Source: the human T2T-CHM13v2.0 reference genome, Homo sapiens
Strand: one strand, 5' to 3'
Length of the DNA stretch: 64,000 nt
NCBI RefSeq assembly: GCF_009914755.1
Contig: NC_060925.1
Shown here one piece after another: positions 1 through 64,000 of the stretch. A model generated the notes under the pieces. That model made no database searches. It was not told where the DNA came from and saw nothing but the letters and a program-made list of their open reading frames with translations. Every line of letters starts with the position of its first letter. The stretch's first letter is position 1. Position numbers and translations under genes: made by a program.

Positions 1-699
1 AAATATCTGAAATGAAAAATATAGGACTGAGGCAGGGAGCAAGTAATGAAGTCAACAGTCGAAGAGATCAACATAGCTGAAGAGATCATGAATTGAAGAG
101 CAGAAGTGAGGAAGCACGGAGAGATAAAGGGCTGGAAAGTTTGAAGGAGAAAAGGCTTAGAGGTTAGATTGAGAAGCTCTGATATACCATCATAATTTTT
201 TTCTTGAGTTTCTTCTGATTTTGTCAGACTAGTTTGTATTATACTAATCCTTCCACTGTGAATACCAGAAAAGCGTATATATGTTTACTGTGAGTGTAAA
301 TAGAAATAATATAACTCTCCTTGGAGAATACCGTGGCATTGATGCCTAGAAAGGCCAGAATGGTGGAGATGAAGGAAATGAAGAGAAATGTGCCATCAGA
401 TGCCACTTTTCCCTCCAGGTATTTGCCAGTTTGTAAGTGGCAGCAAAGAAGCTAAATTAGGTGCCAGAGCTTTCAACAGTCTCTCAGAACTGAGGAGACA
501 GAATAGGAGTTCAAGACTCGCCAAGGAGGAGGGGCCTGGTGAACCCCCTAGGCTTTCAGTTTGGACCCCCAGAAGGTTTCTCTCAGGAGTAAGGGCAAGC
601 TGGCAATAGACCAGCACCCAGCAAGGCTGACACTTACCTTCTAACTCGCTCAAATGGATCAAGGTTCCTTTTCTCTACCCCGGCTGCCTGCCAAAAGCA

Positions 700-1020
700 A
701 ACAAGTACTCTCTGGAGGAAGATAACATCGTTCAGACCCTCAAATTAACGCTATCATTTTTCAAATACAATGTCTGGCAGTCAATAAAACATTACCAAAT
801 GCTTAAGATGGTAAAACCAAATGATGGTAAAACAAGAGAAAAAAAATACACAGGAGAATTAGAATTGCACAGGACCTTCTTAACTTGCAGTCATATTGGA
901 CATAGACTTTTAAATAACTGTAATTAATACATTGAAATAAATAGATAATAAGATGGAGAAATTTGCCAGAGAACTAGAGTCTCTTAAAATAAACTAAATG
1001 GAAATTCTGGAACTAAAATT
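700..1020 (+). mobile_element. Old L1M ORF1-region fragment
   Basis: A-rich sequence with typical motifs 'aaataactgtaattaatac', 'gagaactaga', 'aaatggaaattctggaact'. Confidence 0.55.
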
Positions 1021-2385
1021 TTCCTGGGAGCAGGTAATATCTTAATCCTGTGTTCAATGTGGAAGTTGGGATGAAGTTGGAGTCTGGGGCCATGATCCTA
1101 ACAGGTGAAATAGAGCTGACTGGCTCTTTAGGACTGTTCTAGTAATGTGCTGCTTGGCTGTGGCTCGGGAAGGAGGCAGAGGCAAGCATGAGAATAGGAA
1201 CCAGGCCTGTGCAGCATGCAGATATAATATCTAGGATTGCTCCTGAGAACACAACTCTTGGTTAGTAAGATACTGGTTAGATGTCTGTAGGGGAGAGAGG
1301 AAACCCTGGAGTAAGAAAAAGCCCTGAGGAGGACAGAATGTTGCAAAAACTTCTTTTTGTTTTCTTTACATGTTTTCCTATGGCCAATTAGGGTACCCAG
1401 AATGGTATGTCTGCCTCTTTTATTTTTAATTATTTGCTTATTTTATATTTTTAAATATTACATTATAGTGAATTGTATCATCCTTTATTTTTATTTGCTG
1501 GGTTGTTAGGTGCTTGAAGCCTGAGTTTCTGTTTCACCTGTTCCTGTTAATTTTCTCTGTGTTACTTTTTCTTTTTCAAATTCTCAACCACCCTCTGTCC
1601 CACACCCAGCATATTGCCCTCACGTGATAGGAGCTAAGTACATAAATGTTTGTTGAATGAATGGTAGAAGACATAGCCCTTGATTGACTTATGAGTTTCA
1701 GTTCTTAATGTGCTCCCTGAATGATAATCCCAGGGTGGTAGTAATACAATGAAAAACATACATTTCTGTTTTTAGGGAACTGAAAATAGAGGAGGAGGGG
1801 AGCTAGAACCTGAGAAGAACAGTGGGAAATGCAAGACGTGTCTCAACTGCTCAAAGCCTTGTGACACTTCTTCAGCAACTTTTTTCATTACTAATGGTAT
1901 CCAATACAGAAATCATACCTGTAATTTGAATGGAAAATCTAGTATGAAGAATTATTAACTAGTAAATGAAAATCAACTGCTAAGATGGGTAAAAAGAACT
2001 TTAAAGAATACAAGAGAAGCAGCCTGTGTCCCTAGGGCTGAGTGAGAGTGTCCAAGGAAGAATAAACTAGGAAGGGATCCCCCAAAGCTGAGACTCAGAT
2101 CTCCTTGCAGAGTTAGTGGCTGGGGCCCACTGGATGGTAGAGAAGTCACTGGAGCACCACAGGACAGGGCTGGTAAGCAGGAAGCTGTCCACTGGGGCGC
2201 CAGCAAAACCGGACGGAGGGGTGTATGCTGCTGGGTCTCCCATATCCCATTGGCCAGGAAGTTGCCTGCTGTGCCATAGAAGTAAGAACAAAAGCACTAG
2301 AACCAGGAAGAGAAGCTTTTCCTTTCAGCACCCTCTACTGACAGGACCCAATGTTGTGCCAGCTGGCAATGGGGAAATGTTCAGA

Positions 2386-3667
2386 GCAGCTCAGTCCAAT
2401 AGAAATATAATGCAAGCCACATATGTAATTTCAGAATTTCTACTAGTCACATTAAAAAGCTAAAAAGAATCTGGTGATACTAATTTTTAAATTTGGGTAA
2501 GATATAACATAAAATTTACCATCTTCACCATTTTTCAAGGTACAGTTCAGTAGTTGTGCAAACCAAACTTCGAAACTTTTTCATCTTGCAGATCTGAAAC
2601 TCTACACCCATTAAACAACAACTTCCCTTTCTTCTTTCCCTGCAACACCAGTTAACCACGATTCTCATTATTTCAATGAATTTTATTACTCTGGGTATCT
2701 CATATAAGTGGAATTATGCAGTATTTGTTTTTTTGTAATGGGCTTATTTCACTTAGCATAATGTCCTCAAGGTTCATCTTTGTTGTAGCAGGTGTCGAAT
2801 TTCCTCCTTTTAAAGGCTAATATTTCATTGTATGTAGGTAGCATATTTTGTGTATACATTCATATGTCAATGGATTGGCTGGGTTGCTTTTACCTTTTGG
2901 CTATTGTGAATAATGCTGCTGTGAACATAGGTGTACAAATATCTCTTTAAGACCCCGCTTTCAGTTATTCTGGATATATACCCAGAAGTAGAATTGCTGG
3001 ATCATATAGTAATTCTATTTTCAATTTTTTGAGAAACCACTATTTTCCATAGCAAATGCATCATTTTACATTTCCACCAACAGTGTACATGGGTTCCAGT
3101 TTCTCCACATCCTTGCCAACACTTGGTCTTTTCTGATTTTTAATAGTGAGCATCCTAATGGATGTAAAGTGGCATCTCCTTATAGTTTTGATTTATATTT
3201 CCCTAATGATTAGTGATGTTGAGCAGCTTTTCATATGCCTCCTGGCCATTTGGGTGTCTTCTTTGAAGAAATGTCTACTCAAGTCTTCTGCCCATTTTAA
3301 AATTGGTTTATTTGGCTTTTGTGTTGTTGAGCTGTACTTCTTATATAGTCTGGACATTAACCCTTTATCAGATACATGATTTGGAAACATTTTCTTCTGT
3401 TCAATGTGATGTCTTTTTACTCTGTTGTGTCTTTTGCACAGGCGTTTTACATTTTAATGCAGTCCAATGTATTTATTTATGTTTTTGTTGCCTTAATTTT
3501 AATAATATATTTTATTTAACCCAATATATTTAAAATATTCAATATGTCATCAACATACAATTATTGATATTTTATGTTTTTGCACTAATGTACAGTTAGT
3601 ACAAACTGTACTGTCATACTGGCCACATTTCAAGTGCTCAGTAGCTATATATGACCAGTGACTACAG
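2386..3667. mobile_element. MER33 hAT-Charlie MITE split by L1 (pieces about 2386-2487 and 3493-3667)
   Basis: 'gtccaatagaaatataatgcaagccacatatgtaattt' ... 'taattttaataatatattttatttaacccaatatat' ... 'gccacatttcaagtgctca' are collinear with the MER33 consensus. Confidence 0.85.
2488..3492 (-). mobile_element. 5'-truncated L1MB-type element (3'UTR and ORF2 end)
   Basis: Typical antisense L1M 3' end; the ORF track shows L1 ORF2 C-terminal remnant '[33 protein letters not shown]'. Confidence 0.92.
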
Positions 3668-4510
3668 GGTTCCTCTCCAGTATCAGAAAGCAGGGCAAAG
3701 CAGGAGAGACTTGGAGCTGAGAGATGATAAATTGATAACTGGCACAGGATTATAGTAATTATGTGGCCACATATGGAGCATTACATATAATTAAAAGCCA
3801 TGTTCTAAAAAGTTACGAAAATTTTAGGAAAAGGCTTATGTGAAGTTCAAACAGAAACCACCTATGTATTGAAAAAGAAAGGAAATACACTGAAATCTTA
3901 GCAATGGTTATCTTTGGGAATTAGTATTGGGCTGTTTTGGTTTCTTCTTCCTACATTTATGTATTTTCAAAGTTGGTTTAATGAGCACACACAGTTTATC
4001 CACATAAAGTTTATGCTCTTGTAGCACAGAGGTATCCTTTGTAACTCTAAGCAGTGGAGCTTATTAGAAGTCTAGGCCCCTAAGCTTCAATTTGGTCGCA
4101 ATTTGAGAGAGAAATAGGTACCTTGGAAAATGGGATTGACTCCAGTTAATTGTGCAAACCTGGGTTTGTAAAGTGCAAAGATCTTGCCATTCTGAGTTTG
4201 AAAGGTCATGACTGGGAGTCCTCGAGGTGGCAGAAAACCTAATCCCTCTGAATTTATGGGACAAGGGAAGGTGGTTTATTCAGTTTCTGTTAAAAGCTGC
4301 TTGTTAATGGCTGTGATTGGAATACTTGACATTGTTCACTTCCTTTTTTCCTCTTGGGGATCAGAGAATTAAAAGGCTGTTATTGGAATTGATTTATTTT
4401 GCCACTTTTATGTAGAACATTTTATCTTCCCTGCTCTGTCATACAAAGTGGAAGTTCTTTCTTTTCCTCAGGGAAGCTGAAGAGTGTTGTGATCTTCTTT
4501 TGTGCTTAGA

Positions 4511-4548
4511 GTGTGTGTGTGTGTGTGTCTAAGTGTGTGTGTGTGTGT
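4511..4548. repeat. Interrupted (GT)n microsatellite
   Basis: Two GT runs separated by 'ctaa'. Confidence 0.95.
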
Positions 4549-4769
4549 TGCAGATGCGGTCTGCTGACACAGCTACAAGACAGCTTGCCCATTCTGTGGG
4601 ATTCTCTCTTGTGCTTTGATTCTGCTAACCTGCCTCAATTTTATGCTGGTTTGGCTTACCAAGGGTGAAAGTGCATGAGACCAACCCCAAATCTGAATAT
4701 TAAAAAAATTTTAAAGCAAATAGTTATTTGCTTTATTATGTACCTATTATGTACCTATTATGTACCTTT

Positions 4770-4995
4770 ATTATGCACTCTATTATGTAATAGACACTGA
4801 TTTAAGTCCTTGTCATAAATGAACTCATCTAATCCTCATAATAACCCTATGATACATAGGTATGGTTGTTTCTCCCATTTCATATACAGGAAACTAACAC
4901 ACAGAGGTTTAGTAACTTGCTGAAGGACTCATAGCCAGAAAGAGGATGAGGCAGAATTCAAATTTACAGTCTGGCTCCATAGTCTGTGCCCTTAA
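4770..4995 (-). mobile_element. MIR SINE
   Basis: 'ctcatctaatcctcataataaccctatga...cccattt...aggaaact...gtaacttgc' MIR core. Confidence 0.85.
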
Positions 4996-5008
4996 GAATT
5001 AAACTGTG

Positions 5009-5193
5009 TAGTGGTTCTCAAACTTCAGTGTGTTTTAGAATCTACTGGAGGGCTTATTAAAACACAGGTTGCTGGGCCCCACCTTCAGAGTTTCTGCTTC
5101 AGTAGGTCTGAGGTAGGGCCAAGCACTGGCATTTCTAAGTTCCCAGGTTATACTGATATTGCTGCTCCAGGGATTACACTTTGAGAAGCATTG
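5009..5193. mobile_element. MER5A hAT-Charlie MITE
   Basis: TIRs 'agtggttctcaaa' / 'tttgagaagcatt'; internal 'ggagggcttattaaaacacag...gctgggccccacc'. Confidence 0.9.
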
Positions 5194-5419
5194 AGCTATA
5201 TATGGAACCCCTGGTGTTGCTCATCCTCATGGCCAAAGCAAACAGAGCTTGCTAAGTAGCTCCTCCCCACCCCAATGCCTGTGGCTCTTGCATGGTGGTG
5301 GCTGGCGGGGTAGTTGTACTGCTGTGGCTCTGACTCTCCCAGGAGGGTCAGACTACCCTAGACTCTAACCTGGTTGTTTTCCAAGTGTCCTCCTTTACTT
5401 GAGGTATGTCTTTAAAAAT

Positions 5420-5635
5420 AACATCTTTATTGAGACAAAATCAATACTGTACAGTTTACCCATTTAAAGTGTAATATTCAGTGATTTTTTTTTGGTAGAT
5501 CCAGTTGTGTTACCGTCACCACAATTTAAGAATGTTTTCATTATCCCAAGAAGAAACCCTATACCCAATAGCAGTCACTCCAATTTTCCCCCAATAACCA
5601 TCAACCTTAGAAACACTTGATGAACTTTTATCATT
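5420..5635 (-). mobile_element. L1M 3' end fragment
   Basis: 'ctttattgag...tttacccatttaaagtgta...ttttcattatcccaagaagaaacccta...gcagtcactcc'. Confidence 0.8.
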
Positions 5636-5949
5636 TATTTTAAGTACTTTATTGTCCAATCCCAAAGATAGATATGACTTTCTGGGACTTTATTTGCAAG
5701 GCAGTGTTTTGAACTCAAGCCTCTCAAAACTTTGCTTTGTGGCCAGGACTTGTGAGGATTTTCTTGGCCTACTAAGTGGTTCCTCTTCTTCCAAGAAACT
5801 CGTATGAGATGTTTAACCTCTTCTCCATGCTCCTGAATACTTTGGGATTGGAGATCTGACTCTGGCACCTTGGAATGGTTTGTGATTTTCTTTTTTCCTT
5901 TAAAATTCAACAGTTAGGGAAGCATTACACATGTGGTAGTAACCTACTT

Positions 5950-6394
5950 TGAGAAACACATCTTGTCTGCTATTGGACATACATGAAGATGAATAAGACA
6001 TGGTTTTAACACCCAAGGAATTTAAAATCTAGTAGGAAAGACCAACATGCATAGAGAGGACTGCAAACACAGGCAGAATGCGATTGGGCCCAGGAGATGG
6101 GCAGAGTGCTGAGGAAGCACATTTTGCTCATGGACAAGGGGGCATGGTATCTGGACCTTGAGAAATGGGTATCATTCCAGTACATGAAGATGAGGAAAAG
6201 CTATAGGCAGTGAGAAGCAGAGCTAGTATCCTAGCAATGAGTTGGGAACAAGAGGGCTTTAAAGGAGCGAGGGTAGGAAGTCACATTGGGCTTATATCAT
6301 AGAGTGCATTGAGGACCACCATGCTAAGGAGTGTTCCTATTCCATAGATAGTGGGAAAATGAGGAGTTTTAGATCAGGGAATGGCAGAGCTGTG
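5950..6394 (-). mobile_element. L2 fragments
   Basis: Purine-rich antisense L2 3' motifs ('gatgaataagaca', 'catgctaaggagt', 'gggaa...gagttttag'). Confidence 0.6.
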
Positions 6395-6454
6395 CTCTTG
6401 GATGTCTCTTTTATAGAAATTTTTCTCTTGGATGTCTCTTTTATAGAAATTTTT
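6395..6454. repeat. Perfect 30-bp tandem duplication (ctcttggatgtctcttttatagaaattttt x2)
   Basis: Read directly from the sequence. Confidence 0.97.
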
Positions 6455-7591
6455 GTCTTGTGAAGTTGGCAAGATCATTGTGGCAGCTCTTCTTCCCAAG
6501 TTGCCCAGGGTCTCTAACTTCTGAATTCCTCCCACGTGGAGCCAATGTGTCTCTTCCTCTCTATGTGTCCTGTGCCACTTTGTGTCCCCATCCTTCCCAA
6601 CTCACTCCCTCCTTAAAATTCTTGCTGTCCTGTTCTCCATGATGTTTCTAATCTAAGGTTTCTATCACAGGAGGAATGGGTGCTGCCATAACTCCTGAGT
6701 CCATTCCAGAAACCACAGATGGGTTTTCACAGTGCTCTGTTGCAGGACCACAGCTCCACACCCACCCTCACTCCCACTCCCATGTGCAGTGCCCTTTGTG
6801 TTTAATCAAATTGAGTGGGGAATTGTAGCCACATAGAAGAGGCTGTTGCTTCTGGAGTTCTGCAAACTATACCCTGCAATCGGCTGTTGAGGCAGAACCC
6901 TACTCTGATTCCAACCCCTCGCTGGTTGTTTTATGCCCTGTTCTGACAGTTCCCTGGGCTGAGTTTGCTCATCACATTCTCAACCTGTTCATTTAGATTT
7001 GGGCTACCTCCTTTTATTGTTTTAAACCTGAGCGTTCCTTCAGTAAGTCCTGAATATGTGAAGAAGAAATGTAGTACAGAGAGAGAGAAATTTTTCCTAT
7101 TAAACATTTTAAAACTTTTTTTTTTTAACTTGCCAAGTGTTATGAGGTTTAGATCCTGGGGACCTGATTCTGAAAGCTTTTCCCCCATAGAAGGGTTCAC
7201 TCAGCTAACTTGAATTTGAACTTAATCTTACTCATCTCCCCACAACAAATCATTTTTCTCTCTGTCATGATTTCGTTGCACTCTGTGGCAACAGGCATGA
7301 CCCTTACTGGGAAGCTCTTATGTAAGAGCTTGCCTAAGTGAAGAAGCCTTCCCTGGCGCTGGTATTGGCTCTTGGTAGCATGAGCCTTTGTTGCCTTTTT
7401 CCATTGCCCTCTCCCTGATCTCTGCACCTTGCAGGTCCTCACTGTTGCGCATACCTGGAAAGGGGCCATGGGGAGCCTCGTCAAGGCTGACTTGTCAAAG
7501 GCTCTTGCTGGTTTGTGTTTCAGGCTCTTGGAGCATGGTCAACAGTGCGGAAACATGCTGCATGGGGAGATCAAAGCTTCAGTGGCCAGAA

Positions 7592-7669
7592 TGATGCAGT
7601 CACTACTCTGCTTAATTAAAACCAGGCCTGTGTACGTGGTTTTAATTAAGCAGAGTAGTGACTGCATCA
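7592..7669. repeat. Perfect inverted repeat, 33-bp arms, 12-nt loop
   Basis: tgatgcagtcactactctgcttaattaaaacca (7592-7624) is the exact reverse complement of 7637-7669. Confidence 0.99.
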
Positions 7670-8289
7670 CTAGAGGCCAAGGGGCAGTTACAAGAAAGGT
7701 GATGGTGGTTAATTCCTGGCATTCCGTCTCTTGGTCCACATGGGGCCAGTGTTCAAGGAGCACTTGCCTGACTCACTGATGACATGAATATGTTTCATGC
7801 TCACATACATGCATCCATGTGTTTAGATCATTTGCTGATACTTGTCGCATCAGTTGGATAAATCAAAGAAATATAGAATCTGAGATCTAGAAGGCACATA
7901 GACATCATCTGGTTTCATTCATTGGAGATGAGAAACTGAGGCCAGGGGGATCCTCCAAGAGTTTGTTAGGAGCACAGTCTACATGTTAAGTGATATTTCA
8001 TGTCACTTCCCCAGTCCCAGTTTAGAGTTGTATTGTAAATGACAAATATAGGTTAGTTAAATTCTCATTCATTCGTTCCACAGATGTTAACTGATCACCA
8101 GATTCTGTGTATCAGGGTCTTTGATTTCATTACTGATTTCCCATTCCTCTGGCTTCTTTCCACCTCAACTCCATAGTACAGTTCAGCTTTCCATTCCTAT
8201 GCTAGTAGCTGTCCAACTTTCTAATACCAATCAGCAATTTTGAATATGTACAACTGTGCTACCATTTTCCTTGGTCACTAATAACAAAA

Positions 8290-8470
8290 ACTACCATTAT
8301 ATTGAGCCCCTATGAACCTGTTAGATGCTTTACAGATACGATCTCACTTAATCCCCAGGAAAATATTTTTAGCTGACTTGCCCTTCACAACATACCATTC
8401 ATATTTTCACAGCTGAAGGGCTGCAAGCTTGAGCAGTGTGTCCAGGGATACCCAGAGAGTAACTAGCGGA
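8290..8470 (-). mobile_element. MIR SINE (diverged)
   Basis: 'ctaccattatattgagc...atctcacttaatcc...attttcacagctga'. Confidence 0.6.
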
Positions 8471-11400
8471 CATGTCTTTCTACTCCCGTCCATCAGTCTG
8501 CCATTAAAGCACACCCTTTGCCCATATGTTACTTCTGTTAAGCCATGAGGAAGCAGGGCAAGTCATCCCTCTAGTCCCCTCTCTCCTCTTTCCATTTTTT
8601 GCTTTCTTGAACACTCCAGCCCCCTTTCCCTCTTTTTCTTTGGTGGGGGATGGGGGGGCAGGTGTATTCCTGCATTCCTCAATTTGCCTTCCTTTCTGTT
8701 TCCCTTGGTTAGAAATGTTGTCTCTATAAATCGAAACCCATAGTTCACAGGCCAGTCCATGTATTGCAGAAGAGTCTGGCTGGTTTCAGGCTTCCTGGTC
8801 TGCATGCAGGCTGTACTTCCTCACTGACCTGTCTTCACCCTCCTTCTTAGGCATCAGAGGAGCCTCTCCTAGCTAAATTGCTAGTTACTTGAGAAGGAAA
8901 ATGTTTCATCTTGATGGTAGCATATTATTCAGAGCCCTGGATAACCCCCAGCTCTCCTGGAAACACAATACGTGTATGTTTGATGGAATTTATCTTGATG
9001 ATTGGTGAGAGGGTGGTGATTTAAACCAGCTCGTTTCCCGTTTACCACTGAGGCCAGCTCACCTTTGCTGGAGAGGGTTCTTGACTCTTTCTTTGTAGCA
9101 GGAACTCCCAAGTTAATCAAGTCTTTTCAAGAGCTTCAGGCTGAAAGTCAAGATCCCTCAGGTTAGACCCAATGTTGAAATTTTAACTGGGCAAATTCTC
9201 ATTAGAGACAAAGGGCCAAAGACTGTGCTGGTGGAATCTAATGTCTTTTAATGTTGACTTCAATCCAGTAAAGCCCTTGTTAAGCCATTTAACTGTAAAA
9301 TTGGGCCTTGGGAAGGCAGGACACCCTCTGAAATTAGAGGTCAGGAGATTTGAATTTGATTTCCAGCCCTCTGCCAGTCAGTCAGCCACTCACTCTCAAG
9401 CCTTAGGCTAGTCACTTTCTGTCTGTTTCTCAATTTTCCACAGGGATTTTTGTGGGCATTAAGGCCCACTGGGAAATGATCCCCTTTTCAGCTCAGTGCC
9501 TGGTTTGTTAAGGATACTGGTCAATCTGGACTTTAACACACCTATGATTTTGGATTAACTCTATTACCTCTGCCAGAAATTAACACAGAAAATTGACAGT
9601 TGATTGACAAGAAGGAGAATCAGTTTTAAAGAATTAAAATATAACTGAGTCCTTTATTACTTAAAGAATATTCAACTCAAGTGGACACAGATCACCCATT
9701 CTAACTTCATCAGCTATAGCACTTAAAGGAGGCAGGCTTTGCGGGGACAGTGTTAGCTATGTACTTTGAAAAAGTCGTGTGCTCTACAAATAAAAAGCTA
9801 CTTTTGTTGTTACTTTTGGTCCCCAGTAGAAATGGAAGTCATTTTCAGAGATTTCAGAGAGCATGGGAGACACATGAGTCCTTTGCTGTCCTCTTGTCTG
9901 CCTCTGAGGGTGAAATGAGAGGAGTGTGAAGCACTTTGGGGTGTGGCCAGGCACACAGCTAGGCTCGATGCAGAGCTGCTGTCGTGGTGGTGTGGCCCCA
10001 GTCATCATGAGCCACATCTGACAGGATTAATCACATTTCATATGCAAGCATGCTCTCTGCTTGACCGTGCTGTTGTTTTTAATGAGAGCATCATTTACAG
10101 TATGGTGCAGTGCTTTAACCTGATAGCCCTGCCTAATTTTGTTCTGTGTAACAATGTGTGGACTTGAATAGGAGGCAGGGTTGGGGGAGAAGGAGGGAGA
10201 ATGGACGTATGAATAAGAGAAAGGTGTCTCTTCCTTTGGAGCATGGATGGGTTCCAGTCCCCACTAACCCCCTCAGCTGGGTATTTTTGTGCGGGTCACA
10301 GCCTGTGCTACATTAAGCATCAGCCCTGGTTGGGGATAGAGTCTACAGGGGAAGGGTTAGGGCTTCATCAAAGAAGCAGCTCTCTTAAGTGACCTCCACT
10401 TAACTTACCTGCTAGTCTCCATTCCTTCTGTAAAACATACTACTGGCAACTGCTGCTACGTGTTTTTGTTATTGTTGTCTTATGTGCCACCATAATTTTT
10501 TTCCCTCCATTAGGGCTGAATGCATACCAAGAGCCAATTGTGTGAATTCCTAAACTTGTTTGCACCAGTTATATTTGTTGTTGTAATTGAATAATTTAAT
10601 TATTACATAAATGAAATATGAGTGAGAAAAAATAGATGGCTAACATTCACTGAGTACTTACTGTGTGTTAGGTACTCTTCTAAGTATCTGACATCTCATC
10701 TCTTATAGTTGCTGCGTATATAAAAGTAGAATGTTTTGAAAAAAATGATAACAGTGAATTGTTACAGAAGTCACCAATGGATTAGTTATGAAGAAGACAG
10801 CATAAAAAAGTTGGAGGGAAAGTAAAAATCTTAGAAGGATCCTGCACCCATGTTACTCAGCAAATGTCTCTAAGTTCTTAATCCACTTGGAAGAAAGCAA
10901 AATTAGAAATCAGAGTCAATATATTGTGTTATTTATGTAAGGAAGAGTTTGGTAAGTTAATCTGTAGACCTATTCCTAGAGGAAAGACCTCCAATCTACA
11001 TTACAATATTAGTGAATAAACATACATTTATATATCTTATATTAAAATAAAATGTTTAAGGTATGCACATACTGTTTTCTATGGTTCTTTGCCTTAACAT
11101 CTGTTTTGAGTAATAGACCAACTTTTACTGGTTATGATTGTGTTTATAAGAAGTCTTTTACTGTAAGAAGATTAGTGAAGACAAATCAGATATGGGCTCC
11201 ACATGGCCCCAGCTGATGTGGGCAGGTGCCTCTAGGAGAGCCGAGGAAGCTCATCTAAGGAACGTGTCTAGGAAGTAGCCATTGTGATCTACAGATCATA
11301 TTCTCTTATTGCAAGTTCCTATTTTACCAGTTATTGGGTGAATTCCTAAAATTCAGTGGACTGCATCAACCAAGGTTTTGGAGCCCTATTTTGAGTATAA

Positions 11401-12226
11401 TGCAATTTGACATATTATAATGACACTGCCCTTTGGTGCCTGTCACCAAAAGGATTCCTTTGTTGTTCCAATGGTCAGATCCTGTGAAGACTGAGAGTGA
11501 ATATGTATTTGCACACATACTCACACAGATCAACACACGTGCTTATATTCAGTTAAGCAAATATTCAGCAAGCCTGCTGTATGCCAAGTGCTGGGCTGTG
11601 AGTCATAAGCCCCCAAGAGATTGCCTGATATGATTATTGCCCCTAAGTAACCTGGGGATGTACCTGGAGGAGTCACATATCACCAGCTAAGACAGATGGG
11701 CTAACAGAGGCCACTGTGAAGGACAAGAGGAGTGGGAGAGAACCCCAGTAGGAAAAGCAGCATAAACAAGTAGGGTGATGTTGCAAAGGGATTGTACAAC
11801 TCAATGAGTATAATGACTTCGAGAATAATTTACTTTCAGATTACTTTTACTTAGGTTTGTCTGATTTTATGCTCAAAATAATTCCAGGAAGTAAAAAGGC
11901 CTGTATATTGCCAACTAATACTTGGGGACACAGATGTAGAGGGAAGGTGACTTGCTTCAGTAATGTGGCATCAGAGCTCCCTCCAGGCTTCCCAGTGCCT
12001 GGATTGGTGCTCCTGCCACCAGATGGCAGCTTCCTGGCACATTTACCCACCTGCCACGCTAGAGACACTCATTGAAACCCATTCCTTAACTGCTCAGATG
12101 AGATTACCTTATTGCCTTATGGTCTGTCCTTCTCAATAAGCCACAACAACTGCCAGCTGACTGAACAGAGGGGCCTCACTGACTTCCATGATTGGCTCAA
12201 GTCCCATTCCTGCTGCACTGTGTGGC

Positions 12227-12228
<2 letters not shown>

Positions 12229-12270
<42 letters not shown>
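12229..12270. repeat. (GT)21 microsatellite
   Basis: Uninterrupted 42-bp run. Confidence 0.98.
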
Positions 12271-12271
<1 letters not shown>

Positions 12272-12729
12272 GAGGCATGCCTGCTCACCTGGCACGTGGA
12301 TTGGGATTCCTGCCTTCTGGCCCTATGGGCAGTACCTCAGAACAGCCTCTTCATTCAGTGCCTTCTGAACGGTTCAGGGAAATATTTTTGGCTTATACAT
12401 TCTGCCCAAGCCCAGGCAAGCTCAGCAGGGCCCCAGAATAGCACTTTGCCTTTTACTAGAGAAGGTTGCATTTGCAGAGGTACCATTAACCACCTGGATA
12501 AGGGCTCTTACAGCACAGCATGCTTTCTAGCGGGAGCCTGAATCACACTGTCTATATGAATTGAAGTCTCACTCACTGTTCTCCCAACTCAAAACAAAAA
12601 CTACAAACGTGGAGTAAAGATAAAACATCAGCGTGTTATTTGGCAGCTTTTTGTTTGCACAGGTACGCTGTGGAATGTATAAACAACCCCAAGGGAAAGA
12701 TACAAGGCACATGGTCATTTCTTCATGGT

Positions 12730-13230
12730 CCATTCATGTATTCAACAAATATTTACTGAGCACCTATTTGGTGCTGGGTGATATACTAAGTATTGGGGAT
12801 TTCACCTGGAGCAATTATGGCCCTGCCCTTGCAGAGTTCACAGTCTGATGGCGGGATACAGACGTGTCAAGGGATGGTCACAGTGGAGTAGGATAAATGC
12901 CATGAGTGCACACTGGAAGCAGGGCAGTGTGCAGTTATGTGGGGTGTGGCTGTTCAAGGGCTGTTGGCTGAAAGGATGAGTAGAGGCTGAAATCCAGCCT
13001 ATCCTCTACTTCTCAAGACATGTACTGGCTAGAGGCAGGGGAGCCTTTTTGTAACTCACAGAAAGGCTCACAGGGACCAGCAGTGACCCTGATTGGAAAG
13101 GCACCTACTCTGGATTTAGCATGGAAGGGAAAGCTTCTTGGAAGGAAACTTTTCAATTGAGACTTGAAAGATGACCAAGAATTAGCCAGACAAGGGAAGC
13201 AGAGGAGAGGTGGGAAAGAGCATTCTAGGT
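12730..13230 (-). mobile_element. L2 3' region interrupted by MER91A
   Basis: 'cattcatgtattcaacaaatatttactgagcaccta' is the L2 terminus; L2-like sequence resumes after 13100. Confidence 0.85.
12920..13091. mobile_element. MER91A hAT-Tip100 MITE
   Basis: cagggc...ccctg termini, internal 'ggctgaaatccagcct', degenerate 8-bp TSD actggaag/attggaaa. Confidence 0.8.
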
Positions 13231-13444
13231 AGAACCATAATCACCAACACTGAAGATAATGCTTAGCATGTGCCAGGCGCAGAGCTGAGTGCTTTAAAAG
13301 ATTAATACTTTTAAGAGGAAGTTGCATACGGAACAGCATGGAAGGGCAAGAAAACCTGGCACTTTTGGGAAACTGAAGTGAGTTCATTTTGGGAAGAGCA
13401 TGGAGTTCAGAGGAGAGAGAGATCGTGAAGACTGGAGTGATGAT

Positions 13445-13690
13445 AATAGCTAGTTAAAATTACTTCACACTTGCTCTATGCTGGGCAACCTTCTGAGTGC
13501 TCAGTACATATTGACCCATTTAATCCCCATGACTGTATGAGGTAGATACTATTATTATCCTCATTTTACAGATGAAAATGAGGCTGGGAAGGATTAAGTA
13601 ACTTGACCTGGGCTACACTGCACAATGTGGGAGAGAGAATCTGCACTCCCCCTGACTGCAGAGTCCAGGCTCTTAATTCCCACACTGCCT
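13445..13690 (-). mobile_element. MIR SINE
   Basis: 'attattatcctcattttacagatga...aggattaagtaacttg'. Confidence 0.9.
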
Positions 13691-14195
13691 CTACGGGAAG
13701 AACTCAAGATGAAAATAGGTCTCCAAGGATTGACTCAGCAGAGGAGAAAAGGGAAGGCATTCCAGATGAGGTGACAGATGTCAACATCAACAAAGCAGAT
13801 TCACACTGAAACTCTGTGAACAAGGAGAGGCTGGCTGCATGGTGCCATCTCTAGTCTTACTTTTTCAGCAACCCTGGGAAAATGAAAATCCTTCCTCCTA
13901 AATCATCTCATTCATCTCTAACCACAATCCCATGAAAGTTGAATGTCATATCTCCACTGTAACAATGAAAGAAAACAAAGCTTGGGGACAGTAAATGACT
14001 TTTCTCTCAAAAAATAGATCTAGAAGTTTCCTTATTCAGGAAGTTCATTTGTTCTTTTTACCTTCCTTCCTTCATTCATCATCTATTTATTGAACATCTA
14101 CAATGTGTCAGACACTCAACTAGGCTTGAGAGAGTAAGGAACAGAGTATATTCCCTGACCTCAAGTGAATAGGGTTTTAAGTGATGACAGGTCAG

Positions 14196-14705
14196 TGTGG
14201 GTTTTTAAAACATGTCTGCAAATTCTTTGAGACTCATCTCATTGAAAGATGGAGTTTGTGACTACTCTTGAATCTTGGTTTACCTTCATGATTTGCATGC
14301 AGCCAACAGAATGCAGTGGAAGTATGCAGCTTCTGAGGCTAGGTCCAAAAAAATGGCCAGTCAACTATTCCTCACTATGAGGAACACTAGCTGCCAAGAA
14401 AGAAGTCCAACTAGCCTGACATAGCCATGCTGGAGAGGCCACGTGTAGGCACTCTGGTGACAGCTCCAGCTGAGCTCCCAGTTGATGGCCAGCATCATCT
14501 GTCAGCTGTGGATTGAGCCATCTTGGACGTCCAGACCCATCAAAATTTCAGATGCAGCCCTAGCCAACATCTTACTGTAACTGCACGCAAAACCCCAAGC
14601 AAGAACTGCCCAGCCAAGTCTCTTCCACATTCCTGACCCACAAGAGTCTGAGTAAAAAACAATGGTGGTTGTATTACAGATGTAATTTGTTATATAGAAA
14701 TGATA
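14196..14705 (+). mobile_element. MaLR LTR, MLT1H-like
   Basis: 'gccatgctggagaggccacgtgtaggcactctgg', 'gagccatcttggacgtccag', 'aagaactgcccagc'. Confidence 0.85.
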
Positions 14706-16439
14706 GCTCTAATCATCAGCCTCCAAGAATTGAAGAAAGCAGCAACTCAGGGGATCCACTAGAGATAGGGCTCAAATCACTAGAGAAGAAATTGCTAGTC
14801 TTCAGCAGTGAGCATAAAACCTTCAGCTATCTCCTAGATTTTATTGCAAATTGGTCTTCGGGAAGGAGGGGCGCGGGCAAAAGTAGAGGAGAAAAAGTGA
14901 AAATGAGCATTATTTAATAGAGGAGTTTATTTTGCATGTTGCTTTCGGTTTGAGCTCCTCCCCTATATACGCATACCCATGTATACATACACCCACAGAC
15001 AGCAGGCAGTGCAGGAGCCTGATTAAACAAGGAGTTATGATTGTCCCTAAGGGAGCCTACTGTTCTCAGTCTTCAAGCTGGTAATGAGTAGTGCTATCTG
15101 CTTCTGCTTTAGGAGTGATATCCTGATTGAAGTCTGCATTGACTTTAATTCAGGTGTGTCTGTTGAAAGGTTATTGTAGCCGAGAGTGGACAAGGGGGTG
15201 TTAGATGTGTAATGGCGGCAGCTGGAAGAGGAAAGCATGCTTCTCAAGGTCCCATCAAGCACTGGCTAGATGAGAGAGAAGCAGGTGAGGAAGGCAATGA
15301 TGAGGGGCAATGGGCATGGGCTCCTGCATAAAGAGCAGTACCTCTCAGAGACCAGGGTATTCACTTCCTACATTCTGTGTCCTCGCTTTCCCTCTTTGCT
15401 GTGAATATGCATGGAAGAAAAAAAACAAGGAAGAGAGATGATGGTGATTAGTAATGTGTTTCAACTATGGCCCTGACCTTATCGGAAAAGAGACAGAGAA
15501 GAGTGTAAGGTCTCCTTTCAAATCGGTCTGCCTCTTTGAAGAGCAAATCTCTTCCCCATCTCCAAGGGCTGGCCTTGCTCTCTTCTTAACCCATCAATTA
15601 TGGTGGAAGTCATATGATTTCACCAGAAATATCTACAGGCAGCTCTTGGGGTTAATTCTGAGAGGTTCCAGGTAAATATTCTTCCTTAATTAATGTTTCT
15701 AATTTTTAGTCAGTTTGAAATTAAAGAACTTTACCCATGGGCCATCTGAGATGTTGGCTGTCTGTTCATTCTTGCAGGGACCCACAGGACCATTTTTCAA
15801 CCTCATTTAACCTGCAAAACAGCTGTTGTAAGAATTGTTGGAGGACCGTCTTCCCCTCAAAGGGGGTGTGAGTGGCAGGAACTGATTAGGATTCAGCGTT
15901 GGTATTGCCTGTGGCCTGTCATTTGAGGGAGTGAGTCCCAGGTTCCCACTACAAGGTGACTTACTTCCTATCAGAGCTCCGTCTGGATTTTCAAAGACAC
16001 CATATCATTGGCACAGACTCATTTATAAGTTGGAGACTGGCTCAATGAGGTGTATCGGGCCTTAAAGTATTTTTACCTGCTCTGCTGTGAAACTCAAATT
16101 TTACATGTTTATATCCCTGAAGTTGAGTGAGTAGGCATGGGATGGAGGAGAGAAGGATCCAGACTGGTGGGGCAGGGTCTATTTAGGGAGTAACTAGATC
16201 CCAAGATTCTGCTTGACAGGTGCTGGGAACCTGTCTCCCCTCTCAGTTGAGGCAAGGTTCCTGCTGGGGTCAGCAGTTGATTTTCATTCTCTTTGAGACA
16301 CATTCTCAAGGACTGTTCTCTTAAACCAACCTTTGTTACCATCTTGTTGAATTTAAGTATGGAACCTAAGGACATTTTCAGGACTGCTCCAAGTTCTATG
16401 TGGTTTTGAATAAATAGCTATATTTATTTGCTACTAGAG

Positions 16440-16610
16440 GAGAACTTAGAGATAATTTAGGTTAGCTTCTGCATTTTACAGATGAAGAATTTAGTGCTTT
16501 GAGAGATTAAGTGTTTTCCTGAGGTTATACAACTAGTTAGTGACCGAGCTAGGAATAGAACCCAGGTCTCCTGGCTCTCAAATCTGTATTATTTCTATTA
16601 TACTATATTG
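16440..16610 (-). mobile_element. MIR SINE
   Basis: 'cattttacagatgaagaa...ctagttagtga...gaacccaggtctcctg'. Confidence 0.85.
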
Positions 16611-16647
16611 CTTTATCTAAAGGAGTACCTGTAAATTGATTTAAAGC

Positions 16648-16822
16648 AGAGTTTCCAGATAATTCTTCGTTGTGGGGGACATTGTATGACGTTTAGCAGC
16701 ATCTCTGGCCTCTACCCATTGGGTGCCAGTAGCAACCATTTCTACTGTCCAGTTGTGACAAACAAAAATTTTTTTAGATATGGCCAAGTATTGCATGGGG
16801 ATAAAATTGCTCCTAGTTGAGC
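16648..16822. mobile_element. MER20 hAT-Charlie element
   Basis: 'ccagataattctt...gtttagcagcatctctggcctctacccatt...tgccagtagca...agttgtgaca'. Confidence 0.9.
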
Positions 16823-17129
16823 TAACGATTCAAAGTTAGTGCATCTTTAGAGAAGAAATGGGCTTATGTTAACTCCTCCTGGGCATGCATGAGTATACAT
16901 GCATTTGAGTAACAAGGATATGAGAAGATCTACTTCCTAACTATGGCTATATAGGGTGATGGGAGCTTGAGGGAAGACCATAGCTGCCTCCTCTTTTATT
17001 TAAATGCTGAGATTGTGTGCTACCATGTAGAGGAGGAGGGGACAAGGATAGGGCGAGGAAAGAGAGGAAACTAGTAGGATATTTTGTTTTTAATTTGGGG
17101 AAGGCAATTGCTGTGAACATTCCTGCCTA

Positions 17130-17637
17130 AGGACTTGTATTCAGAAGATAAAGAACTTAAAAAAATTAATAAGAAAACAACCCAATTTTAAAAACTGGGC
17201 AAAAGCTTTGAACAGATACTTCACCAAAGAAGACATAAAGATGGCAGATATGCATATGAACAGATGCTGAGCATCATTAGTCTTAAGGAAAATGCAAATT
17301 AAAACCATAAGGAGGAACCTCTGCATAACTAAGAATGATGAAAAATGTAAAAGACTGACCATGTCAAATGTTGATGAAGATGTCAGGGAACTGGAACTCT
17401 CACATAATGCTGGTGGGAATGCAAAATGGTACAGCCAGTTGGAAGACAGTTTGGTAATGTCTTAAAATGTTAAACATACACCTACCATATGATCCAACCA
17501 TTCTACTTCTAGGTATTTACCCAAGAGAAATGAAAGCATATGTCTGTGAAAGCAAATGCAAGCGCTTGTACATGAACCTTCATAGCAGCTTTAGCTGTAG
17601 TAGGCAAAACTGGAAACAACCCAGATGTCCATCAGCA
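17130..17637 (+). mobile_element. L1M (MB/MC/ME) ORF2 3' fragment
   Basis: 'aaactgggcaaaag...atacttcaccaaagaaga...tgctggtgggaatgcaaaatggtacagcca...ctaggtatttacccaagagaaatgaaa'. Confidence 0.9.
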
Positions 17638-18609
17638 ATTGCTTTTTAGACATTATTTTGTGAATGAGACATTTTACAATCCTGTCAGCTAATCAAGTTT
17701 GGTAGAGAAAAGGATCAGAACGAGAACATCTGTTTATGCCAGAATACTGGCTTGATTTCTGGGTGTGTCAGAATGTCTTTAAGTATTCTCTTTTGGCATC
17801 TGGATTTGGCAATGGAGTTGGTAATCTTCTGTAAGTCCCAGGTGGGCTATTTTAATGATGATAGCTTATGATGGATTAACGTTTACGTTTTTCCTTAAAA
17901 GAACACATCTGGCTCCAACTGCTAGCTCCTTTAAAGCATTTTATTAATACCAACGTTAACACATTTGAGGGGTCAAGGTGTCATTGGTTACTATTGACCT
18001 CTCTCCTAAAGATGGCAGGCCAGGTGCCCTTAGGGCTACAATTCTATCGAAAGAGTAAAAAATGGGAACCAAGAAAAGAAAACGTTTCAAGGGAGGGTAG
18101 AGTGATCAACTCCTGCCCCAGAGGTAACTTAGACCTTCTGTGATGTATGTGGGTTGGTTGAGACTTGTTGTAGAATCCATTTTTTATTTAATCCTTTTTT
18201 TTAAATCTCCTAGTATGTGTTGAATATTGAGATACACACAGGAAATAAGATATGGCCCAGTCCTGTCTTTAAACATCTTATAGTCCAGTGAAGAGAAAGA
18301 CAATGTGCAGGGACAGTACAGAGTGATGAACAACATGGTGGATGTGGCCATTGGATGCTGCCAGCAGAGCATGCAGGCTAGATCCTTAATGAAGAGTGAG
18401 GTAGGAGTTGGTCAGGAATCACTTGAGTGTTCCTCCTAAATGTCTTAGCTTGGTGCTGGCTGTTATGGTGTGAGTGCTTAAAATTACTAGGAAAACATAT
18501 AATTCTTGCTCTCCAGGAGATTTTAATCTAGTTAAGGAGATGAGATTAATACACATAGGATTAAGATGACCATGAGTTGATAGTAGTATAATATATTAGA
18601 AATAATACT

Positions 18610-18770
18610 GTACAGAAATAGTAATTCTGGCCTGGGATCTGCTCCTACTTGACTCTGTAACCCTGGGAAAGTCATTTACTGGGTCTCTTGGCCTCAGTTT
18701 TTTAAACTCTAAAATGAGAAGCCTAGATAACAGTATATGATATGTGGGGTCCCTTCTAGCTCCCCAATCT
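18610..18770 (+). mobile_element. MIR SINE
   Basis: 'ctgggaaagtcattt...gcctcagttt...taaaatgag'. Confidence 0.75.
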
Positions 18771-19986
18771 GTGCTGTGGGGGTGTTGATGGGAGACCTGG
18801 ACAGGAATGGGTATGGCCAGTTTGTCCTCGCTAGAGAGATTTGCCTCAAGGAAGCAGAGAAGTTGTTGTTGAGAAGAAATAAAATCCATTATAAGGTTGG
18901 GTAAAACTGTAGGAATCAGGGATTTTTAAATTTTGGAAGTCATTTTGTGGGAATCATATTTAAAGCTAAAACTGAGTACAAATCTCATCTTCCTGGGATC
19001 AAGGACGTTAGTTCACTGGGTGCTTTTCTTCAGTAATCCCTTTTGATTGTCTGGCTTTGAATTGGTCCTGGGTTTCTGATGGTTATTAATAGAAACCTGT
19101 ATATATAGAGTGAGAACTCTTAGCATGTTTTTTGTTGTCTTGGTTCCTTCCCTCTTGGCATGCAGAATTAACCAGTGTCACCAATCCCATGATTGGAAAG
19201 GCATTTTCTCCCCTTGCCTCTTTCTCTCGTAATTCCTTCTATCTGATCCCTCAGGAAAGATGCTCTGATCTAAGAGTATCCCAACAATGCACAGCAGTGT
19301 TATTTGAAAGAAAAACATAAATAAGGAACTTTTGCAGAACCAGAGGGAAGGAACTGCATTCTCTTTTCTCTGCCATATCCGGTAGCACCTGAATGCCTCC
19401 TTTGTCTGATTCCCAGAGTTCCCAGGGTTGAGTAACCTTTCCTGGAGCACTGTAGGCCCCACCTGGCAACTTTGTGAGTGCTTATTTTGCAAGATGAGTT
19501 CAAAGTTTATGTTGTCTTTATAAAGGGTCTGAAAGATATGGAAGAGACTTTTTGGACTGGGGTAATAGCAATATAATTTCTACACTTGTTTCTGTTTCCA
19601 GACTCCAGAGCTTTCAGAACTCCCATTTCTACATGTATCAGGCTTGAAAACTTACCTATGAAAATAATTTTTGTCCCGTCCCCCCCACATTGTCCTCCTT
19701 CCATACCTACTGTGCCAGAGAGCCTTTCCTACAGCTTCAGCATCTTATTCCCTATTGAAATGTAACTTGCCAACACTACTTTGGGAAGACAGGTCTAATT
19801 GTCAGACTTGATTCCTGCACATGATCTGATGGCCTTCATGAGAAAGAAGGCTGTGAGGACATATATTCTATGTTATCCACAATTTCAAGGTCACAGTAAT
19901 TGGTTGGATGCCAACTTTTCAAACAGAGCTGGATGACACAAAAGGATTTACTATGGTTCTGCCTGGAATAATTAAAATCAAAAGCT

Positions 19987-20120
19987 GGTCGTGTGTGGTG
20001 GCTCACACCTGTAATCCCAGCACCTTGGGAGGCTGAGTTGGGAGGATCGCTTGAGGCCGGATGTTCAAAACCAGCCTGGACAACACAACGAGATCCCACC
20101 TCTAATATATATATATATAA
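19987..20120 (+). mobile_element. Free left Alu monomer (FLAM_C-like) with (AT)n tail
   Basis: Single Alu left arm; TSD-like aaatcaaaag at 19975-19984 and 20119-20128. Confidence 0.9.
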
Positions 20121-21609
20121 ATCAAAAGACCTTTGTTGATATGGGTGTGGCATTTTAGGTAACTAACAAACACCATGGTGTTTGACAAGTGATAACATAA
20201 TTTATTGATAAGGCTTTATCCCATATTAAGTACACTGGCAGTTACAATCCCCATGAAGTAGAAGAGATAATTGAGACTCAGGCATGTGAAGTGCCCAAGG
20301 TCTTGCAAATAATAATTGATGATATTGACTTTCAAATTCTGATCTTCTGACTTGATGCCAAGTCTAGTGTGTCTTCCATTACCCATATGCTTTTCTATGT
20401 GTTATTTATGGAACTTTTTAAATTTACCATAATCTTCTCTCATTAGATTAAAAAATCAACTCTTTAATGGCAGTGGCTATTATGAAGTAGCAGGAAAAAT
20501 CAGAAGGACTTCTAATATGCTCCGCTTTTACCTGAAAAAAGTTTGCAGCAGAGGAGAGGGGGCAGAGAGCTTACATCAATTTCCTTATGACCCTTTAGCC
20601 TCAGGGGTTATGGCCTGGACCATGCTGATGAGCCTCACAACTGAATGTTTCTCTAGAGATCCTAATTGACAGGGTCCTCCAACAGATGAGTGTCGGTCAT
20701 TCTGTATGCCATTTTATTCACCCCAACTCCACCAACACAAATAACAACAAACCATAAACATTCATGTCCCTAATTCATTTCCTTTGGAGATTAGAGGTTT
20801 TGTTATATACACCATTAAAGTCTTCGGGGACCCATCTCAATATGTTTTTTTCATCTTGACTTAAATCCAACTCTTCTTGTTTCTTTCTCCATCAAACCAC
20901 AGCACCCCCCCCTTTCCTTTTATCAAGGGGTGATGGACAATAGATGATAGCAACAGTTTCTATGGTAACAGCATCTGAGTCATCTCCTTGGAAACCTGCA
21001 TAAAGGCCTTCCATCTCCAGACCAGCTCAGTGCAACTTTGAAGGCCTTTGTTCCCTTGAATGGATCAGCGTGGGGGAGCAAGCTCTCCCGGGGTTTGGCC
21101 ACTGCAGTTTCCTTTGGTTCCTGATGCCCATGGCACTTTGGATATAGAGTTGGATTCAACCAAAGGTGGGGGATGGTGGGACCTGGAGTGCTTTTCTCAG
21201 CCTAGCCCTTGGCCAGAATGCATTGTCCCTAGTCCAGCACCAGATACCCTGCAGATTTAGCCAATAGATGTCTCACTTTTTAAAATGTCCATATGACTCA
21301 GCCAGGCTCCCACAGTGACCATCTATGGATCAAAATAAAGCAATGTCTCATGTGAACACAGATGAGCTGGGTATTTTAGTATGGTCACGAAGAGAATCCT
21401 GAAAGAGGGCACCATGGGGCAGCTTGTAAGAATCCCTTTCCTTATGGTGTCTTTCAAATGCAGCAGTTTTGTTACTTCAATGAAAGCAGAATGGTTTCCA
21501 GTGGCTAAGAGGATTAATTCTCTTGTCATCATCCACACCAAATAAGAATCACAAACATATCCATTGTACTGCATATTTTGGAGATCATTTTCATATACAT
21601 GAGCTCAAT

Positions 21610-21960
21610 TAATCATCTATTCAATGGTTGAATATGTGTTAATTTGAAACCTACTATGTGCTGCATAGGGTATTGAAATTTGGGATACAATCATGAGAAA
21701 AACAGACATGGTTCCTGCTCTAATGAAGTTTACTTACAGATAAGAAAAACAAGTGCTAATCAGATAATTATGCATGAGTGTAAACATTCAACCATGATCT
21801 ACTCTGAAGGAGAGAGTCCAGTGTATCAGTGGGCACGAGAGGGGGATTTGACCAATGGGGACAACTTCCCTGAAGAAGTGATAGATGAGTAGCAGTGAAT
21901 GGGCCTTTTGCAGATGAGGAAGTAAAGACTTTGTAGGTTGAAGAGACATCCCTATGTCAC
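21610..21960 (-). mobile_element. L2 fragment
   Basis: 'cctactatgtgc...aaacagacatggttcctgctct...cttccctgaagaagtga'. Confidence 0.75.
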
Positions 21961-23575
21961 AAACTGCTAAATGACTAGTCCAGCCCTGGAATGTGAACCC
22001 AGGAATGGAGCAGTCAAATCCCATGCCCTGTCTGTTCCCTTGTTCTGACTCTCAGAGCACTGCCTAGAGTCAGTCCTAGACCAGGTAGCCAAGGAGTGCT
22101 CTCCCATTTCCCCTTTCAGGGCTTATGCTGTCTTCAGAAAGGTTCCTCCCAGCTTCTAGGACCAAACCAAATGCCCATTTTCCCGAGGGGACAGTTCTAG
22201 GAATTTTCTGTTTATACAGACATCCTCCTCCAAGGTGTTATCTGATCATTGAAGTTAGCCTTCCTAGGGATGTTGACCTTTAAATATAGCACTCTAGGAG
22301 GCTAAAAGTTTTGAAGTACCTCTTCCCTCTAAAAAAGGATGGAGATAGGTTAAAAAAGAATATCCACTGATAGAGTATAGGCTTTAGGAGAGAGATTGTT
22401 TTAGCCAACATTTGGAAGCAAAACAGCAGCAGAAGCAGGCGAATCCATTTCATTCATACTCTGGGCCTATCTGGTTCCCTGTGGTTACATCTCCATTTAA
22501 GGGGCAAAGAAAGCTGTATTGTCTCCTCCTCAGAGGAGTGGGAAAGCCCTCCCTCCATAGTCATTGAGAATAAGTGAGTCAGGCAGGGGAAAGTGGGGTG
22601 GGGTAAAATGGGACCACCCCCATGCAGCAGTTGAGGGAGCTGCTGTGTGCACAGCCCTATGGTGATGCAGTGGATGTCTATATTTAGGCATTTGCCTACT
22701 TGTTACATTTTTTTAAACAAGAACTTAAAGGTGGCAGATTCCCCCTGGCATGCGAAGAGTGTGTGAGACTACCTTTCCACCTATAGCTTGAGTTCTTCCT
22801 CCCTCTTATCCCTTTGTGGATACCATTATCAGCCAGACACCTTTTTCTTGAGCTTTTGTAACCCAAAAGCTAACCCTTCTGCCTCCTGCCTTGACGTCCC
22901 AAGCATACTGGAACTTTGACTCTTCCCTTCCTCTCTGGATCACTTGCTGTAAAGGCACACCTTATCATAGCCCCACTGGGACTGCCTTGCCTGTCATACT
23001 TCCAGGGGAGGAGACTTTAGGTATTACCTGCTGTGCCCTCTGTCCTGAGCTTTTTTGTTTGTTTGTTTGTTTGTTTGTTTGATAGTGTCATGAGACCACT
23101 ACCACAAAAATAACCTGTTTATCTGTAAATTCCTTAGTATGAACTCAGCTAATGCCTGTGGCCTATGAGCTGTGTGAATAGAGGTAGTCTGAGTACAGCA
23201 ATATGGTGTCATGCCATCTTTGGCCTAAACAATCCTGCTCTCCCACTAGGCCCTCTCAGCTCATGTCCTGCTGTCTCTGTCACATCTTCCCTGAGTTCTT
23301 CAAATTCCCGCAGCCCCTGATCCCCATGCCATTCACTTGCCATCATTTTCTACTACCTTGTCATTATGAGTCAACGTTTTATGTGTCCTTGTCCTGTTTC
23401 TTCAGAGAGAACATGCAGATCATCTATTACTGAGCAAAAGGGGCTCATTTCCCAATGTACTAGAAGCTAAACACTGTGACACTGGGTTTTTAAGAAAATA
23501 AAAGCTTTATATTGAAAGTTGACTCCCAAGGAGACAGGAGTCAAGCTCCAATCTGTCTCTTCAGGCTGGGTTTAT

Positions 23576-23580
23576 TTAAA

Positions 23581-23618
<38 letters not shown>

Positions 23619-23684
23619 CTGTGTGTGTGTATAAATATATATATATGTGTGTGTGTATGTGTGTGTATATATACACATACATAT
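23576..23684. repeat. Compound (TA)n/(TG)n microsatellite derived from an Alu tail
   Basis: Read directly; adjoins the 3' end of the minus-strand Alu. Confidence 0.95.
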
Positions 23685-23981
<297 letters not shown>

Positions 23982-24020
23982 CAAGGCAGTATATTTATTA
24001 GAAAAGGTTCAGGGGGTAAA

Positions 24021-24337
24021 TTCTTTTTTCTTTTTGTTTTTTTTGAGACAGGGACTCATTCTGTTGCCCAAGCTGGAATGCAGTGGTGCAATCTTGGCTT
24101 ACTGCAGCCTCAGCCCTCAACCTCACAGGTCCAAATGATCTTCCCACATCAGCCTCCTGAGTAGCTGGGACTATAGGTGTGTGCTACCATGTCCAGCTAA
24201 TTTTTGTATTTTTTATAGAGAGGAGGTTTCACCATATTTCCTAGGCTAGTCCCAAACTCCTGAGCTCAAGCAATCGGGCCACTTCCTCCTCCCAACATGC
24301 TGGCTGGGATTATAGGCATGAACCACTGCATCCAGCC
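24021..24337 (-). mobile_element. AluJ
   Basis: Dimeric Alu with J-type features; TSD cagggggtaaattct / cagggggtggattct. Confidence 0.92.
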
Positions 24338-24727
24338 CAGGGGGTGGATTCTGAGATTAATGGATGATTGGTGGAAGGAAAGGGGAGGTCTGGAAATTCC
24401 TTGGGCATGCACAGTTATCTCTGCATGTTGCCTCATGGATTGCATGTGCAAATTCAAGGGGAGGTAGTATGAAGCATGCAGTAGAAATTCAGGCTGTGAG
24501 GTCAGCAAGCCCATTCTGTGCACTCTAATTGGCCATCTTGGTTCCAATAGATTTCAGTAGTTATTTTATCTCGTAAGTGGAGGGAGCTTCAGCAAGTTGT
24601 TTCTTTAATTACCTGCCATCTTGTGAACTCAAGAATTTCTATTAATCCCTGGTTTCTTTAACTCTTTGGGGCACAGTTTCACATATGTGCATGGACCATG
24701 CTTTCTCTTATATTGGTGTCCCTTATA

Positions 24728-24935
24728 GCTGTGTATTCAATATAATAGCCACTAGCTAAGTGTGGCAATTTAAGTTTCAATTCATTAAAATAAAATTAAA
24801 AATAAAATTCAGTTTTTTGGTTGCACTTGCCCCATTTCAAGTGCCCAGAAACTGTATGTTCAGCAGCTATTGTATTGGATAGCACAGGTATAGAATATTT
24901 CCATTATTACAGAAAGTTCTGTTGGGCAGTGCTCT
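24728..24935. mobile_element. MER3 hAT-Charlie MITE
   Basis: 'tagccactagc...catttcaagtgc...tattggatagcacag...cagaaagttctgttgggcag'. Confidence 0.85.
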
Positions 24936-24985
24936 TCTATAGCACTTGGTATATGCTGGTACATGCCTGGTGCCTAATTGGTCTC

Positions 24986-25352
24986 TGCTATGGTTTGAAT
25001 GTTTGTCCCTAACAAAACTCATGTTTAAATTTAATTGTCACTGTCACAATATTAAGAGGTGAGACCTTTAAGAGGTGATTAGGTGAAAAGGGCTTTGCCC
25101 TCTTAAATGGATTAATGTCATTATGGAGGGAGTGGGTTTGTTGTAAAAGGGCGAGTTTGGCCTCCTCTTGTTCTCTTTCTCTCTTGCCCTCTCCACACTT
25201 CTTCCTTCCGCCATGGGACGATGCAGCAAGAAGGTCCTTGTCAGATGCCAGCACCTTGATATTGGACTCCCAGCCACTAGAACTGTGAGAAATTTCTGTT
25301 CATTATAAATTATCAGTCTCTGATATCCTGTTATAGGTGCAAAATGAACTAA
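24986..25352 (+). mobile_element. MaLR LTR, MSTD-like
   Basis: 'tgctatggtttgaatgtttgtccc...gatgcagcaagaaggtcct...agatgccagcaccttgat...agaactgtgaga'. Confidence 0.9.
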
Positions 25353-26769
25353 TTCCTCAAGAAATATTTACTGCTTGAGCCTTCAAGTTAAGTCTGTTTC
25401 TCATGGGTGAAGCCAAGGGTGGTTACAGATATAGAAGAAAACTTATACTTTGCCCAATTCAGTTATGAATTGTCAGAGAGAAAACATTAGAAAAATGAGG
25501 AAAAAAGCTCTCACTTTTCATCCTTAGAAGATCAAAATAAGCAAGATTAACCCTGTCTAGTTCTGGCCAACCACATAAGTGAATGTTTAAGCATTCCCCA
25601 TAATCCTAGATTTTCTAGCTATAACAGTTTTGTCCTTGACTTCTGTGATGCTGAGATCTAAGGAAATGTCACTCCCTTTGTGAATATAATGATCTTTTGA
25701 GAAATGCAGTTTTTTCAACATAAGCAGACTTATCTTCTGGGTTTTTTTTCTTTTAAACATCTCTTGATTTTTATATTTCAAGCCACTTTTTTTCTCTTAT
25801 AAATGTTTTTGCTGACACAGATGAGTAGTTTAGCTGAAGATTTATCTTTTTTAATGCATGAATCCAGAAAATAAGAAGCAGGCGTATCCTATGACAAGGA
25901 AATGATGATTACTATCTTGAGGAGATAATGTCACCTCCTACAGAGGCTACTTAGTGATTGAAGAGGTAAAGGGAAGATAGGATTCCTGCATTCTGGAGTG
26001 GTATGGTTTTTGATGACTTGGCTTTTCCATCTGTAAAATGTACTTTAAGAATCATTTTCTTATTTTTTGAGTAATTGTTTTTGATGAAGGATGATGAAAC
26101 ATTTGTATCATTGTCTCTAAATGCTTTTTAAAGTCAGTGCCTCGTTTCAGCATCTCGCCCTGGGTCTTGACTATAGTAGATTCTTGGTCAATGCCTATAG
26201 ATTGTTTAAGTCCTCATTAAATGTGCATCATGTAACTGCAAGGCCTTCTTCTTGTATCAGGGGCTATAGTTTATAGAACACAGGCAAAGAGCTGGGATTT
26301 CTGGTGACCAGGAGCAGTTTAGGAGGATGCTGTTGGATGGGACTGACATGAACCATTGTGGGTGAATGTGCAAACGTGAGTGTTACCACTGTCCCATGTG
26401 ACTAACCCTCCCCAGCAGGGGCCAGTGGTTTTAAAGGGCAAAGCCATGGGCCTGCTAGATGATGATGGAGCACGAGAGACATGGAATTCAGAGCTAAAGC
26501 TGGCAAGCTGGCTCCTCCACCACTTTGCTGGCAAACATGTTGGCCATTTTAGGGTAAGGAGTGGGAGGCCTTGAGAATCTCATGGATGTGTTTTCTACAG
26601 TAGCTAGCGTGTCACAAGAGGATGCGACTGGTGAATGTGTACAAAGGAGAAGGGACATGAGGAAAGTGTGCTCTAAATTAACTACCACAATACTTTATAG
26701 TATGCCATAGTTTATAGCATATTACAAATTATACTCTAACTGTAGATCACTATAAGCTGGGAACAGGGC

Positions 26770-26925
26770 AATGCATTTTACCCGTACAATCTGTGGTATG
26801 GGTGGTGTTATCCTCATATTGCAGATAAGAAAGATTGAGGCTTAGATGTTTAAGTGACTTCTTGGCACTCACACAGCTGGTAGATTCCTTATCTGGGATT
26901 TAGATTTAGATCTTTCTCCAAGTCC
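26770..26925 (-). mobile_element. MIR SINE
   Basis: 'ttatcctcatattgcagataagaaa...tgaggcttaga...ttaagtgactt...cacacagctgg'. Confidence 0.8.
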
Positions 26926-27474
26926 ATATTCTTTCTATTATTCCTTCTTCCTCTCTAAAGAGGCTCTTTGTGGTCCATTTCAGTTTGGACATTCTATGAT
27001 GTTACCAAATATTTTCTTCAAAAGGTCTTTCAAGAAGCAGTTAGAGCTCCAGGAATAGTACAGCTTGAATGTGCTCATCAGTTAAACACATTCACATCTC
27101 CCTGGGGCTGCGGAGTCAGGAGAGTTAATTAGCATCTGTCAGGCAGTTCTAAAGTACTTACAAGGGCTCACAGATGACCTTGAGGAACATTTTATTTTGA
27201 GGTGGCTCCTAGAGTTTGTTTTATAGATTGGTCACTTTCCACCCCCCTCACTCCAAACTGGGAGCTTTTTATTACAACAGGTCTTTCTCCAGAAGCTGCA
27301 TCTTTGCTGCAATTTCCTGTTTCAGCTGGCCCTGGCCAAACTGAATTCAGTGTCCTAGACTCTTCCCCAAACAGTGTTCTCCTCTCTTGTGGCTCCTTTT
27401 ACTGTTTCAGGTCAGGAGACCCAGACAGTTGGCCCAAGGTAGGGATTTCAGATGCATAGGTTATTTGCTGCTGC

Positions 27475-27477
<3 letters not shown>

Positions 27478-27512
<35 letters not shown>
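27478..27512. repeat. Pure T35 homopolymer with no attached retroelement body
   Basis: Read directly. Confidence 0.97.
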
Positions 27513-27513
<1 letters not shown>

Positions 27514-27850
27514 GTAAGATAGGTAATGCATTGCTCTGAGCTATCCACATTCTCCAATTTCCTCTCTCCAGACTTTCCACTGCTATGTGTAAGATGCTGA
27601 TCAGGGCAGGCATCTCAGCCAAAATGAGAGCTGTAATCGATGGCCATGGAACCAGCAAGGTCAAATGGATCCTTTAAAGAAAGACCTCTGTAGCATTGTG
27701 AACTCACTGGCAAAATCTAGTCTCACAAACAAGAGAAACGTTGGTGAGGGCAGGGGTGGAAAAAAACTATGCCAGTGATTATTTTCTGCTTAAGCACTAA
27801 CCCAGTCTTTATGGGTAGGAATGAGGGAAATAAAAATTGGGTAAATTGAT

Positions 27851-28283
<433 letters not shown>

Positions 28284-29328
28284 TCATCTGATGTGTTGAA
28301 AAACACTCCTGCAATTGTTTTCCTTACATTGGCTTCTGGGCTGAACTTAATCTTCTAATGGATTTTACTCCCTTTCCAAAAGGTCTTTGTAACAATCTAA
28401 CTCCTTGTGAGTCCTTGGGATTTTCCCTTGTTGGCCAATCCCCGCACCGATTGTGGACACTGTTTAATTTACTGTCTCCTTTCAGACTGCCTGTGAAGAT
28501 TAACTGTCCTTGAACAACAGCATCACTCATTGTACTTGGCCACATTTGCTTCACCTTTCTCAACTGCACTGTTTTCCTTCCTTGTCTCTTAGGCACACAC
28601 ACATACACAAATCCATGTAATTTGTTAATTCCCCCTCTCATAGATACACACACACAAATGCGCGTATGTACATTAACACTCAAATGTGTAGCATATATGA
28701 AGTAACGGGGTCTCCTATCTCTTAAGAGCAGAGTAGTTGATGTTGCAAATGTCATTTCTCATGAAGTCTTAGGATCTGAGTTTTGAAATGCCAGGGACGC
28801 CTTTTTTTTGTTTATTTCTGGTCATCTTGAACCAGATCCCAGAGTTGCTTGTGAATGTGTCCCTCATTAAGAAATCACTTCTTTGAGATGATCTCTTAGT
28901 GATTCCAGACCCTTTAATCATTTAATAGTTCAAAGTGCCAACCACTTACAGGGCATTCTCTTCTCCAAGTTATTCCTAAGTGAAACTGACTTTTGTTCAG
29001 GCCTTTCCCAAGAATTGGTCAGAGGGCTAGGGTATTAGGGGTGAGAGGGCTACATTGGAGGGGAGATAAAAGAATAGAAAGGGCATATGGGTATCCAAGA
29101 TAATAAAAAATTAGCTCATTACATAGCCAGCTGCATTCATACTTACATCATGCCAAGTGCAGCAGAACTTTCTGGTTGGAGGAATATTTAGAAAGGAAGC
29201 ATTGCCCAGAGCTTGCCAAATGCTGGGGAGTTGGTACATTGGGAGGGCAGTGGAAGCCAGTGGGCTTCTCTGTTCACATCTGTGAACAGAGATGTGATTT
29301 TTCTAGGAAGTGCTGCTGGAGGTAGCTA

Positions 29329-29886
<558 letters not shown>

Positions 29887-32800
29887 CTATCCATATTTCA
29901 GAGAGGACATTTCCCGCTTTGAGCAACTCCATTAATCAAGTGGACAGATTTATTGCTTTGCTTTTTTTTTTATTTTAAATGCCATAAATTGTCTCTTGGC
30001 TAAATTTTGAGCCTTATTTCTGATAATTCTCCAGTGCTCATTTCCTCCAAATGTACAGGCCTGTTTGCTTTTCCCTGACACTGCAGGTATCTAGAGCTTT
30101 CTGCACAAGTGCTCGCTGCTCAGTCTCCCTCAGCCCTCACATTCCCCTCCTACCTAGTCTGCCTGGCAAACCCTAGTCACCCTTTCATTTTATCACATAG
30201 TATTTATAACATGGAATCATAATTATTGGACATCCATCTTTTCTTACTTGTCTCTGAGCACCATGAGAGCAGGAAGCATGTCTTAATTATTTGGGTGCCC
30301 TGCTTGTAAACAGTGACTCCTTACCCCTGTATCTCACACCAGGAATATGAATGGGATGTGGGGAGGTGATGGTTGGGGGAAGAATTATTGTAAGAACATT
30401 CCAAATGGGTGGGAGACATAGGTGCATCTTATCTGGAATCTTTTCCTCCCATGGAATCCACCACTACTTCTCCCAGCTCTCCTCTCCTCTCTTGGTTTCT
30501 CGCATTGACACGTAATGGTCCTCTGTGGTTCTATGTGTCTTATCTCCCCTGGCTTAACTCCCAGCTCCAGATATTTCTCTCCCCATGGGCTGAACCCTTA
30601 ACATATACAGTGGAAATTGCCTGACAGTAATGCCTATTTGAGCTGTTGCAGGCTTGGGTGACATTCTGACAGCCATTGGCATTCATTTGGTGTCATCTTT
30701 ATTTCTTTACACTGCTTCCTATATGTGAGCTCTGAAGGAGGGTGAGAGTGCCCACAAACCAGTCTAACACTGGGATAAGTACATGGGTCTTTCTAGGATT
30801 TATCATCATTAAATATTGAGATTTAAGTGGGCTTGATACAGAGTCCATAACAAATAATCTTGAGGTTGGCAGGGTGTGTTATAGGGTTCACATTGTAGGT
30901 GGGATGACGTCTGGTTGGTTCCATTAGGACCTCTGATGGCTAATTTTATGTGTAAACTTGAGAGCCCTTTCCCTCATCTTGTAAACCTCATCATATGATT
31001 CAGTATCACCAGCCTCACCATTGCTGAGGGAGACTAGAAAAGACAACCTGCGGCCTCCAATAAGGTTGTTGGGTTATGATTCTCATCATCTGGGACAGAG
31101 AGCTCCCTGTTCATACACAGGTAGCTTCTCTGCCACCACCCCGCTGTTGTACTCTCATCTTTTGTGAGTTAGATTGCTTTGGTTGACTGATTTGAACAAC
31201 ATTTTCAATCTTTTGAAAGACTATCCCACATCCAGAAAGGCATTCCTAAGATGTTCCTGGAGTTGTAAATCAGACTATTCATTGCAAACCCTTGACAGAA
31301 TGTGCTGGTTTCTCTCTGTAAGCACGGCAGACTTAACAATACAAATATAGTTTCATATTTGTATAAATAATATTAGGATGCTTGCTAGTGTCTGATTTTC
31401 TTGAGTCTTTCATTTTTTGTGATTACTTTTGAAAATGTTTTGTTCAAATTTTATACAATAGTTTGACTTTGCCATTCTATAATATGTGTGGAATTTCATA
31501 AATATAGTTCCATCATTTAGTATTTATATGATTGTGATTTGGTTTTTATATTTTGTTATGGAATTTAACTGCATATGAGATTATTTTTCTTAAACTGCTA
31601 AAAAAGCTATTAAAATGTACTTTCAATTATGTTCATAGTGTGTAAATCCACACAGTTACAAAGCCACAAAGCAGTAAAAGAGTATGAAATGTTTTTAAAA
31701 GCATTAAAACATTAACATGTGCATTGTAGAGTTGCAGATCTTATTTTTAAGAAAAGTTAAATTTCTTAATTTTAATCTGGCTTACATAAGGTAGAGTGGA
31801 TTGCATTATAGAAAGAAATTTGGCAGTTATGTTTCCTAGTTGCATTTATTCCCCATGTATTTGTAGTTGTAAAAATCTGTACTCTGTTGTTTTCTCCTAA
31901 GAAACTAAGATACTCTCAAAAAGCATATTATCTAACAGCTTACTTATTCCAATCAATTGTTTGGGTTTTGTCTTCTTTTAGAATCCCTTCTAGTTTCTCC
32001 CCCTTTGAAAATATAGTGATGTTGTTTCTATGGAAACAATGATGTCATGGGTATGAATGGGGCTTTAGTGACCACCAAGAGTGCCATATATCAAGGCAGT
32101 GATAGAGCCCAGCTTTACCTATGAAGTTGCTAATGAGGGTCTGTTGTCAGAAACTTGAAATATATACGACTGAGAGGGAAGCAGATTTATGTAGCAATTC
32201 TGGATGGCCCATATGGAGTGAGTGTGTGTTTGTGAAGCCATGTGTATGTGATTGTGAAATACATCCCTCCTTCACAGTTTGACTTTAAATCATATGGATT
32301 CCCAGATCTGTAGGGTGGGAACTTGAAACCTATGAAACCAAGTCCTCAGTATCTATGGAAAGAGTGAGGGAGAAATATTTGTCTCTAGGGCTTGGTATTC
32401 AGAACCATCAAGCTTGTAACATCAGCATTAATACAAGTAGGAGCTTTGTAACGCATGTAATATACAGACATTACTATAGAATAGATATATCTAATTTAAC
32501 TTGCCTGTATTTAAATGTTCTCTAAATATAGATGACATTTGATGACTAACACATACAAGTTGTAACTAATTGATCAGAACTAGAGACATATTTAGCAGTG
32601 TACCTTAACTTATATATCCAAAGAATGTGGTCCCGCCCAAAGAGGAAAGAGGTTGTCTGGAAAGGCTAAACTCTTAGTGATCACACCCACCTTTTTTTGC
32701 TGCTCCTTTTTCAGAACTGCATCTAGATCTTGCAGCTCACTCTTTTGACTATTGTCAAGGGAGATGATTTTTTTTAATAGCTGAAAGTAATTTGGAACTG

Positions 32801-32971
32801 AGTATAATGATTGACTATCTTAATAAGTTCATCTCAATTTTTTTGCTATTCCAGTTAAAACACGAGGTGTGGTTACAAGGTAATGAAGCTGATAATTATG
32901 TAGTTTATATATTGGTTTTAAATATCTTCTGAAGAGATGATTTCCTCAAAGTTTCAAGCAATAATTATTTC

Positions 32972-33074
32972 ATTAGAATTTATTATATTCCCAAGGTGAC
33001 TAATATAACAAATTAGAATTTGTTATATTCCCAAGATGACTAATATAACAAATTAGAATTTGTTATACTCCCAA
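32972..33074. repeat. 40-bp minisatellite, about 2.6 copies, with an internal palindrome
   Basis: Unit attagaatttgttatattcccaagRtgactaatataacaa; the junction aatataacaaatt-ag-aatttgttatatt is a perfect 13-bp inverted repeat (33002-33029). Confidence 0.96.
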
Positions 33075-33309
33075 AGTGCCTTGAAAGTTAATATTTATTT
33101 GGAGATATATATGTTCAGGTATACTTGGCAGAAACAACCAGTAAATCTCATTGGTCTGGCATCAGAGAATGAGGTTCTCCATATAAGTAAAATTTCCAGG
33201 GAACTCAAGCTTTCCCCTCTAAGCATCAGTCCTATCTTTCAAAATCAATAACATTTAATTACAATATTTTATAACCTTTCATGTCCCCTTGTTCTTAAAC
33301 AATATCCTG

Positions 33310-33447
33310 ATGTTACCTTCTATGGCAGCAGGGAGTTTGCAGATTCTTAATGTGCAAACTTTTAAGAATCTTGAGATGGGAGATTACCCTGCATTATTCA
33401 GGTGGGCTCAATCTAATCACAAGAGTCCTTATAGAAGAGAGGCAGCA

Positions 33448-33500
<53 letters not shown>

Positions 33501-33502
33501 AG

Positions 33503-33542
<40 letters not shown>

Positions 33543-33780
33543 AGGAGAGAGCAATGAACAGAGGAAAAGGTGTTAAGATGCTATGTTGCTGGCTTTGATG
33601 ATAAGGAAGGGGCCAGAAGTCAAGGAATGCAGGCAGCCTCCAGAAGCTGGAAAAGTCAAGGAAATGGATTCCCCCCATAGCCTCCAAAAGGAACGCATCC
33701 CTGCAGAATCATTTTAGACTTCTGACCTCCAGAACTTTCAGAGAATAAGTTTGTGTTATTTTTAAGCCACTAACTTTGTG
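33310..33780 (+). mobile_element. MaLR LTR, MLT1D-like, with an internal GA expansion
   Basis: 'cttgagatgggagattaccctg...aaggaatgcaggcagcctccagaagctggaaaag...gacttctgacctccagaact'. Confidence 0.9.
33454..33551. repeat. 98-nt pure polypurine (GA)n tract
   Basis: No pyrimidine between 33454 and 33551. Confidence 0.97.
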
Positions 33781-35143
33781 TCCCCAGATCTCAGCTTTGC
33801 GATGGACATAGTTCATTTGGGAGATTGAGCTGGGAAAAGATCGGTAAACAGATGATTGTAATCCAGTGTATTAGGTACTGAAATTGAATTATGAACAAAA
33901 GAGTGGTAGGAATTCAGAGGAAAGACAACTCTTATTTTGGGGGATCCAGAATGGGATTCATACTGATATAGGACTTACAGAATGAATGCATGTCTGTGTT
34001 TTGGGGTCATGGTAGGGCATTGAGGGAGGCTTGCCTATAGAGAAAGTAGTAGATGAGCAAAGAGCATTCCAGGTAAAGCAAAAAGCATAAATTTCTCTGG
34101 GTTGATTTTTGTTTTAGGGAAGTAGATGAAGGTCCATGATGGGAGTCTGACACCCGTTTTGGTTTCCTGCAGCCTTTGCTTTCTGTATTTCATGTGGCTG
34201 GGTGTTTTGTCCTTTAAACTAAAATTTCACCTATGGATAAGAGAAGCATCACTTACTATAAATATAAGCTAGAGAGATAACAAATTAGTGGCCAATGTAT
34301 TTTCGGTGTGATTCCAGAACCCTCATTCTTTCATTGACTATAGCAAAGAGGAGAGCTTGATCCTAAGATCAACTTTGTTCACAGATGCTGGAGGTTCTCA
34401 CAGATTATCTCATTAAATCTCCCAACAATGAATTGTGTCACAAAATATAACTAGCTTCACTTTTAGTCCAAATTTTTTTAGGGAGTTTAACTTCATCATA
34501 GTAGTAATCTAATGACATTCTAATGGGAAGGTTTTGTTATAGCATGAAGAAATGAAAAACACAGGATTATATTTAGATTAACTTTTATTTTTATGAAGGG
34601 AAAATAGGGCATCTGGTTTGCCAAGAATTTACAGCCACTTTTAATAGCAAATTATGTAGAATGACTTAGCACCCCTTTGTTTCTCCTTAATGGTTAATCA
34701 TCACATCTAAAATATTTAGTGAGTGCCAACTAAGTGCAAAGCATTGCTAAAAGAGCTATGGGAGATTTGAAGCTACTAGTAATCTTAATGTGAAAAACAA
34801 CATTTAACCAGACTCATTTATCGAGCCCTTGAAGTCAGTCACTATTCTAATCTCTTTAAGTATATTCTCTTTATGATTTTCAAAAGAATTGCTTAGTTGC
34901 TGCCTGTATTCCATTCTCTCACCTTTCTCATCTTAAACTGACTTCTAACCCCACCTTTCTGCCAGAATAATTCTTCTTAAAGTAACTAGTGACCACTCTC
35001 TCCAAACCCATTTGATGTTTCATCCTCTGTGAGTACTCAAGAACATTTGTCACAACTGGTTATCATCTCCTAATTTTTTGATTTTCACTATATATCGCAC
35101 TCTTCTGACTTTACTCTTTCCTTGGTAGGAAAAAAATCCCTTC

Positions 35144-35567
35144 TATTGGATTGAGCCATATAGAAATTTCAGTTTGTGTTAGTTTATTTTGTGCTGCTAT
35201 AACAGAATACTATAGACTGGGCAATTTATAAAGATGATAAATTTATTTTCTCACAGTTCTGGAAGCTGGAAAGTTCAAGATCACGGTACTGGCCTCTGGC
35301 AAAGCCCTTTATGCTGTGTCCATACATGGAGGAAGATGGAAGGGCAAGAGAGAGGGGGAAGAAAGTGAACTCACTCCTGTGAGCCCTTTTTGTAACAGCA
35401 TCATTCCATTAATTAATGAGACCTAAACACCTCCCATTAGGCCCCACCTCCTAACACTGTTGCATTGGGGATTAAGTTTCTAACACATAAATTTCTGAGA
35501 GACACATTGCAATCATAGCACAAGTAGCTATTTTGGTCTGTATAATGGCATTTTCCTATGGTTTCAC
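35144..35567. mobile_element. MADE2-like Mariner MITE split by an MST LTR (pieces about 35144-35174 and 35521-35567)
   Basis: 'tattggattgagccatatagaaatt' and 'aatggcattttcctatggtttcac' resemble the two MADE2 TIRs. Confidence 0.6.
35175..35520 (-). mobile_element. MaLR LTR, MSTD/MSTC-like
   Basis: tg...ca termini; 'tgctgctataacagaatac...ctcacagttctgga...ccattaggccccacctcc...ttggggattaagtttc'. Confidence 0.9.
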
Positions 35568-36370
35568 AGAGAGGTGGATTCTCTTATGTCTATAAATATT
35601 GGCATTCTCTCTTTCCTCTTTTTACTCTCACCCTAGGCAATCTCATGCACATTCACAACTATACACAGACCACCCAGAATTTCTGTTTCTGGCTTAGACT
35701 TCTTCTGACCAAATTCTAATTATATGCCCACTGCCTACTTGACATCTCTTTTTGGATTTCTCAAAGACACCTCAGAATCACTGTGTCCCAAATCAAACTC
35801 TTTACCTTACTCCATAAATCTGATTCTGTTCTAGTTCTAATCCGGTGACTGGGACCACCTTGTATTCAATTTCACAAACCTCAGAAACCTCCCCATTGAC
35901 TTTTCATTCTTCCTCCTGTCCCACATCCAATCCAACACCAGGTCCTGTTGCTTTTAATTCTAAACTAGGTCTTGAATCCAACTGCTGCTCTCTCCGTCTC
36001 CAGCCAACTGGACTATTACAGTAGCCTCCGAATGGTTTCCCTACATCTACATCAGACTTGCCTCCACGCTGAACCTGTTTTTCATACTGTGACCAAGATG
36101 AGCTTTTGGAATCAGAATCTCCAGCCATGTTCCACTTCATCCTTCCAACCTAAACGTGTCCATTGGTTTCTTTCTCTCTTAGGGTAAAGGCCATACTTCT
36201 TCACATGGACTGTAAGGCCTGCAAGGTGCCCCTATTTTCCTCTTCAGCCTCTTCTCCCTTTACTAATGTCCTCATTGTCTTTCCTGGGGTCATGCTGATT
36301 TTCAGTTCCTTTGTAGCCTCTGTAATCCCTCCAGCCCAAGGCCTTTGGCTATGCAGTGACCTTTGCTTAG

Positions 36371-37202
<832 letters not shown>

Positions 37203-37235
37203 TGACTATGTTACTTCTCCCTATTAAAGGGTCGT

Positions 37236-37603
37236 TTTCTTTTCTTTTTTTTATTATTATACTTTAAGTTTTAGGGTACATGTGCACAATGTGCAGGTTA
37301 GTTACATATATATACATGTGCCATGCTGGTGTGCTGCACCCATTAACTCATCATTTAGCATTAGGTATATCTCCTAATGCTATCCCTCCCCCCTCCCCCT
37401 ACCCCACAACAGTTCCCAGAGTGTGATGTTCCCCTTCCTGTGTCCATGTGTTCTCATTGTTCAATTCCCATCTATGAGTGAGAACATGCGGTGTTTGGTT
37501 TTTTGTCCTTGTGATAGTTTACTGAGAATGTTGATTTCCAATTTCATCCATGTCCCTACAAAGGACATGAACTCATCATTTTTTTTATGGCTGCATAGTA
37601 TTC
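37236..37603 (-). mobile_element. Young primate L1PA (L1PA2-4-like) 5'-truncated 3' end
   Basis: 'ttattatactttaagttttagggtacatgtgcacaatgtgcaggttagttacata' is close to the L1PA consensus. Confidence 0.95.
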
Positions 37604-37689
37604 TTTATGAGAATATGCAGTTTCAATTTTATGTGGATTTGTGGGGTTCTTTGCCATGTATATCTCATAAATCTGAGTTAAGTAACATT

Positions 37690-37790
37690 GATCCCATTTT
37701 ACAGATGAGAAAACTGGGGCAGTTGATTTGCTTGAGATCATTTAGCCAGAAAGTGACTGAGCTATGAGTTGAACCTAAATCTGTGTGACT
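37690..37790 (-). mobile_element. MIR fragment
   Basis: 'cccattttacagatgagaaaactg'. Confidence 0.8.
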
Positions 37791-37795
37791 ATATT

Positions 37796-38258
37796 ACTGT
37801 TAGGCTCAGCTGTGAGGAACAATAAAACCTTAAAATAACATAAGCTTACACAAGATAGAAGTTTCTCTTTCTCACATAAATCCTGTCCCAGAGTGGTGTA
37901 GTAGCCCATGGTATCGGAGATCTTGACTCCTTATGTAGTGCTGCTCTGCCTAGTATGACCCTGACCTCATAGTCCAACATGGCTTTATCCGAGGCCAGAC
38001 AGTAGGATGGACGAGGGGACTAAGGAGAGATGACAAAGGACAAAGATGCATGTGGTGTCTCTTCAGGTGTTTAGGAGCTGCCACAGGTCATTTCTATTTT
38101 TGTCCCATTGGCTAGAATTCAGTCTCATGGCTGCGTAAGTTGCAAGAGAGGCTGTGAAACGAAGTTATTCTGGGTGGTTATGTGCTAGCTAAAAATGTGG
38201 GTTTCTATGACCGCAGGAGAAGCAGCAGTGTGTATTGGGAGATTACAAGCAGTCTACA
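37796..38258 (-). mobile_element. Old MaLR LTR (MLT1I/J/K-like)
   Basis: 'ttaggctcagctg...gcttacacaagatagaagttt...cccattggctagaa...catggctgc...tgcaagagaggctg'. Confidence 0.75.
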
Positions 38259-39498
38259 TAGATTCTGAAACCCATGTTCTCAGGGCTGTAAGTCCCTGGC
38301 CTCAAGGATTTCCATCTCATTGAGTAAACAAGTGAAAAGTTAATGGTAAAAGAGAAATAGCAAAATGCAGAATAGAATGTTACCAAGCATGTGGGAAGGA
38401 TACAGGAATGTGAGATGAATTTTGATGGTATTCAGGAAGGGTTAGGTGTTAGATGGATGTGGCAGTCCATAACCATGAATCGCCTGGTAAGAAAATTCTT
38501 CCCTTCTTAAATACCTTTCAATCTTTTGGATTATGTCAACACATGATATTAGCTGGTCTCTACCACCAATCTAATACTGGTTGTAAGAAGATTACTTTTT
38601 AATTTTGCATTCTGGTTCATGGTCTTTTCCTTGCTACTGAGTCTTAAACATGGTTCCTTTTGGTGTTATTGTTGAAAGCTTTGCCCAAAGAGCTTATCTG
38701 TCTTCATATGCTAGAATAGTTCTGAATTGCCTTCTGCTGAATGCTAGCTTTCTGTTATAATTAATCCTTAGAGAAGAACCTATCAAGTATTTAAAATATT
38801 ATACTACAATGCTTATAATTCTGATCTTTTGTGCTTTTCTCCCAAGGGGATACCTTTTTCTAGTCCATAGAAATGACTTCTCATCTGTGGTTGTTAGGTT
38901 GAGTGTAAAGTGGCTTCTTAGGAAGGCATATGGAAGACTCAAACCCTTTGTACAGTTTCTGAAGATAGTATCATCATTATGTTATGGTACCAGATCCTCT
39001 CTTTCTTCTATAACATTAATATAATGGAGGTGGTTCATGTGGATCTTGTCTGACCCTATTTGCCTGTGGTAATGATCAAACAAATATAAACAGATCACAA
39101 TGACATAGAGTGAGTAATTGTTTTGATTTTTGACACTGCCAAAGAAAGAGAACCATGTATGGTAGGCCTGGTGTAAGTGGAAAACTAGCAGATAGATCAA
39201 AGAGCTGTATCTGCCCCATTAAGATAATTATCTATCTCCAAACTAATGTTTGGAGTGAAAAAAGTCTGCTTCTGTCAGAGTTTTGGCATCACTAAAATTG
39301 GTGTGGAGAATTATACTAGAGTTTTCCCAAAGGGCCCCACCAGTGTTAGGGAATGGTTGTTAAACCTGGTGGATCCGTGATGTGCATTTATCTCCTTTTC
39401 TCTCTTGAAGCCCCACTGGAATAACCACTATGACAAAGAGAACAGGAGAAGAAACAGTCAATAAAGAGATTTCATAATAACTTTTTACAAGACAGAAG

Positions 39499-39808
39499 GG
39501 CTGGGCACAGTGGCTCACAACTTTAATCCCAACATTTGGAAAGCCAAGGTGAGAGGATCACTTGAGGCCAGGAGTTCAAGACCAGACTGGGCAACATAGA
39601 CCCTGTCTCTACAAAAAAAAAAAAAAAAAAAATTATTTTAAATTAGCCAGGCACCTAAGTCCCAGCTACTCAGGAGGCTGAGGCAGGAGGATCACTTGAG
39701 CCCAGGAATTTGAGGCTGCAGTGAGCTATGAGTGCACTACTGCACTCTGGCCTGGGCAACAGAGCAAGACGTTGCCTCTGGAAAATAAATAATAAATAAA
39801 ATAATAAA
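39499..39808 (+). mobile_element. AluJ with expanded central A linker
   Basis: 'ggatcacttgagcccagga...gaggctgcagtgagctatga'; (TAAA)n tail. Confidence 0.95.
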
Positions 39809-39993
39809 AGAATACAAAGGTATGTTGATAGCCTTAATGGAGCAGAGGTAGCTTTAGTCCAAGGTCTGCAGAAGGGGCTATTGATGGCAAGTAAGTTGAT
39901 TGATGCCAGATAACTCTTGAAAGGCTTAAGATGTTAGAAGTACCAGTTGTTGCAGAAGGTGGGAGTGAGGTGCCATGATTAAAAAGGTCTTAA

Positions 39994-40290
39994 GGCCAGA
40001 TTCGGTGGCTCATGCCTGTAATCCTAGCAGTTTGGGAGACCAAGTGGGCGGGTTACTTGAGGTCAGGAGTTTGAGACCAGCCTGGCCAATACATTAAAAC
40101 CCCTTCTCTACTAAAAATACAAAAATTAGCCAGGCATGGTGGCGTGTGCCTGTAATCCCAGCTATTCGGGAGAGTGAGGCGTGAGAATTGCTTGAACCCA
40201 GGAGACAAAGGTTGCGGTAAGCCTAGATCGTGTCATGCTAGCCTGAGTGACACAGCAAGATTCTGTCTATAGGAAAAAAAAAAAAAAAGA
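39994..40290 (+). mobile_element. AluS
   Basis: Full dimer; TSD aaaaaggtcttaa / aaaaagatcttaa. Confidence 0.95.
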
Positions 40291-42747
40291 TCTTAAGTCT
40301 TTATACCAAACTAGTGTGGCCCTGTAGCTCCCCCCCCTATTTCTAGAATATTTATTATAAGAGTTTTCTCTGGATAAACTGAATGGTCCCAGAGAAAAGA
40401 TCTCCAGGCCTTGACATGTGAAGGTTTCTGCAACTAGAAGGCCAGTTTGCTTCCTGATCACTTTATAACAAAGCTCACTCATCAATGAAGCCTTGTGGGC
40501 AACAAGCCCTAGTCACTCACATAGCATTTCTAGTCAGCTTTGACTTCCACTTTCTTAAATATGGACGGGCAGCCCAAAATCCCAGGATGTTTGAGGAAAC
40601 TCTCCAACGCAGAAAAAGAGAGAGACCAAAATAAATAGAAGGAGGAAGCTGAAGAAAACAGAGATAGCAGGGGATTAGAAAGAAACCTGAAAACAGAAAA
40701 TAGAATTAAGACACTACATTCTAAAACAAGCCTCTATGAAAAAGAAATAGAGAACTCTCAGAAATTAAAAATATATTCAAACTAAAAAAGAAGTCAGTAG
40801 AAGGGTTGAAAGGTTTAAAAAAAGAAGAAAACAAAAAATTAGAATAGAAATACAAGTTAGAAGAGGAAAGACTAGCAAATTAGAGAATCAATCTAGGAAG
40901 TCCAACATCTGATAAATATGAGTTCTAAAACAGAACAGAAAAAAAGGTGGAAACTGGCCTAAGAACCAATACAAGAAAAACTTCCAAATTCATAGATTTA
41001 AGTTTCCAGAGTGAAAAGACCCACTGAATAATCACCACAATGAAAATGAAAGGAGCCACTAGTACCCCAGGCAGATCCAGGCAAGCCAAAGCACACCAAA
41101 GATCAATTTCTTTGCCAAACATAGCTGTGCTATTGCATTTCTTCTGAGCTGGCCCTTTCCATCTCAGAGGGGGCCACAAAACCAGAGCAAGAGTCATCTC
41201 TGTCACTTAAGCTCATTGAGTTTGAGAGCCATCAGTCACCTTGCAGCCAATTTCTCAAGATAAAATATCCCTTACAGTTCCTTGGTTATCTTAATTATTC
41301 ATTATCAAATATAATATCCTCATCTTAAAATTGAATTTCCTTTTATTCTTTGTAGTGACTGGAGGGGGAGTTGAGATATAAAGAGGTGAAATTACTCTTT
41401 CTCTACTTTTTTGAAAAGTAACTTTAATTTAAGAAACGGATAATGGCTGATATCTTGGAAATAGATAAAACACATTCAGGTTTTAAAAACCAGTACTTAT
41501 TTTTGAAAATTAATCTTAATGTAATTGGTTGCAACTGAATATCTTCCTGATCAGGAAAGGGTTGGAGAAAATTAAAAGGAACTCAGTTCATTTTTGCCTG
41601 GAGAAAAATAGTTTTCTTTTTGGCACAATTATTCCAAGCTAATAAATTGTTAAAATGACATATTGTTATGGAACTCAGTCATAGAAGATCCTTTGATTTG
41701 GGCTCAGAATGTGATGATTGCTACAAAACAAGGTGGCCATTAGAGATTTTTCCAAAGGGCTATACTATAGATACCATTTTTTTTTTCAATTTCCTTTTGA
41801 AAAATCAGGAAAGAGAGTAATTTACGTGTAGTTCACTCAGTAGCCTGATTTCCTAAAAGTTGTTAAGTTCTTAGGAAAAGAGAAATAGGTCAAACGGGGT
41901 GGGTCTGTGGTCTCCCAACTAAAATAACTTGTCACAGTGTTGAGCTGGTAGTCTAAGGGTGTTAATCTGCAAATGATAAAATTACATGGGCCCATCAGTT
42001 CTGAGGTTTCATGAGACTATGACTATTATTTGTAATAGCCATTATAATAAACAAATATATTAAAAATAGATGGAAGGGGAACATTAAATGGCAACTAGTC
42101 AGGGACCTGCCCACTGGAAGTGTGCTCCTTGCCTGGGATTATTCTGCCTCTAGGTATGGGGTAGTGTTTATAAGCCTGGTATCATAGTTACTTGTATACT
42201 TTTCTCACCCCATGGGAGACAAGTGGCCTCCTTAATGATTTCCTTGCTTCCTCCCTGAGTTACATTCTCAACTCAGCAGGCAGAGCTATCTTTTAGTATT
42301 GTCAGATCAAGTCCTTAAAATTGGTTGAAAACCCCGTAATAGATGCTAAAGAGGATAAAGAGCTGAACCTATATAGCGCTTGCCTGCAAAGAATTTACAG
42401 TGTGGTTGAGAAGATGAGAAAGAACCATGTTCCAAGTTAAGAGTGTTGTGTAATATTAGGAAATGTATTTTATATATAACATTATTATAAAATCAATCCC
42501 CTGAGTGCTAATTGCCATAGCAGTATAGAAACTCTTTCAAGCTGTGGTAGTCAGAGGAGGTTTTTATAAAGTGATATTTGAAGTAAAACTTATGGGGATG
42601 TTTTGGATAGATTAAGGGACTGAGCGAGGGATTTGAAAGTAGTAATTACATAAGTGCAGACATGAGAAAATCCAGTTTCTCTTCAGGATAGACAGTGAAT
42701 AAGCCACTGTGCAATTGAAATATTGTAGCGTAGTATTTTATATAGGT

Positions 42748-42966
42748 CAGTGATTTTCGAATTCTTCTTTTTAAAGCGATGAACCTTTTGTCAAAATATC
42801 ACATGGAACTCCAACTTATTAAACCTGAGGACTGTAGCTTCTGTGGGTGAAGCAGGATGGGCAGAGGTTGGTTGGCATATCTGCCTGCATGACCTCTCAG
42901 CCCTAGAGTGGCCTTTGAGGCTCGTCCACTGAACCCAGGGCTCTGAAGAATACAGCTTAGAAACTG
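42748..42966. mobile_element. MER112-like hAT-Charlie MITE
   Basis: 'cagtgattttc...gaacctttt...ggaactccaa...gaacccagggctctg...acagcttagaaac'. Confidence 0.7.
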
Positions 42967-43187
42967 TATGTATGTAACTGTATGTACGTTTCAAGAGCAG
43001 CTTGGTGGGAGAAGGGAAGCTGGCTGCTTTGCGTCAGTTGGTAGAACATGTTGAATATCAGTTTTGATCTTCTGGTTTAGGCAATGGGGTATTATAGAAA
43101 GTTTGTGATCAGTACCTGTTATATAATGTTTCAGGAAGGCTTAAATGGTCGTGGGGGGTGTGCGTGCAGTTTTTGTTCTTCTTCCCT

Positions 43188-43351
43188 CCCCCAACACCCC
43201 AGTATGATCCTTAGAATTCTACCCAGGAGTCCAGTGATGGCACCCCCAACCCCCCAGCATGATCCTTAGAATACTACCCAGGAGTCCAGCGATGGTACCC
43301 CCCACCCCCCAGCATGATCCTTGGGATACTACCCAGAAGTCCAGTGATGTA
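43188..43351. repeat. 55-bp minisatellite, 3 copies
   Basis: 'agYatgatcc' recurs at 43201, 43256 and 43311. Confidence 0.97.
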
Positions 43352-43712
43352 GAGAGTGTTTACTTTTTTCATATTGAAGAGCAAGGCAAGTGTGGTGGAA
43401 ATAACTTATGGAAAGAAAGTATGAGGGCCACGTGGTGAGCACCAGCCGAGGCTAAATAGGATAATAGATATGAAAGTGCTCTGATATTTATAAAAGGCCA
43501 CTGTGTAAAATGCTCAATACATGAGTTAGAATTAATATCCCAGCATTAATATTATGGAAGAGTAGGCAGCCTTTGAATGGAAGAAATCAGTTCAGCCTTT
43601 CGTGTGTGCTGGTTCTCAGAGCATGAGCTTAGCTCTCAGATGTCATCATGACCAGCCAGCTCGCTGTTTTCCTCTCAGACCAATGACTTTCTTGATTTCC
43701 TATAACAACTCT

Positions 43713-44316
43713 TATCTTAGTCAGCTTGGGCTTCTATAAAAGAATACCATAGACTGGGTGGATTAAACAACAGACATTTGTTTCTCACAGTTCTGGAGGC
43801 TGGAAGTCTGAGATCAAGGTGCCAGCATGGCTGGGTTGGTTAAGACCATCTTCCTAGCTTGTGGATGGCTGCCTTCCTGCTGTGTGCTTCCCTTAGTCCT
43901 GTTTTTGTTTGTTTGTTTGTTTTTTGGTCTCACTCTGTCACCCAGGCTGGAGTGCAGTGGCATGGCTCTATCTAGACTTGAACTCCTGGGCTTGAGCAAT
44001 TCTCCCACCTCAGCCTCCTGAGTAGGGACTGCCAGCTAATTTTTTTTTGTAGACACAGGGTCTCACTATATTGCCCTGGCTGGTCTGTAACTCCTGGCCT
44101 CAGGCAATCCTCCACCTCAACCTCCTGAAGTGTGGGGATTACAGGCATGAGCCACCACTCCTGGCAAGTACTGTTTTTATAAGACAGTAATCCCATCATG
44201 CGGGGCCCACCCTCTTGACGTCATCTAAACCCAGTTTCCTCCTGAAGTTCCCACCTCCTTGTAGCTGGGACATCAACATGAATTCTAGAGGTACACTAAC
44301 ATTTATCCCACAACAA
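43713..44316 (-). mobile_element. MaLR LTR (MLT1A-like) with nested AluJ
   Basis: 'accatagactgggtgg...ttctcacagttctggaggctggaagtctgagatcaaggtgccagca'; LTR resumes after the Alu. Confidence 0.9.
43902..44165 (-). mobile_element. AluJ (internally deleted)
   Basis: TSD agtcctgttttt / agtactgttttt; (TTTG)n tail. Confidence 0.9.
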
Positions 44317-44954
44317 CCTCCTTTATCACTTCCCACTGTTCTCGTGTGTGGAGAACAGGATGGGAATCCTGCTGCATGTATTCCAGAAGAATGGCTGGCT
44401 GAAGCTGGGGATGCTGCCAAACACATAGATTTCCTGTGTCCATGGAGGTGCTGGGCTGAAGCACAGACATCTGAGGCTCCAAGGAGGAGAAACTCACCCA
44501 GAGAGGCAGCAACACGAAAAGATGAATTGATAGAGATGACGCGAGGAAGAACTGAATACACTAGATGTTCCCCTTCTTGAACTGGTGATCGCCTGATGAT
44601 TTCATCAGCTGCCACCCTGCAGGCCTTTTCTCTACTGGCTGCTCAGGCATGTGCTCGTTATTTATCTTGTCCTTTTGTCTGAGTCCCATATATGTGAGCC
44701 TGTGTGGATTCAGTCAGAAGGCAGAGGTGTTCAGAAACCAACAAAGTAGTTGGTTCAGTGTTGCTATGGGCAGAAGAGCTGAGACTGGGGTGAGACTTTT
44801 GCTCTGAGAAACTAGGCTGAAAAATTATTTCTGCCCGTTGAAATGTTAGAGTTCTATATCTTGAGCCCCAGAGCCTACAGAGACGTGTCTGGGCCTCACT
44901 GCAGCTCCCATTATTCCATTATTCCTCCAATAATGGAATAATAACCTCCCATAG

Positions 44955-45480
<526 letters not shown>

Positions 45481-46241
45481 GAAGCCTCTGTTCTTGACCT
45501 GGGAACAGTTAGTTCAGAATTGTCTCTGTGCTTTGCACTGCAGTGGAGAGGGTATCCCTCACATTCAGTCTGTGCTAACCTTGGAGGCCTGGGGGCAAGG
45601 TTTTCATTCACTCCACCTGAGGAGGAGGAGTTTGGGAAGCATCTCCTATCCTGACACTTCATCCAGCCCAAAGGACTTTAATTTTCATTTTATTTTTAAA
45701 ATTAACAGTAAAATTGATTTTGGGGGTATAGTATTATGAATTTATGTGTCTGTATAGATTCATGTAACCTTCACCCCAATCAAGGTAGAGATACTTTCAA
45801 GTTTTGTGTGTATCAGTAGTTCATTCCTTTTTATTTGTTAAAAATTTGTTTTACATTTCAACCAATTCCCCTCTAACTTTCTGTAACAATACTGTATCAC
45901 ACATGAACTGCTTATTTTCCTTTTTATTTTTGAGTAGTATTCTATTATATGGATATACCACAATTTGCTTATCCATTCACCCTGTGGAAGGATATTTGAG
46001 TCGTTTCTAATTTTGGTAATTATAATAGAGCTGTTAAACATTCATGTACAGGTCTTTGTGGGAACATAACTTTCCCTTTCTCTAGGGTAAACACTTAGCT
46101 GAGGTAATGCTGGGTCATATGGTAAGTGTATGTTTAACGTTCTAAGAGACTGCTAAATTAGTTTTGGCTGTGCTATTTTCCATTCCTTCAGCAATGCGTG
46201 AGAAGTCCAGTGGCTCTGCATCCTCCCCGGTGTTTGGCGTC

Positions 46242-46509
46242 TGTTGTGCTGGACCCTGTTGACTTCAGTAGGGATGGCACCAGGTTCAAGAGGCCGGAGG
46301 AGAGACCCAGAACCGGTGAACAAAACATGTGGTTTATTTGGGGGAACTTACAGAGACGGTCCAGTGGCTGCAGGCTGGAGAGGAGAATGATAACCGCCTG
46401 TAAAAAGCATGCAGTTTATATAGCACCCTCACTTGGCACACTTCCCTCAGCAACCTGCATGTGGCAACCCTAATTTCTTGTTATTTCTGTCAGGTGCATC
46501 TACCATACA
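46242..46509 (-). mobile_element. ERVL LTR (LTR47-like, apparently internally deleted)
   Basis: tg...ca termini, 'gatggcaccaggttcaagaggccg', 'gcatgcagtttatatagca', 'caggtgcatctaccataca'; degenerate TSD gcgtc/gtgtt. Confidence 0.75.
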
Positions 46510-47171
46510 GTGTTTAGTTGTTGTTTTAATTTTATCTATTCTAATATGTATATAGTGGGATCTTACTGTGGTTTTAATTTGCATTTCCCTAACAGCTAAT
46601 GATATTGAACATCTTTTCATGGGAGGCCATTATTCCAGACTTGGGTGAATACCCTATTGTCTTAGGGAGCTGTAATCAGGTCTGAGTGTGTTTCAATAGG
46701 CCCTGGAGCTCAAGATTCAGACTTTAAAAATCCCAGTGGGCAGATATAATTTTTTAGCCTTGTTTCCTAGGCATGAGCCTCACCTGTCTCAATTCCTCCT
46801 GTTAGACAAAAACACTGAACCAACTACCAAAACTTGTTGGTTTCTTTACATGTGTTTATTTGCTTTCAATATATCCCCTTTAATCAAGTGTCCATTTGAG
46901 TCATTTGCCCATTTTTTACTTCGGGTGTTGTCTACAGCTGTTGAGATTTGAGAGTTCTTTATATGAATGTATTCTGGATACAAATCTTTTGTCAGGTGTC
47001 CTATTTGCAAGCATTTTTTCCCAGTCTATTACTTGTCTTTTCATTCACTTAAAACTGGCTTCCACGGAGCAAGTTTAATTTTATGAAGTTCAATTAATCA
47101 GTTTTTTATTTTTTATGGATCATGCTTTTGGTATCATATGTAGAAGTTCTATATAAACCCAGGTCACAAAG

Positions 47172-47443
47172 TTTTTTGTTGTCGTTGTTGTTTCTGTTTT
47201 GTTTTTTGTTTTTGATACGGAGTCTCACTCTGTCACCCAGGCTGGAGTGCAGTTGTACGATCTTGGCTCTGCAACCTCTGCCTCCTGGGTTCCAGCGATT
47301 CTCTTGCCTCAGCCTCCTGAGTAGCTGGGACTATAGGCATGCTCCATCACACCCGGCTAATTTTTGTATTTTTAATAGAGATGGGGTTTCACCATGTTGG
47401 CCAGGCTGGTCTTGAACTCCTGACCTCAGGTGATCTGCCTACC
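47172..47443 (-). mobile_element. AluS lacking roughly its first 40-50 nt
   Basis: Alu sequence stops at '...gatctgcctacc' and L1 resumes. Confidence 0.93.
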
Positions 47444-47936
47444 ATTTTCTTCTAAAAGTTTTATAGTTTTACACTTAAGCCTGTGATGCACTTTGAATTA
47501 TTTCTGGCATAAGGTATGAGGTTTATTTTCATGTTCATTTTGGTTTTTTGCCTGATCTGGTCACATCTCACTCTCAGTAGTTCATTCTCTTTCCCTGTCA
47601 AGTTTGACTTTAGATTTCCATCATAGTTGGAGGGGGAAACCTGCCTCACATCACAGATTGTTTTTCCTATGGGAAAATAATCCCAGGATTAGGATTTTGC
47701 AGTTTGTAGTGGGGGCTTCTTCCCATTTTCATCCTCGTTTCTGAATAGTCACCTTGCTCTGCTTTGGATCCATGTTCAAATCTCATCTGTCTTCGGGGGC
47801 CCTCCCACGCATTTCAGTCTCTATCCAGTAGACTCCTTCCTGCACTCTGGATGTCACAGTGGTTGTGCTTGGTAATGCCACATGCTTTAATAGAGCGGAG
47901 ACAGAAAATTCAGAGGGAACTCAAATGAGGTAAGGC

Positions 47937-48161
47937 AGGAGTTGGCAAACCATGGCTCATGGATCAACTCTGGCCCACTGAGCGCCTTTATAAATAAAGC
48001 TTTATTGGAACATAGCTGCACTCATTTATCTCTGTATTGTCTATGGCTGTTTTTGTGCTGGAGCAAGAGAGTTGCATAGTTGCAACAAAGATCACATAGC
48101 TCTCAGAACATAAAATATTTACCACTTTATCTTTTACAGAAAAAAATTTACTGACCCTCGG
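47937..48161. mobile_element. MER58A hAT-Charlie MITE
   Basis: 'cagg.gttggcaaac...taaataaagctttattggaaca...tattgtctatggctg...ttttacagaaaaa...ctgaccc'. Confidence 0.92.
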
Positions 48162-48494
48162 AGTCAAGGCTGGTACTGGGGATGAGTTGGGTTATGGCAC
48201 TTTGCTATGGTGAAAACAGTCCTGCAGAAAACAGTGCTCTTCCTACATAAACCATCCTGGCATCTCTTCACCCAAGTTCATTTGTTGTCATAGAAATTTG
48301 GACGACGTAATGTCTGGTGCAGCTTTGGAGTTACCTATGGTGATGGGCTGGAAGAGAAGATGAGATGGAATAGAGATCATGTGGTGCATCAGTCAGTCCC
48401 AGTGAAGAACGGGGAGACGCAGGGAATCAGGAGTGACTTGATGACCAGCACTGACTTCTTAGTTTCTATGGTCTGCTAAACCTCACTCTACTTT

Positions 48495-48680
48495 AGTGGA
48501 CCTCAGTCTTAGCTGCTCATGAGAATCACCTGGGTAGCTTAAAAAAAAAAAAAAAAGCCCAATGTCCAGGCTGCACTCTAGACCAATTACATCAAAACTT
48601 CTGGGGGTGGGATCCAGACACCAGTATTTTTTAAGTTTCCCAGTTGGCTCTAGTTTACAGCCCAGGCTGGGAACCATGGT
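48495..48680. mobile_element. MER5A1-like MITE
   Basis: 'gaatcacctggg...ctagaccaatt...ctgggggtggga...ggctgggaacca'. Confidence 0.8.
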
Positions 48681-49045
48681 TCCACTTTACAATCCCATAA
48701 CCCCGAGGAAATATTGCCACCTACTGACAGTAGATAATTATTATGCCTTGAAAGAAGTCAATAACTTCAGATTCCCCTCCATTCTGGGAACTTGTGTATT
48801 GGTTACTGTATTTATATCATTTATGTATGAGAGTTGTATGTTAGAGTTTGATTTGGGGCCATCTTAAGGTGGTTGTTCCTGAGAAACACCTCATGTCTCA
48901 ATTTTTATGTAACTCAGAATATTGACATATATAATTGGTAGGAATCATTGAATGTTAGCACTGAAAGAAACCTTAGAGATGGTTAGTTCACAAAGCTGAC
49001 ATATCCAAATACCTTTTGGACTTACATACTGTGGTTCTGCCTCCT

Positions 49046-49205
49046 TGCTTCTCAAAGTGTGGTCTGTGGACCAGTAGTGTCAGCATCATCTGAGACTACG
49101 CTAGAAATAAAGAACCCTTGGCTCTCCCCAGACCTGCAGAATGGCCTATAAATTAACAAGGTCCCTGAGTGATTTATATGGACCTTCAAGTTTGAGAAGC
49201 ACCAG
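49046..49205. mobile_element. MER5A/B MITE
   Basis: 'gcttctcaaagtgtggtc...cagcatcatctg...ttaacaag...aagtttgagaagcac'. Confidence 0.85.
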
Positions 49206-50678
49206 TTTAGAGAATCATATAAGTGGAATCTTCTGGGTGTAGCTTCCAGTTTTATTGTAAGAAACTACTTTTCAAAGAGAGCTGCCAGTATTCTGTTAGA
49301 GGCTGAATGATTGCTCGACAGAGACAACACTGTGACTTCGAGAGCCCTCCAAATTCTGATTTTATTATTTTCCTCCTCCTTCTCAAATAGTTTCTTCAGT
49401 ATCTCTCAAGAATTACCTTCTTCATCATACCTTTCATTATACCACGAATATTCACTGGGGCCATCAGTTCTGCCTACTGTAGTTTCTCTCTTCCCAGCCA
49501 CCTTACATCTGGAACTTGTATTATCCTAATGGATGAATGCAAGCACAGGTTTTCCAAATTTACCCTTATCTCTTGCTCATCATGTTAGAAAGTCTAAGCT
49601 CACCCTAAGCGTACTATGGGGAAATTCAACGGGTAGAAGACTTGGGAGAGCGTAGGAAAAGCAGTCCCACATGAATGGCTGTGTGACCCCCACATCCTGT
49701 CTAGCTCCTATTACCTGATTCTCCAGTGCAAGATAGACTTTTTCAATGTATAACACATTCTTGTGTTCACCTGTGCTGGCATTGGTGAAAACATTGCTAC
49801 CTTTTCCAGGCAAGGGATTTAGGGACCACTTCCTTATTCTGCTTCTCAGTCTATATAGTGATTTCATCCAGATATTTTCTTTATTCTTACTATGCAGTGC
49901 TTGATACATGTCTCTAGTCTTTCCTAGATTTCTCATTTACAGTGTCTCTTCTTCCTGATTCCTCAGTGCTGTTGCCAAGATTATGTTCAGGATTTGCACC
50001 TCTATTTTTCACTCTTTTTAAAACCCTTAAGCACCCTCCTACTTTCTATGCAAAACTATAGTAACTTCTTTTCCATTTTAGAACTTTCCCCATCTGTCTG
50101 CATCCTTTCTGCCTTCCATCCTCTTCCCTTGCTTCTGGGATTGACCTGGCCTCACCAAATGCCTTCATTTCTATGTTGGTATACATTTGCCCCACCTTCC
50201 TCAAGTGTGCCTGCCCATCTAACTCTTCCTACAAGAGCTATGAAGGTTCGTATCACATTGAGTCATGTTTAGAGCTGGGAAGGTGTAATCTAACCCAATA
50301 CCCTGGCTTCACAGAAGGGAAGAATTATACCCTTCTGTAGGGTAGGTGGCTTGCTCAAGGTCACGTAGCTAAGAATGTGAATACTTGCTGTGAAATAGCA
50401 TTACTATTCAGTGTAGCTTCTTTGACTTCATAATACTTCATGCAAATTGTTTAACCTAACTTCACAAGGTAAGTGTGGGATGTGTGTGGCAGATAGTGAG
50501 AGGTGCTGGGAGGTTTATTAAACATGATTGATTACCTTCTTTTCAAGAGAGGTAAATTGAGCCCTAGAAAGACAAAAGGATTCATCATTTGTCTCATACC
50601 CACTTTTGGTCTGAGGCAGAAAACCGTAAATCCTTGATTCATGACTCTTCTAAATACTAGGAAACGTTTACTCCTTCT

Positions 50679-50680
<2 letters not shown>

Positions 50681-50726
<46 letters not shown>
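50681..50726. repeat. (GT)23 microsatellite
   Basis: Uninterrupted 46-bp run. Confidence 0.98.
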
Positions 50727-50732
<6 letters not shown>

Positions 50733-50784
50733 GAATCATACTGTGGTAACAGTGTTATCTCTGCCCCACTCCTCTGCAAGACTA

Positions 50785-50925
50785 TTTATTGCTGCATAAT
50801 GGATGTGTATATTTTGGGGTACATGTGATAATTTGATACATTCATATAGATTGTAACGATCAAATCAGGGTGACTGGGACATTCATCACCTTAAATAAGT
50901 ACCTTTGCTTTCTGCCAGGAACGTT
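50785..50925 (-). mobile_element. L1MA 3' end fragment
   Basis: 'tggggtacatgtgata...gatcaaatcagggt...catcacctt'. Confidence 0.8.
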
Positions 50926-51849
50926 GTTTAATGTCTCTAGTCTTCCTACTTACATCATATATTAACCATTTAGAGGAGTTTAGAGGACAGTCTAGGCTAG
51001 ATATTAGTGGAGAATGATAGAATTGACCGGAGTAGGGTTTATACTGTTGTATTTTTATCTTGCCATCCACCTCTGTCTCTTTTTTTACTTAAAGAAGAGA
51101 AGATTCTAATACTTGTTTTTAACATGCTGTGAGAGATATAGAGAAGAAAGCAGCTGAAAGCAGCAGATGATTGTTAGTACTGGTACTCATCTTGCTTCAT
51201 AAATCAGCCCTTCAGGCCCCTTAATCATTTAGGTTGTTGTTCAGCTACCCGTGACCTGTCAGCATGCTCCTGGTCAGAGAAAAGTGATGGCTGTATTCCC
51301 GGGGCTATCTCGTCTCCTCTCTACAGGGAGCAACCGCCACTTGGAGCTCCCCTGAGTACACAGTCCGAGATTGCTTGCACTTGAGGCTGCCGCTGCCTTC
51401 CATGCCAGGGCCTGTTTGACTTGCCCTATGCCATCATGCTGGTCTCCTGACACTGTGGAAATGCAGCCTCCTCACAGAACATCTGTGTGTGCATGAACCG
51501 CTCTTCCACCTTCTCAACGTTCCAAACAGCAACGAGCTTGAATATTTCCTGCCCCAAAGCCCTCCTTAAGTTCAGAAGGTCTCTTTACCATGTTTTTCTG
51601 TCCTCACTGGTATTTCATACCCTTCCCACGTTATTGACATGTGTCCCTGGGTGTGGAATGTTCCTGGTCCTGTGAAGTTAATTTCCAATATGTTCTTATT
51701 TCTCTTCTTGCTTTCTGTTATAAAATGGGGTTTGTGTGCTCATGAGACAGCTCATTAACCATGTATTGAATGAATGGAGGAATGAATGAATGAATTTTAT
51801 TTCCTGGAGCCATGATTCTGAGCTACTAAAAGACACAAGTGTTGGGGAA

Positions 51850-51975
51850 CATAACAAGCACAGAGCCAAGAGTCAGGAGATGTAGGTTCCAGATATGGGT
51901 TTTCTGCTAATGAACCTGGGAAGTCTCTTATCATCCCTGGGCACTGGTTTCTTCATCTATAAGATGAAAAGCTTG
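51850..51975 (+). mobile_element. MIR fragment
   Basis: 'gagtcaggaga...ctgggaagtc...gtttcttcatctataagatg'. Confidence 0.7.
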
Positions 51976-52045
51976 GTCAACCCTGGTGGCCTCAAACATT
52001 TCAAATACAAAGTTTCCTCTATAAATTTTTTAATGAACTATTTCA

Positions 52046-52180
52046 GGCTGGGTGCAGTGGCTAATGTCTGTAATCCTAACACTTTGGGAGGCCGAGGTGG
52101 GAGGATTGCTTGAGTCCAGGAGTTTGAGATCAGCCTGGGCAGCATAGCAAAACTCTGTTTCTATTTAAATAAATAATAAA
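52046..52180 (+). mobile_element. Free left Alu monomer (FLAM_C-like)
   Basis: Single arm; TSD gaactatttcag / gaaatatttcag. Confidence 0.9.
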
Positions 52181-53807
52181 GAAATATTTCAGATGTAAAA
52201 AATGTATGAAAGGTAAAGTATGAATACCTAATGCTTAGCACTCTGTGGAATTTCCTCCCAAAGTAATACTTTTTATTTTATTAGCTTTTGATTTAGAAAA
52301 TGGATGACAACAACTAGCAATAGCACTTTCATAAGAATCTATCTTGTTACAAGAATAGCTATACTTAAAAAATAGTACATATATGATTAAGACACATTGA
52401 TTAGTTTATGGCAATTCTTAATGCAAATAAAAATGTATAATAATCCTTGCTTTTGTGGCCCAAAGTAGTGTTTCTGAATAGCATGGTCTACATTACCATG
52501 TGCATTTTAAAAAACGCCAACTTTTGGCCGTACTTCTGATCTGCTGAATAAACATTTCTAAAGCCTGGGCCTGTGATTCTGCCTTTTTATCAAGTATTCC
52601 AAATGGGATTTAGAACTTGAGTTTTAGATCTCCTTGGTCTACAAAGTAGGATGATACTTCATTTCTATATAATGACAATGAATATTTCTTTAAAAAGTAG
52701 CTTCTGTGGTTCCTTTTGAGTATTTTGGAGATTGCAGAGATTTTATTTATACCCAATTTTCAATAATATATCTATTGCAAAAATAAGTCATGCTGGGATT
52801 GAGGTAGGTAGATGGGAAATAAATGTCTCTACCCAGTGTTTCCAAGACTCCTCATAGATATTCTGGAATTTAGATTCATTTCAAACTTTGGTGTTGGTCA
52901 TGCTGGCATTTCTGAGATTTTATATAAATCAACAATACAAGACACATCAGTATTAGAAACTGCCATGGTTCTCAGGAACCCTGCCCCCAAGATTCTGGTT
53001 CCATAGGCATAAGAGCCAGAAGTTAAGGAAGCTGGGTAGCCCACAGAACAGAAATTCATCTCACGACCATCCCCCCAATCATTACTCCTAACTGTACAGT
53101 CAAATGATTACGAGTGGCTTTGGCCAATAATGACAGCTCTACAGGATTTCATTTTTAAAAGGCTGTATCAAGCATAGATAAAGTGCTCAGTACTGTGCTG
53201 TGGACCATGGACCATATAAGGAAGATTAGTTCTTAAAGTCCTTGCACTTTGGAATGGAATCCAGATTTTAATAATTTGGTAATTAACTTCTGGAAGGCTT
53301 ACTTTATATACAGTGCCTTTTCTTGGGCTCTGTGAATAACCACTGTCAACTATATTCATTACTTTGACATTCATTTATCACCCTCCTATGTCCTGGTCTC
53401 TTTTCTTGGGTAGAAATATGTATCAGTCATATTTCTTGCTCTCATGAAGGGTATGGCCTGTGGGATAAATAAATAATCAACCAATCAACAGTGAGTGATA
53501 ATAGAGGCTTGCATATTGCTGTAGTAACCAACTCTGTGGGAGGATATGGGAAGCGGGAGTTGGCTTCACTGTGTAGAAGTGTGAGCAGATATTTCAAGAA
53601 TAAACAAGAGTTCACCAGGCAGATGGTGTGGGGAGGGCATTTTAGGCATAGGGAATAGCAAATGCAATTACATGGAAGTGTGGAAAACTATGGCATGTTT
53701 AACTTGCATGTGGGGGAGTTCCAGAAATATCATTTCGTGAGCAGAATTTAAGTGGACTTGCCGTGAGAACAAATGTGTTTGTTACATGGTGTTTTAGATT
53801 TTGCATT

Positions 53808-54532
<725 letters not shown>

Positions 54533-55100
54533 TACTCAGATTTTGTATCTTACTGTCTAAATTTTTAGACTGTCACATCACATAATACATGCAAAAGGAC
54601 TTTCTGAAAACCCTTTGTGAGACAGTACCTTTGGTAGAGGTGCTTATGGTTTTGTTTTGGAGATCTACTCACACTCCTGAAACCGAGACTATAGACAGAA
54701 TATGATTGGAATGCCCAGCAGCACTGTCAGAGTCCACTTTTAAATTTCCTGTGATCATTTGCAAGAAGCGAAGCTCCAAAGCTCCTTCTAGATAGGTAGT
54801 GAACACAGTCAAGGACTTACAGAGCCTGGCATAGTGTTTGCCTTTGCAAACTGAATCCTCTCCCCTTGGTGAAGTTGCCTTTGAGCACCTTGACTCATAA
54901 GCAGGTCTTGGCTGACATCTGTAAGCATTGCAGAGACAGTGAGAAGGACTTGGCAAAATGAATTTTATGGTTAAGAATGAGGGAGACCTGCTTCCTATGA
55001 AGCAGGTGAGAGAGTGTATCACCAGCCAAATTATTTCTGGCCAAGGTGACTGAAGAACCAAGGATCCTGTTTTCTCTCTCTCTCTTTATTGCTTGCTCGC

Positions 55101-55204
55101 TCTCCCTCTCTCTCTCTCTGTGTGTGTGTGTGTGTTAAAAATCCATGGATATGTTAATATACATATATATTTTTAACATATATATATAATATATGTTAAA
55201 AATC
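55101..55204. repeat. (CT)n(GT)n microsatellite followed by AT-rich palindromes
   Basis: atccatggat palindrome at 55141-55150; 15-bp inverted repeat at 55169-55203. Confidence 0.93.
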
Positions 55205-58200
55205 AGGTATTTTCAAACATCCAGGGATTCTTTAGGGAGCTACACATTTTTGTGAAAACAGACTGCTAAATGTGTGAGGAGCATCTGATGGCCCCAGCCC
55301 TTCCCCTGGACTCTGAGGAAGTAATTCTATTCCTTCTGTTTCTGAAGTATAGCCTCAGGTTTAGGGCTGGCTGGTCCCTTCATGAGATGCCCACTCTGCT
55401 GTTGCAGACTTCTGGCTTCCCCTTCTTGGATACTCAGTGACCAGGACAGAGATATATAGGGTTAGGAGGCAGTTTGGGAAGTTGGGAAAAAGGAAGCACT
55501 GGGGTGTCAGGAGATGATTAGAAATGAGGCTGCTGATCTGTCAGCAGCTTTCCAACTTCTCATCGATGTTCTTACTCATGTCTTCCATTGAGTGTTCACT
55601 CCTGGCTCCTGTTGGATGCTTTTCCCAGCTTCCCCTTCCTGGACCTCACTGACTGGCACGGCACATTAAGTTCCAAGGCCACTATTCCAAAACAAGGTCC
55701 CAAGGCTCTATTTGTGAAACCCCAGACACTTTCCCCTGGCCTTTCCAGTCTGCAGGTGGTGTTCCAGGACTTGCATTGTTTTGTTCCCTGAAAGGTCAAG
55801 TCCTGTAGGGCTTCATCTGTCCAGGCTGGTGGGGCTCTGGCTGGCAAAGCAAATGCATCAGATCAGCCTGGCCATATTCAGGGAGGGCCAGGCCCGTTGG
55901 CACAGACTGCAGGGCTGGCATGGGCTTTGTGGGAGGCTGGTCTGAGCCACAGACGGTGGCACCAGCAGTCTTGTTTGTTCTTCAGCCCCTGGCAAAGCCT
56001 GAGCAGATTGGATTCCTGTCCTGTGGAACACAGATGCTTCCTCCAGAGCTCACCTGCCCAGGCAGTGCTCCACCTTGGAGCAGCACCGTCAGTTTGGGAA
56101 AAAGGAGGATTTGTCCCTGAGAGCCCCTTCTCTTCTCCATTCTTGTGGTTACTCCATTATCTCTCCTCTGTCCAAATTCATTTTCTCACCCCTCAGTGAA
56201 CACAATAACATGTTGTCCAAGCAAAGCATAATTGCCATATAAACAAATGGCTTAATGATAATAAATATTCAAGCATTTTCAGATACTTGATTTCCTTTTA
56301 TTTTCCTAGTTTCCAACATAATTGCAAGTTAATTTTAATTTTTCTATTGGAAAGGGTATGGGACATCTGACCAGCAGGCAGGTGGGGAAGATGCAGAGTG
56401 TGTCCAACCCAAGAGTCCTTATAAATAGCACTCAGGCAGTTCTGGCAGCCGTGATGGAACCTGGAGGCCTATTTCCTGCCTCTCTTGTCCATCTTCATTT
56501 TGAAGGACTCCAGAGCATTCCACCAGCTATTGTAAGGAGCACCTGTGTTGTCACCATCATTGAGGTTTTGGGAGAAATCATTTGGTCATGCTTTTTCATG
56601 CAGTGACTGTGCCCCACAGACCCTGTAAGAGCCATTGGGAACTATGTGCATGGTGATTGAATTAGAGACCTGTTTCCAGTTCTAAAGAGAAAGTTCAGTT
56701 GCACTTTTGAGTTCTTAAGACGAAGGTATTAAAAGGCATGGCCAAGCCTGCCAAAATACTAACTGTAGAAATAGATAAGGTTTCAGATACACAAGCAAGG
56801 AGCTGGCTGGGTGCCTCTTGCTATGCTCGGGTAAGAAATCATGATTAATAAAGGCCACAGAGAGAGTGAAACCAACAGGGAGGTGGACAAAGCAAGAAAG
56901 AGAGATATGGTCAACTACAACATTCTTCCAGAAATATAAGACATTTAAGGTTATGGCATAGCAGGCAATATGTTCTCTAAAACCAGGACTGGGGAGAATG
57001 ATGTAGTGTTTTGCAGAGGTAGGTACTTGATATTTCTGCTTTGATTTTATTGTTAGAAAAGAGAAGTATATGGGGCATATGAAAGTGATATACTGTAAGA
57101 GACCAAAGAACAATAAAAGAGTTGAGGTCCAACCTGTCTAGGGTAGGTTTTGCCCTCTTCTGGGTGTTTCTGGGACTCTTCAGCCTTTAACTTCCACCTG
57201 AGTGCATCAGACACACTCTTCTGTACTCCTTTGGCCGGCAGGAGCAGCCTGATTTTAGTGACTCGTTCAGAAGGGAGGTGCAGCTGGAAGGTTGTGTTTA
57301 TTAAAGCCCAAGTGACTGGAGGTAAATGCAGGTGTGGTCAGGAAATGTAGCTGGTTCACCTCTCAGTAGGCACAAGGCCAAAGTCAGCCGACTTGCAGAT
57401 TGTAATGCCGGTTCTCCCACCCAGAGGTTATTTGAGTTCATCCAGCACTGCAGCTGAGCAGAATGCTGCAGTCAGGGTGACACAATGCAAACTGGAGCCA
57501 TGTCCTCAAGTGCATGCCAATCAAACCAACTTTAACCTTCGCTGGTTTGTGGCTGCTGACCTAGAGAGGAATTTGTTATATGGCTGAGGTCCTGTCCTAC
57601 CTAAGCCAGTCTCCAGTGCAAAAAAAAAATCCTGTCAGATGCGCCTCTTCTTCTCTGTCTCCATCTCCCTCTCTGCCTCCCGTTTCCCCTTTACTCTTTA
57701 CTGTTAGTTGGCCTGGGGTTCCTGGGCTGAAGTGGAGTTTCCTCCTGTCTCCGTGTGTTTGCTGCTCTGGTTTGCTCTTCTTCCAGGGCCCCTTGGTAAA
57801 AGAAGAGCTGCTGACAGGGTAGAGTGGAGGTGGGGAAGTGACCACCAGACTGGGAGTGATGTAGGTTGTGGTCATCAATGATGTAGGTTGCTGTCACCAG
57901 GACACTCAAATCAGCTGTGACCAGAGCCTGCAATGACAACGTGAAGAAGGATCTCTTACCTCAGTTAGTGAGGTCCTATTCTTGTAGAGACAAGAATGTT
58001 TCTTGTGGAAACAGATAGCCAAGAAGTATCAACAATAACTCTGTACAGTGGAATAGAAGATCTGAGATTTTAGTGAAAAGGATAGACTCAGGACAGTAGG
58101 AAGCTCTGAGTTGAGTTTGTAACATCAGAATATTAAAAGGCACAGTGAAGAGAAGGTTCTGGATTTCTAATGAGATTTCCAAAGTAGGCTATGTTTTTAT

Positions 58201-58702
58201 CTCATTAGGATGGATTAAGTTCATGCCTATCAATGCTAACTGTAGAAATAATTAGGTTTCAGATGCACTGTCAAGGTGTTAGGTGCCTTTTTCCAGGCTT
58301 GAGTGGCAACATGGTAGGAGAAGGTCTTGAGTATAAAAGGTCCCGGAGAAGGGATGTGGGTGGGCTTTGGGTCTTGTGTATCTTAATTTTTAATCTGTAG
58401 CCCAGATGTTTGATTGGAGAGCTTGCAAGTGAAGTTTGCTAGGCGGTGATAGTAAGATGGGAATCAGATGAAAATGGTTTTAATAAACTGGAGAAGTGCT
58501 CAAAATGAAGTTCACTGAGGAAAATGTAGAATTATACCACCAGTTATGAATAGCTACACAAGTGTTAAGAGATGGCTATGAATGAACAAATGTACCAGAA
58601 AGAGCTGAGATTGAGGATGACGCCAACATCCATCAGCAGTATGGGTCTGTGGTTGGAGCATCCCTGTCTAGAACTACAAATAAGAGTTCAAAACACAGGG
58701 GT

Positions 58703-58765
58703 TGTCACTATATACCCCATGAATATGTACAATTATTTGTCAATTAAAAATATAATTAAATAAAA
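58703..58765 (+). mobile_element. Very short L1MA 3' terminus
   Basis: 'cactatataccccatgaatatgtacaattatttgtcaattaaaaat'. Confidence 0.7.
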
Positions 58766-59308
58766 CTTAACAAATACATGGTTTTTGAGGCCATATCTTT
58801 TCTAGATGTGCCAAAATCTTCAGGCTAGCAGGGCTGTGGGTAGACTTGTAGACTGACTCACAGATAAAGGAAATTTGAAATTGAACTTTTAGAGAGTAAT
58901 TGAGAATTCATAATTATCTTTCAGTGTGTAAAAAACCCTGATGTGAAGATTGGTTCCAGCTGTTAGTCTTTGCTGAGGATGGAATGTAGTTTCTGTAGCC
59001 TTTGATGAGACACTAGGAATACTTGCCTGACCGTGGAAGTCATTAAATGATAGAATGAGTTATTGAGGGAAGGTTCTGATTTTTTATGGGATATTCCAAA
59101 TAGGCTATGTTTTCATCTCATGAGGGTAGCTAGCTGATGGCTGAGAAGTGGTATAGACTATTCAGAGTCCCGTTTCTAACCCAGAGATTGCCTGAGACAT
59201 CCACCTGCTTTTACATCCCCCGAGGTGCTCCCTGCCCCCAGGAGCTATTCCCCACACCTGTCTGGGGACCTTTTTTCCAGGCATGGGCTAGCTGGGTCTG
59301 TATAGATG

Positions 59309-59358
59309 CACTGATCTCATCAGATTGCACTTTCTTTTTGTTTTCTTCTTTCTTGCAG
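59309..59358 (+). promoter_or_regulatory. 3' splice site: candidate branch point (ctgat/ctcat), polypyrimidine tract and CAG acceptor
   Basis: cactgatctcat...ctttctttttgttttcttctttcttgcag directly before the exon. Confidence 0.9.
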
Positions 59359-59451
59359 TATGAGTTTAAAGCCAAGAACATCAAGAAGAAGAAAGTGAGC
59401 ATTATGGTTTCAGTGGATGGAGTGAAAGTGATTCTGAAGAAGAAGAAAAAG
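59359..59451 (+). CDS. NOS1AP: NOS1AP (CAPON) internal coding exon (exon 3), 31 codons of the PTB/PID domain: [31 protein letters not shown]
   Basis: The translation matches the NOS1AP N-terminal PTB-domain segment as I recognise it (follows ...AMRRIR, precedes LLLLQKKEW...). It is flanked by a long pyrimidine tract + TGCAG acceptor (ends 59358) and an AAG|GTAAGT donor (59452). Length 93 nt, phase 0-0. Confidence 0.97.
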
Positions 59452-60484
59452 GTAAGTGGCTCTGAACCAGAATCTGAGGTGAAGAGGAAAGCAGGGGAGG
59501 TAGGCATGGGGTACCTTCTTCTTCTGGGCCCACCTCCAGAGAGAATCCCTCCCTTATCTGGCAAGCTCTTCTGCTTTGAGCAGCAATGGTGCTGACAGGC
59601 TGCAGCAGAGTGTAGGGCGAGGCGAGGCCAAAGGCCTAGTCACCAGTTGGCTCAGTCAGTCCTGGTACCCCAGGTGATGGGAGTCACCTCCTGTCATCCA
59701 TGCCTTCAACCCCCCTCCCCATTTTCATACCTTTATCTTTGAGTTTTGAGTCCTGATGGTAGAAAATATTTTCAATTTTAGTAAGAATAGCAGGGTTCAG
59801 TGGGATTGGGCAGCGAGAGGAGGCTTCCTCAGCAGCTGTCCCCTTCGATTGCAGGACCATCCTTCAGTCCCACCCCAGGTGCCATGCAGCCCCCTCCGTT
59901 GTATGTCCTTGCATCCTCCTGTTGCAGCCTATATTTACATCGTCCCTCAAGACCCAGCCACTGCTGCTGCTCCGTGTGCAGGGATGGTGGGGTGTGGCCA
60001 GGTCGGGAGGATGGGCAGGGGGATTGATCCATTCAGCGTGAGTTGGGGAGAGACAAGCAAGTGAGCATATGTTGTTTAAACACTTGTCTGTTTTGTGCCA
60101 GTTGTATGTGGTTGTGGCAGGTAACATTAACCCCTTGGAAAGGCTAGATTCGTATGGTGGGAGGATGGGAGGATGTGTGTTTTCAAAAAGAAACAGAAAA
60201 GAGCTTGGCTGATTGAGTATATATAAGGAGCCCTTTTTGTCCCTGTTTCTCAATTCTGCTGATGTTTTTATTTTTTATTTATGATGCCTTTGTTTTACAT
60301 TTATTGATGGTAGCACCATATCATAGTCCTCCATAGACCTCCTGAGCTTATTTTGGTTCCAAATCTCAGTCGCTCTTAATTCAACTGGGACTTAAAGCAG
60401 ACCTTGAATGTCGGGGCTAGAGGGAGAGAGTGTGGAGGTTATGGAAGCAAAGACAAATGAATCATAGTAGGCAACATAAATTTG

Positions 60485-60700
60485 AAGAACCATATAGCTG
60501 AGAGAGATCTTAAAGGGGACTTGTCATATCAATCCAAGGGCTTAAATCTTGTTTATAATGTCCGTACAAGGGGCATTGTCCAGTGTATGATTGGACACCT
60601 GTAGCAATGGGAAATTTACTACTTCCTGAGGCAGCCCCTTTCCTCTCTGGATGTTTACAAAGGTCTCTTACGTATTAATCCAAAACTTGTTCTTTCATGC
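60485..60700 (-). mobile_element. L3/CR1 fragment
   Basis: 'tgggaaatttactacttcctgaggcagccc' resembles the conserved L3 3' motif. Confidence 0.65.
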
Positions 60701-61200
60701 TCCCTCAATACTTTCATTGGTGGTTTTAGAAAGTGTTTTATGGCTATGATGCTGCAAGTATGTAGAAAAAAGATATACTGTTTATAAAGAACCACCTTCT
60801 TCAAAATTCACAAGTATAGGGAATTAAATATCTTTGGCTTTGTAAACCTTTGCTGTGTGCATGGGCCCCATCTTGTTCTTCCTTTGGGGACATCTGTTTT
60901 GCTTCTTCTCCTCTCACATGTATGTACAGAGTGGACAGTCACGGGACAGTCTTTAGAGTATTGTCCTCTTGGAGTTCCTGAGCAGGACATCAAGCTGAGG
61001 CCTGTCAAGCCCTGGGCCTGTTAAAGAAATCGTGGATGATGACAATATGAATTTGAGCAAAAGATATCCTCAGAGGAAAAAAATGGGCTAATTTTGTCAC
61101 ATGTGTAAGATTGCTTTCCTCAGCAATCTGTGGCTGACACTCCCAGAATCTTCCCACCACCCCACTACACATCCACTTCTGACTGACATATCTTTGTTTG

Positions 61201-61323
61201 CCTTTCTTTCCTTCCTTCCTTCCTTTCCTTCCTTCCTTCCTTCCTTCCTTCCTTCCTTCCTTCCTTCCTTCCTTCCTTCCTTCCTTCCCTTCCTTCCTTC
61301 TTCCTTCTTTCTTTCTTTCTTCT
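61201..61323. repeat. (CCTT)n/(CTTT)n tetranucleotide repeat in an Alu tail
   Basis: Read directly. Confidence 0.96.
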
Positions 61324-61781
<458 letters not shown>

Positions 61782-62779
61782 TGTTGACTTTCGATTAGGT
61801 TAAATGTAAACACCTACTGTCCTAGGGGCTGCTCTGTCCCTTTCAGGTATCTTCATACACCTCTGTTGTTGTCCATCATGGGGCAACTTCATAGTTTTGC
61901 CCTTAGAGCACAGTCTTGTTTCTCACCTCACTGTCTCTCCCATGTACCTTTACCACGTGTGGTGGCTTCCCCATTGTGCATGTGAGAAAACTGAGGTTGG
62001 ATCTCATGACACAGTGTGTGCTGAGGTATCACCTGGAGAGAAGCCTCCCTGCCTCCACTAAGCACATGAAAGCCAGGCTGGAGTAGCATCTCCCTGAGGG
62101 AGTGTATGGGACCTCGTGACTCACTTTGAAACTACGTCCTGGGTAATCTCCAGTGTGGCTTCATCGTCCTGCTGGCCCAGAAAAAAAGATGGTCTAGCAG
62201 GTCTTTCCTAGATCTAACTCTTCTGATGCCAGGCTTGGGAAAAGGGAGCTGCCCATCTTGTTTCCTGCACCCACACTTAGTGTCCGTTCCAGGGCCGTGG
62301 CTGTGATTTGAATAATGCCTTTAACCACGGGGTTCATTTTACACAATCTCTGACAGATGAATGCACATTAACAGCAATCAGCCTTTTTGTCATCTTGTTC
62401 TCATATGACAGTTCTCTGGTATCTTAATGCTACCACCACACTCAGACACATGCACACTTTCTCTCTCTGCTTATAGAATTGAGAGAGGTGAGAGTAGACA
62501 TGCTATTGTGTAAATGCACAATTTTCTCCAAGGAAATGGAATACTTGGCAAATGTCACTGATCACCATCATGATTAGGTTAAGAACTAGAGCTCTTTGCC
62601 AAGTAGCTGTAGGTGTAGAGAGAGCCATAGCCTATATTCAGCCGTGAGGCAATGGTTCCATGTACAGCCTGACATTGCCCACTGATTCGTTGGTGCTTGT
62701 GCCAGGCTAGTGGGTAAAAACATTGAATAGCCCTCTCCTCCCACAATTAGCTTGTTGATTTTCACTAGGTTAGTGTGAC

Positions 62780-62925
62780 AAGCTGGGAGGGACCCTCACC
62801 CCAGATGAGAAGACCTGGGTTTCAGTCCTGGCTCTACCCTTCTTGGCCTGTGGTTCTAAGCATGTTATTTTGCCTCTCTCAGCTTCAACTGTGAAGAGTT
62901 CAATTAGGTGATCACTTTAACTTTT
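62780..62925 (+). mobile_element. MIR fragment
   Basis: 'gaagacctgggtttcagtcctggctct...gcctctctcagcttc'. Confidence 0.7.
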
Positions 62926-64000
62926 CTAGCTCGGATACTCTGTGCCAGCTCTGGAACCATGCTTTTTGGTGTTTGTGTGTATATATAGGTCACCTGTATG
63001 TATTTAGGTCTTTGAGAATCTACTGGACTATCAAAAAAAAAAAAACCCACAAAAGACAGCCCCTGGAGTCTGAGTGGGTCACTATGTTGTTGTTTCCCAA
63101 TCTTCTAGAGCAGGAGGGGACCCTCTGAGGTCCAACATCTCTGAGGCAGCCATCCCAGCCTCCTCTCTCTCCCAGCCTGTCTGTAACTGGTGAATGGTGA
63201 TGTGTTTCCTGGCTGAGAACTGTGTTTACAGTAAGTCTCTGCCCTCCAGTGAACTTTTTAAGGGCAGGAGCCATCTTTGTAAGCCCAGCACTTGCCTGGG
63301 CACCAGACACATGTAGTATGTTTTCAGTAATCGTGGCTGTTCACTAGCTGCTTGATTGAACATTATTTGTGTGTAATAATGTCATTAAATTATGAGAAAA
63401 TAAATACTTAGCAATTGGATCAAATGAAGTCTAGTTTGTTACCTTTATCATGTTGTCCTCCCTCTTTTTCTTCCTGTCAATCTGCCAGTTTAAAAGGAAA
63501 AAAAAAAAGGATGAGATCCTTTCTCAAATATAGGAAGGCTTCCATAAAAATTGCTAATTCCATAGTATTAATTGTAGGATTTGTTCAGGTGACTGTAATC
63601 TTCAGGTGCATTATACTAGTGTAGGCAGTGGCCAAATATATTCAACTTTCATTGAGTTGTAAAAAACATCTTTTTGGTTATAATAACAAATATCTAAAAA
63701 TGCTGTCATCTTGAACTGACGCCAACAGATAATGAATCTCAAATTCTTTATGAATCTTAGGTTGAATTTGTGATGTAAACCCAGTTACTAAGATAATTAG
63801 CTGTACTTTGATGTCTCTCAACCAGTACATTTTCTTCAACTCGCATCTAGGCTCAAGTAATTATCTTTTCCATGTATATGTAATGATTAGTTATTATAAT
63901 ACTGGAATCACGCTATAGCACCATTTGCTAGGGAGTGGAATCCTGAATAAGAAAGACTAGTCTTGAACTTCATCCAAGGGATTTTTCTAATAAAGGACCC

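What the first reader, a model, noticed from the sequence alone, without database searches (positions are those of the whole stretch)
7592..7669. Perfect 33-bp hairpin with pri-miRNA-like geometry in apparently unique intronic DNA
Seen: 7592-7624 and 7637-7669 are exact reverse complements with no mismatch, around a 12-nt loop (ggcctgtgtacg). I do not recognise it as MADE1/MADE2/MER TIRs, and no TSD is visible. Established: Microprocessor prefers a stem of about 35 bp with a basal UG and apical UGU/UGUG; replication template switching can create perfect hairpins in one step. Inference: the stem starts with UG (7592-7593), which would put the 5p cut near 7606 (ctctgcttaattaaaaccaggc) and the loop UGUG at about +24, the expected register. 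No downstream CNNC is seen. Zero mismatches suggest a young origin or ongoing homogenisation. It could be a de novo intronic miRNA/endo-siRNA source co-transcribed with NOS1AP, an ADAR/PKR-length duplex, or a DNA cruciform. Each arm also contains TTAATTAA (homeodomain-type site).
Basis: partly seen in the sequence, partly recalled or inferred. Interest (0 to 1): 0.8.

Follow-up and report, generated by a model that had tools for sequence, protein, structure and literature searches.

The report
Single-copy perfect hairpin in NOS1AP intron
A flawless 33-base-pair inverted repeat sits in an intron of the human NOS1AP gene; it is real, far beyond chance and unique in the genome, but it looks like one of the many hairpins that a copying slip during DNA replication creates, and nothing yet shows that it has a function.

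Summary
Positions 7592-7624 and 7637-7669 are exact reverse complements around a 12-nt spacer. About 3e-9 such repeats are expected by chance in the whole genome. None of 200 shuffles folds as well, on either strand, as RNA or DNA.

The arm occurs only twice in the 3.1-Gb assembly, and those are the two arms. Queries of 141 bp and 1501 bp find only themselves. There is no target-site duplication. A multi-copy transposon relic is therefore unlikely. No Rfam family reaches its threshold, and the supplied gene table lists no MIR gene here.

The best reading is a one-step inverted duplication, by replication template switching or a similar snap-back synthesis. It is probably younger than about 30-45 million years, and it is transcribed passively inside NOS1AP pre-mRNA.

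The pri-miRNA resemblance is partial. Stem length (33 = 11 + 22) and the loop UGUG fit. The sense strand has no CNNC at the canonical distance and no mismatched GHG motif, and the basal UG fits only a register that shortens the upper stem.

In print, only 0.9% of comparable template-switch hairpins are annotated miRNAs (PMC10710096). Origin and processing could not be tested here because no primate genomes or small-RNA data were available.

The parts
7592..7624 (.). Left arm of the perfect inverted repeat (33 nt, 36% G+C, no CpG)
   Evidence: It is the exact reverse complement of 7637-7669. In the whole assembly it occurs only here and, reversed, at the right arm.
7625..7636 (.). 12-nt spacer / apical loop GGCCTGTGTACG. 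It holds UGUG at 7629-7632 on the + strand and one CpG at 7635-7636.
   Evidence: In the folds one extra G-C pair closes the loop to 8 unpaired nt.
7637..7669 (.). Right arm of the perfect inverted repeat (33 nt)
7612..7619 (.). TTAATTAA octamer in the left arm, overlapping ATTAAA at 7615-7620
   Evidence: Read. Its significance was not tested.
7642..7649 (.). TTAATTAA octamer in the right arm, the mirror copy, 30 bp centre to centre from the first
   Evidence: Read.
7583..7587 (.). TGGCC. It is predicted to pair with 7675-7679 beyond a 4x5-nt internal loop. This is a possible weak stem extension and may be chance.
   Evidence: Folds. My rough estimate, not a tool result, is that a 5-bp match at a flexible offset has a chance of about 5%.
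7675..7679 (.). GGCCA, the partner of 7583-7587

Best explanation
The hairpin is the footprint of a single mutational event. About 33 nt lying next to the site were copied in reverse-complement orientation. The most likely route is a short-range template switch of the replicating polymerase (the four-point model: the nascent strand folds back or jumps to the other strand, copies about 33 nt, then returns). A mechanistically similar snap-back synthesis during break repair is also possible. One arm plus the 12-nt spacer would be ancestral sequence and the other arm the new copy.

The event is probably no older than a few tens of millions of years, and it is probably not specific to the human, chimpanzee or gorilla lineages. 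The repeat is transcribed passively as part of the NOS1AP intron. There it must fold into a very stable 33-bp RNA hairpin that is most likely degraded with the intron. No function is indicated.

Shown here: the perfection, the sharp boundaries, the single-copy status, and the lack of a TSD or any family match. Inferred: the template-switch origin, the age and the lack of function.
For: The repeat is perfect, with abrupt ends. Beyond the arms complementarity stops; only a 5-bp match follows a 4x5 internal loop. The donor and the copy are 12 nt apart, the geometry that the four-point model produces (PMC7954356 passages: the majority rearrangement patterns 'generate single inverted repeats').

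It is single-copy. The arm with <=3 mismatches matches only the 2 arms in 3.1 Gb. The 141-bp and 1501-bp queries find only themselves, with 1 candidate each in the first look.

There is no TSD. No Rfam family reaches its gathering score: 0 matches in the whole window, and the best sub-threshold hit is 34.8 bits against a cut-off of 100.

Chance expectation is 3e-9 per genome, so a dedicated mutational mechanism is needed.

[quoted passage not shown] It counts 31,007 new stems and 6,054 of miRNA size in genic regions on the primate-to-human lineage, of which 57 (0.9%) are annotated miRNAs.

The arms hold no CpG and have 66 paired sites, so perfection is compatible with ages up to about 30-45 My.
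Against: No outgroup sequence could be examined, so the defining evidence for a template switch is missing: an ancestor that has one arm but not the other.

The locus is absent from three published lists:
- the 4,017 hominid template-switch events of PMC7954356 (S2 Data: no chr1 row between 162.1 and 162.39 Mb, nearest at chr1:162,034,865);
- the supplements of PMC9435742 (files 2-12 of 22 searched);
- the supplements of PMC5453318 (7 of 8 files searched).
This fits an older event, but equally a non-template-switch origin or a miss by those pipelines. PMC7954356 itself says short templated insertions are the hardest class to capture. My GRCh38 coordinate (about chr1:162.235 Mb) rests on a recalled NOS1AP start.

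PMC10710096 reports that template-switch events are depleted in introns (P=0.012).

A 33-nt copy is at the long end; their worked example is 28 bases.

Lack of function is an absence of evidence: no expression, CLIP, editing or conservation data were available.
Confidence: 0.62

Rival explanations
1. The hairpin is an unannotated young miRNA or small-RNA source. Whatever its origin, Microprocessor would cut it out of the NOS1AP intron and DICER would dice it into ~22-nt RNAs. Predicted products are a 5p species starting near 7603-7606 and a 3p species ending near 7657-7660.
For: The 33-bp stem equals 11 bp (DROSHA's distance from the basal junction; PMC6298569 passages) plus a 22-bp upper stem (recalled), which gives a 58-nt precursor. 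The loop is 12 nt and holds UGUG at 7629-7632. UG lies at the first two stem positions. [quoted passage not shown] The only Rfam models it resembles are perfect-stem miRNA precursors: mir-4773 (E 3.6e-4) and mir-3173 (E 5.5e-3).
Against: Those Rfam hits are far below gathering score (34.8 vs 100; 29.8 vs 84). They match on both strands equally and share structure only. The supplied RefSeq table lists no MIR gene in the window. On the + strand there is no CNNC at 16-18 nt. A perfect stem cannot hold the mismatched GHG motif. The UG register leaves a 19-bp upper stem and a 52-nt precursor, while the 11+22 register has GA at -14/-13. The base rate is 0.9% (57 of 6,054). No paper in the searched library holds a 17-nt piece of the arm written as DNA, and none links NOS1AP to a novel miRNA or intronic hairpin other than mir-556.
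Confidence: 0.07
2. The origin is break repair rather than replication: a double-strand break was sealed by polymerase-theta-type end joining with snap-back (self-templated) synthesis, leaving an inverted templated insertion. The product and the lack of function are the same as in the best explanation; only the enzyme pathway differs.
For: The same anatomy applies: a perfect inverted copy of adjacent sequence with sharp ends. PMC7954356 calls the four-point model 'mechanism-agnostic'. That polymerase-theta repair leaves snap-back templated inserts is my recall, not a tool result.
Against: As I recall, templated inserts from end joining are usually shorter than 33 nt. I saw no microhomology at the arm/spacer or arm/flank junctions when reading. 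The present sequence alone cannot separate this route from replication template switching.
Confidence: 0.15
3. The hairpin is the relic of a palindromic miniature DNA transposon (MITE) whose relatives have decayed beyond recognition or that was always very low-copy.
For: An 78-bp unit made almost entirely of two inverted arms resembles MITEs such as MADE1 (recalled). No Dfam or Repbase search could be run.
Against: No second copy exists in 3.1 Gb at <=3 mismatches per 33 nt or by DNA search with E up to 10. There is no TSD of 2-10 bp. Human DNA transposons are old (recalled: inactive for roughly 37 My or more), so perfect arms would be unlikely; the probability is 0.05-0.23 at 45 My. The supplied table lists no masked stretch of 100 bp or more here.
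Confidence: 0.05
4. The repeat is a selectively maintained structural or regulatory DNA/RNA element. It could be a cruciform-forming site, or a symmetric pair of TTAATTAA homeodomain-type sites acting in an intronic enhancer. Alternatively it could be a duplex bound by ADAR or other dsRNA-binding proteins. In each case perfection would be kept by selection or by recurrent template-switch homogenisation.
For: Two TTAATTAA sites lie 30 bp apart. The DNA hairpin is very stable (-42.6 kcal/mol, z -13.9). The window is unusually poor in repeats (9% masked in the supplied table), which is typical of regulatory landscapes (recalled). PMC8794818 reports that template switching can maintain hairpins (I saw the search listing and start of the abstract only).
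Against: The only RefSeq functional element in the window is an enhancer at 21458-22119, about 14 kb away. The second TTAATTAA is an automatic consequence of the inverted copy. [quoted passage not shown] No conservation data were available.
Confidence: 0.06

Closest known systems
Template-switch-generated hairpins of the primate lineage (Monttinen, Frilander and Loytynoja 2023, PMC10710096), e.g. the hsa-mir-4713 locus
   Same: A perfect reverse-complement copy of adjacent unique sequence is made in one step. The stem is of miRNA size. [quoted passage not shown]
   Different: The ancestral state has not been reconstructed here, so membership is inferred. The copy is 33 nt, against 28 in their worked example. 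It is still mismatch-free, whereas 105 of their 111 loci gained later mutations. There is no miRBase/RefSeq annotation and no expression evidence.
Rfam mir-4773 (RF03734) and mir-3173 (RF03834) precursors
   Same: Both are ~78-80-nt hairpins with an almost uninterrupted ~30-bp stem. The covariance models align end to end with this hairpin.
   Different: Scores are 34.8 and 29.8 bits against gathering scores of 100 and 84. Matches on both strands are equal, and the shared positions are few and scattered. The resemblance is one of shape only, so this is not a member. Neither name occurs in the supplements of PMC10710096 that could be searched.
MADE1-type palindromic MITEs, the source of the mir-548 family (recalled, not tested against a library)
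   Same: An ~80-bp unit consisting of two inverted arms that folds into a long hairpin when transcribed.
   Different: MADE1 has thousands of diverged copies and TA target-site duplications (recalled). This locus is single-copy, has no TSD, and its arms are perfect.
Quasipalindrome-to-palindrome correction, the classical bacterial template-switch mutation
   Same: The same class of polymerase strand switch, giving a perfect inverted repeat (PMC7954356 passages).
   Different: That route needs a pre-existing near-perfect repeat. Here nothing shows one existed, and the flanks beyond the arms are not complementary apart from 5 bp.

Membership tests
Canonical pri-miRNA (Microprocessor substrate) | Stem of about 35 bp | tested here: met
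   The stem is 33 perfect bp and could be lengthened by a 5-bp helix beyond a 4x5 loop. 33 = 11 bp (DROSHA ruler; PMC6298569) + 22 bp (recalled). This is 2 bp short of the ~35 quoted.
Canonical pri-miRNA (Microprocessor substrate) | Unstructured apical loop of 10 nt or more | tested here: inconclusive
   The spacer is 12 nt, but the folds close one extra G-C pair and leave 8 unpaired nt. The rule comes from the PMC10710096 introduction.
Canonical pri-miRNA (Microprocessor substrate) | Basal UG at the junction (-14/-13) | tested here: inconclusive
   UG lies at 7592-7593, but both bases are paired. Using it as -14/-13 gives a 19-bp upper stem and a 52-nt precursor. The 11+22 register has GA there.
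Canonical pri-miRNA (Microprocessor substrate) | Apical UGU/UGUG | tested here: met
   UGUG at 7629-7632 in the loop, at P24-P27 or P27-P30 depending on register.
Canonical pri-miRNA (Microprocessor substrate) | Downstream CNNC (about 16-18 nt from the 3p cut; present in ~60% of pri-miRNAs) | tested here: not met
   On the + strand the offsets are 5 and 8, or 2 and 5, only. The antisense strand does have one at 19 or 16, but no transcript is annotated there.
Canonical pri-miRNA (Microprocessor substrate) | Mismatched GHG motif in the lower stem | tested here: not met
   The stem has no mismatch.
Canonical pri-miRNA (Microprocessor substrate) | Discrete ~22-nt products and DROSHA/DICER dependence | not testable with these tools
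   No small-RNA or CLIP data are held. Three literature searches and one follow-up reading found nothing for this locus.
Canonical pri-miRNA (Microprocessor substrate) | Listed in a curated miRNA collection | tested here: not met
   Rfam 15 gives 0 matches at gathering score in the window. The supplied RefSeq table has no MIR gene in the window. miRBase and MirGeneDB themselves were not available.
Template-switch mutation (four-point model) product | Perfect inverted copy of sequence lying within tens of nt, with sharp ends | tested here: met
   33/33 complementary with a 12-nt gap. The flanks are not complementary apart from 5 bp.
Template-switch mutation (four-point model) product | Ancestor or outgroup carries the template arm but an unrelated sequence in place of the copy | not testable with these tools
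   No primate genomes are held ('It has no relatives here'). The locus is not in the published lists searched.
Palindromic MITE / DNA-transposon relic | Many related copies in the genome | tested here: not met
   Searches return only the locus itself. Very diverged copies (roughly more than 10-15% for the pattern search) could be missed.
Palindromic MITE / DNA-transposon relic | Target-site duplication flanking the inverted repeats | tested here: not met
   for k=2-10 the best match is 4 of 6. There is no TA, TTAA or 8-bp duplication.
Palindromic MITE / DNA-transposon relic | Match to a Dfam/Repbase consensus | not testable with these tools
   No repeat library is held.

The most novel reading that the evidence does not exclude
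The hairpin is a newborn miRNA gene that no catalogue lists. It would be a template-switch-made, still mismatch-free 33-bp stem in the sense strand of a NOS1AP intron. Microprocessor and DICER would already process it into ~22-nt RNAs, with the 5p species starting near 7603-7606, in tissues that express NOS1AP. This would catch de novo gene birth before any post-birth tuning such as mismatches or CNNC gain.
Probability: 0.07. Interest if true: 0.55.

Novelty: new member of a known kind. Interest (0 to 1): 0.25.

Why it matters
If the reading is right, this is one more of the thousands of hairpins that template switching scatters through primate genes. It is raw material for new miRNAs, of which about 1 in 100 becomes an annotated gene (PMC10710096).

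Its value is as a clean specimen. It is long (33 bp), still perfect, single-copy, and lies in the sense strand of a large intron of a gene studied for cardiac repolarisation and neuronal signalling (recalled). That makes it a convenient test case for two questions. Does a perfect, motif-poor hairpin get processed at all? And how stable is such an inverted repeat in human populations?

As it stands it does not change anything known about NOS1AP.

Tried and rejected
- Known RNA family: Rfam E-value mode on 7000-8300 gave only sub-threshold, shape-only miRNA hits. Gathering mode on the whole window gave 0.
- Repeat family or MITE: whole-assembly searches with the arm (<=3 mismatches), 141 bp and 1501 bp (E<=10) returned only the locus itself. 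There is no TSD.
- Vector or cloning artefact (TTAATTAA is also a PacI site, recalled): blastn of 141 bp against 72,556 plasmids gave no match.
- Published template-switch lists: no entry near the locus in PMC7954356 S2 Data, in the PMC9435742 supplements (files 2-12 of 22 searched; files 1 and 13-22 not searched), or in the PMC5453318 supplements (7 of 8). It is unclear whether the latter two hold full coordinate lists. The 6,054-hairpin list of PMC10710096 is not in the supplements that could be read. One of its files was too large to read, and a search of the other 3 for NOS1AP, mir-556, mir-4654, mir-4773 and mir-3173 found nothing.
- Literature on the locus: 'NOS1AP + novel miRNA + intron' gave 1 irrelevant abstract book. 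'NOS1AP + hairpin + intronic' gave 8 papers, none about this site; the one I checked concerns mir-556. A 17-nt piece of the arm, written as DNA, is in no paper; an RNA-letter spelling was not searched.
Only the 306 kb around NOS1AP could be scanned, so I give no genome-wide count of comparable repeats. PMC13155455 (passages) counts only spacers <=8 nt and so would not list this one.
- A cryptic V(D)J recombination signal and a CACTA-type terminus were considered by eye and dropped, because spacing and termini do not fit. No tool was used for this.

Full report
**Observation.** The sequence is as described. Positions 7592-7624 and 7637-7669 are 33-nt exact reverse complements separated by GGCCTGTGTACG. 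TTAATTAA lies at 7612-7619 and 7642-7649. The stem starts with TG.

With the window's base composition, the number of perfect inverted repeats with arms of at least 33 nt and spacers of 0-30 nt expected by chance is 6e-14 in the window and 3e-9 in 3.1 Gb. A 158-nt RNA around the repeat folds at -74.9 kcal/mol on the + strand (z -8.7) and -70.5 on the - strand (z -9.9). A 98-nt DNA strand folds at -42.6 kcal/mol (z -13.9). In each case 0 of 200 dinucleotide-preserving shuffles fold as well.

In the window the next-longest perfect inverted repeat with a spacer up to 30 nt has 15-nt arms. I fetched the rest of the NOS1AP gene and scanned 306 kb of contiguous sequence. Nine perfect repeats have arms of 14 nt or more, and several of those are nested in one GT/AC microsatellite. 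Only two exceed 15 nt: this one, and a 48-nt-arm palindrome made of TA/CA low-complexity sequence (sequence seen). The finding is therefore the only long perfect inverted repeat of complex sequence in the whole gene.

**Is it a repeat family or a known RNA?** The window's own assembly (3.1 Gb, 24 contigs) could be searched.
- The 33-nt arm with up to 3 mismatches occurs once forward and once reversed, which are the two arms. The reversed-pattern control gave 0.
- A 141-bp query and a 1501-bp query (E up to 10) found only the locus itself and its own reverse-complement self-match.
- The tool warns that only the best candidates are scored, so strongly diverged relatives could be missed. A multi-copy family of moderate divergence should still have shown up.
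- The flanks carry no target-site duplication: for k = 2-10 the best agreement is 4 of 6.
- Rfam 15 gives nothing at gathering score in the whole window.
- In E-value mode the hairpin aligns end to end with the mir-4773, mir-3173 and mir-881 models, at 34.8, 29.8 and 23.1 bits against cut-offs of 100, 84 and 70. It does so equally on both strands for mir-4773. The alignments share structure but hardly any sequence.
- These are shape matches to other nearly perfect hairpins, not homology.
- The RefSeq table supplied with the finding lists MIR4654 and MIR556 outside the window and no MIR gene inside it.
- A plasmid search, run to exclude a cloning artefact, found nothing.

**What most likely made it.** A 33-bp perfect inverted copy of adjacent unique sequence needs a dedicated mechanism, and short-range template switching is the documented one.
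- I read the Results of PMC10710096 and passages of PMC7954356.
- The four-point model describes a polymerase that leaves its template, copies a nearby stretch in the opposite orientation and returns.
- The commonest rearrangement patterns yield single inverted repeats.
- Such events happen at loci with no earlier similarity.
[quoted passage not shown] Of these, 31,007 made a new RNA stem and 6,054 were of miRNA size.

The anatomy here fits: the donor and copy are 12 nt apart, identity is perfect, and the ends are sharp. Beyond the arms, complementarity is limited to TGGCC/GGCCA after a 4x5-nt internal loop. I estimate that could arise by chance about one time in twenty.

I cannot tell which arm is the copy. 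Nor can I separate replication template switching from snap-back synthesis during break repair, which would leave the same product.

**Age.** The arms hold no CpG. With 66 paired sites and recalled neutral rates of 0.5-1.0e-9 per site per year, the probability of no substitution falls as follows:

| Age | Probability of no substitution |
|---|---|
| 10 My | 0.52-0.72 |
| 30 My | 0.14-0.37 |
| 65 My | 0.01-0.12 |

Perfection therefore bounds the age only loosely.

The GRCh38 list of 4,017 template-switch events in the human, chimpanzee and gorilla lineages (PMC7954356 S2 Data) has no chr1 entry between 162.1 and 162.39 Mb; the nearest is at chr1:162,034,865. By my estimate from a recalled NOS1AP start, the locus lies near chr1:162.235 Mb. 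The searched interval covers the gene from 162.10 Mb onwards, and the '1620' search covers the rest, so the result does not depend on that estimate being exact.

This weakly suggests that the repeat predates the human-gorilla split. It may also simply have been missed, since the authors say templated insertions are the hardest class to capture. Searches of the supplements of PMC9435742 (files 2-12 of 22) and PMC5453318 (7 of 8 files) also found nothing. I do not know whether those files hold full coordinate lists.

**How miRNA-like is it?** The rules as summarised in PMC6298569 (passages) are:
- a stem of about 35 bp with a mismatched GHG motif;
- a basal UG;
- an apical UGUG;
- a CNNC motif downstream of about 60% of hairpins;
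- DROSHA cutting 11 bp from the basal junction.

One search gives two possible registers.

| Register | 5p start | Lower stem | Upper stem | Precursor | Bases at -14/-13 | UGU position |
|---|---|---|---|---|---|---|
| 11 + 22 | 7603 | 11 bp | 22 bp | 58 nt | GA | P27 |

The first register uses the stem exactly but lacks the UG. The second puts the UG in place but leaves a short upper stem and precursor.

On the sense strand, CNNC occurs only 2-8 nt past the cut, inside the stem, and not at 16-18. The antisense strand does have one at 16 or 19, but nothing is annotated there. A perfect stem has no mismatched GHG.

Stem length and the loop motif therefore fit. Two of the four sequence or structure motifs fail on the sense strand, and the UG is ambiguous. 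The loop is 12 nt, but the folds leave only 8 nt unpaired.

The published base rate is sobering: 57 of 6,054 suitable template-switch hairpins (0.9%) are annotated miRNAs. [quoted passage not shown]

I put the chance that the hairpin yields discrete DROSHA/DICER products at about 7%.

**Other readings.** The hairpin will exist in NOS1AP pre-mRNA as a 33-bp perfect duplex. By recalled knowledge that is long enough for ADAR editing and is at the lower limit for PKR. It is intronic and nuclear, however, and no editing data could be consulted.

As DNA it could extrude a cruciform or stall a fork, but the 12-nt G+C-rich spacer disfavours extrusion (PMC13155455 discussion passage).

The two TTAATTAA sites are an automatic result of the inverted copy. 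The only RefSeq functional element in the window is 14 kb away.

**Verdict.** The feature is real, non-random and single-copy. Its most economical explanation is a one-step inverted duplication of the template-switch type, which is a known kind of event with thousands of published examples. Function is neither shown nor excluded. I file it as a new member of a known kind, with low to moderate interest.

The decisive data are primate orthologues, a Dfam search, and small-RNA or DROSHA-CLIP reads.

Noticed in passing
L014:9209-9306 (G000:C1:161499209-161499306; window coordinates about -72791 to -72694, outside the window): A perfect palindrome with 48-nt arms and a 2-nt spacer, made of TA/CA low-complexity sequence (83% A+T). 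It lies in an upstream NOS1AP intron, about 1.8 kb before the annotated MIR4654. It is a candidate unstable AT-rich palindrome.
   Followed up: partly
window 3148-17403: According to the supplied table, no repeat-masked stretch of 100 bp or more lies in this 14-kb interval, and only 9% of the whole window is masked. That is unusually repeat-poor for a human intron and may mark a regulatory landscape. I did not test it.
   Followed up: no
window 7552-7591, minus strand: On the antisense strand the hairpin has a CNNC 16 nt (11+22 register) or 19 nt (UG register) past the putative 3p cut, so the antisense version is the more canonical pri-miRNA shape. No antisense transcript is annotated here.
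   Followed up: partly
L011 (G000:C1:161468467-161468502; outside the window): A (GT)n run abuts an (AC)n run, giving perfect inverted repeats with 14-15-nt arms. This is a microsatellite-junction palindrome.
   Followed up: no
window 55169-55203 and 44910-44942: These are the next-longest perfect inverted repeats in the window (15-nt and 14-nt arms, 5-nt spacers, 86-93% A+T). They are of the size expected in AT-rich DNA.
   Followed up: no
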